NCBI GenBank assembly: GCA_016212375.1 | Contig: JACRGH010000010.1 | Coordinates: 1-59,884, forward strand | DNA length: 59,884 nucleotides | DNA from: Candidatus Micrarchaeota archaeon | Lineage (GTDB): Archaea > Micrarchaeota > Micrarchaeia > Norongarragalinales > Norongarragalinaceae | Direction: 5' to 3' | Shown: positions 1 through 59,884 of the stretch, piece after piece | How positions within the stretch are numbered: position 1 is the stretch's first letter | How the letters are laid out: each line of letters opens with the position of its first letter | Program-made: the position numbers and the translations under genes | The notes under the pieces: generated by a model | What the model saw: the letters and a program-made list of their open reading frames with translations, nothing else | Told to the model about the DNA's origin: nothing | Databases searched by the model: none

Positions 1-2049
1 ATAATAATCGTCCATGCGGGGCGTACTTGGGACGCCAAGGCGGCTGTTTCCGATAAATGCACGAGCACCGTTCCGGATGAGATTGAAAACGACGTTTTCG
101 TCGGGCCATATTGGAAGGTTTTGATACGTTTTGTCGATTGCCGCGCTAAAACAGCCTCCATTCAGGATAAGAGGATTACCGTTTAGGGCAACCGTAGGCA
201 CAAGGTGGTAAAACAGCATTTTGTCCGGGGTCACCAGGGTTGAAAATAATTCGGTTCCAGACGCATGGACGGCGAAATTTATTATGCCCACATCGTTAGA
301 GGCCAATTTTGAATTATAACTTGCTGCGGACGGACAAGGAACAGCGGATTGCCGGGGATTTTTAAGGGATTCCGATTTTGTACAATATTGTGGTGGCTTC
401 ACGCAACCGGGATTCAGTTCGGTTATTTTTCGAAGGCGAAAATTGGGGAAACTTCCGCCAATTTCAGAGCATTCTCCGCCTAAAAAAGAGCGGGCTTGGG
501 GATCCATCAGACCGTTGGTGTCACAGGTAAATCTTATTTGTAGAATTTTTTGCCAAATCGCTGAAGAATCTGAATCAGGGGCGGACTCTGAAGGCTCCGG
601 TTTGGAACATAGGCCATTGGCACAGGAACCGTCATCGGAAGTTCCAGGATTCAGACACGCCATAAACGGAGCCCAATCCGATCCATGATCCTGCGCAACG
701 CCTGACTTTACAAACGCCCGATTTTTTGAGGATATCTCGCTTAATTGTTTGAATAACCGCTGCAACTCAGCCCGTTGGTCGGTTGTAAAACTACACCCGC
801 CGACCAAGTATCTTTTCGGAGTCACTTTTTTCCGCGCGTCCAAAGCATTTTGAATAAACCGTGAAGCCAATTCACTGCTTCCTTCTCGCGGACTTGGAAA
901 ACGGCTTACGGCAACGCGCGTGTACGAACGGGCCTGACATCCGTTTTCCAAGGCTGCATAGCACCAATCTGTTGGCACTGTGCCGTCCGAACTCATGAAT
1001 TTCAACATCGAGGACTTCCATTGTGCCGATTCTGTTTCCCGGATAAACGGAACTGGAATGACGGTTGAGCCGCCCAGGAGTACCAAGTATTTAGCACTTG
1101 ATTCTTTAACGGCGGCAAAAATGGGTTTTTGATATTCCAGATATTCGGTTTCCAACGTTTCAATAGACGGCATCAGAGTGGCAATGAACGGGTCAAAACG
1201 GAGGATGGATAATTTGGCGGATAAACCTAAGGGAGTCAGGTCATATGTTGAGTCGGTGTGAGCGCCCCCTGGCCCGTTCGTAAACTCATCTCGTATAGAT
1301 AGTGTCTTTTTTTCGCCGTTGATTGTCGCATGCAGATCGAAGAGCCGAAGAGTTTTTGAACCAACTACTTTTTTCTCAGGTTCTTTTGTTACGGGAGTCG
1401 AAACGCTCAACCAGACGTTTCGCCTGGGTCCGTCGGAAATTTGCGTAAGCGCATCCGAAATATCAATCCCGGTCTCGCCCTTTTTTCCCCGTACGATGAC
1501 GAGCGGTTTTATTGGCATTGGAAATTTTTTATTAGAATCTGACAAATCCAATAATCGGGCAGAAAGATGTTCTTTTTTCAGTTGGGTGAAATAATCCAGA
1601 AGCGTATGAGTAAGCTTGGTCTTTTGTTGAACCGTATCTTTGAATGCGTCCCGACGGGTTACCAAAAGAACGTCCGTTTTGCAACTCCTCATGACTTGGA
1701 CGCGTTTTTGGACTTGGGGATTGAACGTCTGGTAGGTGAATTCAACGGCCGGTTTTTCGGGTTTGTCCGAGCATCGTTGACATAGCGGATTGAACGTGAC
1801 GGGATAGGCTTTTTGTTTTCCGGCCGAACTGGATTCAGATTTGATTGGAAAATTCAAACAGGCGTAATCATTTGACCGCTCAAACGATCTAGTGGAATCG
1901 GATTCCTTGAATAAGGGGGCTTGGGAGTCAAAGGAAGAAATGACAAACGAATTACCGTCTTTTTCCGGGTTCCAGGATATGACGTCCCGTCCGGATTGGC
2001 TCGACGAAAAAACTGCATTGGCTAAAATGAAAAGAAAAAAGAAATGACT
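1..2049 (-). CDS. secreted clan-CD (gingipain/C25-like) cysteine peptidase domain protein; 3' end lies outside the window
   Basis: Uninterrupted reverse-strand frame (codons in register with position 1) from 2049 to the window edge. It is absent from the ORF track because it has no in-window stop. Signal-like N-terminus FFFLFILANAVFSS. His in IINFAVHASG and Cys in LILNGGCFSA lie about 37 aa apart and are followed by GARAFIGNS, which resembles the clan CD His/Cys dyad layout. Translated by eye. Confidence 0.55.
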
Positions 2050-2079
2050 TTATTCATTTGCCTTGGCCTCCAGACAAAC

Positions 2080-2343
2080 CTACTTGGCCCACCGATTGTA
2101 CAGATTCGCGAACCCGTATCCGCTGGCATAGGACAGGACCAACCATGCGACCAGGCCCAGAAGGACGCCGGCGATACTGAAAACGGCCGGCTGGAGGCTG
2201 ACGCCGTGGAACATGTTTTGACCCAGCATCATCGTCGGGCTTTGGAAGAGGTACAACGCCGCGGCGCAGAGGATGAACCAGAATCCGAATATGGCGGCTG
2301 ATGCCGAACCGATCGCATGCGCATCCAGTTTTTCAGATTTCAT
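2080..2343 (-). CDS. small two-TM membrane protein, unknown function
   Basis: 87-aa ORF with GAGGTGG 4 nt upstream of the ATG. Two hydrophobic helices. Same strand as the neighbouring envelope genes, and its stop is 22 nt from the ATG at 2055-2057. Confidence 0.6.
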   Translation of the reverse strand: MKSEKLDAHAIGSASAAIFGFWFILCAAALYLFQSPTMMLGQNMFHGVSLQPAVFSIAGVLLGLVAWLVLSYASGYGFANLYNRWAK

Positions 2344-2761
2344 TTACCCACCTCGATTTTCAATGCTTGACACAGCTGTTTTGGGACAATCTGTTTTTCG
2401 TAAAACGTTTTTTTTAAAACCGATTGCTTCAGCAATAAAAAAGATAACAGCGTTATCGTAGATATTCGTTTGCATAACGAGCTCATCACGTCCGCAGATT
2501 GGATGCGCCGCCAAAAACGGGCCTCAAAAAAAGCTTTCCGCTTGGAATGACGGCATCAAACCGCCTGACCCTTAACAACACCCGCCTTTTTTCGGTTTCT
2601 TCGGTCCGCCCATCGTTTGTTCCACCTCCGTTTTTTCAATGGCGCGCAATCAAATAACAGTGCCCTTCGGGTTCTTCCGGTTTTACCGTTTTCTTTTTTC
2701 ATTTTCTTTTTTCCGATTCCTGAAGTTTCTGTTTCAGCTGCCCCGACCGGTATTGAATCAA

Positions 2762-2902
2762 TTAATCAAAAAAGTGGTGTAACGCAAATCCGCCGGCAAA
2801 TAAGACCGCACCGAAAACCAAGTCATTCATCAGCAAAAAGACCAACGCGCCCGCTGCCATCAACGCCATATCTATATACATCACGCCTTCATGCCCGCGC
2901 AT
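2762..2902 (-). CDS. 46-aa mini membrane peptide with C-terminal His motif (ALHHFFD)
   Basis: Below the ORF-track size cutoff; translated by eye as MRGHEGVMYIDMALMAAGALVFLLMNDLVFGAVLFAGGFALHHFFD. Resembles the 3526-3660 peptide (LMAAG..L.....D.L.GG.L.AG...H). The start could instead be an internal Met. Confidence 0.4.
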   Translation of the reverse strand: MRGHEGVMYIDMALMAAGALVFLLMNDLVFGAVLFAGGFALHHFFD

Positions 2903-3081
2903 AACAAACAATACTCGCCTTTTTTCAGATTTTTAAGTCCTCGCATTCATTCCGTCTTCGTAAACCAGCACAAATCCGGAATTTTTTTCAGCCGTTTTGC
3001 TTATCGCGGAAATGTTGGAACGTTTAACTCGGTTTTCAATTTGGGCCAATAATCTGCTGTTTTTGGAGCTGGATAACCGCC

Positions 3082-3168
3082 TTACTTAGGCACCCCGTGC
3101 ATCACGACCCACATGCCGCCGAACGCAACGGCCATGCCGATCCAAAGTGCGGTATCTTTCCAATCCAT
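3082..3168 (-). CDS. 28-aa mini membrane peptide
   Basis: MDWKDTALWIGMAVAFGGMWVVMHGVPK, with GAGGTGG 6 nt upstream of the ATG. Same strand as the cluster. Too short for independent support. Confidence 0.3.
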   Translation of the reverse strand: MDWKDTALWIGMAVAFGGMWVVMHGVPK

Positions 3169-3287
3169 GTTTTTCCACCTCGAAAGCCATTGAACGCTAA
3201 TGGCCCTCGCTCATTTCGCGACCTTCTGCAAAGCCAACGCCAACGGAATACTCTGAAAACCAAGCCCCCGTTCTCGCCAATCGGGAA

Positions 3288-3515
3288 CTAATGGCACGAC
3301 TTTTTATCGTCTTTTCCATCCCCGCCCGTATGCGCCGCCATCATCAGCACGTGCGAGCCGATGCATAACACCAACGCCGCCGGCCACAACAGGGGACTAC
3401 GATAGCCCAACGCGTAAGCCGCGCCGATCACGATCCAGGGGCCGATGCACAACGCCATCATCAGCGCATGATTGTGCGTCAGCGATTCCCATGTTTTTTT
3501 CACGAATTCCAACAT
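3288..3515 (-). CDS. DUF2933-like small membrane protein (C-terminal HxxMMAAH...SCH)
   Basis: ORF-track 3288..3536 trimmed to the ATG at 3515, which has GAGGTG 6 nt upstream. Two TM helices, then CIGSHVLMMAAHTGGDG...SCH. This resembles small His-tailed proteins seen near metal-resistance genes. Confidence 0.6.
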   Translation of the reverse strand: MLEFVKKTWESLTHNHALMMALCIGPWIVIGAAYALGYRSPLLWPAALVLCIGSHVLMMAAHTGGDGKDDKKSCH

Positions 3516-3525
3516 ACAATGCACC

Positions 3526-3660
3526 TCAATGACCAACGGAAAAATGCATCAGGATGCCTGCGGCCAAAAGACCGCCGCCAATCAGGAAATCACCCAATGC
3601 CATGACCAAAATACCGGCGGCCATCAGCCCATAGCAAAGATAACCCAACAACTTGCTCAA
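3526..3660 (-). CDS. 44-aa mini membrane peptide, resembles 2762-2902
   Basis: The TTG start overlaps the TGA stop of the upstream gene (TTGA). Translation: SKLLGYLCYGLMAAGILVMALGDFLIGGGLLAAGILMHFSVGH. Translated by eye. Confidence 0.4.
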   Translation of the reverse strand: MSKLLGYLCYGLMAAGILVMALGDFLIGGGLLAAGILMHFSVGH

Positions 3661-3971
3661 CCGCTGGTCAGTTCCTGAGCCGTCTTTCCGGTGGCTTGTT
3701 TTAAAAGAGCCGGGTCAATTTTACCATAACAACTGCCATAGCGGTCCGGGTGGTGCGACAGGTGCTGGATGTTGGAAATGTCATTCAAATCCCCGCAATC
3801 ACTGCCCGCGGTAGCCGCCTGTTGCTGGAATAATTGCTGGTTTTGGCCCGATTGGATGACGTTGCCATAGGCATCCTTTTGGACCCCGGTTGGAGTTGGC
3901 GAATATATGAAAAAGGCGAATGCCAGGACCAATACGACGACGAACACGAACGCATATTCCAGATTTTTCAT
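3657..3971 (-). CDS. membrane-anchored extracytoplasmic protein with two Cys and an HLSHHP motif, unknown function
   Basis: 104-aa ORF with an N-terminal TM helix (AFVFVVVLVLAFAFFIY), a Q-rich linker, then CGDLNDISNIQHLSHHPDRYGSCYG. Lies in an operon with the neighbouring genes. Confidence 0.65.
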   Translation of the reverse strand: MKNLEYAFVFVVVLVLAFAFFIYSPTPTGVQKDAYGNVIQSGQNQQLFQQQAATAGSDCGDLNDISNIQHLSHHPDRYGSCYGKIDPALLKQATGKTAQELTSG

Positions 3972-3980
3972 TTTATCACC

Positions 3981-4679
3981 TCAACGCAACGACTTGACCC
4001 AAAGCGAACCTGCGAAGGCCAAGAACAGCGCGGCCGCGGACACCAAGTAAAACGGAAGCCACGCTTTGAGTGGGAATGCCATCACGCCGTCCAAAAAGCC
4101 GTCCGTCTTAAGATGCGAATCCTGGTAGCAGGACAGCATGTACCAAAGCCCGCCGATGTTGCTCAAAACACCCAACAAAAGAAAACTGTCCTGGTAGTAG
4201 GATAGGAACGAGGCGGCAGCCGCCAATCCGAAAGCCGGCAGTACATCGGCCACATGGTGGGCGCAGCAGGCGGCCATGGAAAATGCGGAGGTGCCACCGG
4301 ATGCGGCCACTCCGCCTGAATCGGCTTGCCCATGTAACCGCCGCAACCGGAAGAACAACTGGACCTGCAAGCCCAATCCGATGGAAAGGATGGCCATCCA
4401 GCCGGTCAATGAGGCGGTTTGGCGCAACGCATGGCTAAAGCCACCGATGGCCGTCAGCAAAATCAGGTAGAAACCTGGCAAAACGGCGGCGGCCAAGATG
4501 CCGGCTTCCACGTCGTGTTTTTCCAGGTACAGGATGGCGGCTTGGAAATGACGGATAGCAACGGTTTTGAAGCCATTTTGTGCGGATTTTCGGTCCAAGA
4601 GCAAGGAAGACCGGACCTCCTTTGATTTGGGCGCACGGAAGGCCGGTATTTGCGTCTTAAGGAAGGGTCTTTTTTTCAT
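3981..4679 (-). CDS. multi-pass membrane protein with intramembrane MAACCAHH motif, unknown function
   Basis: 232-aa ORF with about 5 hydrophobic segments. Its start overlaps the ccdA-like stop by 4 nt. The adjacent Cys-Cys-x-His-His in a TM segment suggests metal or thiol chemistry. Confidence 0.75.
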   Translation of the reverse strand: MKKRPFLKTQIPAFRAPKSKEVRSSLLLDRKSAQNGFKTVAIRHFQAAILYLEKHDVEAGILAAAVLPGFYLILLTAIGGFSHALRQTASLTGWMAILSIGLGLQVQLFFRLRRLHGQADSGGVAASGGTSAFSMAACCAHHVADVLPAFGLAAAASFLSYYQDSFLLLGVLSNIGGLWYMLSCYQDSHLKTDGFLDGVMAFPLKAWLPFYLVSAAALFLAFAGSLWVKSLR

Positions 4680-5356
4680 TTCAGCACCGAATACAAAATA
4701 AATGCCGACAGGGCGATGGCGGCTCCGCCGAGGAGGAATTTGAAATTCTTGCGGTTGTCGTGTTCCAGGGTTTCCAATTTTTCCAGGACTTTTTCATTCG
4801 ACGCGAACAAAAGCGTCAGGATCAAGGGCATGACGAAAAAGACATTGTAAAGCACCAAAAATCCGACGCCTTCCAAAAACGTCGCTTTGACCGTCAGAAA
4901 GCCCAAAACGGCCAAATAGATGCCGCCGGCGCAGGGAAACGCGCAAAGTCCGACCAGGATGCCGGCGAGCAGGGCGGCGGGAAACGTGGCTTTTTGGATG
5001 GCGTCGTTAATCCATGGTTTGCTCATTTTGGGGATGACCAGCGTTTCGGTGCCGCGGATGCCGTCCAGGATGCTGATCAGTCCGATGACAATCAAAAGTA
5101 AGGAGCCGAAGATGGCAAAAAAGTGTCCCGGAAACAGGGAAATGGCTTTGAGGATGCCAAGACCTATCAGGAAATAGGTGAGAAAGACGCCGGCGATGTA
5201 CGCGCCTCCGATGAGCAAAATATTGGTTTTGGAGCGCTTGATGGACAAAAGGAAGGCGATGAAAAACAATAGGACGGCAAATCCGCAAGGGTGTATGCCG
5301 TCCAAAAAGCCGGACGTGGTTACCAACGCCGCCAATTCCGCAAAGTTTGCCGTCAT
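4676..5356 (-). CDS. ccdA: CcdA/DsbD-family transmembrane thiol:disulfide electron transporter
   Basis: 226 aa, about 6 TM helices. Two conserved membrane-embedded Cys in Pro-Cys contexts (GIHPCGF and CAFPCAGGIY), typical of the CcdA/DsbD core. Confidence 0.85.
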   Translation of the reverse strand: MTANFAELAALVTTSGFLDGIHPCGFAVLLFFIAFLLSIKRSKTNILLIGGAYIAGVFLTYFLIGLGILKAISLFPGHFFAIFGSLLLIVIGLISILDGIRGTETLVIPKMSKPWINDAIQKATFPAALLAGILVGLCAFPCAGGIYLAVLGFLTVKATFLEGVGFLVLYNVFFVMPLILTLLFASNEKVLEKLETLEHDNRKNFKFLLGGAAIALSAFILYSVLK

Positions 5357-5380
5357 GTCTGAATCACCGCAGGTTCTTGC

Positions 5381-5935
5381 TCATTTTTTTAGCCCCAAAA
5401 ACATCAAACCCCCCGTTGCCGCAATCAGCAAAGCGGGAATGGCGTATTTGGCGTAATCTTGCCCCGGCGCGGCTACGGGTTGCCCCCAGCGCGAATACAC
5501 TTGGCGTTGACCTTGAGATAACGTCTCATAAGACGTAATCCCGGCCTCCATCGAATCCTGATAGACGACCAACGGCCGGCCGGGTTTCGGCTCATTTAGA
5601 AAACCTTGGACCGCCTCCAGAGGAACGTGGCCTTCCAGCACGTATTGACCGTCCAGAAGGGCGATCATATGTCCCTGCATATCCAACGGAACGCCGAACT
5701 TTTGCTGAAGTTGGGCGACCTCTTGGCGTTTTTGCGGATCATTGATGTAATCACTCATCCGGATTTGATCCGCAGAAATGCCATTTTTTTCCATCAAAAC
5801 GAAAAATTCCTTCAAATACAGCTCACAGTGGTTGCACGCGTCGTTCTTGTAGATGACCACGCGCGGCGATGCGGCATTGACCATAGGCAACAACAAGACG
5901 GCTAACAACAACCAAACCTTCGGATAAGCGTTCAT
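5381..5935 (-). CDS. CopG/DUF411-like metal-binding protein with signal peptide and C-terminal TM anchor
   Basis: VVIYKNDACNHCELYL ... KFGVPLDMQGHMIALLDGQYVLEGHVPLEAVQGFLNEPKP aligns by eye with the DUF411 pattern (YK.P.CGCC ... G.P...SCHT..V.GY..EGHVP......L). The Cys motifs are altered (CNHC and QGH). GAGGTGA lies upstream of the start. Confidence 0.65.
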   Translation of the reverse strand: MNAYPKVWLLLAVLLLPMVNAASPRVVIYKNDACNHCELYLKEFFVLMEKNGISADQIRMSDYINDPQKRQEVAQLQQKFGVPLDMQGHMIALLDGQYVLEGHVPLEAVQGFLNEPKPGRPLVVYQDSMEAGITSYETLSQGQRQVYSRWGQPVAAPGQDYAKYAIPALLIAATGGLMFLGLKK

Positions 5936-5964
5936 GCGTCAATCACCTCTACATCATATATCCG

Positions 5965-6018
5965 GGATTCCGGCCGCTCCAATGGCCAGAGGGGGACCGG
6001 CATATTCAGCCGGAATCC
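5965..6018. promoter_or_regulatory. 10-bp perfect inverted repeat (GGATTCCGGC / GCCGGAATCC) with a 34-nt spacer, between the tail-family genes and the CopG-like gene
   Basis: Arms at 5965-5974 and 6009-6018, checked by eye. Located in the 140-nt gap inside an otherwise tightly packed same-strand gene run. Confidence 0.3.
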
Positions 6019-6075
6019 TCGGATGGTTTTTTTCCGTACATACTGGAGTTTGATTTGGGGCGGGACTAAAGTGCC

Positions 6076-6300
6076 TCAACACCCTCCGACTTGGTTGGGC
6101 AAGCCGTTCAAACCGCCGCCTTGTCCGGCTTGCGCCGGAACCTGTGCTGCGACCGGTTGGGCCGCGATGGACGCCGGATTGTACGAGCCCGGGTTGGTTT
6201 TGGCCAAATCCGACTTGAGACCATTGAGTTCAAAGGCCTGGAACACGGATGCAGCCAGAAGCATCACCAACAAGGCGCTTAACAGGATGTTTTGGTCCAT
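6076..6300 (-). CDS. 74-aa membrane-anchored protein ending in PNQVGGC (tail family member 1)
   Basis: ORF-track 6076..6753 trimmed to the ATG at 6300, which has GGAGG 8 nt upstream. N-terminal TM helix, SVFQAFELNGLKS, an A/Q/P/G-rich linker, then the C-terminus GLPNQVGGC-stop. Confidence 0.7.
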   Translation of the reverse strand: MDQNILLSALLVMLLAASVFQAFELNGLKSDLAKTNPGSYNPASIAAQPVAAQVPAQAGQGGGLNGLPNQVGGC

Positions 6301-6365
6301 ACGATTATCCTCCTTTTTCATTCGGTTTCCGTTTGGTTCCGGCTTATCATACCAACGGCGCGCGT

Positions 6366-6659
6366 TTAGCAGCCGCCGACTTGGTTCGGCACGTTGGCCA
6401 ATTGGCCTCCGCCCAACGCGTTGCTGGCGGCTTGTTGTTGGACGAATTGGCCCGGATGCATGCGCGCCATCATCTGTTCGTAGGTTTCCGCACCGCCGCC
6501 GGATATGCTCCGGACAGGCGCCGAGGCGAACGATACGCCCGAAGTTTTGGCAGCCATTTGGCTTTTGAGACCGGTCAGCTCGAACGCCTGAAATACCGAA
6601 GTGACCAGCAACAGCGCCATCAGACCGGATAAAATCACGTAGTTGTCCATTGGTTTCAT
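6366..6659 (-). CDS. 97-aa membrane-anchored protein ending in PNQVGGC (tail family member 2)
   Basis: N-terminal TM helix, SVFQAFELTGLKS, a Met/His patch (YEQMMARMHPGQF), then the C-terminus NVPNQVGGC-stop. An alternative ATG lies at 6650. The ATG at 6659 overlaps the stop of the 54-aa ORF (ATGA). Confidence 0.7.
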   Translation of the reverse strand: MKPMDNYVILSGLMALLLVTSVFQAFELTGLKSQMAAKTSGVSFASAPVRSISGGGAETYEQMMARMHPGQFVQQQAASNALGGGQLANVPNQVGGC

Positions 6660-6820
6660 CGTCCTCCGTTTGTTTTTTTAAGGGTCGCCGTGTTTTTGGC
6701 ATTTTTTGGCGCTTCGATGGCGCAGGTGCCTTGTTGGCGCGGTTTGCAATCAAAACAATACTCCGACGTGTCCCCGCAGCAGGACAAATACGGTTTTTGA
6801 CATTTTTTGCATCGTTGCAT
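6656..6820 (-). CDS. 54-aa Cys-rich zinc-ribbon-like protein (unannotated micro-ORF)
   Basis: Translated by eye: MQRCKKCQKPYLSCCGDTSEYCFDCKPRQQGTCAIEAPKNAKNTATLKKTNGGR. Pattern CxxC-x6-CC-x6-CxxC-x7-C. GGAGG lies upstream, and its TGA overlaps the ATG of the next gene. Below the ORF-track size cutoff. Confidence 0.45.
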   Translation of the reverse strand: MQRCKKCQKPYLSCCGDTSEYCFDCKPRQQGTCAIEAPKNAKNTATLKKTNGGR

Positions 6821-6861
6821 ATGTTTTCAAAACCTCCAGTTCTGGTTCATTTTCGTTGAAT

Positions 6862-7722
6862 TCAGCAGCCGCCGACTTGGTTGGGAATACCGGCCGGTCC
6901 CGAAGCCGAGCTTTGTGCAGCGGCAGCGGTTTTTTCAAATCCGCGGTACTTGTTCGACGTCAGGTCGATGATGTTGAGGGGTTTGCCGGCGGCTTCGAAG
7001 GCCAACGCCTTGGTCAGCATGGGTTTGGGGAAGAACAGCACCTTCCATTTGCCCAATTCTTCCAGGATTTGGTCGTCCGTGTACTCGCCGCCGTGTTTGG
7101 TGACCAGATATTTGGCAAGACCCCGCATGACATACGAGTGTTGGCAGCCGCATGCCGCCTGACCGTTGGCAAAAACGATGGACTCCGCGCCGCAACAGTA
7201 CTCACATGAGATTTGGAGCGTGATTTTGGTGTATCTGGCGAGTTGTTCCGGGTTCAGCGTGGTGCCGTCATCCAAGGGGGATAAAACGGCCATGGCTGAA
7301 ACCGGGTCGTCGTAGGATATGCGAAGTTCGGGTCCGTAAATGGCCGGAATGCCTTTGGACATGACTTTGGCGGACAACGCCTGCAATTGGGCTGAGGTTC
7401 CGGCGTTGGCATTGGTGGATGACAACGTGTTGGAAGGCGTATTGGTTTGGGTGGCAAAGGAAGCCGCCGAAGAGGCAACGCCGGCGTATTGGGCCGCGAC
7501 TTTGATGTCCGTGATTTGCAGTTGGTTGTAAGCCGTCAGTGCGACGACCAGGCCGATAAGGATGAACAGGATCCAGGTGGTTTGGGAGGGTTGCTCCGGA
7601 TTGGCACGATCGGATTCAGGGTCATGACCAGGGCCCGCGTGCGTAGAGGGGTGGGCGTCCGATGATGAGTGGATTGGACGCGCGTGCGGATTATCGTGCG
7701 AATGTTCTTTCAAATCAAACAC
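6862..7722 (-). CDS. 286-aa membrane protein with His-rich N-tail and Cys cluster, ending in PNQVGGC (tail family member 3)
   Basis: His-rich cytoplasmic tail (HSHDNPHARPIHSSSDAHPSTHAGPGHD), one TM helix, TAYNQLQITDIKV, a Cys cluster ISCEYCCGAES...ACGCQHS (reminiscent of PCYCGC-type domains), then the C-terminus GIPNQVGGC-stop. The GTG at 7722 is part of a GAGGTG, so the TTG at 7713 may be the real start. Confidence 0.8.
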   Translation of the reverse strand: MFDLKEHSHDNPHARPIHSSSDAHPSTHAGPGHDPESDRANPEQPSQTTWILFILIGLVVALTAYNQLQITDIKVAAQYAGVASSAASFATQTNTPSNTLSSTNANAGTSAQLQALSAKVMSKGIPAIYGPELRISYDDPVSAMAVLSPLDDGTTLNPEQLARYTKITLQISCEYCCGAESIVFANGQAACGCQHSYVMRGLAKYLVTKHGGEYTDDQILEELGKWKVLFFPKPMLTKALAFEAAGKPLNIIDLTSNKYRGFEKTAAAAQSSASGPAGIPNQVGGC

Positions 7723-7746
7723 CTCTCGAAATGCTTTACTAACTGT

Positions 7747-7753
7747 GTAACGC
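7747..7753. promoter_or_regulatory. GTAACGC heptamer between a TATA-like element and the start of the 7722 operon (candidate operator half-site)
   Basis: The same heptamer recurs at 9053-9059 and 9105-9111 in the divergent promoter region of the BlaI-like gene. A TGTAAC also occurs at 7781-7786. Support is statistically weak. Confidence 0.2.
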
Positions 7754-7873
7754 TCCTACTTATTAAAGCTTTGCAATGATTGTAACACTTTGGACCGGCA
7801 CACGCCATAAGGCCCAACTCGTTGCACGCCCAAGCCCACGTTTGCATCCATATTCGCCATTTGAAGTCCCCCA

Positions 7874-9010
7874 TTAGCGGCCGCCTCCTGAGGACACATT
7901 GACCACAGTCACATTGGGCAAAGCCGCTAGGTTTCGAAACACATACGTGCCATCCGCCTCGCGAGTGCCCACTTGGGGCCAGACCTGGACAAACGACGGA
8001 TACACGCTTGCCTCGGAAGAGACCAAGACGGTGGGCAATTGCGTGACATTGTACTTGACAACCAGTGATTTACCCTGCGTACCGTTGATGCCGTTGATGT
8101 CAAATCGGCTGACATTGGTGATTTTGATTCCAAAATTTGCCAAAAGTTTCTCGTGAATGGATACATCATAACACGCCGTACAGGTCCGGGCCTCCAGTTC
8201 AACCAAACTGACCCGCCCATCGATTCGGCCACTGGTCATGTTCCGGAAAGGCGGAATGATTTGGCGAAAAATGAATGAGCCGTCCGACTCAACGGTTCCG
8301 ATTTGCCTCCAGGCATCAGCAATGGCCGAATAGGCGCTTGCGTCCTTGGATAGGATGATGAAAGGCAGGGCAGCGGGCGCGTATTTTTGGACTAGGGCGA
8401 CGCCCTCCACCGAGGTGGAATTGACGGTTCGTTCGGACTCAAGATATACGCCGGCTTTTTTGAGTTGGCCGCCCAACGACGAAAGGTCCGCACAATCTGA
8501 GCAGGACGGGTCAACCACTTGCAAAAAGGTGACCTTTCCGGTCATTTCGTACGTCACCGGATTGAAGTAAACCGGAGTTTGGCCCACGAAAATACGGGCG
8601 TCTGCTTGCGTTTTCCAGCCTTGCGAAAAAGCGGAGGCGAGGCGGGAATCATTGGTCTGACCCGTAACAATCAGCGTCGGTGCCTTGGTAACTCCGTATT
8701 TTTTGACCAATTCCTGGCCTTGCGGGGTCTGGGCCGATATGGTTTCGGTCGTGGCTTGGGATTGGCCGGCTAAAGTTGCGCTCAGCGCATTGGGACTCCA
8801 GCACTCCGAACATAACGTGCTCACCAATTGGGTAAGGCGCAATACGGGCAAAGGAGCCGGAGTGGGAATGGCCGTTTTTTGGGCGTACGAGGCGGCCAAA
8901 CCATTGACTTGCCATAAAGAATAAAGAGCGACTAACAACACCAAGACGGTCAAACCAAGAGGCAGTTGTTCCAAAAGTGCGCTTTTTTGATGCGTGCGAC
9001 CGTGTTCCAT
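7874..9010 (-). CDS. membrane-anchored protein with three CxxC thioredoxin-like repeats
   Basis: Trimmed to the ATG at 9010, which has GGAGGG 9 nt upstream. One N-terminal TM helix, then SLWQVNGLAAS. Three CxxC motifs (CSEC, CSDC, CTAC), each in a similar repeat context. Many N-x-S/T sequons. Ends SSGGGR. Confidence 0.8.
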   Translation of the reverse strand: MEHGRTHQKSALLEQLPLGLTVLVLLVALYSLWQVNGLAASYAQKTAIPTPAPLPVLRLTQLVSTLCSECWSPNALSATLAGQSQATTETISAQTPQGQELVKKYGVTKAPTLIVTGQTNDSRLASAFSQGWKTQADARIFVGQTPVYFNPVTYEMTGKVTFLQVVDPSCSDCADLSSLGGQLKKAGVYLESERTVNSTSVEGVALVQKYAPAALPFIILSKDASAYSAIADAWRQIGTVESDGSFIFRQIIPPFRNMTSGRIDGRVSLVELEARTCTACYDVSIHEKLLANFGIKITNVSRFDINGINGTQGKSLVVKYNVTQLPTVLVSSEASVYPSFVQVWPQVGTREADGTYVFRNLAALPNVTVVNVSSGGGR

Positions 9011-9052
9011 GCAATATTTCCCTCCAACCCACCATTTAGAATTACTATGAAA

Positions 9053-9111
9053 GTAACGCTTTTCAATTCTGAAACACTCGAGTATAAAAAGTTTTTCCCG
9101 GATTGTAACGC
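9053..9111. promoter_or_regulatory. two GTAACGC heptamers flanking an AT-rich TATA-like element in the 9010/9160 divergent intergenic region
   Basis: AGTAACGC at 9052-9059 and TGTAACGC at 9104-9111 lie on either side of agtataaaaag (9081-9091). Each is about 15-30 nt on the transcribed side of the TATA-like element. Confidence 0.25.
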
Positions 9112-9159
9112 ATTTCACTAAAGAAACGGTTAAATAGCCGAAACCCCAAAATAATCACC

Positions 9160-9510
9160 ATGGTCAAACAATCCGACGTGGTCAATGAAACGCTCAGCCC
9201 ATTGGAATCCGCCATCCTCGAAGCGCTGTGGCAAAGCGGGGAATCCAAGGTCCGCGACATTTTCCAGAAAATCAAGACCAAAAACCCGTGCGCCCAAAGC
9301 AGCGTGGCCGTAACGCTGGACCGGCTTTACGAGCGAAAATTGGTCCGCCGCACCATCACCACCGGCCGCGGGGGACTGGCCTATATCTACTCGACATGCC
9401 TTTCCAAGGATGAATTCCGCAAAAGTTTGGCACAACAGGCGGTCGACCGCATTGTCGAGCGTTTCGGTGAATCCGCGGTCAGCTATTTCAACGAAAAATA
9501 CCGGAAATAA
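9160..9510 (+). CDS. BlaI/MecI/CopY-family winged-helix transcriptional repressor
   Basis: 116 aa. LSPLESAILEALWQSGESKVRDIFQKI...SSVAVTLDRLYERKLVRR matches the penicillinase-repressor family layout. It has no C-terminal Cys motif of the CopY type. Confidence 0.85.
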   Translation: MVKQSDVVNETLSPLESAILEALWQSGESKVRDIFQKIKTKNPCAQSSVAVTLDRLYERKLVRRTITTGRGGLAYIYSTCLSKDEFRKSLAQQAVDRIVERFGESAVSYFNEKYRK

Positions 9511-9691
9511 ACGGTTCAGCGGAAACCTTAACCAAAAAAGCCAAAAATCCAATCAAAAGACTGAAAAAGCGAATCATTGTCAAAAAAAAGCCGCAATCCA
9601 TGCGCCACTGCCCAGAACCGGATGGCAATGCCGAGCTGACCAAGTATATCGGAAACGGATATAAACGTCCGTCGTGACAAGGATACTGCAC

Positions 9692-10429
9692 ATGTGGGGA
9701 ATGTTGGCTCATCTGGGTTCGGCCTTGGACTTATTCCTGGCCGACAGCACCAAAACGACGCTGGTCGTAGCGGCAATCGTTTCAGCCGTAACGCTGATTT
9801 GGCTTTCCCGCAACCTTGATTTTTCAGCCAAAATCCGATCCGCGTTCATGTACGCCCACGTGGCGCTATTACTGTTTCCTCCGGTTTTTTTCGCAACCAC
9901 CCTATCCTGCAAGCAAGTGGGACTGTGCGAAGTGGGTCTGACCCAGACGCTTCTGTTCGTCATCCCCATCACGTTGATATTGGGCCTGGCATTCGGTCTT
10001 TTAATCGTACCTTTATTGCACCGATTACGCTCACAACCGGAAAGCGGTAAATGGCAACGATTCGTCAACGGACAGTCCGACCGCCTCGGCCTGCACAAAG
10101 CGCCGGACGTATTCATCGTGGACTCAGGCCGGCCGGAAGCGTTCTCCACCGGCGGACTTAAACCGGCCATGTTCATCAGCATCGGCATGCTGGAAGTGCT
10201 CACCCGCCGGCAGATTGAAGCAGTGCTACTGCACGAATTAGGGCACATCCAAGAAGGCTCGCACGCGCTTAAACCGATTACGTGGCTTTTGCGTGCGCTT
10301 TATCCGGAACCGGTGTTGGCGCCGGCAGCCATCGTGGCGGAAGAGGAGCGCAAAGCCGACGCCTTTGCCGCATCGGTCCAAAAAACGGACGTCCATCTGA
10401 ACCGGGCCAAACGCAAGATGGCGGAATGA
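9692..10429 (+). CDS. BlaR1-like M56/M48 zinc metalloprotease signal transducer (no obvious sensor domain)
   Basis: Multi-TM N-terminus and an HExxH motif in LLHELGHIQEG. Lies downstream of the BlaI-like gene. The ATG at 9692 is preceded by AAGGA; the ORF-track start is a GTG at 9674. Confidence 0.8.
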   Translation: MWGMLAHLGSALDLFLADSTKTTLVVAAIVSAVTLIWLSRNLDFSAKIRSAFMYAHVALLLFPPVFFATTLSCKQVGLCEVGLTQTLLFVIPITLILGLAFGLLIVPLLHRLRSQPESGKWQRFVNGQSDRLGLHKAPDVFIVDSGRPEAFSTGGLKPAMFISIGMLEVLTRRQIEAVLLHELGHIQEGSHALKPITWLLRALYPEPVLAPAAIVAEEERKADAFAASVQKTDVHLNRAKRKMAE

Positions 10430-10681
10430 GACCACGGGCAGAACGAAAACCAAAACCGGCCCTTCAAACGCATCCAATACTTTTTTTCCAACAAATCGAA
10501 CCAGAAACCGAGCGAAAAGAATGGCCATGGCGTTCAGATTCCATGATTGGCCAACAAGCCCAAATTGGCGGATGCTATTTTTGACGCCCTGAAAAAAGAA
10601 AAACCCCGGACGCCAGTCCGTCTTGCGCAGTCCCGTGTTGTGCATTCAATAGCCGAAGGAAACGGAAACATATCCGCGAAG

Positions 10682-11632
10682 CTACGCGGCCGTTTTAGAG
10701 GCGGCCAAAACGGATGCCGGAGGCGGACACACCCCACCCTGTCCGGCAAACGGTTTCGGCGCGGTGCCGGCAAGGCCCGCTTCGAATTGGCTTACGCTTT
10801 GGGGCCCGACCAGGGCCGATCCGTTGATGAAAAATGTCGGCGTGCCGTAGATTCCCGCGGCTTTTCCGGCTTCCACGTCTTTTTGGACGCGAGACAGGGT
10901 GGCGTTGGAATCCAAGCACTGTGCAAACGCCGTTTGGTTCAGGCCCAAAGTAGCGGCATTCTGGAGCAGGTCCTCGCGCGAGTCCTGGCCAAACCGGGTG
11001 AACAACAGGTCATAATATGGCCAGAATTTTCCTTGCGCTTGTGCACAAAACGCGGCCTGCGCCGCCAAAGTGCTGTTGGCATGGGTCGGAATGGGAAACG
11101 CGCGAAACTCAAGCGTCACTTCCGGATGCTTTTGCAAAAAAGCCGATAATTCCGGCTGGGTCTTGTTCGTGAAGGGGCAGGTGAAACACCCGGCTTCCAC
11201 CATCACAAACGAGCCATTGCCCAACGTGGGACCAACACCGGGCGCCAAGAATTTCAAGCCGGCGGGCCCTTTTGCCCCCAGTACCGCGTCAAATACGCAG
11301 TATTCCGAGGAATTGGGGCCGTTGCAGTTGCCGTACGCCCAGTAATTGTACACGGAAATGCCGGAGGAAATCATGCTACCGAAAAACAGGACGACCAGCA
11401 ATAACGAAAACAATTGGAAGTTTTTGTGGATGACGCGGGCGCCGGCCGGAAAGATGGGCAGCAATTTGGCCACAATTTGAGCATGCAACCGCTCATCCAA
11501 TTTGGACTCACAGGGTCGTAAAGTAACGGTTCGGAAGACGCAACCAAGCGCCTCTTTGGCTAAAATCCGGTATTTGGCGGAAAAGATGCCCAAAATGCCG
11601 AAGACGAACAATGCGACGAAACAAAGAACCAT
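10682..11632 (-). CDS. membrane-anchored DsbA-family thiol:disulfide oxidoreductase
   Basis: 316 aa with two N-terminal TM helices carrying extra Cys pairs. Thioredoxin fold with a CFTC active site and the DsbA-like IYGTPTFFING motif. Confidence 0.85.
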   Translation of the reverse strand: MVLCFVALFVFGILGIFSAKYRILAKEALGCVFRTVTLRPCESKLDERLHAQIVAKLLPIFPAGARVIHKNFQLFSLLLVVLFFGSMISSGISVYNYWAYGNCNGPNSSEYCVFDAVLGAKGPAGLKFLAPGVGPTLGNGSFVMVEAGCFTCPFTNKTQPELSAFLQKHPEVTLEFRAFPIPTHANSTLAAQAAFCAQAQGKFWPYYDLLFTRFGQDSREDLLQNAATLGLNQTAFAQCLDSNATLSRVQKDVEAGKAAGIYGTPTFFINGSALVGPQSVSQFEAGLAGTAPKPFAGQGGVCPPPASVLAASKTAA

Positions 11633-11718
11633 ACAATCTCAATCCCCAATCAAGAAAAAATCCATTACCGAAAGCTCAAAAAAAATAAACGGCCGAAAAG
11701 CCAGCGTGGCCCCGTCGT

Positions 11719-12894
11719 TCAGCCCAACTGTGCCACCGTCTTGAGCGCCTTCCCAAAGGCGGCCACTTGTTTTTCATCGTTGTAAAGATGCAAAGATGCC
11801 CGAACGGTGCCATCCACGCCCAATTTGCGCGTCAAGGGAATGGCGCAGTGGTGTCCGGAGCGCACGGCAAAACCCAGTTCGTCCAACATCACCGCGGCTT
11901 GGTGGTGAGAGACGTTCTCGACGGCAAAGGAAAACAAGGCACATGATTTGTCTTTAACGCTTTTTGGGCCAAACACCTCAACTCCGTTTGCCTGGCTCAA
12001 AACGGAATGCATTTTTTCCACCAATGCGCGGTCGTGCGCCTCAATCGCCGGATAGCCGACCTTGGAAATGACATCCAACGCCGCGCCCAAGCCGATCCAC
12101 TCGGCGATTGCAGGGGTTCCTGCTTCAAAGCGCTCTCGGTGTTCCAGCAAGGCATAAGCATCAAGAGTCACGTCGCGGACGGTACCGCCGCCCACGAACC
12201 ACGGCTCCAATCCCGAATCATGACGGTGGAACAGGGCACCAATGCCAGTGGGACCGAAGACTTTGTGCCCGGAAAAAGCCAAAAAATCGACGGGCCATTT
12301 TTTAAGGTCAATGGGGCGATGGCCCACGTATTGCGCTGCATCCACACACACCAATGCGCCGGAATCCTTGGCCGCTTTGGCCAATTCCACGACTGGAACG
12401 GTTGCGCCTAAAACGTTGCTGCAAGCGGTGAACGAAACCAGCTTGGTTTTTTTCGAGAGCAAGCCGGATAGCGCATCCGCAGACAAAGTGCCATCCCCAT
12501 CCGAGACCAAAATCTTGATTTTGACGCCTTTTTCCTTCAGCCGAAGCCAAGGCAGAAAGTTGGAATGGTGTTCGACATCCGAGACGATGACTTCGTCGCC
12601 GGCATTCCAATCCAAGCCCAAGGCAACCGCATTGAAAGCTTCAGTGGCATTGCGTACGGCGGCAAATTCCTGATCCGAGGCATTGAAGAATTTGGCAAGT
12701 TTGCCATAAACCGCTTCATACTGTTCGGAGGCTTGGTGCGTGTACCGGTGGGCGCCGCGGTGGATGTTAGCGCGATTTTTGCCATAGTAAGCGGCCATGG
12801 CCTCAAGAACAGGTTTGGCCGTGAGGCTGGACGCGGCGGAATCAAAGTAAGCTGGACCGGAGGGGACGCTGAACAGGTTGGAATAATCGAACAT
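11719..12894 (-). CDS. sufS: cysteine desulfurase, SufS/CsdA type (class V aminotransferase)
   Basis: 391 aa. PLP-lysine motif FSGHKVFGPTGIG and catalytic Cys loop RSGHHCA. Confidence 0.9.
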   Translation of the reverse strand: MFDYSNLFSVPSGPAYFDSAASSLTAKPVLEAMAAYYGKNRANIHRGAHRYTHQASEQYEAVYGKLAKFFNASDQEFAAVRNATEAFNAVALGLDWNAGDEVIVSDVEHHSNFLPWLRLKEKGVKIKILVSDGDGTLSADALSGLLSKKTKLVSFTACSNVLGATVPVVELAKAAKDSGALVCVDAAQYVGHRPIDLKKWPVDFLAFSGHKVFGPTGIGALFHRHDSGLEPWFVGGGTVRDVTLDAYALLEHRERFEAGTPAIAEWIGLGAALDVISKVGYPAIEAHDRALVEKMHSVLSQANGVEVFGPKSVKDKSCALFSFAVENVSHHQAAVMLDELGFAVRSGHHCAIPLTRKLGVDGTVRASLHLYNDEKQVAAFGKALKTVAQLG

Positions 12895-13039
12895 GGTTGC
12901 AAAACCTTAGGCCCCCACCACAATATATCCATAACGGCGTTACCCGGTTTCAGGGCCGGATAACGAAAAGAAAAGACAACGCCGCAACGAGCAAGTCTAC
13001 GAATACTGTTTTTAACTCAGCAACCGTGACCCTTTGAAC

Positions 13040-14047
13040 ATGACCCGAATCGCCTTTTTCGAACTGGAACCATGGGAAAAAGCATTTTTCCAAAAACGTC
13101 TTAAGGGATTCAACCTGGATTTCGTCGATGGGCACTTGGGCGCCAAAACGGCAACAAAAGCCAAAAACGCCGATGCAATATCCGTGTTCATCTATTCCAA
13201 AATCGATACCGACGTCTTATCCAAACTGCCCAAGCTTAAGTTAATCGCGACGCAGTCCACGGGTTTTGACCATGTCGACGTCAAAGCCGCGAAAGGAAAA
13301 GGCATCACGGTTTGCAATGTGCCGGAATACGGCTCAAATACCGTCGCCGAGCACACCTTCGCCCTGCTTCTTTCCTTGAGCCGGAAAATCCCGGAATCCA
13401 CGGAGCGCACGCGAAAAGGCGATTTTCGATTGGATGGTTTGCGCGGGTTTGACTTGTGCGGTAAAACAATCGGCATCATCGGTTTTGGCAAGATTGGAAA
13501 ACATGTCGGCCGCATCGCGCAAGGTTTCGAGATGAACATCGTCGCGTTCGACCCGTTCCTGACGCAAAAAGCGGCAAAAGAGGCCGGCGTCAAATCCATT
13601 TCCTTGCCGGCCTTGCTCAAACAAAGCGACGTCATCTCGCTTCACGCGCCCCTGACGGATAAAACGCGCCACACCATCAACTTAAAAAACCTCAACCAAA
13701 TCAAACCCGGCGCGGTCATCCTGAACACCTCGCGCGGCGGTTTGATTGAAACCGAAGCGCTCCTCCGGGGCCTCAAAGACAAGCGCATCGCCGCGGCAGG
13801 CTTGGACGTTTTGGAAGAGGAGTGTTTCATCCGGGAAGAACGCGAATTGCTGCATGAGGCGTTCCAAAAGACGTGCGACCTAAAAACAGCCCTGGAAGAG
13901 CACGCCCTGATCGCCCAAGAAAACGTCATCGTCACGCCGCACAACGCATTCAACTCGCAGGAAGCCCTTGAGCGCATTTTAGAGACGACAGCGGAGAACG
14001 TGGAGTCGTTTTACAAGGGAAAGGCGAAGAACATCGTCGGCCCCTAG
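13040..14047 (+). CDS. D-isomer-specific 2-hydroxyacid dehydrogenase (D-lactate/glycerate dehydrogenase-like)
   Basis: NAD-binding GIIGFGKIGKHVG. Catalytic-domain motifs SLHAPLT, NTSRGG and TPHNAF. The ORF-track start at 13034 is a TTG; an ATG lies at 13040. Confidence 0.9.
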   Translation: MTRIAFFELEPWEKAFFQKRLKGFNLDFVDGHLGAKTATKAKNADAISVFIYSKIDTDVLSKLPKLKLIATQSTGFDHVDVKAAKGKGITVCNVPEYGSNTVAEHTFALLLSLSRKIPESTERTRKGDFRLDGLRGFDLCGKTIGIIGFGKIGKHVGRIAQGFEMNIVAFDPFLTQKAAKEAGVKSISLPALLKQSDVISLHAPLTDKTRHTINLKNLNQIKPGAVILNTSRGGLIETEALLRGLKDKRIAAAGLDVLEEECFIREERELLHEAFQKTCDLKTALEEHALIAQENVIVTPHNAFNSQEALERILETTAENVESFYKGKAKNIVGP

Positions 14048-14053
14048 TGCGTT

Positions 14054-14812
14054 TTGAAAAGGGAATGGTTAATATCGGGCCATTCGCCAAAGGGACGAGT
14101 TATGGAACCTTTCAAATTCGTTTCAGCCATCGAAGCAGGTCTAAATGCCGAGCACGAAGGAATGACCTTCAGAAAAATAGCCGAGAAAGGCAGGGGACTT
14201 ATTGCAGATGCCCGCTACACGGGCGACACATGGCATTCGACCCTTCCCCAACGACTTTACTCCGATTACGAATCAAGAACCCGGCAAGATTATGGACTGC
14301 TTGCCTATTTTCCAAAGGCAATGCATGCCAACGCCTTTTCAAAAAGCGCAAAAAAATTGCCCCAAGGAGCATACCCCAAATACTTTCCTGGCGCAGTCGG
14401 AATTGTCCATTACTTGACTTTCCAAGAGACGGGTTTGCCTGAATGGGAGAAAAAAAGGCCGTTGAAGCACCATTGGACGATCACGGCAATCCAGGGATGC
14501 TTCAGTAGGGACGGACTCCGCGAAATCCAACGAAACTTGCATCGAGAATACCCCAATTGGAAGGAACATTTGCTGCGGGGAGTATTCGAAAAAGCACGAA
14601 GCGAAAACGTGCCGGCCGTGGTTCTGAATTTCACGCCGGAACGTGATGAGGATGGGCAGAAAATCAAAGACGAAAAAGGCCGCACTATATTCAAAGGAAA
14701 AGGAAATGCGGAAGCGTTCACCAAGATTGCCGACGAGATGGGCTATGACGTAAGCAGCCAGTGGCCCCATGGTAAAGACAGCGGCTTGGTTGCGAAGCGA
14801 CGGGAATTATAG
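14054..14812 (+). CDS. hypothetical protein
   Basis: 252-aa ORF with no motif I recognise. Its 3' end overlaps panC convergently by 6 nt. An alternative ATG start lies at 14102. Confidence 0.55.
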   Translation: MKREWLISGHSPKGRVMEPFKFVSAIEAGLNAEHEGMTFRKIAEKGRGLIADARYTGDTWHSTLPQRLYSDYESRTRQDYGLLAYFPKAMHANAFSKSAKKLPQGAYPKYFPGAVGIVHYLTFQETGLPEWEKKRPLKHHWTITAIQGCFSRDGLREIQRNLHREYPNWKEHLLRGVFEKARSENVPAVVLNFTPERDEDGQKIKDEKGRTIFKGKGNAEAFTKIADEMGYDVSSQWPHGKDSGLVAKRREL

Positions 14813-15670
14813 CGAAAATAAACTGTTGTCAATCAACCGCGTCTTACCCAGATACGCCGCCACCGCGACAACAACCCGTTTGCCTTTCGACGCCTTAAAA
14901 GATCGCAACGGTTTGAGCGTCTTTGCGTCACAAACCGAAAAGTACTGCACGTTGAATCCCGTCAGCGCCAGCACCCCAAAGGCCGTAGCCTCGACTTTGC
15001 CCACGGGCTCACCGGCCAACAAGTCTTTCTTCACCAACAAGAGTGTTTGATGGAGCACGGGCGCAATCGCGCGCTCCACGGGGGACAAATAGACGTTGCG
15101 CGAAGACTTAGCCAAACCGTCGGCTTCCCGCACGGTCGGGCAAACCACGATTTTGACCGGCATCTTGCGTCGGGCGACCATTTCTTCGACCACACGCGTC
15201 TGCTGGAAGTCTTTTTGGCCGAAGTACGCCGTTGTGGGGCGGACCGCGTCAAACAGCTTGACAACGACCGTACAAACGCCGTCAAAGTGGCCCTTGCGGA
15301 ATTGGCCTTCCAAAGGCTTTGACTCGGGCCCGGCGTTGATGGTGGACTTGACGCCGTCGGGATACATGGCCGTGGCGGAAGGGACGAAGACGGCGTCGAC
15401 TTTTTCTTTCTTGAGCAAGGCCAAGTCTTTTTTGAGGTTGCGCGGATACGCGTTGAAATCTTCCGTCGGGCCGAATTGCGTCGGGTTGACAAAGATGCTT
15501 ACCACCACGGCATCATTTTCCTTTTTGGCGCGTGTCACCAACGCCAAGTGGCCGGAATGGAGAAAGCCCATGGTGGGGACGAAGCCGATGCGCTTGGATT
15601 TTTCGGCTTTGGCGTGCAGCTGCCGGGTGGACCAGGCACGCATTTTCTGAGGGGAGCGGATAATTTTCAA
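14807..15670 (-). CDS. panC: pantoate--beta-alanine ligase
   Basis: 287 aa. The GFVPTMGFLHSGHLALV motif (HxGH nucleotidyltransferase) is typical of PanC. Confidence 0.9.
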   Translation of the reverse strand: MKIIRSPQKMRAWSTRQLHAKAEKSKRIGFVPTMGFLHSGHLALVTRAKKENDAVVVSIFVNPTQFGPTEDFNAYPRNLKKDLALLKKEKVDAVFVPSATAMYPDGVKSTINAGPESKPLEGQFRKGHFDGVCTVVVKLFDAVRPTTAYFGQKDFQQTRVVEEMVARRKMPVKIVVCPTVREADGLAKSSRNVYLSPVERAIAPVLHQTLLLVKKDLLAGEPVGKVEATAFGVLALTGFNVQYFSVCDAKTLKPLRSFKASKGKRVVVAVAAYLGKTRLIDNSLFSL

Positions 15671-15685
15671 AGCATCACGTCAGCT

Positions 15686-16477
15686 TCATTTGAACGAATG
15701 TGACTCATCGGGAAATGTTCCGGATTTGACCTCATCCACGAATTCTTCCAACGCCTTACGCCCAAACGCCTTACCGTCGGCATATTGTTTCACGAATTTC
15801 GGCTGCAAGTCGCCATAAAGGCCCAACAGATCGTACAGCACAAGCACCTGGCCCGTGCAATGCGGACCCGCGCCGATGCCGATAGTCGGAATTCTGAGGA
15901 CTTGCGTGATTTTCTGAGCCAACGAAGCGGGAATGCACTCCAATACCACGGCAAAGCAACCCGCGTTCTGCAAGGCCATGGCCTCTTCCAAGATGCGCTG
16001 GGCGCTTTGTTCATCGCGGCCTTGGACTTTGTACTCGTCCAACAGTTGCGGCGTCAAACCCACATGGCCCATGACCGGCAAGATGTGCTTGATGGCCTTG
16101 ACCGCGGTCAATGTCGTAGGGGATGCACCTTCCAGCTTCACCCCATGTGCGCCGGCTTTTTGAAATGCGGTAACGGCCAATACGGCGGCATCCGGCGTGT
16201 CGTAGCTGTGGATGGGCAAATCCGCGATGACTTTCGTTTGTTTGGCTCCGCGGCACACCGCTTGGACGTGACGGACCAACGTGGTGAGGTTAATGGACTT
16301 GGTGTCCGCATCGCCGTATACCACCATGCCGGCCGAATCACCAACCAAGTAATAATCACAAATACCATCCAAGGCTTTGGCAAAGCTGTAGTCGTAACAG
16401 GTAACCAGGGACAAACTGCCGTGGTCGAAACGGTCGGCGCCAGCCAACACATCCGCGACTTTGTTTATTTGATTCAT
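15686..16477 (-). CDS. panB: 3-methyl-2-oxobutanoate hydroxymethyltransferase (ketopantoate hydroxymethyltransferase)
   Basis: PanB-like LVTCYDYSFAKAL...YLVGDSAGMVVYG...IADLP...GAHGVKLEG. The ATG at 16477 overlaps the ilvE stop (ATGA). Confidence 0.9.
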   Translation of the reverse strand: MNQINKVADVLAGADRFDHGSLSLVTCYDYSFAKALDGICDYYLVGDSAGMVVYGDADTKSINLTTLVRHVQAVCRGAKQTKVIADLPIHSYDTPDAAVLAVTAFQKAGAHGVKLEGASPTTLTAVKAIKHILPVMGHVGLTPQLLDEYKVQGRDEQSAQRILEEAMALQNAGCFAVVLECIPASLAQKITQVLRIPTIGIGAGPHCTGQVLVLYDLLGLYGDLQPKFVKQYADGKAFGRKALEEFVDEVKSGTFPDESHSFK

Positions 16478-17361
16478 AGGTAGGTCAACCATTTCTTGGA
16501 AAACCCATGCCGGCCACAAACCAAATCGTCATAGGCGGCTTTGAGCGTGGACGTGATGGGTCCGATGGAAAGTCTTTTTTTGCCAATCCGGACCACGGGC
16601 ATCAGTTCAATGGCCGTTCCGGCCAGAAAGACTTCATCGGCCAAAAGAAGTTGCTTCACCGTCACGTCCGCTTCCTTGACCCGGATGCCCAAATCCTTGG
16701 CCAATTCGATGATGGAATCGCGCGTGATTCCCGGCAATATTTCCGAGCGCTTGGAAGGGGTAAGGAGGGCACCGTTTTTGACAATGAAAAGGTTCTGCGC
16801 CGTTCCTTCCGCCACAAAGCCGCGCGAATCCAGCAATACCGATTCGTCAAACCCTTGGGCACGGGCCTCCTTTCGGGCAAGATAGGATAGCAGGTAGTTA
16901 GCGGAAAACTTCACGTTGGATGGCATGGACGATAGCGGCGGTTTCTTCCGTGTTGTAAGCTGGCATGAAAGCCCGTTGGAAAAAGACTTACCTGAATAAT
17001 CCAGCGGCGACGCCATAATGGCAAGCGATGCCTTAAAATCGGTTGGAAGCACGCGCAGCCCTTCCTGGGCCAAAAAAACGTTCATGCGGAAATAGCCGGA
17101 TTGGAGTTTGTTTTTTTGAGCCACCTGGACCAAGGCGGCCTCAATTTCATTGGGCTTGAAGGGAAAGTCAAACCCGGCAAACGACACGGCGGCCAACAAG
17201 CGTTTGACGTGCTCGTCAAGGCGGAAGAATGCAGATCCCTCGGACGTTCGATACAGGCGAACGGTGTCAAATACGCCGCAGGAATAGTTCACCGCATGCG
17301 AGAAAGCCGAGACTTCGGCACGAGCGACAAAACGGCCATCATACCAAACCCGAGACGTCAT
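16474..17361 (-). CDS. ilvE: branched-chain amino acid aminotransferase (class IV)
   Basis: 295 aa with the fold-type IV aminotransferase pattern (GVFDTVRLY, EGTAQNLFIVKNG, ILPGITR). Overlaps the ilvC stop by 4 nt. Confidence 0.9.
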   Translation of the reverse strand: MTSRVWYDGRFVARAEVSAFSHAVNYSCGVFDTVRLYRTSEGSAFFRLDEHVKRLLAAVSFAGFDFPFKPNEIEAALVQVAQKNKLQSGYFRMNVFLAQEGLRVLPTDFKASLAIMASPLDYSGKSFSNGLSCQLTTRKKPPLSSMPSNVKFSANYLLSYLARKEARAQGFDESVLLDSRGFVAEGTAQNLFIVKNGALLTPSKRSEILPGITRDSIIELAKDLGIRVKEADVTVKQLLLADEVFLAGTAIELMPVVRIGKKRLSIGPITSTLKAAYDDLVCGRHGFSKKWLTYL

Positions 17362-18344
17362 GGTAAAAATTTGAACCTCTTACGGATGTCAGCGCCCATA
17401 CGGTTGATGTCGGCGTTCTTTTGCTCTTCGATGGATTTCTTGGTCCATGCAAAACCGGATTGGCTTTCCTCTTCAAATTGCTTCATGAACGCACCGGATT
17501 CGATATCGTCCAGGACCTTTTCCATGTTTTGCCGCACATGGTCGTCGATGATGCGAGGGCCGCTTTTCATGCCGCCAAAGCGTGCCGCTTCCGACACGCG
17601 CTCGTACATGCCGTCGATTCCGTAATGATAATACAAATCAACCAGACCGCGAAGTTCGTACAGCGTACCCAAATAGGCCATTTCCTTGGAATAACCCCGA
17701 TCCACCAGAGTCTGGTACGATGCCTTGACCAGTTCGGCCATGCCGCCGCACAACAGCGCCTGCTCCCCAAAAACATCACACGCCGCTTCATCTTTCACGC
17801 GGCATTCCAGCACGCCCATTTGGGTAAAGCCCAATGCCCTGCAAAGAGCCAAAGCGGTTTGCTTCGCCTTGCCTGAAACGTCCTTATGCACGGCAAAAGC
17901 CGCGACCATTCCTTGCAATGACAAAAAGGAAGAGCGGACCAAGCGGCCGGGACCAGACGGCGCCACCATCACCACATCATAATCTTTGGCAGGGTCAATC
18001 GTGCCGGAAAACAACGACAACCCGCCGGCCACCACCAACGTTTTACCGGAAAGTTCGGATTTAATTTGGTCAAAGACGGCCCCATGCGCCGCATCCGGCA
18101 CCAAGAGGCAGACCACATGGGCCCGCTTAGCGGCCTCGGAGTAGGAAAACGTCTGGAAGCCATCGGATTTGGCCCGCTCCAAGCTCGGACCGGGCCGGCC
18201 TCCCACCACGATCTTGAACCCGCCATCCCTAAAGTTAGCGGCTTGCGCTGAACCTTGGATGCCGTAGCCCAAAATGGCAATGGTCTTGCCAGTAAGCGTC
18301 TCTAAAGAGACGTCTTCCGTTCGGTAGACGTTCAATTCGGACAA
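17358..18344 (-). CDS. ilvC: ketol-acid reductoisomerase (class I)
   Basis: 328 aa. Rossmann motif IAILGYGIQGSAQAANFRDGG and C-terminal knotted-domain motifs. Confidence 0.92.
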   Translation of the reverse strand: MSELNVYRTEDVSLETLTGKTIAILGYGIQGSAQAANFRDGGFKIVVGGRPGPSLERAKSDGFQTFSYSEAAKRAHVVCLLVPDAAHGAVFDQIKSELSGKTLVVAGGLSLFSGTIDPAKDYDVVMVAPSGPGRLVRSSFLSLQGMVAAFAVHKDVSGKAKQTALALCRALGFTQMGVLECRVKDEAACDVFGEQALLCGGMAELVKASYQTLVDRGYSKEMAYLGTLYELRGLVDLYYHYGIDGMYERVSEAARFGGMKSGPRIIDDHVRQNMEKVLDDIESGAFMKQFEEESQSGFAWTKKSIEEQKNADINRMGADIRKRFKFLP

Positions 18345-18463
18345 AAATTTCCCACCACATGTACCCTTTCGACCAAACCCGCTTAAAAAGAAAAGTTTTT
18401 ATGGCCTGCGTTCAATTGTATTACATAGTAAAGCAGAATCGGAAGCAACAGAGCGGCGATTCC

Positions 18464-18781
18464 ATGCAGATGGTTACGATTTCATTGCGATTGCCCAAGT
18501 CGGTCAGCGACCAGTTGGACGCCTACATCGCGGAAAAAGGATACGCCACCAAGACGGAAGTGGTCCGGGATTTGATCCGGACGAAATTGGCTATGGAAAG
18601 CCTGGAAAAAACCCGTGGAGCACTGAAGGGCAAAGGAATCGTCATGCCGAAGTCCATGACGGAGTGGCGGAAGAAAAACTGGGAGCGGCTGCTCAAGGAA
18701 GCCGGCGGAGACCGGAAAAAAGCAATTGAGCTTTGGCAAAAAGAGACGGAAGATGCAGTGAAGGATTTACGGTTTGAGTGA
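18464..18781 (+). CDS. ribbon-helix-helix (CopG-like) protein with helical C-terminal tail
   Basis: Trimmed to the ATG at 18464. MQMVTISLRLPKSVSDQLDAYIAEKGYATKTEVVRDLIR is a typical RHH N-terminus. Confidence 0.65.
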   Translation: MQMVTISLRLPKSVSDQLDAYIAEKGYATKTEVVRDLIRTKLAMESLEKTRGALKGKGIVMPKSMTEWRKKNWERLLKEAGGDRKKAIELWQKETEDAVKDLRFE

Positions 18782-19210
18782 TTCCAAAAAGGTCTCAATC
18801 GTTTCGCACCGGACCCAAGGGACTGAAAGTTGTTTCAACGTACGATCGTTTGAAACCAGTACGTCGGAATATTTTGAAGCGAGTCGGACATGCATCCAAT
18901 CGTTGAATCCGAGTATGAACCCGGTCTTTTCATCTTGAAGATCGGCCCATTCGACGTCCTGTAGCGTGACCGGAACCATTTTCAATTTTTTCCTGGATTG
19001 CAATGAATCTAAAAATTGTTGGATGAGTAAGGAGGATCGGTTTCCAGACACGTGCTGGACTTCGCCAAAAACAGGGGCGGAAGCGGTTAATGAAAATCGA
19101 CAACCCAGCGAAACATCAAGCAACCGACGTACTTTTTCTTGTTCCGCTTCGCCTAGAAAATAGGCCAAATAGGCGTTCGCATCCAAATACGCATCATGCA
19201 TCCTCTCCAT
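18767..19210 (-). CDS. vapC: PIN-domain ribonuclease (VapC-like toxin)
   Basis: Acidic residues in the usual PIN positions (YLDAN, FGEV, FNDWMH, VSNDRT). The start is at 19210 or 19201. The 3' end overlaps the RHH gene convergently by 15 nt. Confidence 0.7.
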   Translation of the reverse strand: MERMHDAYLDANAYLAYFLGEAEQEKVRRLLDVSLGCRFSLTASAPVFGEVQHVSGNRSSLLIQQFLDSLQSRKKLKMVPVTLQDVEWADLQDEKTGFILGFNDWMHVRLASKYSDVLVSNDRTLKQLSVPWVRCETIETFLESLKP

Positions 19211-19304
19211 CCTGCCTTGGATGAAGCACAATTACTCGAAATATAAACCAAAACAGGCCAGTTGGCCGGTGAACGAAGACGAACCAGCCCGAATTCAAAA
19301 AAAA

Positions 19305-19742
19305 TTACAAGATGAACGCATGCACCTGCTGGACGCCTTTTTGGTGCTTGAACCGGTTGAACAGCTCGCGCAACCGCTTGGCATCCCCTTGAGCCATGAC
19401 CACTTCGACGCAACGGCGGTGGCTTTGCTGGTGCAAGCTGGTGGAAACGGAATCCTCAAAATCATGGAGGAGGTGGGCCAAACCGTCTTCGTGCTCTTTG
19501 CCGTGGGACACAACGAAAACGACATTGTGCCGACCCGCCAGTTCATCCATCAGACGGTATTCGGCCAACAAGGCATGCAAACCGGCCCTCAGTAATTTGG
19601 AGCGGTTGGAAAAGCCCAATTTTTCCTGCATGGCCGAAAGCGAGGCCAGTTCGTCGGATGACAACGAAATGCTCAAGACCTCGGCTTTCGATTTTTTCGA
19701 GGACGAAACCACCGTTTTGGCACGATTGTTAAGCGGACGCAT
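19305..19742 (-). CDS. NikR-like metal-responsive regulator (RHH + ACT-like metal-binding domain)
   Basis: N-terminal RHH (LSISLSSDELASLSAMQEKLGFSNRSKLLRAGL) and a C-terminal domain with His/Cys ligand candidates (HGKEHEDGLAHLLHDF, HRRC). Divergent from a ZIP transporter gene. Confidence 0.7.
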   Translation of the reverse strand: MRPLNNRAKTVVSSSKKSKAEVLSISLSSDELASLSAMQEKLGFSNRSKLLRAGLHALLAEYRLMDELAGRHNVVFVVSHGKEHEDGLAHLLHDFEDSVSTSLHQQSHRRCVEVVMAQGDAKRLRELFNRFKHQKGVQQVHAFIL

Positions 19743-19754
19743 GAAAACACCCTG

Positions 19755-19770
19755 AAATTATTAATAATTT
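19755..19770. promoter_or_regulatory. perfect 16-bp AT palindrome AAATTATTAATAATTT in the NikR-like/ZIP divergent intergenic region
   Basis: Verified as self-complementary by eye. It lies 13-28 nt from the regulator ATG and 39-54 nt from the ZIP ATG. It could be a bidirectional TATA element, an operator, or both. Confidence 0.35.
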
Positions 19771-19808
19771 AAGAAATATTTATTAACGTCAGATTGAACT
19801 AATTTGCC

Positions 19809-20558
19809 ATGGTCCTGGAATACATCATAGGCGCCACCATCATCGTCAGCCTGATTTCGCTCATCGGCATCATCACTATACCCTTCAAGGAAAAAACCCT
19901 GAACAACGTCATTTTCGTCCTGGTCGGTTTTGCCACCGGCGCAGTGCTGGGAGCCATCTTTTTTGACCTGATACCACAAGCCATAGCCGATTCAGGTGCG
20001 GCCACCGTGATGGCAGCCACGCTGGGGGGATTGCTTGCGGGGTTTGTGTTGGAAAAAATAATTTCCTGGCACCACCACCACGTGCCGCACAAAGGCCACC
20101 ACCATGACGAAAAGCCCCTAGGTTACCTCAACCTGCTCGGGGATGCGTTGCACAACTTTTTTGACGGCGTGGCCATTGCCGCAAGTTTCCTCGTCAGCGT
20201 ACCCATCGGCATCACCACTACGACCGCGATTGCTTTGCATGAAATCCCCCACGAGATGGGCAATTTCGGCCTGTTTTTGTACAGCGGCTTTGGAAAGAAA
20301 AAAGCCATCGCATTCAACTTGGTCGGCGCGTTGGCATCCGTCGCCGGCGGCGTGATGTTCTTTTACTTTGCCCCGGCCGTCACCAGCCTCAAAGCCATCG
20401 GCCTTTCGTTCAGCGCCGGTACCTTGTTGTATATCGCCACGACCGATTTGTTTCCCGAATTGCATAAAGAAACCCGGTTGCAGCAGACGCTGGCCCAATT
20501 GGCACTGATTTTTGTCGGAATCGGCACGATGTACGCCCTCATCCAATGGCTCGGTTAA
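19809..20558 (+). CDS. ZIP-family (ZupT-like) divalent metal transporter
   Basis: 249 aa, multi-TM. His-rich loop HHHHVPHKGHHHDE and the ZIP signature HEIPHEMGNFG. Confidence 0.9.
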   Translation: MVLEYIIGATIIVSLISLIGIITIPFKEKTLNNVIFVLVGFATGAVLGAIFFDLIPQAIADSGAATVMAATLGGLLAGFVLEKIISWHHHHVPHKGHHHDEKPLGYLNLLGDALHNFFDGVAIAASFLVSVPIGITTTTAIALHEIPHEMGNFGLFLYSGFGKKKAIAFNLVGALASVAGGVMFFYFAPAVTSLKAIGLSFSAGTLLYIATTDLFPELHKETRLQQTLAQLALIFVGIGTMYALIQWLG

Positions 20559-20618
20559 ACGCAAACAAACGGCTTTGGAAAAAAAGCAGAAAAAACCGAA
20601 AAATCCAAGGTAACAAGG

Positions 20619-21233
20619 ATGCAAGACCGAACCAAAGCCAGATTTTTGCCGCTTATTCTGCTGGCCGCCGCATTGCTGTTCTACACCACCACCCTACCCA
20701 CGATTAGCTTGGCACGCACAATCAGCAAATCGTTCGCCGTTTCAGCCGTGGTTTTGCTTTCCCTCAGTTTGGCCATTGGCGCACTGGCCCGCAGCTGGCA
20801 CAAGGCAGTTCCCGCCGTGCCATACCGCAAGTTCTGGGGATTGGTGGGAGTTGCATTTGCCCTGTTGCACGCGGGTATCGCGTTTTCCGACCCGCTGATT
20901 TTTTCGGTTTCCTTGGCCCTCTCACGACAGAACGTCCAATTGGGCTTGGTAGCCCTGATCATCTTCGCGTTTTTGGCCGTCACCTCAAATCGGTGGGCGG
21001 AAAAGCGGCTGGGGTTCAAGTACTGGAAACGATTGCAGCAATTGGGCTACCTTGCCTTGGCATTCGTGGGGCTTGATTTGCTCGTGCTGGGCAGCGGCAC
21101 GTTCGTCCGCACGCCGTTGGGATTGTTGTTGGGCGGCATCGTTGCCGCGACATTGGGCCTTGCGGCTTGGGACGTTTGGAAAAATAAAAAAAGAAGCCGG
21201 AAAACCGGCCCGGAAAACGTTAGCCGAAAATAA
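20619..21233 (+). CDS. ferric-reductase-like / MsrQ(YedZ)-like transmembrane protein
   Basis: 204 aa, about 6 TM helices with conserved-looking His in the TM segments (LLHAGIAF). Size and topology resemble YedZ-type heme-b membrane subunits. The family assignment is tentative. Confidence 0.5.
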   Translation: MQDRTKARFLPLILLAAALLFYTTTLPTISLARTISKSFAVSAVVLLSLSLAIGALARSWHKAVPAVPYRKFWGLVGVAFALLHAGIAFSDPLIFSVSLALSRQNVQLGLVALIIFAFLAVTSNRWAEKRLGFKYWKRLQQLGYLALAFVGLDLLVLGSGTFVRTPLGLLLGGIVAATLGLAAWDVWKNKKRSRKTGPENVSRK

Positions 21234-21238
21234 AAAAA

Positions 21239-21592
21239 TTAAGCGATCTTGGCGCCGTGGGCGTCAAACCAGGCCTTCAGATCGTTTTGGCTTTGCTCGC
21301 CGGACAGCGCATCGCCGTTGGCGGCAATCCAAGTGGGTGTGCCGGATACGTTGTACTTCGACCAATATTGCGGATTCTTCTGGACGTTCATCATCTTGAC
21401 GCGGTAGCCGGAGTCTCCCAACGCCGACAAAATCGGCTTCATACGCTGGCAGTGAACGCAGTCATCCGAATAAAAATACATCACGGGCGAGAGGTCGGAC
21501 GCATACGGAAGCGTTGATGAAAAGGCTCCGAATGCCAATGCGCCGACGATAACGACGACGATAATCCCGACAAACAACCATTTGCTATCCAT
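21239..21592 (-). CDS. membrane-anchored thioredoxin-like protein (CVHC)
   Basis: N-terminal TM helix, then a thioredoxin fold with YFYSDDCVHCQRMKP and GTPTW. The ATG at 21592 is preceded by GGGGTG. Confidence 0.8.
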   Translation of the reverse strand: MDSKWLFVGIIVVVIVGALAFGAFSSTLPYASDLSPVMYFYSDDCVHCQRMKPILSALGDSGYRVKMMNVQKNPQYWSKYNVSGTPTWIAANGDALSGEQSQNDLKAWFDAHGAKIA

Positions 21593-21746
21593 AGCACTAA
21601 ACACCCCAAATGCGACAATGCTTCTTTAAAGAATAGCTTTTACGACAAACCCGGATTTAAAACCGAGGGTATTGGCGGGCACTCTTAAAAGCCAAGACAC
21701 CGCAATCATTGTGGCTATGAATCGAACGATAAAAGGATAATCGATT

Positions 21747-22202
21747 ATGACGCTTTACATCGCCTCGGACCACGCCGGTTTCGCGCTAAAAGAAAAAATC
21801 AAAGCCGCCCTGAAAGTCCAAAAAATCACGGTGGAAGATTTGGGCACCAATAACGAGGAATCCGTGGACTACCCCGATTTCGCCGAAACCCTGTCCCGTC
21901 GCGTGGCTCAAAAACCGGAACAGAACAAAGGTATCCTGGTCTGCGGCACCGGCATCGGCATGAGCATTGCGGCCAACAAGGTGCCCGGCGTGCGCGCGGC
22001 CATGATTTACGACGATTTTTCAGCAAAAGCCGCAAGCGAGCACAACGACGCCAATGTGGCCTGTTTTGGCGGACGTACGCAAAAAATCGGGGACGTCAAA
22101 CGGTGGATTGAAAAGTGGATGAAGACCCCGGCAAGTCTGGAGACGCGCCATCGCCGCCGCATTGATAAAATCACGGAAATCGAAGAGAAGAATTGTTGTT
22201 AA
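21747..22202 (+). CDS. rpiB: ribose-5-phosphate isomerase B
   Basis: 151 aa. IASDHAGFALKE...GILVCGTGIGMSIAANK is the typical RpiB/LacAB pattern. Confidence 0.92.
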   Translation: MTLYIASDHAGFALKEKIKAALKVQKITVEDLGTNNEESVDYPDFAETLSRRVAQKPEQNKGILVCGTGIGMSIAANKVPGVRAAMIYDDFSAKAASEHNDANVACFGGRTQKIGDVKRWIEKWMKTPASLETRHRRRIDKITEIEEKNCC

Positions 22203-22267
22203 AAATACAAGGCGCAAGAAAAAAAATCGCGTGAATTGAAAAACAAGAAACCCAGGTGCAAACCACC

Positions 22268-22921
22268 ATGAATCCCAAAACCCAAATCAGCCCCTCGTTG
22301 TTGTCGCTTCCGGAAGACCAAGTCAAGGAATGGGTCAAAAAAATCGACGGCAAAGTCGATTCGTTCCACATCGACGTCATGGACAACCAGTTCGTGCCCA
22401 ACTTCACGTTGGAGCGCTTCGCCCCGCCGTTTGTCGCGCAACTGAAGACCAAATCGCAAAAGCACGTGCACTTGATGACGGAAATCCCGTCCAAATATTA
22501 CAATACCTACTTTGAAGCCGGCGCATCAGTCATCATCTTCCACGAGGAAGCCGTGAAAAACCCGACGCTTGAAGTGCGCGCCATCCAAAAATTCGGCATC
22601 CGTGCCGGCGTAAGCATCAAACCCAACACCCCCGCGTCGGTACTGGATGACTACCTAGAGCAAGTGGATTTCGTCTTGGTCATGACGGTGGAGCCCGGAT
22701 TCGGGGGCCAAAGTTTCATGTCGGAACAATTGGACAAAGTAAAGGAATTACGCGCAAAGCGGCCAGGATTGGACATCGGCGTGGACGGCGGCATCAACCC
22801 GGAAACCGCCAAACTCTGCCTTAAAGCAGGTGCCAACATCCTGATTGCCGGAAACGCCATCTTCAACGCGCACGACCCGATGGCGGCGTTGGAAAAGTTC
22901 AACCGACTGAAAAAAGAGTAA
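22268..22921 (+). CDS. rpe: ribulose-phosphate 3-epimerase
   Basis: ISPSLLS...HIDVMDNQFVPN...MTVEPGFGGQSF...VDGGIN. The ATG at 22268 follows CAGGTG; the ORF-track start at 22256 is the GTG of that SD-like element. Confidence 0.92.
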   Translation: MNPKTQISPSLLSLPEDQVKEWVKKIDGKVDSFHIDVMDNQFVPNFTLERFAPPFVAQLKTKSQKHVHLMTEIPSKYYNTYFEAGASVIIFHEEAVKNPTLEVRAIQKFGIRAGVSIKPNTPASVLDDYLEQVDFVLVMTVEPGFGGQSFMSEQLDKVKELRAKRPGLDIGVDGGINPETAKLCLKAGANILIAGNAIFNAHDPMAALEKFNRLKKE

Positions 22922-22923
22922 CT

Positions 22924-23274
22924 TTACAAGTCGAAGAATTTCGCCAACAAACGTTTAATTTTTCCAAAATATTCAGGCGTCACCCGGCCGATACGTTTGC
23001 TGATTAACCTCTTGTCGGAAACCATGGGAAAATCGACCCGAGTTATGCTTGGTTTAAACAAAATTCCGTCGGTTAAATCTTTTTGAACCATTGGCAAACC
23101 GAAATCGTTGATTTGGGCGGACGAAGTAATTTTGACGACGACCACATCCGGTGACTGGTCATTGTAATCTGCTGGGCTTACGACTAAAGCCGGACGGCGT
23201 TTGGACTGGGTGGAATCCGAGTAGGTGAAATCCAGGACAACGATGTCGCCCGGTTCAAGTCTTGAATAATTCAT
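22924..23274 (-). CDS. mazF: PemK/MazF-family toxin
   Basis: LEPGDIVVLDFTYSDSTQSKRRPALVVSP...VVVVKITSS is the typical PemK pattern. The ATG at 23274 overlaps the upstream antitoxin gene by 20 nt. Confidence 0.8.
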   Translation of the reverse strand: MNYSRLEPGDIVVLDFTYSDSTQSKRRPALVVSPADYNDQSPDVVVVKITSSAQINDFGLPMVQKDLTDGILFKPSITRVDFPMVSDKRLISKRIGRVTPEYFGKIKRLLAKFFDL

Positions 23275-23479
23275 CCGCATCACTCCAATCATCCTTCGCA
23301 CGGGCATAAGCGTATTTACGGAATGGGTCGTCTTTTTCCAACCGTTTGGCAAACTGGACAGCCGCCTGGCGCATGATTTCCGTCCATTTGATTTCAGGGT
23401 GTTTTTTCATCGTCTTGTACGTCTCTTCGGGAACTGACAGTGTTACATTGACCAAAGCCATCACCACCTTATTTACCAT
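23255..23479 (-). CDS. putative antitoxin partner of the MazF-like toxin
   Basis: 74-aa ORF immediately upstream of and overlapping the toxin gene. Acidic C-terminus. No family motif recognised. Confidence 0.6.
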   Translation of the reverse strand: MVNKVVMALVNVTLSVPEETYKTMKKHPEIKWTEIMRQAAVQFAKRLEKDDPFRKYAYARAKDDWSDADELFKT

Positions 23480-23585
23480 AATTAAGGCGTTTAAGGTTTT
23501 TATGGTTTCGGGTCATGGCGACTGAACGCCAATACGCGCACCTTTAAGAATTTCAAGACGCCTTTTTATGAGTTGGGTGGAAAAA

Positions 23586-24230
23586 ATGAAGTTCTTTCTT
23601 GATACTGCAATCGTCGATGAAATCCGCAAAGCCAACGAATTCGGCATTTTGGACGGGGTTACGACCAACCCCAGCCTGGTTTACAAGTCCGGCCGGCCGT
23701 TCAAGGACGTCCTGACCGACATCTGCAAAATCGTGGACGGCCCGGTTTCCGCCGAAGTCACAACCCTCACGGCGGCAGAAATGGTCAAACAAGGCCTGGA
23801 GCTTGCTAAAATCCACAAGAACATCGTGGTGAAACTGCCGATGACCGAAGAGGGCGTCAAAGCCTGCAAGCAGTTGTCCGGAAAAGGCGTAAAAATCAAC
23901 GCCACGCTCATTTTTTCGGCATCGCAGGCCTTGGTCATGGCCAAAGCCGGAGCCTCCTACGTCTCACCGTTCATCGGCCGACTTGACGATATTTCCGAAG
24001 ACGGCATGTGCTTGATTGACGACATCCGTGAAATCTTCGACAACTACGACATCAAATCCGAAATCTTGGCCGCCTCCATCCGCCACCCCATGCACATCGT
24101 GGAATGCGCCAAAGCCGGAGCCGACATCGCCACGATGCCTTACACGGTTTTCCAGCAACTGTTCAAACACCCCCTCACGGACGTTGGCCTCAAGAAGTTC
24201 ATGGACGATTGGGATAAGGCGAAGAAGTAG
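23586..24230 (+). CDS. tal: transaldolase / fructose-6-phosphate aldolase (short TalC/Fsa type)
   Basis: MKFFLDTA...GVTTNPSL...VVKLPMT (Schiff-base Lys)...INATLIFS. The ATG at 23586 follows GGTGG. Confidence 0.92.
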
Positions 24231-24242
24231 GCGACATGAAAA

Positions 24243-24566
24243 ATGAAAGAACTCGTAAGAAAGATTGTTGAATTTAAGAAAAAAGGCGGAGAGGTTAATT
24301 TATACGATTCACCAGATTCAACCTCCATTTCATATGCAAGAGAAGAAAACAGAAAATTACCTTGGCTGGAACTTATAGGAGATAAAAGGCACGCCGATTT
24401 AATTGAAGAAATCAACCAACACTTGACCCGCATCGGTATCAAACCTGAGTTTCAAAAAGAAAGTAACCGAATCGACTGCTATTGGAAATTATTTGACGGC
24501 AAGCAAATGGGTTTAGGAGACTTACTGATTGGAAAAAATGAAGCCCAAACCAAATCCGCCGTTTGA
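24243..24566 (+). CDS. hypothetical protein (AT-richer orphan)
   Basis: 107-aa ORF, visibly more AT-rich than its neighbours. No recognisable motif. Confidence 0.45.
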   Translation: MKELVRKIVEFKKKGGEVNLYDSPDSTSISYAREENRKLPWLELIGDKRHADLIEEINQHLTRIGIKPEFQKESNRIDCYWKLFDGKQMGLGDLLIGKNEAQTKSAV

Positions 24567-24631
24567 ATCAAAAAATCCAGATGGTTCAATTAGTCGAAGA
24601 GTTGCATATCCGTTCGACATTTGGTAACAAC

Positions 24632-25063
24632 TTAATCGAACGGATTCACCGCCTTGATCCCCGGAATCTTTCCAAAGTCCTCCACGTTTTCCGTGTAAAT
24701 CGTGTCGATTCCGTTTTCAAACATTGTGGCGGCAAGGAGGGCGTCGAAGAAATGGACCGAATGCCGTTCCGAAAGGTCCAAAGCAAAGACGACCGTTTGG
24801 CCGGTGTAGCCGAAACAGTGGAAGTCCTGCTTGAGATGCTGGACGTATTGGCGGATTTTCCCAAACCCCGCAGGTTCAGAGGATTTATGCCGCAAGACAT
24901 TGGAAAACTCCGCCAGGTTTTGGGCACCGATTACGCCCCGGTCGTTGCGGACCAACCTATCCAGCACGCCCATCGCGGCATCGTGCTTGGGCGAACCATG
25001 ATGGAACGCATGGACCAGGACGTTGGAGTCAATCCATTCCCTGTTTCCGGAGCCGTTCCGCAT
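24632..25063 (-). CDS. vapC: PIN-domain toxin VapC
   Basis: WIDSNVLV (N-terminal Asp), AEF, FFDALLAA and TENVEDF are typical PIN acidic positions. Overlaps the upstream RHH antitoxin gene by 35 nt. Confidence 0.8.
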   Translation of the reverse strand: MRNGSGNREWIDSNVLVHAFHHGSPKHDAAMGVLDRLVRNDRGVIGAQNLAEFSNVLRHKSSEPAGFGKIRQYVQHLKQDFHCFGYTGQTVVFALDLSERHSVHFFDALLAATMFENGIDTIYTENVEDFGKIPGIKAVNPFD

Positions 25064-25319
25064 AGATATCTTCCCTCTTTTCGTACGCTTTGCCACCTTT
25101 GAGGTCAAGCGCCATACCATCCGTCATCAAGGCCATGAGCCGGTCAGCGGCTTTGTTACGGGCCTTTTGTTCCATCTTCCGACGGACCCAATCGTGGACC
25201 GCTTCGGCAATCATCGTGCTGATGGCGCCTTTTTTTCCGCCGAAATCCTCGTTCGCACATTCCCGAATGAGCGCCTCATCGGCCTCGCTTATCGAAATCA
25301 ACAATCGGCCCATTTCCAT
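25029..25319 (-). CDS. vapB: RHH/CopG-like antitoxin VapB
   Basis: 96-aa ORF directly upstream of the PIN gene. N-terminal LLISISEADEALIRECA is a beta-strand/helix RHH-like segment. Confidence 0.65.
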   Translation of the reverse strand: MEMGRLLISISEADEALIRECANEDFGGKKGAISTMIAEAVHDWVRRKMEQKARNKAADRLMALMTDGMALDLKGGKAYEKREDIYAERLRKQGMD

Positions 25320-25553
25320 GCACCTTCCCTCGATACGGGGACAATTAAACCTTGGGTGGAAATTTGTTCTACCATCGAAATAAGTACACCCAACTATCCG
25401 TTGCTAAATATATACAACTATGCATCATAGATATATAACTGATTTTCGGTTTTGGCAAATGGTGAAGTTCGCCAAAAAATGGCCGCACACTTGGGCTATT
25501 AAATCCGTTTCCGCTTAAGGGAAAGCACGGATAAAAATAAGGACTGAAAAATA

Positions 25554-26408
25554 ATGGACAAAAAAAAGCTCAAAGCACTCAAATTGACCGCGAACACCTT
25601 GCGCCAGGACGTCATCCAGATGCTTCTGGCAGCTGGAGCCGGTCACACCGGCGGGCCACTGGGAATGGCGGACGTTTTTGCCAATTTGTACTTCAACGTC
25701 GCCAAACATGACCCGAAAAAACCGCATTGGGAAGGTCGGGACCGAATTGTCTTGTCCAATGGGCACATCTGCGCCATTTTGTACGCCTCGTTAGCGGAAG
25801 CCGGATACTTACCAAAAGAAGAGCTCAAAACGTTCCGCAAGCTGGATTCGCGACTTCAGGGCCACCCCGCGCGCATGGATTTGCCGGGCGTGGAAACGTC
25901 CGCCGGTTCGCTTGGACAAGGCATTGGCGTGGCCGTGGGCATGGCCATGGCGGCTAAGCTTGACTCCAAACCGCACACCATTTTCGCGTTGATGGGAGAC
26001 GGCGAGCTGAACGAGGGTAGCTGTTGGGAATCATTCTTGAACGCCCACAAATTCAAACTCGACAACCTATTGGTCATGGTGGACCGCAATGACATCCAAA
26101 TCGACGGCTACGGCCACGTCGTATTGCCGTTGGACCCGCTGGCCGACAAATTCAAGGCATTTGGGTTTGACGTGTTTGAAGCGGATGGCAACGACATGGC
26201 CCAAGTGGTCTCAATGACCGAAAAGGCCATGAAAACCAAGAACCAAAAACCCCGCGTCATCATCTGGAAGACCATCATGGGTAAAGGCGTGGACTTCATG
26301 CAGAATTTGCCCAAATGGCACGGCATCCCACCCAATGCGGAACAGGCGGCGGAAGCCATGAAGCAGTTGCAAGCGGAACGGGTCCGCATCGAGGCCGAAA
26401 AGGCGTAA
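25554..26408 (+). CDS. transketolase, N-terminal (TPP-binding) subunit
   Basis: GHTGGPLGMADV, GSLGQGIGVAVGMA and GDGELNEGS motifs. 284 aa, the size of a split-type archaeal or bacterial subunit. Confidence 0.92.
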   Translation: MDKKKLKALKLTANTLRQDVIQMLLAAGAGHTGGPLGMADVFANLYFNVAKHDPKKPHWEGRDRIVLSNGHICAILYASLAEAGYLPKEELKTFRKLDSRLQGHPARMDLPGVETSAGSLGQGIGVAVGMAMAAKLDSKPHTIFALMGDGELNEGSCWESFLNAHKFKLDNLLVMVDRNDIQIDGYGHVVLPLDPLADKFKAFGFDVFEADGNDMAQVVSMTEKAMKTKNQKPRVIIWKTIMGKGVDFMQNLPKWHGIPPNAEQAAEAMKQLQAERVRIEAEKA

Positions 26409-26557
26409 CAAGAAAGTCACAAAAGAAAATCACTACCGTAAAGCGCAAAGAAAAAAAAACGAAAACGCAATTCAAAGGAAAAAGATAAATGTGAACTTAA
26501 GCGAAAAAAACCAATGAAAGAACCGAATTCGTAATCGAAAACTTGACGTGAAAACCG

Positions 26558-27538
26558 ATGAAAGCGTCCCTTACCCTGCACCCAATGCTTTTCGACAAGC
26601 CCGAAAAGAAAGCCACACGGGACGGATTCGGCGAGGCGTTGCTGGAATTGGGCCAAAAGGACGAGCGGGTCGTGGCCTTGACCGCGGATTTGGGTGAAAG
26701 CGTCCGCACGCACGCGTTCGAGAAGGCGTTTCCAAGCCGCTTCTTTGAAGTCGGCATCACCGAGCAGTTCATGATTGCCGCGGCCGCCGGTTTGGCGATG
26801 GAGGGCAAGATTCCGTTTGCCACGACGTTTGCCAATTTCGGCACCGGCCGCGTTTATGACTTTATCCGCCAATCCGTGTGCTACAACCAGGCCAATGTCA
26901 AAATTGCCGTGACGCATGCCGGCATCACCTTGGGCGAAGACGGCGCGACGCATCAGATGTTAGAGGATTTGGGCATGATGCGGACCTTGCCACACATGAC
27001 CGTCGTTGTGCCATGCGATTACTTGGAAACAAAGAAGGCGGTTTGGGCTATTGCCGAACACGTGGGCCCCGCCTACCTGCGCATGGGCCGGGCGAACGTG
27101 CCGCTGATCACCACCGCTGAAACGCCCTTCAAAATGGGACAGGCCAATGTCCTGCGGGAAGGCGTAGATGTGAGCATTGCGGCGTGTGGCGTGATGGTCT
27201 ACCCGGCGTTGATTGCCGCCGTTGAGCTGGAAAAGACGCACCAAATTTCGGCCGAAGTGGTGAACCACCACAGCCTCAAGCCGTTCGACTCCAAGACTTT
27301 ACTCAAATCCGCCAAAACTTGCGGCGCCATCGTGACGGCGGAAGAGCACCAGCGCACATCAGGCCTGCGTGCGGCGTGCGCGGAAGTTCTTTCCGAAAGC
27401 TTGCCCACGCCAATTCAATACGTCGCCATCGAGGACACATTCGGCGAATCCGGAACGCCTGATGCCTTGCTGCAAAAATACGGCTTGACGAAGGACAACG
27501 TGGTCAAGAAGGCGTTGGCGGCACTGAGAATGAAATGA
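26558..27538 (+). CDS. transketolase, C-terminal (pyrimidine-binding) subunit
   Basis: TRDGFGEALLELG...FFEVGITEQ...THAGITLGEDGATHQ motifs. An alternative ATG lies 9 codons downstream. Confidence 0.92.
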   Translation: MKASLTLHPMLFDKPEKKATRDGFGEALLELGQKDERVVALTADLGESVRTHAFEKAFPSRFFEVGITEQFMIAAAAGLAMEGKIPFATTFANFGTGRVYDFIRQSVCYNQANVKIAVTHAGITLGEDGATHQMLEDLGMMRTLPHMTVVVPCDYLETKKAVWAIAEHVGPAYLRMGRANVPLITTAETPFKMGQANVLREGVDVSIAACGVMVYPALIAAVELEKTHQISAEVVNHHSLKPFDSKTLLKSAKTCGAIVTAEEHQRTSGLRAACAEVLSESLPTPIQYVAIEDTFGESGTPDALLQKYGLTKDNVVKKALAALRMK

Positions 27539-27574
27539 TTTTGCTCGTGCTAGGGCATAGACGGCCAGGAGTTT

Positions 27575-28144
27575 TTGCGTCACATGGTTTTTTCAATCAA
27601 TCGTTTTTTTATGAAGGAAGTGATGAAACATATCCAACCCATCACGCAGGTAAAAATGGAGAAATCCGGTTCGTTCCTTTTGCTTCATGGACGACGACCT
27701 GAGTTTGAATCCGACAGTTCTTTACACGAAGAACTAAGGGCTGAAAGGGTTAGTGACACGAATGAATGGATACACCGTCAAGAAAGAATCAATAACGATG
27801 AATTGGGCTTAAAACAAATCGTGGAGGAAATCCTCAATAAAGAAAAGAAGAAAAATACCGGCATGCCTCCCGATGATTTGTTCGGAGAAATAAAAACACC
27901 GGACTCCGTTAAAAGAATTAAAGAATTAATCGTCAGAAATAAAGGAGGATTGAAATCCTGCGCGGTATACGTCTCATTGTACCACCATCCTCGAACTTCG
28001 CAAGTCCGTTTTTTCATTCGAGGACTTCCTGAACGGACAGAGGAGGTGAATCAATTGCATTCCACTTGGAGTAAAAAAGCCGAAGAGTCACCGTCCGGAA
28101 TTTGGGCCCGATTGACCAAATGGATTAATCCGTTTTCACGTTGA
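27575..28144 (+). CDS. hypothetical protein (AT-richer orphan)
   Basis: 189-aa ORF in an AT-richer stretch. Charged, Lys/Glu-rich, with no recognisable motif. Start uncertain. Confidence 0.45.
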   Translation: MRHMVFSINRFFMKEVMKHIQPITQVKMEKSGSFLLLHGRRPEFESDSSLHEELRAERVSDTNEWIHRQERINNDELGLKQIVEEILNKEKKKNTGMPPDDLFGEIKTPDSVKRIKELIVRNKGGLKSCAVYVSLYHHPRTSQVRFFIRGLPERTEEVNQLHSTWSKKAEESPSGIWARLTKWINPFSR

Positions 28145-28190
28145 GACAAAGGCCTGAAAGCCGCCGGTCAGTTCTAATTCTGGAAACCCA

Positions 28191-28268
28191 ATGCCAATAA
28201 CCGCCCTTTACATCGGCTCCTCGACCGTGGACATCAACGCCTCCGCCGCAGGAATTTGCCCGGTCGTC
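28191..28268 (+). pseudogene. relic of the first 26 codons of a PfkB-type kinase gene
   Basis: MPITALYIGSSTVDINASAAGICPVV matches MSVKTALFIGSSTVDVNAYAQGICPVV of the intact kinase at 29112, with many synonymous differences. Similarity stops exactly at the stop codon of the reverse gene 28267-29079. Confidence 0.5.
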
Positions 28269-29079
28269 AGCCTGATTTGCGCAGGGTTTTGCCGACGTTC
28301 AGAACCGGGTGGCGGCGGAAAACATCCTCGGCATCCTGCAGGCGTTCAGGCGTGATGCCTTCGTAGTATTGGGGGTTTTCTTTGATTTTTTGGCGAAGTT
28401 CAGTGATGTAATCCAGCGCGATTCGGGGGTTTTGGGTGAATCGGTGGATGGCGCTGGCATGTGCGAGGCCTACGACGGCGAGGGTTTCGCGGTCCGAACC
28501 CAATACCGAATTTAGCGCATTGGCGGCCATAAACAGACTGCGCGGTTTGTCGGCAACGGTAAAATCAGAGACCATGATGCCGGTGTTCCGGACGCTATTT
28601 AGAAAAATATCAAAGTCTTGCTGTTCAGTCAGAGGTTCAGTCATGATTTCAGCGTAACGGCGGGCAAAAAGAGGCAACAGAAGATGGGAAGCGGCGCGTC
28701 GGACCAAAGAACCGGCGTTTTGAGTGAGGCGGCTAAACGAAAAGGGTTTCCAAGATAGTGTTTGGAGGCCGTAGTGGTTTTGGAGGGCATCGTAGACGCG
28801 TTGGATGCTCGGAAGGTCCTTGACCCATGACGGTTCCAACCGACGGGGTTGGTGAATGGGTGGTACGACCAATGTTTCCGTGAGGCCTTCAGCCAACACA
28901 TTGGATGGATGGCGTTTCAACGTGTCATGAACGTAGCGTTGGTCAAAGGGAGCCATATGGAAGATGCCGGCGACGCCATGTTGGACGCCAAGAATCCGGA
29001 GGACGGGTGAGCCGGGAACATGGGTTTCCAAGTGGAGCAGGATTTTTTCAGGTTTCACGCATTGCCTTAGGATGGCCAA
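28267..29079 (-). CDS. hypothetical protein (weak TraB/GumN-like resemblance)
   Basis: 270-aa ORF. ILGVQHG near the N-terminus and LAVVGLAHASAI near the C-terminus loosely recall TraB/GumN-family His motifs. The family call is weak. Confidence 0.55.
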   Translation of the reverse strand: MAILRQCVKPEKILLHLETHVPGSPVLRILGVQHGVAGIFHMAPFDQRYVHDTLKRHPSNVLAEGLTETLVVPPIHQPRRLEPSWVKDLPSIQRVYDALQNHYGLQTLSWKPFSFSRLTQNAGSLVRRAASHLLLPLFARRYAEIMTEPLTEQQDFDIFLNSVRNTGIMVSDFTVADKPRSLFMAANALNSVLGSDRETLAVVGLAHASAIHRFTQNPRIALDYITELRQKIKENPQYYEGITPERLQDAEDVFRRHPVLNVGKTLRKSG

Positions 29080-29111
29080 CGGTTAAAAAACGTGGCCGAC
29101 GTGGTTTAGCC

Positions 29112-30104
29112 ATGTCGGTTAAAACCGCATTGTTCATTGGCTCGTCCACCGTGGATGTCAATGCGTACGCCCAAGGCATCTGCCCAGTGGTTCGACGACA
29201 CCACCGCCACACGGAAAAGTGCTTGGAGCTGACGTTTGCCTCCAAAACCGCGCTGGACGACGTGACGGTATGTACGGGCGGCTCGGCGACCAATTCGGCG
29301 TACGCTACCCATTTATTGGGCTCCGGCGTGGACTTGATTTCGGCCGTTGGTGACGACTTGTTCGGCGACCTGGTCATGGACGATTTGAAGAAGCACCACC
29401 TGCCCACCCGCCACGTCAAGCGCCTTTCAGGCCAGAAGACGGCCATCGGCATCAACCTGCTTTGTGCCGGAGGCGAAAAGACGAACTTGGTGTTCAAAGG
29501 CGCGACCGATGCGTTGGATGAAAAAGCCGTTTCGGAAGCCGCCATCGTTGGAGCGGACATCGTCGTCTGCACATCGCTTTCTAGCCCGGCCAACTTTAAG
29601 CTCTTTGAAAAAGCCGTTTTACTTTCACGCCAACACCACATACCGTTCGTCTTTGCGCCGTCCATTACCATGCTACGGGCCCGCCGCCAGGAATTGCAAC
29701 GGATGCACGGCCATTTTGACGTGGTGGTGATGAACCATGAAGAGGCGGGATACTACACCGATTGCAAGGAGCCGCTGGAGGCGCTTCATGAGTTGCCCGG
29801 AAAACTCAACGTCATGACGTGGGATAAAAAAGGCGTTTTTGTGGAGTACGGCGGCTTGCGGCTGCACGTGCCGACGTTGGACGTTGCGGTCAAGGACACG
29901 ACGGGTGCGGGAGATTGCTTTACGGGCGCGCTGGTGCATGGCTTGCTTTCGCATGGAAATGTACTCAAAGCCGTCCAATTGGCCACGGCCGCAGCCAGTC
30001 TCAAGGTGCAGCAATCGGGGGCAAAGCTAACATCATCAAAGGCCCAAGTCCACGCGTATTTTGAGAAGAACAAAGGGAAATTGAAGGCCAAACAAGTGCG
30101 CTGA
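29112..30104 (+). CDS. PfkB-family carbohydrate/nucleoside kinase
   Basis: Trimmed to the ATG at 29112. GGSATNSA and the C-terminal DTTGAGDCFTGALV signature. Confidence 0.88.
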   Translation: MSVKTALFIGSSTVDVNAYAQGICPVVRRHHRHTEKCLELTFASKTALDDVTVCTGGSATNSAYATHLLGSGVDLISAVGDDLFGDLVMDDLKKHHLPTRHVKRLSGQKTAIGINLLCAGGEKTNLVFKGATDALDEKAVSEAAIVGADIVVCTSLSSPANFKLFEKAVLLSRQHHIPFVFAPSITMLRARRQELQRMHGHFDVVVMNHEEAGYYTDCKEPLEALHELPGKLNVMTWDKKGVFVEYGGLRLHVPTLDVAVKDTTGAGDCFTGALVHGLLSHGNVLKAVQLATAAASLKVQQSGAKLTSSKAQVHAYFEKNKGKLKAKQVR

Positions 30105-30134
30105 ACCGGCAAAGCGGTTGACGCGTCATATTTT

Positions 30135-30860
30135 TCAAACGCCCAGGAGCGCGTTGGCACCCAACAACAGACCGAACAGAATGGGTTGGTGAACCAAATA
30201 AACGACCAACGCATTGCGCCCTAAGTAACTGAAACCCGCCAAAAGCTTCGGCATGGCCACCTTACCTGAAATCGGTTTGGAAAACGGATCCATCACCTGG
30301 CCCGTGAAAATTCCAATAAGGACCACGCCGAACCACGGAATCAACGGGTAATAGTCCAAGGTATAGAAGCCAATTGGGGGTAGGCCGAGCCACAACAGCC
30401 AAGGCGTGGAAACGGGAGGCAATGAGGAAAGCCAGAATCCGGCCCCAAGAACGGAAACACCGGCGGCCAGATTGAACCATTGGGGCAAGCGGGTGAAAAA
30501 GTAACCCAACAAAACGGCCACCGCAATGAAATGGATGATGCCAAAGACAATCATGCCGCCCTGGGAGCCGGGATAAACGAAGGTGGCGGCAGTAATGAGC
30601 AGGGCGATGCCGAAAAGTCCGGCGGCCCGTTTGGCATTTTCCACCGCCGTCACGCCCTTAAGCCGGGTCAGGACCAACGACACACCCACAAGTGACAAAA
30701 ACAAAAACGCGACCAGGCGCTGGAGAATCAAAAGAGGCGGGTGCTGGAAGTCCAAAACGGCAAGGCCCATGTAATTCAAGTCAAAAAGCAAATGGTAGAA
30801 CACCATCAACACGACGGCAATGCCGCGCGTCACGTCAAGTTCCCAGAGTCGTTGGACCAT
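30135..30860 (-). CDS. DUF1624 / heparan-alpha-glucosaminide N-acetyltransferase-like membrane protein
   Basis: N-terminal RLWELDVTRGIAVVLMVFYH motif followed by about 8 TM helices. Confidence 0.8.
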   Translation of the reverse strand: MVQRLWELDVTRGIAVVLMVFYHLLFDLNYMGLAVLDFQHPPLLILQRLVAFLFLSLVGVSLVLTRLKGVTAVENAKRAAGLFGIALLITAATFVYPGSQGGMIVFGIIHFIAVAVLLGYFFTRLPQWFNLAAGVSVLGAGFWLSSLPPVSTPWLLWLGLPPIGFYTLDYYPLIPWFGVVLIGIFTGQVMDPFSKPISGKVAMPKLLAGFSYLGRNALVVYLVHQPILFGLLLGANALLGV

Positions 30861-30951
30861 ATACAATAGAGGGACGGAATGGGGCTAAAACGCTGTCGGC
30901 AATGAAAACGGCGCAGACAAATACCGACGGGCAGAACGTGAATCGGAGGAG

Positions 30952-31323
30952 CTACTGCGTCTTTTCCAGATACGCGTACGTCAGGCTGTAAATCAGGCTC
31001 AACAAGCCCACGAGCATGGCTAGGACGCCGATGGGCGAGGTGGGCCGCTCGGTGATAGACAGGTAAGCCATGACGACGATGATAAGGGCGAATGCGGCAA
31101 CCAGGCTGATGCGGGCCGCTTTACCGGCCAAAAGTTCAGTCCGTTCATCGTGTTTGATCTGGCCTTTTCGGATGACTTCCAACCAAAGCATGATGCCCCC
31201 GGCAATGAGAAGTCCGAAAAGCAAAAAGCCAAAAATGGAGGGGTCAAAGGAGCCGCGGGAGATGTAAATCAGGTAAAGCAGGCCGGTGAATGCGGCAGAG
31301 ATGACGACGTTTTGGAGTTTCAT
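30952..31323 (-). CDS. DUF2178-like four-TM membrane protein
   Basis: 123 aa, four TM helices, with a central KHDERTELLAGKAARIS motif. Located directly downstream of a short XRE regulator, a recurrent pairing. Confidence 0.7.
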   Translation of the reverse strand: MKLQNVVISAAFTGLLYLIYISRGSFDPSIFGFLLFGLLIAGGIMLWLEVIRKGQIKHDERTELLAGKAARISLVAAFALIIVVMAYLSITERPTSPIGVLAMLVGLLSLIYSLTYAYLEKTQ

Positions 31324-31353
31324 GGGGTAAAGGCCTCAACAGTATGGGTGGTC

Positions 31354-31542
31354 TCACGGTTCAAAAATCTTTTCAATCGGGGATTTGAAAATAACCGACA
31401 ACTTAAAGGCCAACTCCAAGGACGGGTTGTACTTGCCGTTCTCGATGGCCAAAATGGTCTGGCGTGTGACGCTGGCTTTCTGCGCCAGTTCGTCCTGGGT
31501 GATTTTTTCGCGGGCCCGCAGTTCGCGCAAATGGTTTTTCAT
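31354..31542 (-). CDS. XRE-family helix-turn-helix transcriptional regulator
   Basis: 62 aa. ITQDELAQKASVTRQTILAIENGKYNPSLELAFKL is a canonical Cro/C1 HTH. TTTATA lies 27-32 nt upstream of the ATG, which is consistent with a leaderless mRNA. Confidence 0.85.
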   Translation of the reverse strand: MKNHLRELRAREKITQDELAQKASVTRQTILAIENGKYNPSLELAFKLSVIFKSPIEKIFEP

Positions 31543-31567
31543 GATGTAAAGACTACTTTACACCCCT

Positions 31568-31760
31568 ATTTATAGCAATCCTTGAAAATAACCCGAAAAA
31601 ATAATCAAGGATTCTTGCAATCCCTGCAAAGATTGCAAGGTCTTGGAAAAGTCAGTTTCCAAGGCCACACAAACGTGCAAAGTTTGTGCTGCCACACAAG
31701 TCCAACGGGAATTGTGATGTGCTATTTAGCAAACGACGCGAAAGTATTGCGGAACTTTCG
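31568..31760 (+). repeat. hairpin-rich intergenic module, copy R1 (candidate structured RNA or operator array)
   Basis: TTTATAGCAA followed by perfect inverted repeats: 31578-31585/31605-31612, 31614-31622/31631-31639, 31642-31649/31656-31663 and 31668-31674/31682-31688, plus a near-perfect one at 31695-31703/31707-31716. Collinear with the reverse complement of 52381-52552. Confidence 0.5.
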
Positions 31761-31808
31761 CGGCTTGCGATAAACAGTGCATGAACAGTACGAGAAGTCG
31801 GGAATGCG

Positions 31809-31844
31809 AAAGAAAAAAGAAAGGCCGCAAACCCACAGCGGCCT
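31809..31844 (-). terminator. stem-loop plus T-rich tract reading on the reverse strand
   Basis: The reverse strand reads AGGCCGC-tgtgggttt-GCGGCCT followed by TTCTTTTTTCTTTC. It lies about 300 nt downstream of the aCPSF1 stop. Confidence 0.3.
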
Positions 31845-32027
31845 TTCGGGCATGGTTGATTTTATCGAGGGGATTGAAGCGGGAGCGTCTGAAACCCCAA
31901 CTCCAATGTATAGTTTATTTTACATTTAGTATATATAGCTTTACATTTGCCCATGGAAAAAGCGTAAAGATGCGAAAAAAAGAAGCGAGCGAAAAACCCG
32001 CCAAAAAGAAAGATTGATTGAATCGGA

Positions 32028-32120
32028 TTAACGCAGGCGGATCGAATCCAAGTTCATCGGCACGCAATCCCCGGGTGAGGCGTCCTCCCCCTGGAAATCG
32101 CTCTTCCTCGCCCCCTCCAA
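32028..32120 (-). pseudogene. relic of the 3' end of an aCPSF1-like gene directly downstream of the intact gene
   Basis: The reverse frame reads ...EGARKSDFQGEDASPGDCVPMNLDSIRLR-stop, versus ...EEFARTINHMMHCETRAPMNLDSIRLR-stop for the intact gene. The last 10 residues are identical but use different Ser, Ile, Arg, Leu and stop codons. Confidence 0.5.
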
Positions 32121-32138
32121 AAAGAGTAGGCGAATCAA

Positions 32139-34025
32139 TCAACGAAGTCGAATACTATCCAAGTTCATCGGCGCACGCGTCTCGCAATGCATCATATGGT
32201 TGATGGTGCGGGCGAACTCTTCAGTTTTCGCCTCATCACCGTGCATGGTGAAGATGCGCTGCGGCCGGGGACGCAAGTTGCGCAAAAAGGCCAACAATTG
32301 CGCCCGGTCGGAGTGACCCGAGTAGCCGTCCACGGTGTGCACCTGCATGTTGACTTTGAGGCTGTCCAGTTTTTTGTGCTCATTGAGGATGGGTACTTCC
32401 CGCTCGCCGCCTTGGATGCGCCGACCCAAAGTCATGGCGCCTTGGTAACCGACGAACAATAGCGCGTTTTTGGGGTCGTGCGCCAACATCTTCAGATACT
32501 CCACCGACGAACCACCCGAAAGCATGCCGGACGGCGCCAAAATCACGCAAGGCTCATCGCTTTCAGCAATGCTTTTACGCTCCTTGGATGTGGCATGCTT
32601 GAAAATGGGGTTGTCAAACGGAGAATTGTTCTGCAAAATCCGGCGCTGGACGTTGCGCTTGAGGTATTCGGGGTAAACCGTGTGGATGGCCGAGGCTTCC
32701 TTGCTCATGCCGTCGATGTAGACCGGAATGTTTTCGCCCGAAATCTTGCTTTCCAAGGACACCATCATTTCCTGCGCGCGGCCCACGGCGAACACCGGAA
32801 TCAATACTTTGCCGCGATTCGCCACGGTTTCGCGGACAATCTGGGCGATGCGCTCTTCGCAATCGGAATAGCGGGGCAACAAGTCGTTCCGGCCGCCATA
32901 GGTCGCTTCAATGAACATGGTCTCCACTCGCGGGAAACGCGTGTCCGCCGGATCCAATAAGGAGGTGCGGCCATACTTGATGTCCGCGGTAAAAACCAAA
33001 TTGTGCAAGCCCTCGCCGATGTGCAAGTGCACCTGCGAACTGCCCAAAATGTGGCCGGCATTGTGGAACGTGAAGCGGATTTCAGGCGTCACGTCGGTAA
33101 CTTCACCGTAATCCCGGACAATCATGTGACTAAGCTGCTTTTTGATGTCCTTTTCGCCGTAGGGGCAGCCCTTTCCTTCGGCATTCATGACCGAGAGGCA
33201 GTCCTGTTGAAGCAAAATGGACAAGTCGCGCGTGGGGGGCGCGCAGTATACCGGGCCTTCGTAGCCGTAGGCGTACAAATAGGGGATGAAACCGCAGTGG
33301 TCCAAGTGAGCATGGGACAAAATGACGGCATCCAGTTGTTCCAATGCCAAATTCATGGCATTGAGGTAGGGGTACGCGCGCGTGGCGTCCGACGTATCGG
33401 TATTCATGCCGCAATCCACCAAAACGTTGCTCTTGGGCGTTTGCAACAGCATGCACGTCCGCCCCACTTCGCGGAAACCGCCCAACATGGTGACTTTGAT
33501 CCAATCACAGCTACCCGCCGGCACGACCATTTTCTTGCCCAACGCGGATAAGAATTTCTTGCGCTGTTCCGACGATGCCAAGACATTGTTGCGGATGGCG
33601 CGCTCGACTTCCGAGGGCGAGGTGGGCGAGCGCAGGACGCGGGGCGACCAGCCGGTATTCAATACGATTTGCTTGAGTACCGAGCCCCCTTTTCCAATGA
33701 CCAAGCCGGGCTTGAGTGCCTCGATGACCACTTCGTGGAAAATCGGGTCGAATTTGATATCTTGGACACCCGCTTCCGGCGGTATGGTGCTTTTGACTTT
33801 TTCCAAGGCACGGGAAGGCGGCATCAGTTCGGATGCGTCCACGCGCAACAATACTTTTTTGCGGACTTTGGACGCGATTTTGGTAATCAGGTGCTCATCG
33901 GAGTAAAAGGCCTGGATGTTCTTGACGTAGATGACGATTTGGGGGCCTTCAAACTCGATTTTGGTCAGGAGGCATTCCGGGGGCAGCACTTGCTGGACGG
34001 ATTCCTGCATTTCTTTCAAATCCAT
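32139..34025 (-). CDS. archaeal cleavage and polyadenylation specificity factor 1 homologue (aCPSF1; KH domains + metallo-beta-lactamase/beta-CASP RNase)
   Basis: 628 aa. N-terminal KH-type GKGGS motif (VIGKGGSVLKQI), HAHLDHCG metallo-beta-lactamase motif, and beta-CASP region ending in GHSD. Confidence 0.92.
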   Translation of the reverse strand: MDLKEMQESVQQVLPPECLLTKIEFEGPQIVIYVKNIQAFYSDEHLITKIASKVRKKVLLRVDASELMPPSRALEKVKSTIPPEAGVQDIKFDPIFHEVVIEALKPGLVIGKGGSVLKQIVLNTGWSPRVLRSPTSPSEVERAIRNNVLASSEQRKKFLSALGKKMVVPAGSCDWIKVTMLGGFREVGRTCMLLQTPKSNVLVDCGMNTDTSDATRAYPYLNAMNLALEQLDAVILSHAHLDHCGFIPYLYAYGYEGPVYCAPPTRDLSILLQQDCLSVMNAEGKGCPYGEKDIKKQLSHMIVRDYGEVTDVTPEIRFTFHNAGHILGSSQVHLHIGEGLHNLVFTADIKYGRTSLLDPADTRFPRVETMFIEATYGGRNDLLPRYSDCEERIAQIVRETVANRGKVLIPVFAVGRAQEMMVSLESKISGENIPVYIDGMSKEASAIHTVYPEYLKRNVQRRILQNNSPFDNPIFKHATSKERKSIAESDEPCVILAPSGMLSGGSSVEYLKMLAHDPKNALLFVGYQGAMTLGRRIQGGEREVPILNEHKKLDSLKVNMQVHTVDGYSGHSDRAQLLAFLRNLRPRPQRIFTMHGDEAKTEEFARTINHMMHCETRAPMNLDSIRLR

Positions 34026-34253
34026 AATAAACGTTCACACCAAAAGGGGGTTGGTCGGGTAGTCGATATTTCGGTCATTAGATTAAGATATGGGCCTTGC
34101 GGAAACGGCTTCAATGTCCAAAACGATGAGATGAAAACAAAATCCAAATAAAAAAAACCCGGCAAAATGGCGCAAGGCTATAAAAAAACAAAATAAAAAA
34201 ATATTGGGAAAATGTCAGCAGATTGGTTGTTCACAAATGAAGATTCCGAAAAT

Positions 34254-34880
34254 CTACGACGTCAGCAAACCCGTGGCTACTTGCATGGGCAGACGCTTGA
34301 CGCCTTTTTGCGTGATGACCAACGTGTCGATGCCCTCGCCGGTGGCCGAGTCGCGTTTCATCGCGGCATGGACCGAATTGACGGCCACGCGGACGGCGTC
34401 CTCTTCGGACATGGCGTCTTTGTAATTGGCATCCAGGTAGCCGTAAGCGGTAACGGAGCCGGAACCGGTGGACGTGTACTTTTCCGGAATCAGGCCGCCG
34501 AAGGCGTCCAAGTCGTACAATTGGGGTTTGTCATCCATTCCGGCGATGATGAGTTGGACGAAGTACGGGAAATATTTGTTGCCTTGAAGGACGTTGGAAA
34601 GCAAGGTTGCCGCGCTTTTGACGGACATGGGCGAGCCTTTGGCGTATTTGTATAATTCCAATTCCGCACGGACGACGCGGACCAACGTCTGCGCATCACC
34701 CACGGAGCCGGCCAAGGTAATGGCCATGTTGTCGGCCACCGGGTGCAATTTGTCCACGCCTTTTCCGGCGATGAAGTTGCCCATGGAAGCGCGCTTGTCC
34801 GCGGCAAGGACGACGCCGTCGCGGAAAATGATGCCTACCGTAGTGGTGCCTTTGAGCGGTTCTTTGGTAAAATCAGCCAT
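34254..34880 (-). CDS. psmB: proteasome subunit beta
   Basis: Trimmed to the ATG at 34880. A short propeptide is followed by the GTTTVGIIFRDGVVLAADKRAS active-site Thr context. Confidence 0.92.
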   Translation of the reverse strand: MADFTKEPLKGTTTVGIIFRDGVVLAADKRASMGNFIAGKGVDKLHPVADNMAITLAGSVGDAQTLVRVVRAELELYKYAKGSPMSVKSAATLLSNVLQGNKYFPYFVQLIIAGMDDKPQLYDLDAFGGLIPEKYTSTGSGSVTAYGYLDANYKDAMSEEDAVRVAVNSVHAAMKRDSATGEGIDTLVITQKGVKRLPMQVATGLLTS

Positions 34881-35147
34881 AGTATCAGACCTTAAACAAA
34901 CGGGATTTAAAAACGATTTGATTATTTTGAATTTTTCAAAAACGATTGCAAACTCAATTGAATTGAAAACTCCGACGGACTGCAAGCCAAGAAATTAGAA
35001 TCAAGGAAGCAGCCGGTTTGGGATTTGCCGAATACCCTTTTGCGAGGCAAGATATATAAATAGGCGGTTGGCACCTCGGTGATTTGCCAAAATGTAGACA
35101 AAAAGCACCTGGAAAAACCGAAGCAGATGCATTAAGCGGCCACAAAT

Positions 35148-35846
35148 TTACCGCACCGCCTCATACGAGCGCATCGGCTTTCGCACCAGCGCGTACTGCA
35201 TCCAGTTCTGCACGTGGAAGCCCACGAATTTGGGGTAGCCCCAGGAGCGCAGACGGCGGGCCGAGATGTAGGCCACGGCGTCTTCCACATACACGTTCCG
35301 GCCGTATTGGAGGGCACGGCGTTGCAAATCCACGTCTTCGGCGGTGACCAGGTCCGTATTGAAGCCGCCCATTTTTTTGAAAATATCGGAGCGGATGGCC
35401 AAATTGGAGCCTGCCCCCGAGGGGTAGCCCAATTGAAGTGCGGTTTTAAAAAGTTTGGGCGCGATGCGGTCGGTCATGAACTGTTCCAAGCGGTTGGCGT
35501 CGTTGAACAAAACTTTGCCATGAGTGCAGGACACCCCCGCATTGGCAAAAGGCCGCAACAAGTCCAATAGCCAGTCTTTCGGGTAATACGAATCGCCGTC
35601 CGCAAATACCAGCCAGCGTCCGGATGCTTTGTCGGCACCGGCTTGCCGTCCTGCGGCAATGGTGCGCTTGCGTTCGATGACAACGGAGTCGGCCCACGCT
35701 CGGGCAATGTCCAAGGTGCCATCGGTACTGCCGCCGTCTGCCACGATAATCTCGTCCGCGGCAAAGGATTGGCTACGGAGGGAGTCCAAACAGCGCTCCA
35801 GGTGTTCTTCCTCATTGTAGGTCGGCACTATGACGGATGCGAGCAT
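35148..35846 (-). CDS. family 2 glycosyltransferase
   Basis: Trimmed to the ATG at 35846. VIVPTYNEEEHLERCLDSL...IIVADGGSTDGT...FADGD is the typical GT2 (DxD) pattern. Confidence 0.85.
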   Translation of the reverse strand: MLASVIVPTYNEEEHLERCLDSLRSQSFAADEIIVADGGSTDGTLDIARAWADSVVIERKRTIAAGRQAGADKASGRWLVFADGDSYYPKDWLLDLLRPFANAGVSCTHGKVLFNDANRLEQFMTDRIAPKLFKTALQLGYPSGAGSNLAIRSDIFKKMGGFNTDLVTAEDVDLQRRALQYGRNVYVEDAVAYISARRLRSWGYPKFVGFHVQNWMQYALVRKPMRSYEAVR

Positions 35847-36052
35847 GGGAGTGATTGGCGCGGCCGAATTAGAAAAAGCTTTGGTAAAGCGGTTGGAAAA
35901 AAATGCAATCAACAAAAACCAAGTCGGAGACTTTTTATAGAGGGAAAGAGTACTTCTGACACCCACAAAACTGGAATAAACCAAAAAATCAGTGCAAAAA
36001 AAAATTCCAGAAATCAATCCACAAAAAGACCACCAAAGAGCCCACCCACCCC

Positions 36053-36829
36053 ATGGACCTCGTCAATTTCGTCGTGCAGCCGACCTGGAAGGAACTATTG
36101 ATTGAATTGGTCTCCACCGAACAGATGGATCCTTGGGACATCGATGTCGGACTGGTTGCGCAAAAATATTTGGAATTGGTCCGAGGCATGCAGTCCATGG
36201 ACCTGCGGGTTCCGGCCAACGTGGTCCTGGCCGCCGCATTGCTGTTGCGGTTCAAATCCGAAAATCTTATGGTGGAAGACGAAACCGAAGATGCCGACAC
36301 CTTCGAGGAACAGGCGTTGCGCGACGAAATCCTGCCCGAATTGGTCTTCCGCGTCAACCGCCCCAGACGGCGGCGCATGACTCTTGACGAATTGATGAAA
36401 TCGTTGGAAGACGTCATCCGAAAAGGCCGCAAAACCCCCCCGCCGCGCCAATTCCTACCCACCTTGCTTATCGAAGTGCCGGAATTGGACATGGACCAAA
36501 AAATGCAGAAAGTCTACGACAAAGTGTTATCCTTGAAGGATTCGGAAGGCATCGTCCTGTTTTCCAATTTATTGGAAGAAAAAAACGCCGAACAAATCGC
36601 CCGTCATTTGTTGCCCGTGCTGCACCTGGTACAGGACCACAAAATCCATGCTTGGCAGGACCGGTTTTTCGGCGAGATTTTCATCAAAATCCTGGACGGG
36701 ACGCCGGCACCGATACCCGTAGGTTCGGAATCGGAAGACTCGATTTTAACTCAAGCCAATGCCATTGAAATACCGGCCCCCATACCCCCAGAACAACCGG
36801 CGGATACACAACCCGTGAAGGCAGGTTAA
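36053..36829 (+). CDS. scpA: segregation and condensation protein A (kleisin ScpA-like)
   Basis: N-terminal LIELVSTEQMDPWDIDVGLVAQKYLELV...VPANVVLAAALLLRFKSE matches the ScpA N-terminal pattern. A winged-helix-like C-terminus is plausible. Confidence 0.75.
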   Translation: MDLVNFVVQPTWKELLIELVSTEQMDPWDIDVGLVAQKYLELVRGMQSMDLRVPANVVLAAALLLRFKSENLMVEDETEDADTFEEQALRDEILPELVFRVNRPRRRRMTLDELMKSLEDVIRKGRKTPPPRQFLPTLLIEVPELDMDQKMQKVYDKVLSLKDSEGIVLFSNLLEEKNAEQIARHLLPVLHLVQDHKIHAWQDRFFGEIFIKILDGTPAPIPVGSESEDSILTQANAIEIPAPIPPEQPADTQPVKAG

Positions 36830-36926
36830 CGCCCGCCAAAAAAAAAACCGTTAAAAAAACCACGGTCAGTCTCAAAAAAACAGTGCTAAAAACGCGGAGC
36901 GTACGCTAGGAAAAAAGCGCACAAAA

Positions 36927-38459
36927 TCATTTGCGTGCCGGGGACACCGGTACTACGGGACTTGGCGAAACGGGTGCAAACCGCGTCATCAGGGGGCGCA
37001 ATTGAATCCGCTTTTTGTCGCGGTGCGGCATCGATACCACCGTCTCGTTCGGACCCACCAAGTCCAGTTCCAACGTGGGGCTGAAGCGCAAGTCGGCCTC
37101 ATGTTCAGCGGGTAAGGCCAAAGCCACGCACGCCGGAACGGCAGCTTGGAGCCGTTCAGTCAAAAGGTTAGCCGGACGGTCAAAAACCGCCAAGACCGAG
37201 GGAGTGCTTCGGTCCGCATTTTTCAAAGGGGACAGCATGGACAGGGCGACCATTTCGGCCAATGCCGGGTCCTTGCCGCGCAAATCCACGTGGAAGACTT
37301 TGGAGCCGAAGTCCCAAGGCGCGGACAAATCGGAAAACGAATTCTTGCCGAACGTCGAGGGGAAGGCCGTTTGCAGGCACCGGAGGGCCCGGGCGGCTTT
37401 GCGCAACGCGTACTGGGTGGCCGGCTTTGCTTCCGGCAACGTTTCCGCACGCTGGATGAGGTCCTCCAGGCTGGACGCGTCGGCATAGATGCGCTCCAAG
37501 ACCGCACGGATGTCCTTATTGGACAGGCCCGATAAGGACTCGAACACCGCAAGCGGCAACTGGCGCAAATCAATCAGAAGGCCTTGGCCCAAGGCGTAGG
37601 ATTTGAAGGAATATGCCGCCGTCGGAAAACTGAGACCGAATTTTTCCAAGTCTTTTGGTTTTTCGCCAAGGACGCCGAGTCCGGAAAAAATCCCGGAACC
37701 GTCAAAGACCATGCACGGAACGCCGGTGGAAAGTGCCGCTTCGCACACCGCGGCCAAAGCGCGTAAACGGTCCGGATGCGTACCACCCAACACGGCAATC
37801 TTGGACACGTCGGAAAGCCCGGCCTCCACTCCCTGGCCCGACGCGTCAATACCCAGGAAGAAACGGGACAATTTACGGGAAGAGGGGACCGAAACGGATT
37901 CCGACGGCGTGATGCTGGACAGGGCGAACAAGGTGAATGGATCCCCCAGCAGCGCTTCGGTCTGGGTGTCGTTGGGATGCAATTCGGTGACCTTGAAATC
38001 ATACGAGGCTGAGGCCGTGAACAAAACCTTGGTCAGGCCGGATATTTCCGCGTACTGGCGCTGGATGACCTTGATCAAGTCGGCTTGGGTGTACGGCACA
38101 TAGTAGGGCGTGGATTCCAACAGGAGATATTTGACGTGCCGGCCGGCGGACAGTTTTTCAATCAACGTGATTTCGCGCTGCTGGGTGGCGGCGAATGATT
38201 CGGTCTTGCCTTCGACCAACAAGGGCTTCTTTAACAACACCAGCATCCCGTTGATGTTTTTTTCCGATTTGTCAAAGACCGTCAGCATGACCATGTTTTC
38301 GGCGTTGACGTATACGCTTAACGGATGGCCCGTCCATTGGGCGGATGCAAGGCGGGTCCACGGTCCGAACGGCAAGGAAAGTTCTTCAGCCATAGGAGCT
38401 GGTAACGAAGTCCGGATTAATAAAAGGCGTGAAAACGAAGCCATTTGACCCCAAGCCAC
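36927..38459 (-). CDS. hypothetical protein, possible HerA/DUF87-like fold with degenerate P-loop
   Basis: 510-aa ORF with an uncertain start (GTG 38459, ATG 38444 or ATG 38393). AVLGGTHPDRLRALAAVCEAALSTGVPCMVFDGSGIF resembles the HerA Walker A region, but GKS/T is replaced. VLAVFDRP sits where Walker B would be. Confidence 0.65.
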   Translation of the reverse strand: MAWGQMASFSRLLLIRTSLPAPMAEELSLPFGPWTRLASAQWTGHPLSVYVNAENMVMLTVFDKSEKNINGMLVLLKKPLLVEGKTESFAATQQREITLIEKLSAGRHVKYLLLESTPYYVPYTQADLIKVIQRQYAEISGLTKVLFTASASYDFKVTELHPNDTQTEALLGDPFTLFALSSITPSESVSVPSSRKLSRFFLGIDASGQGVEAGLSDVSKIAVLGGTHPDRLRALAAVCEAALSTGVPCMVFDGSGIFSGLGVLGEKPKDLEKFGLSFPTAAYSFKSYALGQGLLIDLRQLPLAVFESLSGLSNKDIRAVLERIYADASSLEDLIQRAETLPEAKPATQYALRKAARALRCLQTAFPSTFGKNSFSDLSAPWDFGSKVFHVDLRGKDPALAEMVALSMLSPLKNADRSTPSVLAVFDRPANLLTERLQAAVPACVALALPAEHEADLRFSPTLELDLVGPNETVVSMPHRDKKRIQLRPLMTRFAPVSPSPVVPVSPARK

Positions 38460-38717
38460 ACGGCAAACCGCGTCTTAAAAAAACGAACCCGGAAAGTCGG
38501 AACCGCGCATAAGAATAATTTAATACAATAATATTCCTAAAAGAATAATCCGCCCCCTTTTCTTCCCGGCCCACCAAGACAATGACGGGGCAATGAAGAA
38601 ACCGTCCCAGTCCGAGTAAGCCAACGATGACGAACGAGGTAGCTACCAAGCCCCATTCTTTCATTTCCAATGGCAAACGGAAGTGGAAAAATCATTCTAT
38701 TTTAGCGCAAGCTTTGT

Positions 38718-39716
38718 TTAGTCCAACGAGAACCGGTACAGCGTGAACCCGGCCGGAACGTCCATTCGGATTTCACTTTCTTCCGGCAGATTTCGGGCCA
38801 AGTCGTATAGGCCGGCGCTCGTTGCCGAAAAAACGGTCAGACCATCCTGCTCAACCATGGCAGCGCCGCGCTGTGCGATAGAAAGCGGCAAGTTCGACTC
38901 AAAGACCTTGACGGTTCCAAACGCCTGAGCGACGAGCGAAAGCCGGGACACATTGGTTAGGACCAGACGGATTTGGCCCTGCGTTTGCGCACGGATGAAG
39001 TCGCCACCGACGTACCATTTGCCGAATAATTCGGGAACAAAGGGTATTGGCTGCACTGAAAACAGGTAATCGGCTTCACGATAGGGCGTCCAATTCTTAC
39101 GGATGCCCTGGACCGACGTTTCATAACCCGTATAGATGCGCCTTACACTTGATGGCGAAACCGTTGGAAAAACAGTGGAATTTCCAGAGGCCAATTGGTA
39201 TAGGGGTCCGCCTAACGATGCATCCGCCCGATTGGCTGAATACAACATGGTCCCGTTTGCGGCGATGACATAAAGGATGTTTTGGGACCGGTTGGAATAC
39301 GCGGACCACAAAACGCCCTGATGGTCCAAGGCAACCGGGCCCTGCAGACGCAAGCGGGTAACGTCCGATTGGGCCACCGCAACATCCCGCTCAAATGCGA
39401 ATTCCGGCGCATGGACCCAGACCCAATTCAGACCCGAGCGGCGGCTCCAATTGCGGGCCAAATCCATGCCGTCACCCAAACAGCGCTCGCAGGTGCCGGA
39501 CCAAAAATACACCACGGTCGGCGTGCCCTGCAAATCGGACCAGGAAAGCGCTTCGGAGTTGAGCCATCCGGTGGCGTTGTGCCAATCGGAAAAGGAAGAA
39601 AACCCGGAAGGCGCAAAAGGCGACGCAAAAACCAGGGCCAAACCGACGAGCAGGACGATGAGCGCCCCTACGGCGATGGCGGGTTTTGAGGCAAGATGTT
39701 TTTTCATATAGGCCAA
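38718..39716 (-). CDS. membrane-anchored DipZ-type thioredoxin-like protein with C-terminal beta-rich domain
   Basis: WLNSEALSWSDLQGTPTVVYFWSGTCERC...VWVHAPEFAFE...PVALDHQGVLWSAY matches the TlpA/DipZ thioredoxin-domain pattern. One N-terminal TM helix. Confidence 0.8.
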   Translation of the reverse strand: MAYMKKHLASKPAIAVGALIVLLVGLALVFASPFAPSGFSSFSDWHNATGWLNSEALSWSDLQGTPTVVYFWSGTCERCLGDGMDLARNWSRRSGLNWVWVHAPEFAFERDVAVAQSDVTRLRLQGPVALDHQGVLWSAYSNRSQNILYVIAANGTMLYSANRADASLGGPLYQLASGNSTVFPTVSPSSVRRIYTGYETSVQGIRKNWTPYREADYLFSVQPIPFVPELFGKWYVGGDFIRAQTQGQIRLVLTNVSRLSLVAQAFGTVKVFESNLPLSIAQRGAAMVEQDGLTVFSATSAGLYDLARNLPEESEIRMDVPAGFTLYRFSLD

Positions 39717-39881
39717 GCAACGTACGGTGAATTATTATTGATTTGCCAAGGGCGAATGGGAAAAAAAGGCACCTTCGGTAAAAAAATGCCGAAAAACCGG
39801 ACGTCGCTTCGGAGTAAACCCGAGGCGAACGCCTGAGCAAAACCCCCTCGTTTATTACCTCATTTTTGCCCAATCCATGAT

Positions 39882-40691
39882 ATGGCCGTCGAACTGGACG
39901 CCCGGGCGTTCAAGGCATTATCCTCACCCACCCGGGTGGAACTGTTGAAAAAATTACGCCATAAGCCGCGTAGCCTCACGTCGCTGGCCTATGAATCCAA
40001 ATTAAGCGTACAGGCCACGGACGAGCATTTGCACAAATTGGTGACCGCCGGTTTGGTGGAAAAAGACAAGAAAAGCAAGTGGGCCTACTATCAATTGACG
40101 CCCGCAGGCGCAAGCTTGGTCCGGACCGACCGCCAGCCCGTTTACCTGATGTTGGCCGTTTCAGTGATGCTACTGCTAGCCGCGGCGATTACCTGGAACC
40201 AAAGTTTCAACGTGCCGGAGTTCAAGTCCGGTAATGCCGGCGCACTCAAAGCAGTAGATGACTTGCCGACGATAACTTCGGAAAGCCGAAGCCCCGCCCA
40301 AAGAGCAAACCAAGATAGCATTGCAAGCGCAAACACCGCTGCGACATCAACGTCCGCAAGTATCACAAACGACCAAACAAGTGGCGCAAACGCACCCATG
40401 CTGGCCGTAAGCAAAGCGATTGCCGATTCAAACGACACGCAAATCAAAAATGAATCCGCCGCCAACGCGTCAGCAACCGCGTCTGAAACCGAGATACCTT
40501 CGAAAAACGCCAAAGCGAACGCCGAAGGGATTCCGGCTACATCGGCCCAAGCAAATGCGGACGTTGCCCAACCGGTGAACCAAAACAAGCCGGACCCCAT
40601 GCCGGCATCCGGAATTCCTTGGCCCGCGGTATTCGGGATCGGCGGATTGGTAAGTCTTGCGCTGGCAGCCCGTTGGTGGCGCAACGCTTAA
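39882..40691 (+). CDS. membrane-tethered ArsR-type winged-helix protein
   Basis: N-terminal wHTH (FKALSSPTRVELLKKLRHKPRSLTSLAYESKLSVQATDEHLHKLVTAGLV), one TM helix, about 120 aa of A/S/N/T-rich low-complexity sequence, and a second TM helix at the C-terminus. Confidence 0.75.
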   Translation: MAVELDARAFKALSSPTRVELLKKLRHKPRSLTSLAYESKLSVQATDEHLHKLVTAGLVEKDKKSKWAYYQLTPAGASLVRTDRQPVYLMLAVSVMLLLAAAITWNQSFNVPEFKSGNAGALKAVDDLPTITSESRSPAQRANQDSIASANTAATSTSASITNDQTSGANAPMLAVSKAIADSNDTQIKNESAANASATASETEIPSKNAKANAEGIPATSAQANADVAQPVNQNKPDPMPASGIPWPAVFGIGGLVSLALAARWWRNA

Positions 40692-40721
40692 AGGGAAAAA
40701 AACCGAACAATAAGTAACCCC

Positions 40722-41894
40722 ATGATTGATTTCGCTTCCACCATCGAATTCCAAATCAGCCTGCTTCTGTTCGTATCGTTGTTGGGCTACTTTGTCGCCG
40801 CCCGCTTCGGACAGAGCATCGTCATCGGCCAGATCCTCGTCGGCATCATCATGGGGCCCAGCGTGCTGAAACTCATCACGTATACGGACTTCATCGAAAA
40901 ATTGGCCACCATGGGCGCCATTTTCCTGTTGTTCGTTGTGGGACTGCAGACCAAATACAAAGACATCGCCAACGTCCGCTCGTTCATCATCGCATTCTTG
41001 GGAGTCATCATCCCTTGGGCCGGCGGATTCGCCGTCTCCAAGGCGTTCGGCTACCCCACGGCGGAAGCCATTTTCGTGGGTACGGCATTGACGGCAACGT
41101 CCATCGCCATTACCGCCCAGGTCCTTAAGGAAATGGGCAAACTGGACACTCCAGCTGCCAATGCCATCATCGGCGCCGCCGTGGTGGATGACGTGCTGGC
41201 CTTGTTGGCGTTATCATTGACCAAGGAATTTTTGACCGGACAAATCAACAATTCAAGTTTGGGTTTTAGCATCACCGTTGCGTTGGTATTCCTCGGTGCG
41301 GGCCTTTTCATCGGGACAAAAATCATCAACCCAAAACTTGAAAAATTCGACCAATGGGCCAAAAAGCATCGCGTCGAAAAAGCGACGTTCATCGGCGCCA
41401 TCGCATTTGCATTCGCGTACGCATTGGTTGCCGAGGCGGTGGGACTTTCGGCCATCGTAGGCGCGTTCATTGCGGGCGTATCGTTGGAAAGCCTGAAAAT
41501 CAAAAGCTACCGTGAAGGTTCCGAATACTTGGAAGCCATCTTTGCCGGGATATTTTTCGTCTCCTTGGGCATATTGGTCAACTTGTCCGCCGCCTCCGGT
41601 GCGGGCATTTTCCTGCTGGCGCTTTCGGGCGTTGCCATCGTGACCAAATTGGCTGGCGGCTGGATTGGGGCCACACTTACCGGACTTAAAAGAAATGACG
41701 CACTCATCGTGGGGCTCGGCATGATTCCGCGCGGAGAAATCGCCATCATCGCCGCGCTCTACGGCCTTACCGCCGGAATCATCGGCCAGGAAATCTACGC
41801 CGCCATTTTGGCCATGAGCATCATTACGACGGTAATCGCACCGGCGTTATTGCAACGGGCGTTCCATGGGAAAAACAAGGTCGGAAGCCTCTAG
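40722..41894 (+). CDS. cation:proton antiporter (CPA2 / Kef-NapA type Na+/H+ exchanger family)
   Basis: 390 aa, about 11-12 TM helices, with typical motifs (GQILVGIIMGPS, ATSIAIT, PRGEIAII). Confidence 0.9.
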   Translation: MIDFASTIEFQISLLLFVSLLGYFVAARFGQSIVIGQILVGIIMGPSVLKLITYTDFIEKLATMGAIFLLFVVGLQTKYKDIANVRSFIIAFLGVIIPWAGGFAVSKAFGYPTAEAIFVGTALTATSIAITAQVLKEMGKLDTPAANAIIGAAVVDDVLALLALSLTKEFLTGQINNSSLGFSITVALVFLGAGLFIGTKIINPKLEKFDQWAKKHRVEKATFIGAIAFAFAYALVAEAVGLSAIVGAFIAGVSLESLKIKSYREGSEYLEAIFAGIFFVSLGILVNLSAASGAGIFLLALSGVAIVTKLAGGWIGATLTGLKRNDALIVGLGMIPRGEIAIIAALYGLTAGIIGQEIYAAILAMSIITTVIAPALLQRAFHGKNKVGSL

Positions 41895-41976
41895 CGCACA
41901 ACAGCGGAATTAAAAAAAAAGGATGACGCGGAAGTTGGAAAAAAAACGTTCACGGCTTGGGCACCGGATGGCCGTC

Positions 41977-42126
41977 TCAGTAAACCGGGGTGCCCGATAG
42001 GGCGATGGTGTTGCCCACGGCCAAATAGCCGATGCCTAAAAAAACGATAAGTTGGTCATATGGGATGCCGCCGGCCAAGGCAATCAAAACGGCCAAAACG
42101 GCATATGACTTGACGACGAGGTCCAT
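41977..42126 (-). CDS. possible 49-aa two-TM mini membrane protein
   Basis: Translated by eye: MDLVVKSYAVLAVLIALAGGIPYDQLIVFLGIGYLAVGNTIALSGTPVY. No SD element. Lies in an otherwise empty 380-nt gap. Confidence 0.3.
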   Translation of the reverse strand: MDLVVKSYAVLAVLIALAGGIPYDQLIVFLGIGYLAVGNTIALSGTPVY

Positions 42127-42273
42127 GACGTCTTGACGGTGGCAAAAACACTATTTAACGCTTTTTTTCAGGAAAACATCGGCCGAACGGGTCCGACCCA
42201 AATAAGGTTCTATTCAGTTCGGGGCAAAACGCCAAGAGAAACCTATTAATCCGTTTTCTCCGTAATAGGCCGC

Positions 42274-43050
42274 ATGAGTCCCATAAAAATACCAGTTGCC
42301 TCTCGCATTACCCAACGTGGCGCAATGAGTGTCAACTCCGGATTGCAAGGCATGGAACAAAACCGCCTGCGCGAGCAAGGCCTGTTGTTGGAAATGCGCG
42401 AAATCCAACAGATGGCCGAAAGCCGCATTTTTGCTTCCCGCGCCCGCCAACGAAGCAGCCAATTGATGGAGCGGGAGAAATTCGAAAGGCAGCAAGAAGA
42501 AAAACAGGTGGCCGACTTGGCCTTGCGTGAAGGCAAGATGAGCATCTGGATGGAATACAAGCAACAACAAGTCCAGGCCGAGCGTTTGCAAAAAATCCAG
42601 GAATTCAAGGACATGTTCACGCACGTGGAACTGGAAAAAGAGCTGAAAAACGCCTACAAGAAAACGCACGCCGCGCAACTTTCGGCATGGGTTCACGAAC
42701 AAATCATGGCCCATCCGGAGACGCTCGAATTGCTTAAGGAAAAAGATGCCATCCGGACACTTGGAAACCGGATGTTCATCGGGAAAAAAGCCATGGGTTG
42801 GGCCGTGTGGTCCGGACGGCACAGACTTCAAATTCTGGACCTGATCCACCGGCATGAAGGCGATATGGAACGAATCAAATCAGGCTACAGGGCATGGCTA
42901 GGCGCCCCATCCGGAAACATCCGATTGATAAACACGAATAAGGAAATGGCCACTTGGGCGGCCATGGCTAAAAAACGCATTCAAAATGCATTCCAACGAA
43001 AAAACGGAAGACCGACGAACACGCAGACCCAAAGACGAAAAGCCGCCTAA
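42274..43050 (+). CDS. hypothetical coiled-coil protein
   Basis: 258-aa ORF rich in E/K/Q/R heptad-like sequence. Preferred over the overlapping antisense ORF 42214..42855, whose composition looks non-protein-like. Confidence 0.5.
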   Translation: MSPIKIPVASRITQRGAMSVNSGLQGMEQNRLREQGLLLEMREIQQMAESRIFASRARQRSSQLMEREKFERQQEEKQVADLALREGKMSIWMEYKQQQVQAERLQKIQEFKDMFTHVELEKELKNAYKKTHAAQLSAWVHEQIMAHPETLELLKEKDAIRTLGNRMFIGKKAMGWAVWSGRHRLQILDLIHRHEGDMERIKSGYRAWLGAPSGNIRLINTNKEMATWAAMAKKRIQNAFQRKNGRPTNTQTQRRKAA

Positions 43051-43068
43051 AAAACGGAAACAAGGAAA

Positions 43069-44403
43069 ATGACGATGACTCCGATAGATTTTTTGACCAT
43101 CGACGACTTCGACCCGAACGGCAAGACCGTATTGATCCGCGTGGACATCAACGCGGCGATTGAAAAGGGCCGCATCCAGGACTCGGAGCGGTTGGAGGCG
43201 CATGGACGGACCATCCAAGAGCTTTGCGAAAAAGGCGCCAAAGTCGTCGTCATGGCTCATCAGGGCCGAGCGGATGACAAGGATTATGCGCGGCTGGACC
43301 AACACGCCATTTTGCTATCGAAGCACGTCAACCGCAAGGTCAAATACGTCTCCGATTTATCGGGCAAACCCACACTCGCCGCAATCAAGAAGCTGACGCC
43401 CGGAAAAGTCATCCTATTGGAAAACATCCGCATGTACGCGGAAGAGGGCTTGGACGGCAAAAAGAAGCCGTTTGAAAAAGCGCTTTTTGTCCAAGAATTA
43501 TCCTCGGTTTGCGACGTCTTTGTCAACGACGCGTTCAGTGCGGCCCACCGCGCTCAGACCTCCCTCATGGGATTCACCCACACCTTACCGTCGTATGCCG
43601 GACGTGTAATGCAACACGAGTACGAAGCCATCCAAAAAGCCACGGCCCACGCCAAACGCCCCGTCGTCCAACTTTTGGGCGGCGGCAAACCGGATGAGCC
43701 GCTAGGTTTAATGGAGTACGCACTGGAGCACGACCAAGCGGATAAGATTCTGACCTCCGGCGTTCTTGGGGAACTGTGTTTGATGGCCAAAGGGAAAAAG
43801 TTGGGCCAAAAAGAGTGGTGGCTCAAGGAACAGGGGTATTTGGCATACATGCCGAAAGTCCAGGCATTGATGAAAAAACACGAGGACAAAATCGACGTGC
43901 CGGGCGACTTTGCCTACGCCGATGAACACGGCATCCGAGTGGAAGTGAAGCTTGAGCAGTTGCCGGACTTACAGCAAAACGTCTTTGATATCGGCACCAA
44001 CACCGCCCGCGCCTACGGCCGCGAAATTCACGCCGCCAAGACCATCTATCTAAAAGGCCCGCTGGGCGCTTACGAACAAAAAGCGTTTGAACTCGGCACC
44101 CGCATGGTCATGGAATCCATGATGGAAACCAAAGGCTTTACACTGCTGGGAGGAGGACACACCATCACCGCCTTGAAAAAATTCGGCTTCCCGTTCAAGA
44201 AATTCGGCCACGTTTCCTTGGCAGGAGGGGCCTTGTTGGAGATGTTGCAGGGAAAGAAACTGCCAGCAATTGAGGCCTTGAAGGAATCGGCACGGAAGAT
44301 TGGGTACGCGCAAGCGGCCAACGCGACAACAACATCAGACTGCGCATCCGCGATTACCGTATCCGAAGCTACGGAGCCCAGACATAAGGAAAATTCAGGT
44401 TAA
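43069..44403 (+). CDS. pgk: phosphoglycerate kinase
   Basis: VLIRVDINAAI..., HQGR, GGGKPDE and LLGGGHT motifs of archaeal-type PGK. About 30 extra residues at the C-terminus. Confidence 0.92.
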   Translation: MTMTPIDFLTIDDFDPNGKTVLIRVDINAAIEKGRIQDSERLEAHGRTIQELCEKGAKVVVMAHQGRADDKDYARLDQHAILLSKHVNRKVKYVSDLSGKPTLAAIKKLTPGKVILLENIRMYAEEGLDGKKKPFEKALFVQELSSVCDVFVNDAFSAAHRAQTSLMGFTHTLPSYAGRVMQHEYEAIQKATAHAKRPVVQLLGGGKPDEPLGLMEYALEHDQADKILTSGVLGELCLMAKGKKLGQKEWWLKEQGYLAYMPKVQALMKKHEDKIDVPGDFAYADEHGIRVEVKLEQLPDLQQNVFDIGTNTARAYGREIHAAKTIYLKGPLGAYEQKAFELGTRMVMESMMETKGFTLLGGGHTITALKKFGFPFKKFGHVSLAGGALLEMLQGKKLPAIEALKESARKIGYAQAANATTTSDCASAITVSEATEPRHKENSG

Positions 44404-44406
44404 ACG

Positions 44407-44985
44407 ATGATGGACACCCTGGAAAAATGGGCTAAAATAACCCGGGAAAAAAAATACCTGAAACAGATTTTTCTGTTTTCCTCCGCTTTTCTCGTAGTTT
44501 TGTTTTACGGGTTAAAATCCGACGCCATATTTCTTCAGCCATTCACCCCGATCATGGCATGCGCAGTCCTTATCTTGATTTTGGACTTGTTCGTTTCCCC
44601 TATAAAAAATCTGGCTGAAAGTGATTTGCCCAAAGGTGAAAAATTCATCGGCATGGCCCACGGACAGCAAAGCAGCATATCACCCGATTCGATTGACTAC
44701 GAATACATGCTCAGCGACCGGCGCATCATCGTCCGGTCCATTTTCGGAGTGGACTGGTACGATCTCAAGGACATCCAAAAAATTGATGCACCCAATAGCC
44801 AATTTCTCTCAAGCGAAAAAAACGTTAAAATAGTATTTTGCAAAGGCTCCCCGAGCGAAAGGAAACTGCAAACATCGAACCACATCGACCGGATTTTTTT
44901 TGGGGACGCTTTTTCAATCAAACAAAACGAAGCCGACTCGTTTTACAAGAACCTGCAGCAGGCCGTGGCAAAGGCCAAGAAATAA
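44407..44985 (+). CDS. hypothetical membrane protein (two N-terminal TM helices + soluble domain)
   Basis: 192-aa ORF starting 3 nt after the pgk stop. No motif recognised. Confidence 0.6.
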   Translation: MMDTLEKWAKITREKKYLKQIFLFSSAFLVVLFYGLKSDAIFLQPFTPIMACAVLILILDLFVSPIKNLAESDLPKGEKFIGMAHGQQSSISPDSIDYEYMLSDRRIIVRSIFGVDWYDLKDIQKIDAPNSQFLSSEKNVKIVFCKGSPSERKLQTSNHIDRIFFGDAFSIKQNEADSFYKNLQQAVAKAKK

Positions 44986-45044
44986 TTCACCTCCAGGTAC
45001 CTCCGCAAACCGCTTAAACCTCCAGCCGCCTGAAATCTCCACAC

Positions 45045-45236
45045 ATGGCTGTTGTCGACGACTTGCACATCCCGATGGACCCCACCACGCTTGCCATCGT
45101 GGGATTCGTGGTCGGGCTTTTGTTGTTATTTGGCGCCTGGGACGTACCAAGCGAGTTGATTGCCCTGATTATCGCCGGAGCGGTTTTGGTTTATCTGTCG
45201 GGTCACACCGGAATGAATCTGGAATGGGAGACTTAG
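45045..45236 (+). CDS. possible small two-TM membrane protein
   Basis: 63-aa ORF with two clear hydrophobic helices. No other support. Confidence 0.4.
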   Translation: MAVVDDLHIPMDPTTLAIVGFVVGLLLLFGAWDVPSELIALIIAGAVLVYLSGHTGMNLEWET

Positions 45237-45281
45237 AAAACGGAAACCGACTTGAATTAGGAAAAATAAAAAAAATCAGAT

Positions 45282-45965
45282 TCAACGAACTCTTGTCCCA
45301 ACAAATGCCTTTCCTTCAATCGCCGCCGTCAACTGCAACAGGTCACGGCCGTCCACGAAGTCAACGGCAATGGAGGAGCGGGCCGCCAATTTCGTCGCAA
45401 CCAAATCGAAGACGAAATTGGTGCGGGCTTTGCGTTGGTCGAATTTCACGGCCAAATCAACCAGCTCCGCATGCGTCAACCGGTCATACCGTCGGGCGTC
45501 CTTAAACTCAGACGGGTTCTTGTCGTAAATGCCATCGACGCGGGAGGCGTTCACCACACGGTCCGCGCCGATCGCCTCGGCAATCAAGACGCTGCACGCA
45601 TCGGTGGTGATGCCGGGAAGGAAGCCCCCGGACAGGACCAAATTCTTCTTTTTGAGCGCCGACACGGCGTCCAGCGGGTGCGTGATGATTTTGGAAAACG
45701 CGAGAGTGCCAAATGCTTTTTTGAGCCCTGATGCGTTTTCACGCGTGGCGTTGATGGCGTCAAAATCGGCGTAAAACTCGGCCCCTGCCTTGCCGGCCAT
45801 GCGCGTGCGGGCCGCGTCCGCGTACAAAGCGGCTTTTTGGCCTCCTCCGGTCACCACGGCGAATTTTCGGGCCTTCAAATGGGGCGAAAGAATGGCGGCA
45901 AACGACTTCGCGTAAACGGTCTGGTTCAGAAGCGAGCCGCCTAAGGAGATGACAAGTGGTTTCAT
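45282..45965 (-). CDS. pyrH: UMP kinase (archaeal type, amino-acid kinase fold)
   Basis: MKPLVISLGGSLL, VVTGGG, SGGFLPGITTDACSVLIAEAIGA and VDGIYDKNP motifs. Confidence 0.88.
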   Translation of the reverse strand: MKPLVISLGGSLLNQTVYAKSFAAILSPHLKARKFAVVTGGGQKAALYADAARTRMAGKAGAEFYADFDAINATRENASGLKKAFGTLAFSKIITHPLDAVSALKKKNLVLSGGFLPGITTDACSVLIAEAIGADRVVNASRVDGIYDKNPSEFKDARRYDRLTHAELVDLAVKFDQRKARTNFVFDLVATKLAARSSIAVDFVDGRDLLQLTAAIEGKAFVGTRVR

Positions 45966-46061
45966 CGTGAAAGAAGTAAACGCTAATAGGCTTAAAAGCC
46001 GTTTGCGGCCGTTGCCGGAATCGTAAAACCGGTTCGAAGCCGCGAGGTTCAGAAAGCCGAC

Positions 46062-46673
46062 TTACGCATGCACCGGCAAACGGATGTGCTTAGCCAGCGC
46101 CTCAAAACCATCCCGCTCCCAGGCGTTGACGAAAATCGTGTCTTTGCGGCTTCGGGACGGGATGGAAAAAGGAGATAACGTCTTTTGTTCGGTCGCGAAC
46201 AATTCACGCGTATTCACGACATTCAACACCGGCACATCCAGCGCCTCGGAAACCGCGGACATCAACGACGAGGGGGCCAATTCGGGGCTGATGAGCCACG
46301 CGGCGTCACAGAAATCGGTTGGCATTTTGGAAAACCAAATCCAATCCATTCCGGACGCGCAGTCCAATAAGACGGTACCACCGGCATGGGTGATGGCCGA
46401 CAAGCGGTCGACGAAAACGTCGTCCTTCAAAATGACGGGGTATAGTGCGGAAACGTCCGCATCGCGGCTGAAATGGCGGATGTCCACGTCCGGCACGTAC
46501 GAAAGCTTATGCACGGAAGGATCGAGATTGACGGTGGCCACGGATCCTCCCGCAATCCCCGACGTATCAGAAAGCGCAGAACCTGCATGCGGCCGGTGTT
46601 TCAAGAAAGCGGCGAACGTATAGGCCAACAAGCTTTTGCCGGCGGCATGGGGACCTAGAAGTGCGATTTTCAT
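46062..46673 (-). CDS. short P-loop NTPase, GPN-loop-GTPase-like
   Basis: Walker A GPHAAGKS, and VNLDPSVHKLSYVPDVDIRHF resembling the NLDPA...DIR segment of GPN-loop GTPases. I could not find the GPN or DxPGQ motifs, so it is a divergent member at best. Confidence 0.6.
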   Translation of the reverse strand: MKIALLGPHAAGKSLLAYTFAAFLKHRPHAGSALSDTSGIAGGSVATVNLDPSVHKLSYVPDVDIRHFSRDADVSALYPVILKDDVFVDRLSAITHAGGTVLLDCASGMDWIWFSKMPTDFCDAAWLISPELAPSSLMSAVSEALDVPVLNVVNTRELFATEQKTLSPFSIPSRSRKDTIFVNAWERDGFEALAKHIRLPVHA

Positions 46674-46770
46674 GGAAGTCTTTGTAGCGGCAGGCGTTTA
46701 AAACCGGTTTGAACCATGCGCCCAAAATGAGGAACCAAACCAAAGACGAAAAAAAGCCAGTTGCAACAAA

Positions 46771-47832
46771 TTATGCCGGTTGTTGCTGGGTGACACAGTG
46801 CAACGCCCCCATGCCCTCGACCACTTTCCGGCAGTCCAGTCCCACCACCTCGCGGTCGGGGAAAAACTCCTTCAAGATGGAGAGGGCGTCTTGGTCTTTC
46901 TTTCCGGCTTTGAAAATGGGCACCAAAACGGCGGCATTGGCGATGTAAAAGTTACAGTAGCTTGCAGGAAGGGGGCCATCTTCGTTTTCCACCAAGGGCG
47001 GCATGGGCATTTCTTGCAACTTCAAGCCGTGGATTTTGGCGTACCGCTTGAGGCGCGTTTCATTTTCCGTCAGGGCCGCATGATTGACATCGTTTTTGTC
47101 ATCGGGTTCCGGCATGGCGTGCACCACGGTTTTTGCGTTGACAAAGCGCGCCATATCATCAATGTGGCCGTCCGTGTCATCGCCCGCAAGGCCGTCACCC
47201 AGCCACAAGATGTCCCGAAAACCCAGGTGTTTCTTGAGTTTGGACTCGACTTGGGCTTTGGAAAGCGACGGGTTGCGGTTATTGTTCAGCAGACATTGTT
47301 CCGAGGTCAGGCACAAACCGGCGCCATTGGAATCGACGGATCCACCCTCAAGGACCATGCCGGGCACGTCTTTGGGAACGCCCAGGATTCCAGCGATTTT
47401 CTCATTGAGTCCCCGGTCGGCCAACAACGTCTCGTACTTGTTGCCCCAGGCGTTGAATTGCCAACACGTTGCTCGAAGGCTGGGTTTGGATTTTTTTGCA
47501 TTGGTCTTGACGTTTGCCGAAATGGATTCTTTGACGAAAATCGGACCCGTATCGCGCAACCACACATCCGCGGTCGCCACGTCATGGACCACGACGTTTT
47601 TCACTCCTGCAAGGCCTTTGGCAAAACGGTTATGCAAACGGTGATGGGCCAGGAGGTTGACCGTCTCTTTTTTGGCAATCAGGCGGATCATATCGAGCCA
47701 GACTTTTTCCACCGCCGCAAGGTCCGGGAAGGTCATCTCATCATGCGGCCATGCGAGCCACGTGCCGGCATGGAGGTCCCACTCACCCGGAAAACGAATG
47801 GACGAGGAGGCAAGAACAGAAGTCATACGCAA
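46771..47832 (-). CDS. aguA: agmatine deiminase
   Basis: 353 aa. Guanidino-modifying fold motifs (WLRDTGP, DDTDGHIDD) and the C-terminal catalytic GALHCVTQQQP. Confidence 0.92.
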   Translation of the reverse strand: MRMTSVLASSSIRFPGEWDLHAGTWLAWPHDEMTFPDLAAVEKVWLDMIRLIAKKETVNLLAHHRLHNRFAKGLAGVKNVVVHDVATADVWLRDTGPIFVKESISANVKTNAKKSKPSLRATCWQFNAWGNKYETLLADRGLNEKIAGILGVPKDVPGMVLEGGSVDSNGAGLCLTSEQCLLNNNRNPSLSKAQVESKLKKHLGFRDILWLGDGLAGDDTDGHIDDMARFVNAKTVVHAMPEPDDKNDVNHAALTENETRLKRYAKIHGLKLQEMPMPPLVENEDGPLPASYCNFYIANAAVLVPIFKAGKKDQDALSILKEFFPDREVVGLDCRKVVEGMGALHCVTQQQPA

Positions 47833-47871
47833 GAAACCTTTTGAAATTCGGCAATTGCCTTTCTTTTGGCT

Positions 47872-48732
47872 TCAACCCGTGAAGCGGTGCAGCAAATCGC
47901 CGTACGTGTCCACGCGGCGGTCGCGCAAAAAGGGCCAGCCGTGGCGCTGTAAGGCAATTTTATCCAAATCCAGTTCTGAGACCAACACCTGCTCGTCTTT
48001 AGGACTGCCTTCCGCGACGACTCGGCCAGACGGCTCAATAACCAAAGACGTGCCCCAAAACGTCAAGTCGCATTCCTTGCCCACGCGGTTCGGCGCGGCG
48101 ACAAATACCCCGTTGGCAATGGCATGGGCCCTATGCATGGTCATCCAGGCTTCGCGCTGGTCTTTGGCTACGTCTTTGGGCTCGGCCTTGTGCGCGCCTA
48201 TGGCGGTGGGGTAAAACAGGATTTGCGCGCCTTTGAGCGCCATCAGCCGCGCACCTTCGGGGTACCACTGGTCCCAGCAAATCATTACTCCGATTTTGCC
48301 GTATGGCGTGTCCACGATGCAATAGCCCAAGTCGCCGGGCGCAAAATAGTACTTCTCGGAAAAACTGTGGGCATCCTGGGGCAGATGGAGCTTGCGGTAA
48401 TGCGCTTTTTTCCCATCCGGACCCAGCACGAGGGCCGAATTATAATAGAGTCCGGCCGTGCGCTTTTCAAAAATCGGCACAATGAGCCAGATTTTCTTTT
48501 TCTTGGCAAGTTCCCCAAGCGTTTTGGCGGATGACCCATCCACCGCCTCGGCATAGTCAAAGTTGGCGTAATCCCCGTTTTGTGGGAAATACGGCGAGCG
48601 GTACAGTTCCTGCAGGCAGACGATTTTGGCGCCTTTGGCCGCCGCCTGCTCCACCAATCTGACCGCCGTTTGGACGTTGGCCTCCGCTTTGTCTTTGGCG
48701 GCGAATTGTATGACGGCAATTTTGACCTTCAT
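47872..48732 (-). CDS. aguB: N-carbamoylputrescine amidase (carbon-nitrogen hydrolase family)
   Basis: Trimmed to the ATG at 48732. Nitrilase-superfamily Glu-Lys-Cys triad contexts (CLQELY, YRKLHLP, MICWDQWYPE). Confidence 0.9.
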   Translation of the reverse strand: MKVKIAVIQFAAKDKAEANVQTAVRLVEQAAAKGAKIVCLQELYRSPYFPQNGDYANFDYAEAVDGSSAKTLGELAKKKKIWLIVPIFEKRTAGLYYNSALVLGPDGKKAHYRKLHLPQDAHSFSEKYYFAPGDLGYCIVDTPYGKIGVMICWDQWYPEGARLMALKGAQILFYPTAIGAHKAEPKDVAKDQREAWMTMHRAHAIANGVFVAAPNRVGKECDLTFWGTSLVIEPSGRVVAEGSPKDEQVLVSELDLDKIALQRHGWPFLRDRRVDTYGDLLHRFTG

Positions 48733-48754
48733 GGAAACCGACTCCGTCCTCCCG

Positions 48755-49864
48755 TCATTTGAATATTTGATTGAACTTTTTGGCCGTGCGCGTTTTCCAC
48801 GCACCGCCATGGTACGCGGCGGATGCCAACAACGGCAGCGTCACGGTGGCCTCCCCAAAGACCATCTGCTCGGCGCCTTCGTCCACTTTGCCCCAGGAGT
48901 GCGCCTCCTTCAGGGTCGAGCCGGACAATGCGCCATCCCGTTCATCTGCGACCGTCAACTGGACTGCGTATTTATGCATCGCCACATCATGCCCTAAGAC
49001 TTCACCGGCAACGACGGTATCCTGCAAGAAATTCTTGGGCACGCCGCCGCCAATCATCAAAAGACCGGATGTGCCGCCCTTGAGTTTGACCCGGGTGCAT
49101 TCCAAAAAGTCCGCCGCCGAATCAATTGAGACATGTTTTTTGGGATTGTTGTGCTGGTGCAGGACCAGACCGAACCCCGCAGAACAGTCGGAAAATGCCG
49201 GAACGAAAAGCGGAATATCTTTTTCGTACGCCTTGAGCACGATGGAATCCTTGTTCTTGCCGTGTTTTTTCAGGTAGGCGCCCATGTGCCACAAAAATTC
49301 GCGGGACGAATAAGGGCGCGTTTCCAAGGAATCGGCGATTTTGCCGATGGTCTCATCACAGATGCGCAGTTCATCCTCGTTGATGTAGGTGTCGTAGATG
49401 CGGTCCACATGCATCTGCCGCAACGTCTCATCATTGGCATAGATGTCGCCTTGGTAATGCTTGTACCCAAGTCCTTCGAAAAAATCCTGGTCCACCAAGA
49501 TGGCGCCGGTGGACACGATGGAATCGACCATGTTGTTCTCCATCAAATCCAATATGACTTTTTTCAATCCGGCGGACACAAGCGAGCCGGCAAGTCCCAT
49601 GAAAATCATGCCGTCTTTTTCGGACAGCATCGCATTGTAGATGTCGGTGGCACGTGCGAGGTTGCGGGCCTGGAAGGCCATCTTGCCATACGCGGCCATA
49701 ATGGGGCGGGCGTCGAAGGATTTGATATCAATGTGCTCAACCGTGCGGGACAACAATTGTTTTTGGGATAAACTCGGATGTGAATTTGCACGCCCGTCCT
49801 GAGTGGAGGCTTGATGGACCGGGTTTGACTTCGTATTGGACTGAACGGATTTTCGATTCGCCAT
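48755..49864 (-). CDS. dys: deoxyhypusine synthase
   Basis: GLAGSLVSAGL, STGAILVDQD, and EAHSWGKV with the catalytic Lys. The start is at 49864 (ATG) or 49891. Confidence 0.92.
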   Translation of the reverse strand: MANRKSVQSNTKSNPVHQASTQDGRANSHPSLSQKQLLSRTVEHIDIKSFDARPIMAAYGKMAFQARNLARATDIYNAMLSEKDGMIFMGLAGSLVSAGLKKVILDLMENNMVDSIVSTGAILVDQDFFEGLGYKHYQGDIYANDETLRQMHVDRIYDTYINEDELRICDETIGKIADSLETRPYSSREFLWHMGAYLKKHGKNKDSIVLKAYEKDIPLFVPAFSDCSAGFGLVLHQHNNPKKHVSIDSAADFLECTRVKLKGGTSGLLMIGGGVPKNFLQDTVVAGEVLGHDVAMHKYAVQLTVADERDGALSGSTLKEAHSWGKVDEGAEQMVFGEATVTLPLLASAAYHGGAWKTRTAKKFNQIFK

Positions 49865-50127
49865 TTTTATTCGACGTTCTCCCCACTGCACAAAACCGCC
49901 TGAAACCCAAGCGCCATGCAGGTACAGAAGTTCACCGAGCCGAAATTTAAGAGGCTTTCGCTTTTTTGCAACCCAAAAAAAACAAAAAGGCCAAAAACGG
50001 CGTTAATAATTCAGCCGGTAAAAATACGGCGTTATCGAATACCGTTAAAATACAAAAACAACGAAAGATACAGAAATTGGATATACCGAATCGAAATAGT
50101 TTGACTTCCGAGGTGGAAACCCAAACC

Positions 50128-50601
50128 ATGAACCAAAAAATATCAGCCATCATCCTTTTAGCCGGATTGGTGCTTGTCGGCTGCACCCAGAACGCTCCGC
50201 AAGCAACGCCAAGCGCCACGTTGGCCGCCACGGCCACGACGGCTGCAACGGCAACCGCACCAACCGCAAGTGTCCTGCCATCGTCCGTACCGCCGGCCAC
50301 ACAGACCCCCGCAAATGCGGCTGCAGTGCAGGAAATTACCATGACGGCCAAGCAATTCGAATTCTCACCCAGCACCATCACGGTCAAAAAAGGCGTCCCG
50401 GTAAAACTCACGATTACATCGGAGGATACGCCCCACGGGTTCAGCCTTCCGGAATTCGGCATCAGCCAGGACATCAATCCCGGAACGCCGACCGTCGTAC
50501 AGTTCACCCCGGACAAAGCAGGCACGTTCAACTTCGCCTGCAGCGTGTTCTGCGGGGGCGGACACGGCGGCATGAGCGGAACGTTGGTCGTGGAAGGCTG
50601 A
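50128..50601 (+). CDS. cupredoxin-like lipoprotein (type-1 copper site candidates)
   Basis: Trimmed to the ATG at 50128 after GAGGTGG. Lipobox-like LVLVGC, a T/A/P-rich linker, and a cupredoxin domain with HGF...FACSVFCGGGHGGMSG (His, Cys, His, Met ligand pattern). Confidence 0.8.
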   Translation: MNQKISAIILLAGLVLVGCTQNAPQATPSATLAATATTAATATAPTASVLPSSVPPATQTPANAAAVQEITMTAKQFEFSPSTITVKKGVPVKLTITSEDTPHGFSLPEFGISQDINPGTPTVVQFTPDKAGTFNFACSVFCGGGHGGMSGTLVVEG

Positions 50602-50608
50602 AAACCAT

Positions 50609-51130
50609 ATGAATGCGGTTGGAAAAATCATTGCCGCTTGGGGAATCGTCATTGCCCTGGCATGGGGCTACCTTCACGCGGACAAGATCAATTTTTTCGG
50701 CACCGGATTCCAGACATCCGCGATGATTTGGTGGACCATCCTGATGGTCCTGCTTGTGGCCGCCACTTACCAGTGGTTCCCCAATGCCAGGCAAAATAAA
50801 GTGGTGCATGCCTGGACGCTAATCTTAGCCGCCGGGCTTTTGGTCAACTATTTGAATTTGTTTGATATTTTGCCCGCAACCTTGGCCTTGTACAGCTACT
50901 ACCACACGTGGCTACTTCTGGGCGCCATTGGGTTTGCTTATACCGCCGTAAAATGGACGCCCAAATCCGCACCGATTTATTGGGCCGCAGCGGGCCTGAA
51001 CGTCTTGTTGTTGGCTTACGCTTTTTTGGCGGGCAATGACGCGTTTTTCAACGCGAATTCGCTGCTATTGGCCGGCATCGTCCAAGGACTACCCACGCTG
51101 GTCGACGGCGTCTTGAATTACAACACGTAG
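50609..51130 (+). CDS. hypothetical multi-pass membrane protein
   Basis: 173 aa, 5-6 TM helices. Lies between the cupredoxin and DM13 genes with 7-11 nt spacers. Confidence 0.65.
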   Translation: MNAVGKIIAAWGIVIALAWGYLHADKINFFGTGFQTSAMIWWTILMVLLVAATYQWFPNARQNKVVHAWTLILAAGLLVNYLNLFDILPATLALYSYYHTWLLLGAIGFAYTAVKWTPKSAPIYWAAAGLNVLLLAYAFLAGNDAFFNANSLLLAGIVQGLPTLVDGVLNYNT

Positions 51131-51141
51131 GGGGGACGAAA

Positions 51142-51723
51142 ATGAAGACCATCTTTTTGGCAACGTGCCTTGCGGCAATATTTTTGTCGGGATGCACACA
51201 ATCGGAGCCTTCCGCCGCGTCGGCCACCCCCTTCGCACAATCAATAACACCCGCGCAGGATGGAGTCGTCACGCAGGACATCCAGAAAAAAATGGACGAC
51301 GTGACCAAGGCAAGCGGGTCAACCGCCGTGGAAAAAAACACCATGACGCAAGACGAACGGGACGCCATGGCGCAAAAATCCCAAACCGGAAATACCTTGG
51401 CCGGGCCCAATGATTTTCGGCGCGTCCAATATGACATGAAAGGAAGCGCGACTATAATCGAGCGCGACGGAAAAAAGTACCTGGCTTTTTCGAAAGATTT
51501 TTCAACGAAGTCCGGACCCCGGTTGGTGGTGCGGCTAAGCAACAACGCAGAGCCGACGTCGCCATCGGCGTTGGATGGGTCCAAAAATGTCTTACTGCAC
51601 GACCTGATTGACGTCAACGGATACCAGGAATACGAATTGCCTTCCGACTACGCGGACTTCGAAACCGTGATAGTCTTCTGCGAGCCGTTCCGCGTCATCT
51701 GGGGTTATGCTTCGCTGAAATAA
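51142..51723 (+). CDS. DM13-domain lipoprotein
   Basis: Lipobox-like IFLSGC. The C-terminal GSATIIERDGKKYLAFSKDFSTKSGPRLVVRL...YQEYELPSDYADFETVIVFCEPFRVIWGYASL matches the DM13 pattern. Confidence 0.75.
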   Translation: MKTIFLATCLAAIFLSGCTQSEPSAASATPFAQSITPAQDGVVTQDIQKKMDDVTKASGSTAVEKNTMTQDERDAMAQKSQTGNTLAGPNDFRRVQYDMKGSATIIERDGKKYLAFSKDFSTKSGPRLVVRLSNNAEPTSPSALDGSKNVLLHDLIDVNGYQEYELPSDYADFETVIVFCEPFRVIWGYASLK

Positions 51724-51785
51724 ATCGAAAAATGGAAATGAAAAAGTCGACTGGACCTTGGCGGTATATTTTTATGCGCGACGAA

Positions 51786-51980
51786 TTACTTTCTGCGTTT
51801 TTTACCGGCTACCTTTGATTTGGCCCGCGCTTTAGCCAAACGGATGAGTTTGGCGACTTTGGAGTGCTTGGCTTTGCGGCTGGGACCACGGCCACCCTTG
51901 AATGACGATGAAACCGCTGGTTTTGATTTGGGCTTGATTTTTGATTTTGGAGTTTTTCTTGCCGTCCGTCGTACCGCCAT
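51786..51980 (-). CDS. possible 64-aa highly basic Lys/Arg/Ala-rich protein
   Basis: ORF-track 51786..52073 trimmed to the ATG at 51980, preceded by AAGGA. Composition is nucleic-acid-binding-like (KSKIKPKSKP...AKARAKSKVAGKKRRK). No family recognised. Confidence 0.4.
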   Translation of the reverse strand: MAVRRTARKTPKSKIKPKSKPAVSSSFKGGRGPSRKAKHSKVAKLIRLAKARAKSKVAGKKRRK

Positions 51981-52380
51981 ATCCGATTCCTTCCGATTCT
52001 TCAAATTTTTAATTCCTGTCAAGCGATTCTGGACTCGGTGGAAAAGTGCCTCAAACGCTTCGTCTTCCCTCATTGCAAACTTGACCTATCGGGGGTTTTA
52101 GAGGTTATCTTATCCGCGTCGCAAATCACGCATACAAGGCGCAGGTTTCAGTCGGCGAGTTATAGTCCAGACGCCGGACCTAATGGACGAACGCACTTCA
52201 GAGGCGGTTTGGATCGCATCCTTTCCAGGACAACCGAAATATCCCTCGGTTGACGGGATTAGCTCTGATGCCGGAACGGGTTATAAATCTTGTCCAAGCG
52301 CACTTCCGGTTTTCAAAAAAAAGCGCACACAAATGGACTGAATTACAGCATGACCGGCAAATAAGACGACGAAATAGGCC

Positions 52381-52552
52381 GGTCTTGCGGTCTAGCACAG
52401 CACAAATTTCCACTGAAATTTGAGTGGCATCACAAGTTCCCCGGAACTTGTGTGGCCTTGCGGAGTTTTCTCCGCAAGACCTTGCAAATCGCGGTGATTT
52501 GCAAGAAACCAAGACAGCTGACGGGAAATTTTCTTGGTTTGCTATAAACCAA
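52381..52552 (-). repeat. hairpin-rich intergenic module, copy R2 (reverse orientation relative to R1)
   Basis: The reverse complement reads TTTATAGCAA, then perfect inverted repeats at 52506-52514/52532-52540, 52481-52490/52496-52505, 52457-52465/52470-52478 and 52431-52440/52443-52452. The order is the same as in R1, with the blocks TTCTTGCAA, GCAAGGTCTTG and GGCCACACAA shared. Confidence 0.5.
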
Positions 52553-52644
52553 ACGGCCATTCGATTGCAACAGTATGAAAAAGGGCTGACGCTCGCTTTT
52601 TAAAAAATAAAAAAGGAACCGGTTGCCACAACGGCAGGCCGGTT

Positions 52645-53397
52645 TTACTTCTTCTTTTCGTCCTTGGCCGGAGCGGAACCCTTCGCCGCGGGCTTTCCGC
52701 CGGCTTTGGCATCCGTTGCCGAAGCAGCGGGGGCCTTGCCATCTGCGCCAACCGCGGCCTGAGCGGCACCTTCGGCGCCAGCAGCCGGAACGACTTCCTC
52801 GACTTTGGCCACTTCCACTTCCTTTTTCTTGAAAGAGATGGCGGCTTTGCCTTTCTTAGCCAAGTTCCAAGGCAACAGGGTGATGTCTTGCAAGACGACC
52901 GTATAATGTCCGGACAGTTTCAGCTGTCCGCGGTTGAACGCTTTTTTGGCAACAGTCAAAGCCGATTTATCAAAACGGGCACGGAAAACCGAGTCGCCTG
53001 CCGGGATGCGGGCCATACGTCCCTTGGGCTTGCCAAAGGAAAGTTTCATACCCTTGGAGATACGGTCAGCGCCTGCCACACCGAGCGCGGTGTGTTCACG
53101 GATGACCAAGTGCGGGAATTTGAGTACTTGCAAGAAGTAGTTGGATTCCAAATTCTTTTCCAAGTGTTTGTTGATGGCCTGGCGGGCGGCTTCCAAGGCG
53201 TTGTCACGCAGTTGGATAGGCGATTCCAGGACCAAGTCGCCTTGCATCTCATAGTAGCGGTCGGAACCCATGTTGAACTGGCGGACCTTGGAATTGGGCG
53301 CGCCTTTTACAAAGCTTTTACGGGGCTTTTTGCGCGAAATGCGGGACCACGGCTGGGCCTTGACTTCACGCATGGTTCTAGCAGGACGAATACCCAT
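52645..53397 (-). CDS. rpl10e: 50S ribosomal protein uL16 (L10e) with long Ala/Lys/Glu-rich C-terminal extension
   Basis: Trimmed to the ATG at 53397. MGIRPARTMREVKAQPWSRISRKKPRKSFVKGAPNSKVRQFNMG is the typical L10e N-terminus. The last 75 or so residues are low-complexity A/K/E/G. Confidence 0.9.
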   Translation of the reverse strand: MGIRPARTMREVKAQPWSRISRKKPRKSFVKGAPNSKVRQFNMGSDRYYEMQGDLVLESPIQLRDNALEAARQAINKHLEKNLESNYFLQVLKFPHLVIREHTALGVAGADRISKGMKLSFGKPKGRMARIPAGDSVFRARFDKSALTVAKKAFNRGQLKLSGHYTVVLQDITLLPWNLAKKGKAAISFKKKEVEVAKVEEVVPAAGAEGAAQAAVGADGKAPAASATDAKAGGKPAAKGSAPAKDEKKK

Positions 53398-53721
53398 AAT
53401 GACAACACCTTGATTTGGATGAAATTCAAGCGCGACGCCAGCCCCAAATAAGGACGACGAATGGCGCAAAATCCGTTTTGACCTAGTCGTTAAACGAAAA
53501 AGAGTCGAAAACAGCGGAACAAACATTGCCAAAACCGGTTTAAATACGTGACGAAACGCCCCACCGCAAGCGGAGGCTACATGGCAATGGGCCACAATAC
53601 ATCCGGAATGTCGAGCACCATCCCGGAACGTCCCACCAAAATTTCCGGGCAAAGGCAAAAATACGCGTGCAAGAAAATCTTATAAGCCGACGTCCCGTCA
53701 AAAATGAGGCGACTTTGAACC

Positions 53722-55053
53722 ATGGACCATAACACGCTCGTTCTGTTCGGCGCGACCGGAGATTTGACCCAGCGTAAGCTGCTTCCCGCCATTTGGAGCG
53801 GCTACATGAACGGCCGCTTTGTGAACACGGACATCATCGGCATCGGCCGTAAAAATTGGGGAACCGAAGGCTTCCGCTCGCACGCACGGGATGCATGTCG
53901 GCCGAGTAACGACGCCCGGTGGAGCGCGTTTGAACAAAAACTGGAATTTTTCCAAACGGATGTAGAGGACAAAAAATCATTTGACGCGCTGTGCCACCAC
54001 TTGGAAACCAGACAAAACCTGTTGTTCATGCTGGCCACGTTGCCGGAATTGTTCCCAAAAATTACGGAACGGATTGCCAAAATAAAAAACGCCGGATTCA
54101 AACGCGTCATGATCGAAAAGCCGTTCGGTCACGACGTCAAGTCGGCCAAATCACTCCACCGCCTCCTCAGCAAGCATTTTGGCGACCAAGTGTATCCCAT
54201 CGACCATTACCTGGGAAAATCAACGGTGCGTAACATCATGGTGTTGCGTTTTTCGAACCCCCTGTTCGAACCGGTGTGGAACCACAAATACATCGACAAC
54301 GTCCAGATTATCCAGAGCGAAGACCAAGGAACCAGCCGGCGGATTGAATTTTATGACAAGACGGGCGCGCTTCAGGATATGGTCCAGTCACACTTATTGC
54401 AAATGTTGGCGCGGGTGGCGATGGAACCGCCCAAAACATGGGCACCGCTGTCCGTGTCTGCGGCAAAGGCCAACGTTCTGAAAAAAGCACGGCCGTCCGA
54501 ACAGGTGGTTTTCGGCCAGTATGCCGGATACGAATCGGAAGTGGGCCATCCGACGGATACGGAAACGTTCGTCGCGCTCAAGGCATTTGTCGACACTCCG
54601 CGTTGGAAAGGCGTGCCGTTTTATCTGCTTAGTGGTAAAAAGCTCGAAAAACGTTTTGCCGAGGTCATCATCACGTTCAAGCCGGCGCACTATATGGACC
54701 AACAGACGCTCAAAGACACGCTGACCATCACGTTGCAACCGGATGAAAAATTTGCACTGTCGGTGAATCTCAAGGAAATCGGCCAGACCGAACTGAAGTC
54801 CTTCAAGATGGAGTATTGCCAGTCCTGCGATGTGCGGCCGAACGCCCCCCAGAATTACGAAATCCTGTTCCAGGAAGCCCTATTGGGCAAAAAGACGTTT
54901 TTTGCCTCATGGAAGGAAATCGAAGCCTGTTGGAAATTCGTGGACGCCGTGCAGAACAAAGTCCGGGGGCAAAAACCGCTGAAATACGCGGAAGGAAGCA
55001 AAGGCCCGCAGACGGCCGCATCCATTACCGAGTGGAAGGATTACGTCGGCTGA
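53722..55053 (+). CDS. zwf: glucose-6-phosphate 1-dehydrogenase (classical Zwf type)
   Basis: LFGATGDLTQRKLLPA, MIEKPFGHD and PIDHYLGKSTVRNIMVLRFSN are signature motifs of the Zwf family. Confidence 0.92.
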   Translation: MDHNTLVLFGATGDLTQRKLLPAIWSGYMNGRFVNTDIIGIGRKNWGTEGFRSHARDACRPSNDARWSAFEQKLEFFQTDVEDKKSFDALCHHLETRQNLLFMLATLPELFPKITERIAKIKNAGFKRVMIEKPFGHDVKSAKSLHRLLSKHFGDQVYPIDHYLGKSTVRNIMVLRFSNPLFEPVWNHKYIDNVQIIQSEDQGTSRRIEFYDKTGALQDMVQSHLLQMLARVAMEPPKTWAPLSVSAAKANVLKKARPSEQVVFGQYAGYESEVGHPTDTETFVALKAFVDTPRWKGVPFYLLSGKKLEKRFAEVIITFKPAHYMDQQTLKDTLTITLQPDEKFALSVNLKEIGQTELKSFKMEYCQSCDVRPNAPQNYEILFQEALLGKKTFFASWKEIEACWKFVDAVQNKVRGQKPLKYAEGSKGPQTAASITEWKDYVG

Positions 55054-55178
55054 AACGGACCAACAGCAACCAATCAAAAAATGCCAATTTATGAATCCAC
55101 CGGAGCGGACATCGTCCAACGGCTTAAAAAACGCCCCCGCCTTTAGCTCGCTTAGCAATAAAAAAAGTGCAAACAACC

Positions 55179-55757
55179 ATGGCCATGTTCGACCAATTCA
55201 TCTACGCATTTGTCACGCTATTTGTCATATTGGACCCGTTCGCGAGCATACCGGCATTTTTGACGCTCACGCGCAAGTTGTCCGATGAAGACCGCCGGGC
55301 GGTGGCGCACAAAGCGGTTTTGTTGGCAGGCATTTTGGCATTCGTGTTTTTGTTTTCGGGTCAGACCATCCTGAACATGCTCGGGGTTTCATTAAGCTCG
55401 TTCAAGATTGCCGGCGGAATCGTTCTGGGCCTGATGGGATTGGAAACCATATTGGGGTTCGAAATCAACGGCAACAAAGAAAAGGACAACGACTCCATTG
55501 CAGTGCTCATCGCCACCCCCCTGCTCACCGGTCCGGGCGTCATCACCACATCCATCCTGTTGGGCCATCAAGTGGGCCTGATGGTCACGGCGGCCGCCGC
55601 CTTCTTGGCCCTCGCATTGGCGTTCATCATCCTGCATTTTGCGCCCCGTCTCCACAAGGTGCTCGGCGAAAAAACCATCAACGTCTTTTCCAAAATCATG
55701 GGATTGATGCTGTTGGCGCTGGCGGTTGAGTTCATTAGGACGGGAATGGCGGGATAA
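55179..55757 (+). CDS. MarC-family (UPF0056) integral membrane protein
   Basis: FIYAFVTLFVILDPFASIPAFLTLT N-terminal motif and about 6 TM helices. The ORF-track start at 55167 is a GTG. Confidence 0.85.
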   Translation: MAMFDQFIYAFVTLFVILDPFASIPAFLTLTRKLSDEDRRAVAHKAVLLAGILAFVFLFSGQTILNMLGVSLSSFKIAGGIVLGLMGLETILGFEINGNKEKDNDSIAVLIATPLLTGPGVITTSILLGHQVGLMVTAAAAFLALALAFIILHFAPRLHKVLGEKTINVFSKIMGLMLLALAVEFIRTGMAG

Positions 55758-55816
55758 CCCGGAAAAGAATAGCGTTTTATTATGACCCGCAGTTGGAATT
55801 GCAAGGTGCCTTTTTC

Positions 55817-56581
55817 ATGACGGAAGAACGAATAAGTAAAACCCAAAGCGAGGAAAAAAAACCCACTAGGAGGCTACTGAGCGATGCGGCCATTTTGAAG
55901 CACACCATAAAAAGCATTTTCGGAAGCCCGAATGAATCCATGGTATTCCGGAATAAATACGGAAGAAAAGCATACTTATCCATTTTGCAGGCGCATTTGG
56001 AACAAAAAAAATGGTTTGCCGAACATTCCATGACATTTTCAAGCAAAGGCGGTGGAAAAAAACAAAATCCAGTCATAGCAAATACGGATCCGCGAGAGGA
56101 CTGGCTTCACGATCGTGGGCCGGGCAAAGAACGATACGTGGCCGTTTTTGAGAGTGCTTTGGCATCCCATCCGGCCATGCGCGAGGTCATCTTGGAAAGT
56201 GACAACCCTTGGAAAACGGCGGAAATCATCTTCCACAATGGAAGCCGAATCGTACCCACGCGATATAACCTTGCCGCTCAAAACGAGGGAAAAATCATTA
56301 ACATTCTGGCGAAACTGGCAAAAAACGAACAAGACATCAAACACATCGGCAACATTCTTCATGAAGGGGATGAGACCAATCCGGAAAATCATGTACCGGA
56401 AGGAATCAACGGATTGGTGTATCTGATCGCAGACGAACACAAAGCCACCGTTCACCAATGGCTCAACCTCATTCGACTGGCTAAACAAAAACGAGTGTCC
56501 ATTCAGCGTGTCCGCGCCCACGCACATGACTCCGGAATTGAAAGCGCATTTGAAGAGCTCCGTAAACGAAAGGACATGTGA
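55817..56581 (+). CDS. hypothetical protein
   Basis: 254 aa from the ATG at 55817. No recognisable motif. The stop overlaps the next ORF's start by 4 nt. Confidence 0.55.
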   Translation: MTEERISKTQSEEKKPTRRLLSDAAILKHTIKSIFGSPNESMVFRNKYGRKAYLSILQAHLEQKKWFAEHSMTFSSKGGGKKQNPVIANTDPREDWLHDRGPGKERYVAVFESALASHPAMREVILESDNPWKTAEIIFHNGSRIVPTRYNLAAQNEGKIINILAKLAKNEQDIKHIGNILHEGDETNPENHVPEGINGLVYLIADEHKATVHQWLNLIRLAKQKRVSIQRVRAHAHDSGIESAFEELRKRKDM

Positions 56582-56904
56582 ACGTCCAGCGTAGAAAACA
56601 AAAAACTGAATTCCCCTCCCGCGGGGTTATGGGTAAAACTCCGGATATGACATCCAAACGCGCCATTGACGCCATCCGTTCCCGCAACGCCCGCGTGGAA
56701 GCCGACAAGGCCTGGGAAACGTCCTGGACGCGCCGATTGATTATCGCCGCCATCACTTACATCCTAGCTTCCGCCCTGTTGGTCTGGATTCGCGCCCCTC
56801 AACCGTTTTTGGCCGCCTTGGTGCCCACATTGGGCTACGTACTTTCGACGCTGACGCTGCCGTTTGCCAAACAGTATTGGCTCGAAAACATCCGGAAAAA
56901 ATAG
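56578..56904 (+). CDS. hypothetical two-TM membrane protein
   Basis: 108-aa ORF with a basic N-terminus, a KAWETSWTRR motif, then two hydrophobic helices. Start uncertain. Confidence 0.5.
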   Translation: MNVQRRKQKTEFPSRGVMGKTPDMTSKRAIDAIRSRNARVEADKAWETSWTRRLIIAAITYILASALLVWIRAPQPFLAALVPTLGYVLSTLTLPFAKQYWLENIRKK

Positions 56905-56938
56905 AAGGCATAGTCGCCGCCGATACGGTCAGACCACG

Positions 56939-57943
56939 TTAAGCCAACGATTCCAGCATCACGCATTTTCGGCAGACTGACGACGAGCTGTGCTCGCCGC
57001 AAACCGTGCAAGTGCCGGCTTTTCGTTCGGATTCGACCACGGCTGGAAGCTTTTGCTTGAGAGCCAAAAACGAGGCTAGGACGTTGAACTTGGAACCAGG
57101 ATGCTTTTGCTCGACTTGGTTGAGGAAGTCCTTGACTTGGCCGCGGAAGGCTTCCTGCGAATACGGGCATTCCGCCAAATGGAAGGGCAGGTCATTGACG
57201 ACGCAATACAAGGCGCATTCTTTTTCCAAGTTGTAGACCAGGGGTTTGACGCGTTGGACGAATTTTTCCTGATTGCCTAAGCCGGATACGACGCCGAAAC
57301 GCTCAAACCCTTTGACATCGGCACGCAAGGCGTTCATCAAAAAGGTCTGCGCCACGTCGTCCGCATTGTGCCCCACGGCAAGTTTGTTGGCACCGACTTT
57401 CCGGGCGGCCTGGTTGAGGCTGTCTTTGCGGAGCACGCCGCACACGCCGCACGAAGTAAATGACAACTGGCGCTCATCCCGCAGGACCATGATTTCGTCC
57501 AACGTGTGACCGGCGACTTCTTGGTAGGAAACAATGGTCAACTCCAAACCCAGGCTTTGGCATAGCTCTTCCGCTTTTTTGGTGGCCAAATTCCGGTAGC
57601 CTTCGATGCCCTCATCAATCAGCACCGGTTTGACCGTAAAGCGGCCTTTTTTGGACATTTTGTACAAGACGTACAAAAGTGCGGCGCTGTCTTTCCCACC
57701 CGAAACTCCGACAGCCACCACATCGTCGTTGCCGAACATGTTGAAATCGCGGTTGGCCTTTGAAACGCGCCGCTCGAACAGCCGGCTGAAGCAAGTCCCA
57801 CAGAGGTCCAGATTGGCATAGTCCAACCGGAGGACGGCTTGTTGTTTGCAATGGCCGCAGGAAACAGTAGCCCCAAGCGTAAGCGGATTAGGGGCGGGTT
57901 CAGATGCAATGGGAATGGGATTCATTGACCCCAATGGTGGCAA
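56939..57943 (-). CDS. PP-loop tRNA 2-thiolation protein (TtuA/Ncs6/NcsA family)
   Basis: N-terminal CxxC...CxxC zinc finger, PP-loop VGVSGGKDSAALLY, and C-terminal CTVCGEHSSSSVCRKC zinc finger. An alternative ATG lies at 57925. Confidence 0.88.
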   Translation of the reverse strand: MPPLGSMNPIPIASEPAPNPLTLGATVSCGHCKQQAVLRLDYANLDLCGTCFSRLFERRVSKANRDFNMFGNDDVVAVGVSGGKDSAALLYVLYKMSKKGRFTVKPVLIDEGIEGYRNLATKKAEELCQSLGLELTIVSYQEVAGHTLDEIMVLRDERQLSFTSCGVCGVLRKDSLNQAARKVGANKLAVGHNADDVAQTFLMNALRADVKGFERFGVVSGLGNQEKFVQRVKPLVYNLEKECALYCVVNDLPFHLAECPYSQEAFRGQVKDFLNQVEQKHPGSKFNVLASFLALKQKLPAVVESERKAGTCTVCGEHSSSSVCRKCVMLESLA

Positions 57944-57966
57944 AACCGGTTCTTTAAAACGGCGCT

Positions 57967-58572
57967 TTGCCTAAATGTATCCCCATGGTATTGGATGGAA
58001 TTGAAACCGGATTGATTGCCTGGATTACCCAACTCATGCATTCCATGGGAGGATTCGGCATCCTCATCGGCATGTTTTTGGAGTCCTCCATCGTGCCGAT
58101 TCCGTCGGAGGCCATCTTGGTGACCGCCGGCGCCATCGGTTTTACGCCCTGGGAAGTGGCCTTTTGGGGCACCATAGGTTCCACGTTGGGCGCCATGGTG
58201 GGCTATTACATCGGACTGAAAGGCGGCCGGCCCGTGGTGGACAAATTCGGACCCTACTTGCTCGTCACGCCGGATAAGGTGGAGCGCGCGGAAACCGCAT
58301 TCAAAAAATACGGCGGCATGACCATCTTGGTATCCCGGCTGATTCCGTTCGTGCCATTCAAAGTCTTTTCCATCACCTCCGGTCTTTTGAAGTTTGATTT
58401 CAAGACGTTCGTGATTTTCACGTTCATCGGCACCATTCCGCGTGCATTCTTGCTAGCCTACCTGGGCACCCAGATTATCCAGTACCAACAATACTTCTAC
58501 GTCTTCATCGCCGGAATCATCGTCGCGGGCCTGATGGCGTATTACTTGAATAAGAAGTACAAGTGGTTTTGA
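57967..58572 (+). CDS. DedA-family membrane protein
   Basis: GMFLESSIVPIPSEAILVTAGA and RLIPFVPFKVFSITSG are typical DedA/SNARE-associated motifs. Confidence 0.88.
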   Translation: MPKCIPMVLDGIETGLIAWITQLMHSMGGFGILIGMFLESSIVPIPSEAILVTAGAIGFTPWEVAFWGTIGSTLGAMVGYYIGLKGGRPVVDKFGPYLLVTPDKVERAETAFKKYGGMTILVSRLIPFVPFKVFSITSGLLKFDFKTFVIFTFIGTIPRAFLLAYLGTQIIQYQQYFYVFIAGIIVAGLMAYYLNKKYKWF

Positions 58573-59244
58573 ATGGAAATGGGCAAACGGCTCATCAAAA
58601 CACTCGAACGGGCATTTCCAAAAGATGATGAACGGCGAACAGCTTCGGGAATCGTTGAGTTCCTTCCGGGAAAAAAGCACGGCGACCTAGTCGAATCCGC
58701 CCGACTGAATTTGGCCGAAATGAAAAAATGGCAAAAAAATCAGGACGCGCAATGGGGCCATTACCGCGTAGCACATGGCGGGCAGTTTCTTGAGAGCGCC
58801 CCGATGGCGTGGCATTTTTATAAAGACTCGGCCCACATGGGCGCTCAAGAAATGCATTCTGACGCTTGGAATCCCATCGCGTATCTCGGATTTCAATTGT
58901 ACAATAAACGTGGGCGGATTATGGCGAGGATAACGCACCTCCATTTGATGGTTGCGTTTCGAAATCCAACGGTACAGATTATGGCCGAATTAGGGAAAAA
59001 CCCGATGGCCCACTTGCTTGAGAAATTCAAGGAAATGGCGGAACGAAAGGGTTGGCATCCGGAAGGAATGGTTCCGGACTACCACACGAAAGATTGGGAC
59101 GGGAAAACGGTCGAAAAACCGACGTACGATCGTGAGGGTCCCGACCATGACTATGGATCGACTGGGCCAGAAGTGGAAAAGGCGTATTTTGAAGCCGGTT
59201 GGCGGAAAAAAAACAGCGTTTTTATCCCTCAACAACAAAGATGA
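58573..59244 (+). CDS. hypothetical protein
   Basis: 223-aa ORF that starts immediately after the DedA stop and overlaps the Nudix ATG (ATGA). No motif recognised. Confidence 0.55.
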   Translation: MEMGKRLIKTLERAFPKDDERRTASGIVEFLPGKKHGDLVESARLNLAEMKKWQKNQDAQWGHYRVAHGGQFLESAPMAWHFYKDSAHMGAQEMHSDAWNPIAYLGFQLYNKRGRIMARITHLHLMVAFRNPTVQIMAELGKNPMAHLLEKFKEMAERKGWHPEGMVPDYHTKDWDGKTVEKPTYDREGPDHDYGSTGPEVEKAYFEAGWRKKNSVFIPQQQR

Positions 59245-59720
59245 ACGTGAAAAATTTGACCCAACACCGCAAATCCGTCGGCATCGTCCTGTACCGAGAA
59301 GCCCAAGGCGAAAAAACCGGCAAGTACAAAACCACCACGGATGAGTGCCAAGGCCGCCAATACCTCCTGCTCTACTACGCCGCCGGGCATTGGGACTTTC
59401 CCAAAGGGGGCCAGGAAGCGGGAGAGAGCGATGAGCAGACGTTGCGTCGGGAGCTCAAGGAGGAAACCGGAATTGAAAAAATCGACATCATCCCGATTTT
59501 CACGCATGAACTATCCTATTTTTTCCGAGAACAAGGCGAGCTCATCCGCAAAACGGTCGTGTTTTACCTGGGCCGCACGAGCCAGGCCGAGGTCAAACTT
59601 TCATTTGAGCACAAAGACTTCGCCTGGCTTTCCTACGATGAGGCCATGGCCAAATTGACGCATAAGAACGCGAAAAGCCTGTTGGAAAAGGCGGATGCGC
59701 TCTTGGACAATGGCGCATAG
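59241..59720 (+). CDS. NUDIX hydrolase
   Basis: Nudix box GGQEAGESDEQTLRRELKEETGI. The ATG at 59241 overlaps the upstream stop. Confidence 0.85.
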   Translation: MNVKNLTQHRKSVGIVLYREAQGEKTGKYKTTTDECQGRQYLLLYYAAGHWDFPKGGQEAGESDEQTLRRELKEETGIEKIDIIPIFTHELSYFFREQGELIRKTVVFYLGRTSQAEVKLSFEHKDFAWLSYDEAMAKLTHKNAKSLLEKADALLDNGA

Positions 59721-59884
59721 CCGTTTTAACCCAAACCGTCAAAAGGTAGTGGTCCCGTTTAGCGTTGGTGAATTCGGGAACCGAAAAATTTTTCGCCTTT
59801 GACGACGTGGCTTTTCCAACAATCGTTGTGCAATGATTGGAAAAACCAACGCCGCGGCTCAAAGGCGATAGTAGTGAACCCCAC

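Follow-up and report, generated by a model that had tools for sequence, protein, structure and literature searches.

A shared C-terminal tail on three adjacent genes

Why do three neighboring genes, whose products differ in their middle parts, end in the same peptide with cysteine as the very last residue? In the window, the 59,884 bp stretch of DNA analyzed here, the adjacent minus-strand ORFs for proteins of 74 aa, 97 aa and 286 aa all close with P-N-Q-V-G-G-C-stop (codons CCC/CCG AAC CAA GTC GGC/GGA GGC/GGG TGC/TGT), as reported in the preliminary description. A search of all six frames of the window returned VGGC ends on these three ORFs only. Each of the three proteins opens with a hydrophobic helix, and a motif of the type Q-x-x-[QE]-[LI]-x-x-[LI]-K comes after it. 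A related anchor had been ascribed to a fourth gene (7874-9010), but there the juxtamembrane similarity is weak. That gene had further been counted in the series for its ...SSGGGR end (GGC GGC CGC TAA), one base away from a tail. Relatives were found in 22 loci and 0/22 end in the motif; the resemblance is therefore coincidence, and SSGGGR was rejected as a tail variant. The earlier account of the segments between the shared ends was correct, except that the 286-aa protein has its His-rich stretch at the N-terminus and not as a tail. The gene context described there also held up for the repressor, metalloprotease and DsbA-like protein (Table 1), the DUF411 and DsbD-type matches being weak and sub-threshold, with the CcdA assignment below the Pfam gathering score.

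Table 1. Coordinates of the tailed genes and their neighbors in the window.
Feature	Coordinates	Strand	Remarks
Small anchored protein with 'HLSHHP' motif	3657..3971	-	cluster 5, 31 loci
Multi-pass membrane protein, uncharacterized, invariant intramembrane 'CCxHH'	3981..4679	-	cluster 2
CcdA/DsbD-type multi-pass membrane protein	4676..5356	-	weak SfLAP and ArsG-family matches; conserved neighbor
DUF411/CopG-like CxxC protein, C-terminal TM helix	5381..5935	-	Pfam DUF411 E 1e-4, below gathering score
Small partner protein, 74 aa, 'linker-only' type	6076..6300	-	tail PNQVGGC, codons 6079-6099
Small partner protein, 97 aa	6366..6659	-	tail PNQVGGC, codons 6369-6389
Cys-rich mini-ORF, 54 aa, CxxC...CCG...CxxC, conserved, unannotated	6656..6820	-	between domain gene and small genes
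Type-II membrane protein with CEYCCG...CGCxH domain	6862..7722	-	tail PNQVGGC, codons 6865-6885
Membrane-anchored protein, three thioredoxin-like CxxC repeats	7874..9010	-	operon member, without tail
BlaI/CopY-family repressor, divergently transcribed	9160..9510	+	Penicillinase_R E 5e-15; CopY/TcrY E 3e-7, sub-threshold
BlaR1-type membrane metalloprotease (M48/M56)	9674..10429	+	Peptidase_M48 E 1e-9, M56 weak
Membrane-anchored DsbA-like thiol-disulfide oxidoreductase	10682..11632	-	DSBA E 2e-18

The tailed proteins

The 286-aa protein starts with a His-rich, predicted cytoplasmic segment and a TM helix, next to which stands the juxtamembrane motif AYNQLQI. The CEYCCG...CGCxH domain comes next, with a linker on either side, and the tail closes the chain. 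Invariant in the domain are C173, C176, C177, C191, C193 and H195, and its five cysteines make six with that of the tail. The ORF gives 286 aa from GTG and the database version (P0001) has 283 aa, so the true start is probably the TTG at 7713. Among 1456 homologues, 115 of the best 120 end in [MQ]VGGC. The AF2 pLDDT exceeds 90 over residues ~110-260. For the tail, confidence reaches 75 in a chain that includes the domain (linker 62-68) versus ~54 in a lone small protein. No match to the domain was found in Pfam, NCBIfam, PDB or Foldseek.

One to three small tailed, single-pass proteins accompany the domain gene. Their terminal residue is the sole cysteine in 115/120 relatives, and it follows an S/A/G-rich linker (median ~40 aa) that AF2 predicts to be disordered. 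The Q-x-x-[QE]-[LI]-x-x-[LI]-K type motif is present in 107/148. In about a third there is a conserved helix, E-x-M-M-x-x-[M/H]-H-[P/G], and 63% have no Met/His motif. In the 97-aa window protein a disordered linker joins the first helix to the Met/His helix ETYEQMMARMHP, and another linker leads on to the tail; AF2 places helices at 6-38 and 57-67 and predicts disorder elsewhere. The 74-aa gene has GGAGG 8 nt ahead of its ATG. Positive residues precede the N-terminal helix and suggest an outside location for the C-terminus of these proteins. The helix ends in V-x-[A/T/S], a possible signal-peptidase site; cleavage there would free the small proteins instead of leaving them tethered. The Cys-rich mini-ORF of the window has no Pfam match, and homologues occupy the same place in loci L002, L003, L005 and L009.

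Conservation and restriction of the motif

The core motif is [M/Q]-V-G-G-C-COOH with Cys always last, or more broadly [MQWF]-x-G-x-C-COOH. Across 167 tails, C is found at -1 in 167, G at -2 in 165, G at -3 in 167 and V at -4 in 166; at position -5, 148 tails have M and 19 have Q. L, I or V never occur at -5, although exchange of M and Q takes two base changes. Divergent family members end in MVGDC, MVGEC, WVGDC or QQGEC, and L-P-x directly precedes many tails. The near-invariant V-G-G suggests recognition by a protein pocket, which a docking partner and an enzyme fit equally.

Only two gene families carry the tail, the CEYCCG-domain proteins and the small single-pass proteins, and they are always adjacent. 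A genome-wide DNA pattern scan gave no credible tailed ORF outside these two families. The pairing is obligate: 90 of the 93 small tailed ORFs lie on the same strand 0-2 kb downstream of the domain gene, at least one is present at 78/79 loci, and ~676 kb of flanking DNA held just three. At least 455 species-representative genomes of DPANN archaea contain the gene pair, which CPR bacteria have as well, and motif-bearing protein clusters number about 1456 and 653. The preliminary description had allowed for the motif being absent from every other genome; hundreds of genomes have it, and PNQVGGC is the form that a deeply conserved C-terminal motif takes in the window. A search of the available literature found no publication on it. 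On this evidence the motif is undescribed; hundreds of ultrasmall archaea and bacteria have it.

Co-evolution of tails and domain

Tails of one locus agree with one another. Among 118 loci with at least two tails, all were M at -5 in 110 and all Q in 8, with no mixed locus (probability under independence 10^-7.4), and synonymous codons differ between tails of the same locus. A neighbor-joining tree, which may over-count independent events, gave ~13 M/Q switches, and the closest relative of most Q-type proteins is an M-type protein. Position -5 also covaries with the domain column of window residue 234, two after the invariant FFP232. This column is P, D or N in 17/23 Q-type versus 14/166 M-type proteins (Fisher p = 2.5e-11; clade-level p = 1e-7).

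Gene neighborhood

Neighborhoods were surveyed at 81 loci. They consist of envelope thiol-redox and copper genes under BlaI/BlaR1-like or membrane-wHTH control. DUF411/CopG-like and CcdA-like genes occur at 37/81 loci, the cluster of the window's DUF411/CopG-like gene lying directly downstream in 37. The family of the 'CCxHH' membrane protein, whose window member has no Pfam match and shares the 4 nt at its start with the end of the upstream gene, is found at 44/81 loci and on the same strand in 50/52 members. CopA is present at 31/81 loci, Cupredoxin_1 at 22, thioredoxin repeats at 22 and Met-rich proteins at 17; further neighbors are PadR-TRASH, DsbA and an HMA-DsbD_2-cupredoxin fusion. The window itself (60 kb) holds no CopA. 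P1B-1 Cu+-ATPases have the signature CPC in TM6, NX6YNX4P in TM7 and MXXSS in TM8. The corresponding P1B-1 Cu+ motifs CPCALG, NLFWAFFYNVALIP and MASSS were read from the sequence of the CopA that represents cluster 6 (L064 15680-17782).

The repressor family of the window is found in 24 loci, always divergently transcribed, and that of the metalloprotease in 20. In a typical BlaI/BlaR1 pair, a Penicillinase_R repressor goes with an M56 membrane protease that has a penicillin-binding sensor outside the cell. This sensor domain is absent from the 251-aa BlaR1-type protease of the window.

Proposed mechanism and alternatives

The most likely explanation is that a flexible thiol arm plugs into a partner cysteine-cluster domain, within an operon for copper or thiol stress. 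Stated in full, the tail would be a tethered arm with a terminal thiol, would dock on the Cys-cluster domain and hand it Cu(I) or a disulfide, and would not be a sorting tag; we hold this version tentatively, at a little under an even chance. The free carboxylate of the tail, its Cys thiol and residue -5 would fit into a site on the CEYCCG domain, a docking to which the covariation and the pLDDT point. The domain's own tail would do so in cis and the partner tails in trans, with the conserved Q-x-x-Q-L juxtamembrane helices holding the proteins together. Once docked, the arm and the Cys cluster would exchange a thiophilic metal ion, most likely Cu(I), or a disulfide. In blue-copper sites, Met and Gln can replace each other as axial ligands. 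The co-encoded Trx-repeat, CcdA-like and DsbA-like proteins may keep the exposed thiols in the right redox state, and the BlaI/BlaR1-like pair or a membrane wHTH regulator may induce the operon when the envelope is under stress. What we infer is the physical docking, the topology (N-in, C-out), which metal is involved and the direction of transfer. Between the two functions initially proposed, thiol carrier or tag, the carrier is favored by the lone Cys, the disordered linker, the redox and copper neighbors and the co-evolution; the tag is weakened by the restriction to two families, the lack of a conserved enzyme and the D/E found before Cys.

A thiol-disulfide relay or redox sensor operating without metal is an unlikely alternative. 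The terminal Cys would form mixed disulfides with the CEYCCG cluster or with substrates, in the manner of the Erv2 or thioredoxin reductase shuttle tails, and be recycled by the Trx, CcdA and DsbA proteins of the operon. The presence of these proteins, the even number of six cysteines in the domain protein and the lone Cys of the small proteins, which can pair only intermolecularly, all fit such a relay, and the covariation backs docking equally well. It leaves unexplained, however, the Met/His helices, the cytoplasmic CC/His-rich N-termini, the recurrent CopA, cupredoxin, Met-rich and TRASH neighbors and the restriction of -5 to M or Q.

We regard it as less likely again that the CEYCCG...CGCxH domain is a receptor or enzyme that recognizes Gly-x-Cys-COOH termini and performs covalent chemistry on them. 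The domain would act on its own tail and on those of dedicated small substrate proteins, for example by persulfide or thiocarboxylate formation, thioester-mediated ligation or cofactor attachment. If true, DPANN archaea and CPR bacteria would have exchanged a new protein-tagging or carrier system that works outside the cytoplasm.

That the tail is a modification or attachment signal, either for S-lipidation of V-G-G-C by Lgt or AliA or for sortase-like cleavage and ligation at LPxMVGGC, appears improbable. The within-genome matching of motif variants is typical of signal/enzyme pairs, and the L-P-x ahead of many tails is also in keeping with this idea. Compared with the lipobox [LVI][ASTVI][GAS], V-G-G-C (as in MVGGC) fits, though in the permissive PROSITE form only, and the variants with D or E directly before Cys (MVGDC, MVGEC, WVGDC and QQGEC) do not fit. 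In favor of the idea, genuine LGT genes (Pfam E 5e-80 to 3e-52) are present at 9/81 loci, six of them directly upstream of the regulator and the pair. Canonical N-terminal lipobox proteins reach 2.4 times background density in these loci and account for the LGT; a cognate lipobox transferase with no other substrates was therefore rejected. Neither a signal-peptide h-region before the motif nor a TM segment and basic tail after it is seen, and no candidate processing enzyme is conserved across the loci. Both archaea and bacteria have the motif although their machineries for lipid anchoring differ, and a tag on two families only is unlike real sorting signals.

Structural cross-linking, in which disulfides of the terminal Cys assemble the proteins into homo- or hetero-oligomers or tether them to the envelope or a host with no transfer chemistry, is very improbable. 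Organisms carrying the pair live as episymbionts, a lifestyle that agrees with such tethering, as do the single exposed Cys of each small protein and the conserved juxtamembrane motif of helix-helix type. Cross-linking, however, needs no invariant V-G-G, no M/Q at -5 and no strictly terminal position, and leaves the covariation with a specific domain residue unexplained; the stress-type regulators and metal neighbors favor an inducible detoxification or repair function. Finally, gene conversion within this genome or the recent local duplication of a single 3' end, in either case lacking functional meaning, to which the 19 identical bases common to two of the three window tails might point, is refuted by the spread of the motif over the genomes and protein clusters given above and both domains of life, and the synonymous differences between tails of one locus also speak against it.

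Comparison with known systems

Several known C-terminal systems resemble the tail in part. The ubiquitin-like ThiS, MoaD and SAMP proteins likewise have Gly-Gly near their end, whereas here GG is followed by Cys and AF2 predicts helices and disorder with no beta-grasp fold. A C-terminal Cys is common to the substrates of CaaX and Rab CC/CXC prenylation. The present Cys is terminal and single with no aaX, and unlike those cytosolic substrates the tailed proteins are membrane-anchored and predicted to be extracytoplasmic. The signals of sortase (LPXTG) and of exo-, archaeo- or rhombosortase (PEP-, PGF- and GlyGly-CTERM) are also short C-terminal motifs on proteins with different middles, and the occasional L-P-x prefix and the genome-specific variant of the present tails are reminiscent of them. 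In contrast to LPXTG, nothing follows Cys in [LP]x[MQ]VGGC-stop, neither a hydrophobic segment nor a basic tail. The PEP-, PGF- and GlyGly-CTERM signals differ in having a TM and basic cluster and in serving many cargo proteins per genome, whereas the small tailed ORFs fall almost entirely in one operon (90/93). No sortase-type enzyme is conserved near the loci. The Lgt lipobox has the string [LVI]-x-[GAS]-Cys in common with the tail, and LGT lies near some loci. It ends an N-terminal signal peptide with Cys within ~40 residues, however, whereas the present Cys comes last, after a hydrophilic S/A/G linker.

Redox shuttle tails (Erv2 CGC, thioredoxin reductase GCUG/SCCS, the DsbD cascade and the ScsABCD copper-stress system) are a further comparison; in these a mobile Cys terminus shuttles electrons or disulfides from a buried site to partners or back. 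The present operon is likewise linked to a DsbD/CcdA-type membrane electron transporter and Trx-fold proteins, but its tail has one Cys rather than a pair and is accompanied by no flavin or known redox domain. No homology to these systems was detected, and the comparison draws on established knowledge.

In the flexible C-terminal extensions of the periplasmic copper chaperones PcuC/PCuAC, as in Ctr1 (HCH-COOH) and the C-terminal Cys pair of MerA, a disordered terminus with soft-metal ligands captures an ion and hands it to a folded site. The present tails similarly sit on disordered linkers in a copper-type neighborhood, a likeness that is functional only; the tailed proteins gave no Pfam or NCBIfam match, PCuAC included. 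The proposed receiving domain, CEYCCG, lacks the H(M)X10MX21HXM core. Whereas the PcuC/PCuAC extensions are loosely Met/His-rich, the present motif is a fixed pentapeptide with a strictly terminal Cys, and separate small proteins provide it in trans as well.

Results

Considered in all six reading frames, the window holds three VGGC-ending ORFs alone, each closing with PNQVGGC as the preliminary description had claimed (Table). All three proteins begin with a hydrophobic helix followed by a motif of the Q-x-x-[Q/E]-[L/I]-x-x-[L/I]-K type, and GGAGG-type ribosome-binding sites precede the small tailed genes. The CEYCCG protein has 283 aa in the public protein collection (P0001), so its gene probably starts at the TTG at 7713. 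A fourth gene, encoding a membrane-anchored protein with three thioredoxin-like CxxC repeats, had been placed in the same series. It does end in SSGGGR, but none of its 22 relatives at other loci carries the motif. Its GGGR end was therefore rejected as a tail relative and the one-base resemblance ascribed to chance, leaving a series of three. The window DNA is archaeal, with FttA/aCPSF1 as marker; tRNA and Rfam scans of it gave no matches.

Table. Coordinates of the features discussed. L-numbers are fetched loci carrying relatives; clusters are ORF families among 81 loci.
Feature	Locus and position	Strand	Remark
Small tailed ORF, 74 aa	window 6076-6300	minus	ends Pro-Asn-Gln-Val-Gly-Gly-Cys, then stop
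Small tailed ORF, 97 aa	window 6366-6659	minus	ends Pro-Asn-Gln-Val-Gly-Gly-Cys, then stop
CEYCCG protein, 286 aa from GTG	window 6862-7722	minus	ends Pro-Asn-Gln-Val-Gly-Gly-Cys, then stop
Fourth gene	window 7874-9010	minus	ends SSGGGR
FttA/aCPSF1	window 32139-34025		archaeal marker
CCxHH membrane protein	window 3981-4679	minus	
HCPLC membrane protein, cluster 3	e.g. L040 9373-9915		
Cys-rich mini-ORF	window 6656-6820; L002 10798-10953; L003 9309-9506; L005 10747-10884; L009 10841-10954	minus (window)	
Small proteins with [D/E]-C-C N-terminus	e.g. L038 5391-5714; L040 9062-9379; L031 10729-11049; L194 3301-3639		
Overlapping small-gene starts	e.g. L013 10599-10898; L117; L068		
Fusion protein	L013 4079-5317		no tail
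CCKE/CCKKW neighbours	e.g. L048 3443-3955; L050 12657-13103		predicted cytoplasmic or membrane proteins
LGT	L053 12349-13080; L036 5168-5989; L064 7271-8059; L013 3119-3886; L040 6944-7738	plus (L053)	

Homologues of the 286-aa protein number 1456 (E ≤ 0.01), every one unnamed, and relatives are encoded in 455 species-representative genomes. [M/Q]VGGC ends are present in 115 of the top 120 homologues. The motif is thus deeply conserved, and the case envisaged in the preliminary description, a motif found in no other genome and created by local duplication of one 3' end, is rejected. Record titles listed for the relatives are nearly all DPANN (Micrarchaeota, Woesearchaeota, Pacearchaeota, Aenigmatarchaeota, Iainarchaeum and Nanoarchaeota). 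Across 1.15 Mb of fetched loci, GGC was the commonest ORF C-terminal tripeptide (165 vs 27 for the runner-up). Counting back from the terminus, 167 tails had Cys at -1 (167), Gly at -2 (165) and -3 (167), Val at -4 (166) and either Met (148) or Gln (19) at -5, often with L-P-x just before. A profile search matched only 329 clusters among 1.84 billion representative proteins. Divergent tails from this search (MVG[A/S/D/E]C, WVG[D/E]C, Q[Q/E/S]G[G/E/S]C, MIGGC and FVGSC) give [MQWF]-x-G-x-Cys-COOH as the general form.

The tail is carried by two families only, always adjacent to each other: the CEYCCG...CGCxH domain proteins (family A) and small single-pass proteins (family B). When genomic DNA at large was scanned for the pattern G-M-V-G-G-C-stop, every credible ORF belonged to one of the two; other organisms gave mainly ORFs of 5-60 codons, plus three longer ORFs without family features. 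Both families also occur, in identical operon layout, in CPR bacteria (Paceibacterota, Nealsonbacteria, Uhrbacteria and Magasanikbacteria). One such contig, L194, carries bacterial RecA (E 3.5e-137) beside BlaI, BlaR1, a CEYCCG protein, a small protein and a Trx protein. With the window archaeal, the tail system is therefore common to Archaea and Bacteria. In the literature searched, no paper described the motif, the CEYCCG domain or the family B proteins.

Comparison of CPR loci L092, L113, L157, L162 and L194 with the window and L001-L080 from DPANN archaea shows that the two groups have the complete operon in common, with genes for BlaI, a BlaR1-like protease, the CEYCCG and small tailed proteins, Trx repeats and cupredoxin. 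This sharing, with bacterial RecA on L194, implies inter-domain transfer between DPANN archaea and CPR bacteria, both ultrasmall.

Family B proteins (50-130 aa) are encoded directly downstream of the family A gene, 90 of 93 small tailed ORFs lying 0-2 kb from it on the same strand, with at least one at 78 of 79 loci. A single-sequence search with the 97-aa protein matched only itself; a profile, required to find relatives, gave 653 clusters, all annotated 'hypothetical'. The terminal Cys is the sole cysteine in 115/120 family B proteins. Roughly 63% are of a linker-only type, the 74-aa window protein among them, and the remainder have a conserved helix E-x-M-M-x-x-[M/H]-H-[P/G] (GETYEQMMARMHPDQ in the 97-aa window protein; DTSGWTEDEKMMYEHHGTLPAR elsewhere). 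For the 97-aa protein AlphaFold2 predicted a helix at 6-38, disorder, a short helix at 57-67 whose limits are exactly those of the Met/His motif, and a disordered remainder.

A [D/E]-C-C plus His/Lys-rich stretch, predicted to be cytoplasmic, precedes the TM helix in 29 of 148 small tailed proteins. The 286-aa window protein was also seen to have a His-rich N-terminus, on the predicted cytoplasmic side. Together these suggest ligand sites on either face of the membrane. Many small genes begin almost where the tailed gene before them stops, and the longest ORF then crosses the upstream tail out of frame ('EWWEAVKM'). Such crowding indicates tight translational coupling to the upstream gene, and misleads ORF callers.

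Family A proteins comprise an N-terminal segment (often His-rich), one TM helix, a linker, a domain of ~150 residues, a Ser/Gly linker and the tail. Invariant domain residues, numbered as in the 286-aa protein, are C173, E174, Y175, C176, C177, G178, C191, C193 and H195, together with several basic residues, R163, R200, K225, K227 and K238 among them. AlphaFold2 with 96 sequences modeled residues ~110-260 confidently (pLDDT >90) as mostly helical. Foldseek of this model against the PDB gave no match (best E 0.79), nor did the tailed proteins match Pfam, NCBIfam or PDB sequences when searched as profiles. The predicted tail reached pLDDT 75 in the domain protein, higher than its own linker (62-68) or the tail of the 97-aa protein (~54), a weak hint that it may pack against the domain.

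In three proteins (P0255, P0198 and one at L013) a multi-pass membrane domain with a C-P-x-C motif is fused ahead of a CE[YF]CCG domain; directly after the L013 fusion comes a small tailed gene. In another homologue, P0232 (493 aa), 18 residues run on beyond ...LPSMVGGC (KINRKWTYYISFLSSLGL), which may reflect an artefact of sequencing or frameshift, or else read-through of the stop codon.

The residue at -5 was concordant at every one of 118 loci with at least two tails (all-Met 110, all-Gln 8, mixed 0; probability under independence 10^-7.4). Fresh gene conversion does not explain this, since tails within one locus differ at synonymous sites. In a neighbor-joining tree of the domain, built with the tail columns removed, Met and Gln interchange ~13 times, and the closest relative of most Gln-type proteins is a Met-type protein. 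By independent contrasts, the domain column of window P234, two residues past the invariant F-F-P232, shifts repeatedly with the tail. It is P, D or N in 17/23 Gln-type vs 14/166 Met-type proteins (Fisher p = 2.5e-11; clade-level binomial p = 1e-7). Agreement of tails within genomes and covariation of this column are most simply read as one site on the CEYCCG domain that every tail of the genome would fit; such co-evolution points to a specific tail-domain interaction. For columns tracking Met/Gln in the CCxHH, DUF411-like, CcdA-like, HLSHHP, BlaI and BlaR families, only 2-5 Gln-type loci per family were available.

Neighborhoods were counted from the clustered ORFs of 81 loci. Upstream lies either a membrane-anchored wHTH regulator (52 loci) or, as in the window, a divergent BlaI/CopY-family repressor (24) with a BlaR1-like M48/M56 protease (20). 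Downstream are a CCxHH membrane protein (44), an HCPLC membrane protein (41), DUF411/CopG-like and CcdA-like proteins (37; the window matches score below gathering thresholds), an HLSHHP protein (31) and a cytoplasmic protein ending DCCKE (28). Nearby genes encode CopA (31; none in the window), its P1B-1 Cu+ signature complete and its N-terminus of TRASH/YHS type, Cupredoxin_1 (22), the Trx-repeat protein (22), Met-rich proteins (17), PadR-TRASH, ArsR and DsbA. An HMA-DsbD_2-cupredoxin fusion adjoins the small tailed gene at one Uhrbacteria locus, and synteny with the window is complete in the close relative L081. Judged from these gene families, the theme is envelope thiol redox and copper/soft-metal handling under inducible membrane sensor control, with the lack of CopA in the window and the sub-threshold DUF411 and CcdA scores there as caveats.

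Several neighbors are themselves uncharacterized. CCxHH and HCPLC, the most frequent downstream families, have invariant motifs and no Pfam match. At several Micrarchaeota loci the CEYCCG and small tailed genes are separated by a conserved Cys-rich mini-ORF (37-65 aa; C-x2-C...[S/A]-C-C-G...C-x2-C), whose CCG resembles part of the CEYCCG motif. This mini-ORF has no Pfam match, and the public L081 annotation leaves it uncalled. Clusters 10 and 26, also conserved neighbors, have other near-terminal Cys ends (...VDCCKE and ...ECCKKW), and CKE is among the commonest ORF ends in these loci (18 cases).

DPANN contigs were found to encode genuine prolipoprotein diacylglyceryl transferase (Pfam LGT, E 3e-52 to 5e-80), with canonical N-terminal lipobox proteins encoded nearby. 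One of these contigs, L053, is clearly archaeal because it carries the exosome genes Rrp4/Rrp41/Rrp42. According to a 2025 paper, Lgt homologues had yet to be identified in archaea (PMC12462473).

Discussion

The strictly terminal position of the Cys leaves a free alpha-carboxylate beside the thiol. Position -5 is restricted to Met or Gln, an exchange needing two base changes, and Leu, Ile and Val were never seen. This strictness, the invariant Gly at -3 and the domain covariation argue for a specific small binding unit, not a generic exposed thiol. We tentatively favor, at somewhat under an even chance, a model in which the tail is a tethered terminal-cysteine arm with its docking site on the CEYCCG domain; family A tails would dock in cis and family B tails in trans. 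The two proteins would stay together through the Q-x-x-Q-L-x-x-L helical face, which is conserved. On docking, Cu(I) or else a disulfide would move between the arm and the Cys5His cluster, while the thiols would be kept in order by Trx, CcdA and DsbA proteins. We infer the docking, the topology, which metal is carried and which way transfer runs.

The closest rival, a redox relay operating free of metal, appears unlikely. Rather more doubtful is a categorically new enzyme or carrier system that recognizes the C-terminus. Less probable still is a modification or sorting tag, such as a C-terminal lipobox read by Lgt. This reading was weighed seriously, since V-G-G-C looks like a lipobox and genuine LGT genes occur at nine loci, directly upstream in six, and was then downgraded: the tail lies outside a signal-peptide context with nothing after the Cys, has variants with D or E ahead of the Cys, is confined to two families and has no processing enzyme conserved from locus to locus. 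A search for a universally conserved neighbor that might be such an enzyme gave none, the commonest, CCxHH, being present at 24/33 complete loci. The presence of LGT is explained by the canonical N-terminal lipobox proteins that LGT-bearing loci encode, at 2.4-fold background density.

Much of microbial diversity belongs to the DPANN archaea and CPR bacteria; their surface biology is mostly unexplored and most of their conserved proteins are 'hypothetical'. The system described here is compact and easily recognized, pairing one Cys-cluster domain of unknown fold with small proteins that hold little beyond a tether and a terminal cysteine, and it is kept in hundreds of DPANN/CPR genomes across both domains of life. 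Some 2,000 protein clusters that lack annotation can be annotated by a rule based on the motif, and ...[M/Q]VGGC-COOH is a peptide-sized handle, chemically testable without culturing the organisms.

Should the docking-arm model be true, this would be a new design for copper/thiol homeostasis, with dedicated single-pass proteins as in-trans carrier arms. Its general kind would be extracytoplasmic copper/thiol homeostasis with flexible ligand-bearing termini; the fixed terminal pentapeptide, in-trans mini-protein supply, receptor domain of unknown fold and DPANN-CPR distribution would be new. The tails of MerA, Ctr1, Erv2 and thioredoxin reductase are precedents for such an arm. In function the arm may also be likened to the flexible Cu-donating C-terminal extension of PcuC, a functional precedent (PMC6669012).

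What the first reader, a model, noticed from the sequence alone, without database searches (positions are those of the whole stretch)
31543..31760. Hairpin-rich module R1 next to the XRE gene has a diverged second copy 21 kb away with compensatory changes in the stems
Downstream of TTTATAGCAA (31569-31578), the plus strand carries a series of perfect inverted repeats:
- ATCCTTGA/TCAAGGAT
- CTTGCAATC/GATTGCAAG
- CTTGGAAA/TTTCCAAG
- CACAAAC/GTTTGTG
- a near-perfect CACAAGTCC/GGAATTGTG

The reverse complement of 52381-52552 has the same order of elements and shares the blocks TTTATAGCAA, TTCTTGCAA, GCAAGGTCTTG, GGCCACACAA and TTGTGATG. However, the stem sequences differ on both arms so that pairing is kept:
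- AAACCAAGA/TCTTGGTTT
- CTTGCAAATC/GATTTGCAAG
- CTTGCGGAG/CTCCGCAAG
- CACAAGTTCC/GGAACTTGTG

Pairing preserved across diverged copies argues for selection on structure. That would fit a structured RNA of 150-250 nt. Alternatively, it could be an array of palindromic operators that co-evolved with their regulator. The TATA element is positioned to drive the leaderless XRE mRNA leftward, so the module could be an upstream control region, a divergent ncRNA, or the end of a mobile module. I cannot match it to a known RNA family by eye.
Basis: seen in the sequence. Interest (0 to 1): 0.65.

Follow-up and report, generated by a model that had tools for sequence, protein, structure and literature searches.

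The report
Modular hairpin repeat elements in Micrarchaeota
The two hairpin-rich stretches are real, diverged copies of a previously undescribed family of modular palindromic repeat elements that come and go between genes in a group of tiny groundwater archaea. They look more like small mobile DNA than like a single regulatory RNA gene or a set of binding sites for the neighbouring XRE regulator.

Summary
R1 (31569-31775, +) and R2 (52343-52549, -) align, and each folds into five tandem hairpins closed by an outer stem (z about -6). Their stems differ by changes on both sides.

The host is an archaeon of the Micrarchaeia (DPANN). A metagenome scan and two covariance models recovered about a dozen more array-bearing copies and many minimal copies. 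In 13 copies, 94% of cells pair and 33 of 53 pairs show double changes (0 of 500 shuffles reach this). Rfam has no match.

TTTATAGCAA is the 5' strand of the closing stem and overlaps the TATA box of the XRE gene.

Each element has three parts: a 48-nt unit hairpin (TATAGCAA, stem, 19-nt loop AAGTAACCCGACRAAATAG), an array of short hairpins, and a second unit in inverted orientation. Array-less doublets also exist.

Several results point to repeat DNA:
- R1 and R2 are missing from the same sites in relatives.
- Near-identical strains differ by a 141-nt unit insertion.
- Both strands fold equally well.
- Neighbouring genes are unrelated.

Best reading: a REPIN/BOX/MITE-like repeat family (about 0.6). 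The main rival is a family of small RNA genes (about 0.2). No RNA data exist to decide.

The parts
31569..31775 (+). R1, whole composite element: unit A, a 4-hairpin array, the closing strand, and unit B
   Evidence: (CM R1, 150.7 bits)
31571..31618 (+). R1 unit A. It consists of TATAGCAA, hairpin H1 (9-bp stem, 31577-31613) and TT. The 19-nt loop AAAATAACCCGAAAAAATA matches the family loop consensus AAGTAACCCGACRAAATAG.
   Evidence: Unit CM R2, 57.2 bits; alignment A5; perfect hairpin
31572..31577 (+). 5' strand of closing stem P1 (ATAGCA). It pairs with 31720-31725 (TGCTAT).
   Evidence: MFE fold. P1 covaries across copies: UGGCA/UGCCA in L011 and GCGACGC/GCGUCGC in L022. All 6 pairs show double changes.
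31614..31719 (+). R1 hairpin array: H2 31614-39, H3 31640-65, H4 31668-88, H5 31695-716, plus linkers. It behaves as an insert in unit A.
   Evidence: Array-less versions with the same H1 stem occur on other contigs of the same groundwater study and in L025 10615-10715.
31720..31725 (+). 3' strand of closing stem P1 (TGCTAT)
31726..31772 (-). R1 unit B: TAGCAA, hairpin CGCGAAAGT/ACTTTCGCG (31737-62), TTGCGATAA. It is read by the unit model in inverted orientation.
   Evidence: Unit CM, 23.9 bits. Nearly identical in L023 and L025.
52343..52549 (-). R2, whole composite element: unit A, a 4-hairpin array, the closing strand, and unit B
   Evidence: (157.4 bits)
52501..52546 (-). R2 unit A: TATAGCAA, H1 (52506-52540) and TT. 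P1 5' strand 52540-44 pairs with 52393-97.
   Evidence: Unit CM, 45.9 bits. A near-identical lone unit lies at a different site in relative JACQQD01 (L029 18119-64).
52400..52505 (-). R2 hairpin array: H2 52481-505, H3 52457-78 (extended 52455-80), H4 52431-52, H5 52403-22
52344..52391 (+). R2 unit B. The stem is GACCGGC/GCCGGTC (52352-84). The loop reads AAATAAGACGACGAAATAG on the + strand, so it is inverted relative to unit A.
   Evidence: Unit CM, 49.3 bits. The same unit occurs in L027 17056-17103.
52315..52322 (-). T8 tract 20 nt after R2. This is a possible archaeal oligo-T terminator if R2 is transcribed on the - strand.
   Evidence: Similar T6-T7 tracts follow the copies in L015 and L023.
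31567..31574 (-). TATA box of the leaderless XRE gene (TATAAATA on the - strand). It overlaps the end of R1 by 3-4 nt.
   Evidence: About 28 nt from the ATG at 31542. L002 has TTAAATAG at the same distance.
31545..31562 (.). TGTAAAG-N4-CTTTACA inverted repeat between the XRE TATA box and the ATG. This is the likely true XRE operator and is not part of the repeat element.
   Evidence: The equivalent TGTAAA...TTTACA is present in L002.

Best explanation
R1 and R2 are two members of an undescribed family of modular palindromic repeat elements. The family is carried in intergenic DNA by a clade of groundwater Micrarchaeia (DPANN archaea).

The building block is a 48-nt 'unit'. It consists of TATAGCAA, a 7-9 bp variable stem, a 19-nt loop (consensus AAGTAACCCGACRAAATAG), the return stem, and TT(GCTATA).

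Units occur singly, as abutting inverted doublets, or in clusters. In R1, R2 and about ten other copies, an array of 2-6 short hairpins is inserted in the 3' closing strand of one unit. These hairpins have conserved 'feet' (CTTGCAA/TTGCAAG, CTTG/CAAG, CACACAA/TTGTG) and 1-3 nt linkers. As a result, TATAGCA pairs with TGCTAT around a multi-hairpin junction.

Shown here:
- the family and its architecture
- strong conservation of pairing through double changes
- no strand preference
- no conserved neighbouring gene
- absence from syntenic sites in relatives
- a unit insertion between near-identical strains

Inferred:
- The elements spread and turn over as DNA. This would happen either through a trans-acting enzyme that recognises folded single-stranded hairpins, or through recombination between units.
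- Palindromy is maintained because the hairpin itself is what is recognised, or because one arm is repaired using the other as template.
- When read through by RNA polymerase, the elements would give very stable multi-hairpin RNA (about -70 kcal/mol). Such RNA could protect 3' ends or insulate neighbouring transcription units, here the XRE promoter and the RNA gene candidate after R2.
For: - Family: a metagenome pattern scan found 17 loci, about 10 distinct copies. CM R1 scores them at 59-160 bits and finds weaker extra copies.
- Covariation: 94.3% of cells pair against 78% in shuffles. 33 of 53 pairs have double changes, with 0 of 500 shuffles reaching this. Slid controls pair at 31-46%.
- Unit: 19 units align to one consensus. 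The unit CM finds 40 hits in 272 kb of Micrarchaeota loci, and none in 620 kb of viral contigs, 70 of the 71 picked for carrying the loop 15-mer.
- Inverted doublets, with or without an array: R1, R2, L023, L015, L011, L026, L025 10618-10712 and L027 17056-17149.
- Array-less R1-type doublets occur in the same aquifer study.
- Non-synteny: R1 is absent between aCPSF1 and XRE in L002, whose aCPSF1 is 87% identical. R2 is absent from the L10e-DM13 gap in L027/28, L029 and L030/31. An R2-like unit lies elsewhere in L029.
- Strain polymorphism: L016 has a 141-nt, two-unit insertion relative to the otherwise near-identical L013. One inserted unit is near-identical by eye to another unit 1.1 kb away on the same contig.
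- Several separate sites occur on single contigs, L025 and L013/L016.
- No strand bias: 72 against 66 G.U pairs, and summed energy of -1368 against -1353 kcal/mol over 19 elements. In the alignment, G.U is 14 variable cells and A.C is 15.
- A 44-nt direct repeat of a tRNA 3' end brackets the L025 array.
- Neighbouring genes are unrelated housekeeping genes.
Against: - No transposase, integrase or HUH gene was seen in the window or in about 100 kb of annotated relatives. The means of spread is therefore unknown.
- No target-site duplication was found at R1, R2 or the L016 insertion.
- Copies within one genome are quite diverged: R1 and R2 share 74% identity.
- Density is modest, about one site per 20-60 kb, which is unlike a recently burst MITE.
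- Oligo-T tracts directly follow R2, L015 and L023. The stem feet, linkers and the 19-nt loop are strongly conserved. Both would also fit a transcribed functional RNA.
- The array-bearing copies were found with a pattern that fixes GGTCTTG, CAAGGCCACACAA and TTGTG. Invariance of those blocks is therefore imposed by the search.
- The pair counts were made on a model-fitted alignment.
Confidence: 0.6

Rival explanations
1. The elements are a family of small structured RNA genes, paralogous within genomes. A closing stem encloses a variable number of hairpins whose conserved feet and linkers bind a protein, so the RNA acts as a multivalent scaffold or sponge. The conserved 19-nt loop would be a second recognition site.
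For: - Covariation is strong in all six helices, and folds are very stable.
- Junction nucleotides and the loop are conserved.
- Oligo-T tracts follow R2, L015 and L023.
- The number of repeated hairpins varies, as in known sponge RNAs.
- There is no coding potential: loop lengths differ by non-multiples of three.
Against: - The two strands fold equally well, and G.U is about as frequent as A.C.
- The same unit occurs in both orientations within one element.
- No conserved promoter was found. The TATA-like start is absent in L013, L023 and L026, which still keep the pairing.
- The elements are not syntenic in relatives.
- Strains differ by a unit insertion.
- Array-less and array-only versions exist.
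- No RNA run holds the sequence.
Confidence: 0.22
2. The hairpins are an array of palindromic operators bound by the adjacent XRE regulator, having co-evolved with it.
For: R1 abuts the XRE promoter. XRE proteins bind inverted repeats (general knowledge of the family, PF01381).
Against: - R2 and ten other copies have no XRE neighbour.
- Half-site sequences differ between copies, and arm spacing varies from 4 to 19 nt.
- The relative L002 keeps the XRE gene and its promoter but lacks R1.
- The boxes conserved with L002 are TGTAAA/TTTACA. They lie at 31545-62 and 31919-45, outside the hairpins.
Confidence: 0.03
3. The elements are recombination sites, or remnants of small integrative or IS200/IS605-type elements. 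Folded single-stranded DNA hairpins would be the substrate of a tyrosine or HUH recombinase, as with attC sites or PATEs. On this reading they are not free-standing repeats.
For: - Structure is conserved more than sequence, on both strands.
- Direct repeats of tRNA 3' ends bracket the L025 array and follow tRNA-Val in L010. The L022 copy follows tRNA-Ile.
Against: - R1 and R2 are not next to tRNA genes, and the window has none.
- No recombinase gene was seen.
- The units of a doublet are inverted, whereas IS200/IS605 ends are read on one strand (own knowledge).
Confidence: 0.1

Closest known systems
Bacterial REP / REPIN / BIME elements (mobilised by RAYT transposases)
   Same: - Short palindromic units carry a conserved tag next to the stem.
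- Units occur as inverted doublets separated by a spacer (the REPIN form) and as more complex clusters.
- They are intergenic and differ between strains.
- The hairpin is kept by compensating changes.
[quoted passage not shown]
   Different: - The host is an archaeon.
- The tag is (T)ATAGCAA, not GTAG or CGTC.
- The unit has a large conserved 19-nt loop.
- An array of further hairpins can sit inside a unit.
- Copy density appears lower.
- No RAYT was seen.
BOX elements of Streptococcus pneumoniae (boxA-boxB(n)-boxC) and other modular repeats such as ERIC and Correia elements (own knowledge)
   Same: - The build is modular, with terminal modules that can pair and a variable number of internal modules.
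- They are intergenic.
- They fold into stable structures when transcribed.
   Different: - There is no sequence similarity.
- Here the internal modules are individual perfect hairpins with covarying stems.
- The host is an archaeon.
Prokaryotic MITEs, including archaeal ones (PMC10969869)
   Same: Non-autonomous, 100-300 bp, inverted ends, present or absent between close relatives.
   Different: No target-site duplication or parent insertion sequence was found. Copies are diverged rather than near-identical.
Multi-hairpin protein-sponge sRNAs (CsrB/RsmZ type; own knowledge)
   Same: Variable numbers of repeated hairpins and several paralogues per genome.
   Different: - In those RNAs the conserved motif is in the loops and on one strand only.
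- Here the conserved parts are the stem feet, and the two strands are equivalent.
- Transcription has not been shown.
Integron attC sites / IS200-IS605 ends (own knowledge)
   Same: DNA hairpins in which structure is conserved more than sequence, because a recombinase reads the folded single strand.
   Different: No cassette or transposase context was found, and these elements hold many tandem hairpins.

Membership tests
Any Rfam 15 RNA family | Score at or above the family's gathering threshold | tested here: not met
   There were 0 hits in the whole window. The best E-value-mode hits on R1 and R2 are chance-level, at 20.5 bits or less against thresholds of 35-95.
REP/REPIN | Short palindromic unit able to form a hairpin | tested here: met
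   The 48-nt unit has a 7-9 bp stem, and 19 units align.
REP/REPIN | GTAG or CGTC tetranucleotide at one end (PMC3733652) | tested here: not met
   The tag is TATAGCAA in most units. Only L026 has GTAG, as GGTAGTAA.
REP/REPIN | [quoted passage not shown] | tested here: met
   R1, R2, L023, L015, L011, L026, L025 and L027 all show units on opposite strands.
REP/REPIN | Associated RAYT (IS200/IS605-like tyrosine transposase) in the genome | not testable with these tools
   None was found among genes of the window and about 100 kb of annotated relatives. Whole genomes could not be scanned.
REP/REPIN | High copy number per genome | tested here: inconclusive
   There are 2 sites in the 60-kb window, 0 in 56 kb of aCPSF1 loci, and 3 sites in about 76 kb of non-duplicate L10e loci. 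Up to 3 sites occur on a 13-kb stretch.
MITE | Terminal inverted repeats | tested here: met
   Inverted units bound the elements.
MITE | Target-site duplication | tested here: not met
   None was found at R1 or R2, nor at the L016 insertion. Only L025 and L010 show tRNA-end direct repeats.
MITE | Presence/absence polymorphism between close relatives | tested here: met
Structured sRNA gene | Covariation supporting a conserved secondary structure | tested here: met
   33 of 53 pairs have double changes, with 0 of 500 shuffles reaching this.
Structured sRNA gene | Strand asymmetry (G.U tolerated on the RNA strand only) | tested here: not met
Structured sRNA gene | Own promoter and terminator; detectable transcript | tested here: inconclusive
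   Oligo-T follows 3 copies, but no conserved TATA box lies upstream. No RNA run holds the sequence.
XRE operator array | Conserved half-site sequence and association with the regulator gene | tested here: not met
CRISPR array | Identical direct repeats separated by unique, non-palindromic spacers | tested here: not met
   The variable parts are themselves palindromic stems.

The most novel reading that the evidence does not exclude
These would be the first REPIN-like elements described in Archaea, spread by an as yet unidentified system that recognises hairpins. Their inserted hairpin arrays would be expressed as a new class of modular multi-hairpin RNA specific to DPANN archaea, for example a multivalent protein scaffold, rather than being inert DNA.
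Probability: 0.2. Interest if true: 0.75.

Novelty: new variant of a known kind. Interest (0 to 1): 0.5.

Why it matters
Micrarchaeota are uncultivated archaea with reduced genomes, and almost nothing is known about their non-coding DNA.

A lineage-specific repeat family with conserved structure has several uses:
- It gives a marker for strain-level genome dynamics.
- It offers a handle for finding the enzyme that moves it. REP/REPIN systems have so far been described mainly in bacteria.
- It provides ready-made covariance models that stop these stretches being mis-called as genes. The ORF lists show a spurious 63-aa ORF over R1 and a 120-aa ORF over R2.

If the arrays are transcribed, they would be a new archaeal RNA architecture. 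One copy sits against the promoter of an XRE regulator and the other directly upstream of a strongly conserved RNA gene candidate, so local effects on expression can be tested.

Tried and rejected
- **Known RNA families and tRNAs:** Rfam at gathering threshold on the whole window, Rfam in E-value mode on R1, R2 and the conserved stretch after R2, and a tRNA scan all found nothing.
- **TTTATAGCAA as the promoter of an R RNA:** rejected. It pairs with TGCTAT, it covaries, and L013, L023 and L026 lack a TATA there.
- **Kissing interaction between the H1 loop and the 3' hairpin loop:** complementary only in L026 and partly in L013, not in R2, L011 or L015. The real explanation is that the 3' hairpin is the same unit inverted.
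- **Resemblances recalled from memory:** C/D-box or K-turn, H/ACA, bulge-helix-bulge, origin-recognition boxes (TTTCAGTGGAAAT in R2-H5), SRP or RNase P RNA, CRISPR, and TnpB guide RNA. None has its defining motifs in both copies.
- **Protein coding:** ORFs 31582-31773 and 52198-52560 have no Pfam hit (tested for the second) and no conserved frame across copies.
- **Viral origin:** two scans of viral contigs gave only chance matches and no CM hit.
- **Transcript evidence:** three run searches found only DNA metagenomes.
- **Literature:** searches for Micrarchaeota/DPANN non-coding RNA or repeats found nothing specific.
- **Flanking direct repeats at R1 and R2:** only weak matches.
- **Hairpin count:** a first script had a logic error and was redone.

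Full report
**1. The observation.**

On the + strand, after TTTATAGCAA (31569-78), R1 carries five hairpins: four perfect inverted repeats and one near-perfect one. The reverse complement of 52403-52548 carries the same series in the same order.

The two stretches align over about 190 nt at 74% column identity. The inner stems differ on both arms.

- Each stretch folds about 25 kcal/mol better than dinucleotide shuffles (z -6.6 and -6.0).
- Nine of the 23 perfect hairpins of at least 8 bp in the whole window lie in these two stretches. Shuffles give about 14 per 60 kb.
- No third copy exists in the window.

**2. The organism.**

The window encodes aCPSF1/FttA (32139-34025, -) and ribosomal protein L10e, so the organism is an archaeon. 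The closest genomes are groundwater MAGs labelled Candidatus Micrarchaeota or Norongarragalinales. Their aCPSF1 is 87% identical in JACQQD01 and 62-70% in the others. The rest of the window is ordinary chromosomal housekeeping, with no transposase or integrase.

**3. A family, not a pair.**

A metagenome scan for GGTCTTG..CAAGGCCACACAA..TTGTG returned 17 loci, about ten distinct new copies. They show that the 'TATA element' is one strand of a closing stem. (T)ATAGCA pairs with TGCTA(T) after the last hairpin, and the pair covaries: UGGCA/UGCCA in L011, UAGUA/UACU in L026 and GCGACGC/GCGUCGC in L022.

I built a covariance model from seven copies (A3). It scores all copies at 59-160 bits and finds weaker ones.

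On the model-fitted alignment of 13 copies:
- 94.3% of cells pair, against 78% in shuffles and 31-46% when partners are slid.
- 33 of 53 pairs carry changes on both sides.
- All five measures exceed all 500 shuffles.

Two caveats apply. The blocks used in the scan are invariant by construction, and a fitted alignment leans towards its structure. Even so, the inner stems, H1 and P1 were not part of the pattern, and they carry most of the double changes. Rfam has nothing like it.

**4. Anatomy.**

The loop of hairpin 1, read on the opposite strand, is the same motif as the loop of the hairpin that follows R2, L011, L013, L015 and L026. In R1 the opposite-strand reading is TTATTTTTTCGGGTTAT, and in L023 it is CTATTTTGTCGGGTTTCTT.

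Nineteen such hairpins align to one 48-nt unit: TATAGCAA, stem, AAGTAACCCGACRAAATAG, stem, TT. A second model built from them finds 40 hits in 272 kb of Micrarchaeota loci. It finds none in 620 kb of viral contigs, 70 of the 71 chosen because they hold the loop 15-mer.

In the window the unit occurs exactly four times: 31571-618 (+), 31726-772 (-), 52501-546 (-) and 52344-391 (+). Each of R1 and R2 is therefore unit, then array, then inverted unit. L023, L015, L011 and L026 are built the same way.

Other forms also occur:
- L025 10618-712 and L027 17056-149 are two abutting inverted units with no array.
- L029 has a lone unit almost identical to R2's.
- L013/L016 and L032 hold clusters of units.
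- Contigs from the same aquifer study carry R1's own H1 stem followed directly by TTGCTATCTAGCAAACGG. The 106-nt array 31614-31719 is therefore an insert in the 3' closing strand of a unit.
- Arrays also occur without units, closed by other stems (L022, L010, L012, L018, L025).
- The number of CACACAA..TTGTG hairpins ranges from one (L026) to three (L012).

**5. Behaviour.**

R1 is missing from the syntenic aCPSF1-XRE-DUF2178 site of L002. That site keeps the XRE promoter and a conserved stretch further on.

R2 is missing from the syntenic L10e-DM13 gap in relatives whose L10e is 71-78% identical. In two of them the gap is only 70-85 nt.

L016 and L013 are near-identical across their flanks, yet L016 has 141 extra nucleotides holding two units. 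One of these units is near-identical by eye to another unit 1.1 kb away on the same contig.

The L025 array is bracketed by a 44-nt direct repeat of a tRNA 3' end. Genes beside ten copies are unrelated: KaiC, TrmB, HAD, an M23 peptidase, DUF63 and others.

**6. RNA or DNA?**

No public RNA run holds these sequences; only groundwater DNA metagenomes do. Indirect tests do not favour one RNA strand.
- Over 19 elements, the two strands fold to a summed -1368 against -1353 kcal/mol, with 72 against 66 G.U pairs.
- In the alignment, variable G.U cells (14) equal A.C cells (15).
- The same unit sits in both orientations within one element.
- No TATA box is conserved upstream of the closing stem.

In favour of transcription, oligo-T tracts follow R2 (52315-22), L015 and L023.

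**7. Explanation.**

The best-supported reading (about 0.6) is a lineage-specific family of modular palindromic repeats that spread and turn over as DNA. Bacterial REPINs/BIMEs are inverted doublets of tagged palindromes (PMC3337134, PMC3733652). BOX elements have terminal modules around a variable number of internal modules. Both are analogous in architecture and behaviour, but not homologous.

Pairing would be kept for one of two reasons. Either the folded hairpin is what is recognised, or quasi-palindromes are corrected using the other arm as template. Either would explain near-perfect Watson-Crick stems on both strands.

The mobilising activity is unknown. I found no target duplication at R1 or R2 and no transposase.

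The rivals are:
- A family of small RNA genes (0.22). It is not excluded, and it could coexist with mobility.
- Recombinase sites, or remnants of integrative elements (0.1).
- XRE operators (0.03).

The XRE reading fails for three reasons. The half-sites are not conserved. The other copies lack an XRE neighbour. The boxes conserved with L002 are TGTAAA/TTTACA, at 31545-62 and 31919-45, outside the hairpins.

It overlaps the end of R1 by 3-4 nt.

**8. Novelty and score.**

I found no description of this family in Rfam or in the literature searches. It is a new variant of a known kind, palindromic intergenic repeats, in a phylum where none is documented. Interest is moderate (0.5). It would rise if the arrays prove to be expressed RNAs, or if a new mobilising enzyme is found.

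Noticed in passing
window 52040-52260 (- strand): A non-coding stretch of about 220 nt lies just after R2, its T8 tract and a TTTATAA box (52285-91). By eye it is far better conserved against L027 11080-11300 than the rest of the gap, although L10e in that relative is only 78% identical. This is a strong candidate for a conserved structured RNA gene. Rfam gives no match, even in E-value mode.
   Followed up: partly
window 51786-51980 (- strand): A small, very basic ORF (K/R-rich, about 64 aa from the ATG near 51980) follows the conserved non-coding stretch. It is conserved in L027 11333-11492.
   Followed up: no
window 31865-31955, with L002 5080-5160: A stretch conserved with the relative L002 holds two TGTAAA boxes (31919-24 and 31940-45, -) around a TATATATA box. 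It is probably a second XRE-controlled promoter pointing leftward. A perfect 10-bp hairpin with a T-run follows on the - strand (31819-47).
   Followed up: partly
L025 4047-4090 and 4377-4420; L010 3124-3143 and 3185-3204: Direct repeats of tRNA 3' ends (44 nt and 20 nt) bracket or precede array-only copies. This resembles the att duplication left by an integrative element, yet the enclosed DNA is only about 300 nt or about 40 nt.
   Followed up: partly
L010 ~3150-3175, L012 ~385-410, L025 (two places): A further small conserved hairpin module, CCGGAACC..GGGGGAAAGCG(T)TCCCCC, precedes the array-only copies.
   Followed up: no
L013 9700-10000; L010 ~3400-3500; L027 10850-10960: Extreme poly-A/poly-T tracts with a conserved core (GGAAACAAAAAAAAAGG..) lie beside repeat clusters in three loci. 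In L027 this stretch occupies the place that R2 has in the window. The nature is unknown: a small basic ORF with slippery A-runs, or an unwinding region.
   Followed up: no
window 31535-31542 and 52575-52582: TTTTTCAT lies exactly 26 nt upstream of TTTATAGCAA in both R1 and R2. In R1 it contains the XRE start codon. This may be coincidence or part of the element's border; it remains unexplained.
   Followed up: no
window 52645-53395 (- strand): L10e carries a C-terminal extension of about 70 aa rich in K, A and P. Homologues in other Micrarchaeota have similar lengths (220-250 aa), well above my recollection of typical archaeal L10e lengths.
   Followed up: no
window 45386-45421: This is the longest perfect hairpin in the window (11-bp stem). 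Its arms contain GACGAAAT, which is reminiscent of the unit loop motif. It lies inside a 227-aa ORF.
   Followed up: no
window ~22900-25100 (L001 16224-18619): Two toxin-antitoxin-like pairs (a small ORF with a PIN-domain gene, and RHH with PemK) are embedded among pentose-phosphate genes: transketolase, transaldolase, RPE and RpiB. The window also holds G6PD.
   Followed up: no
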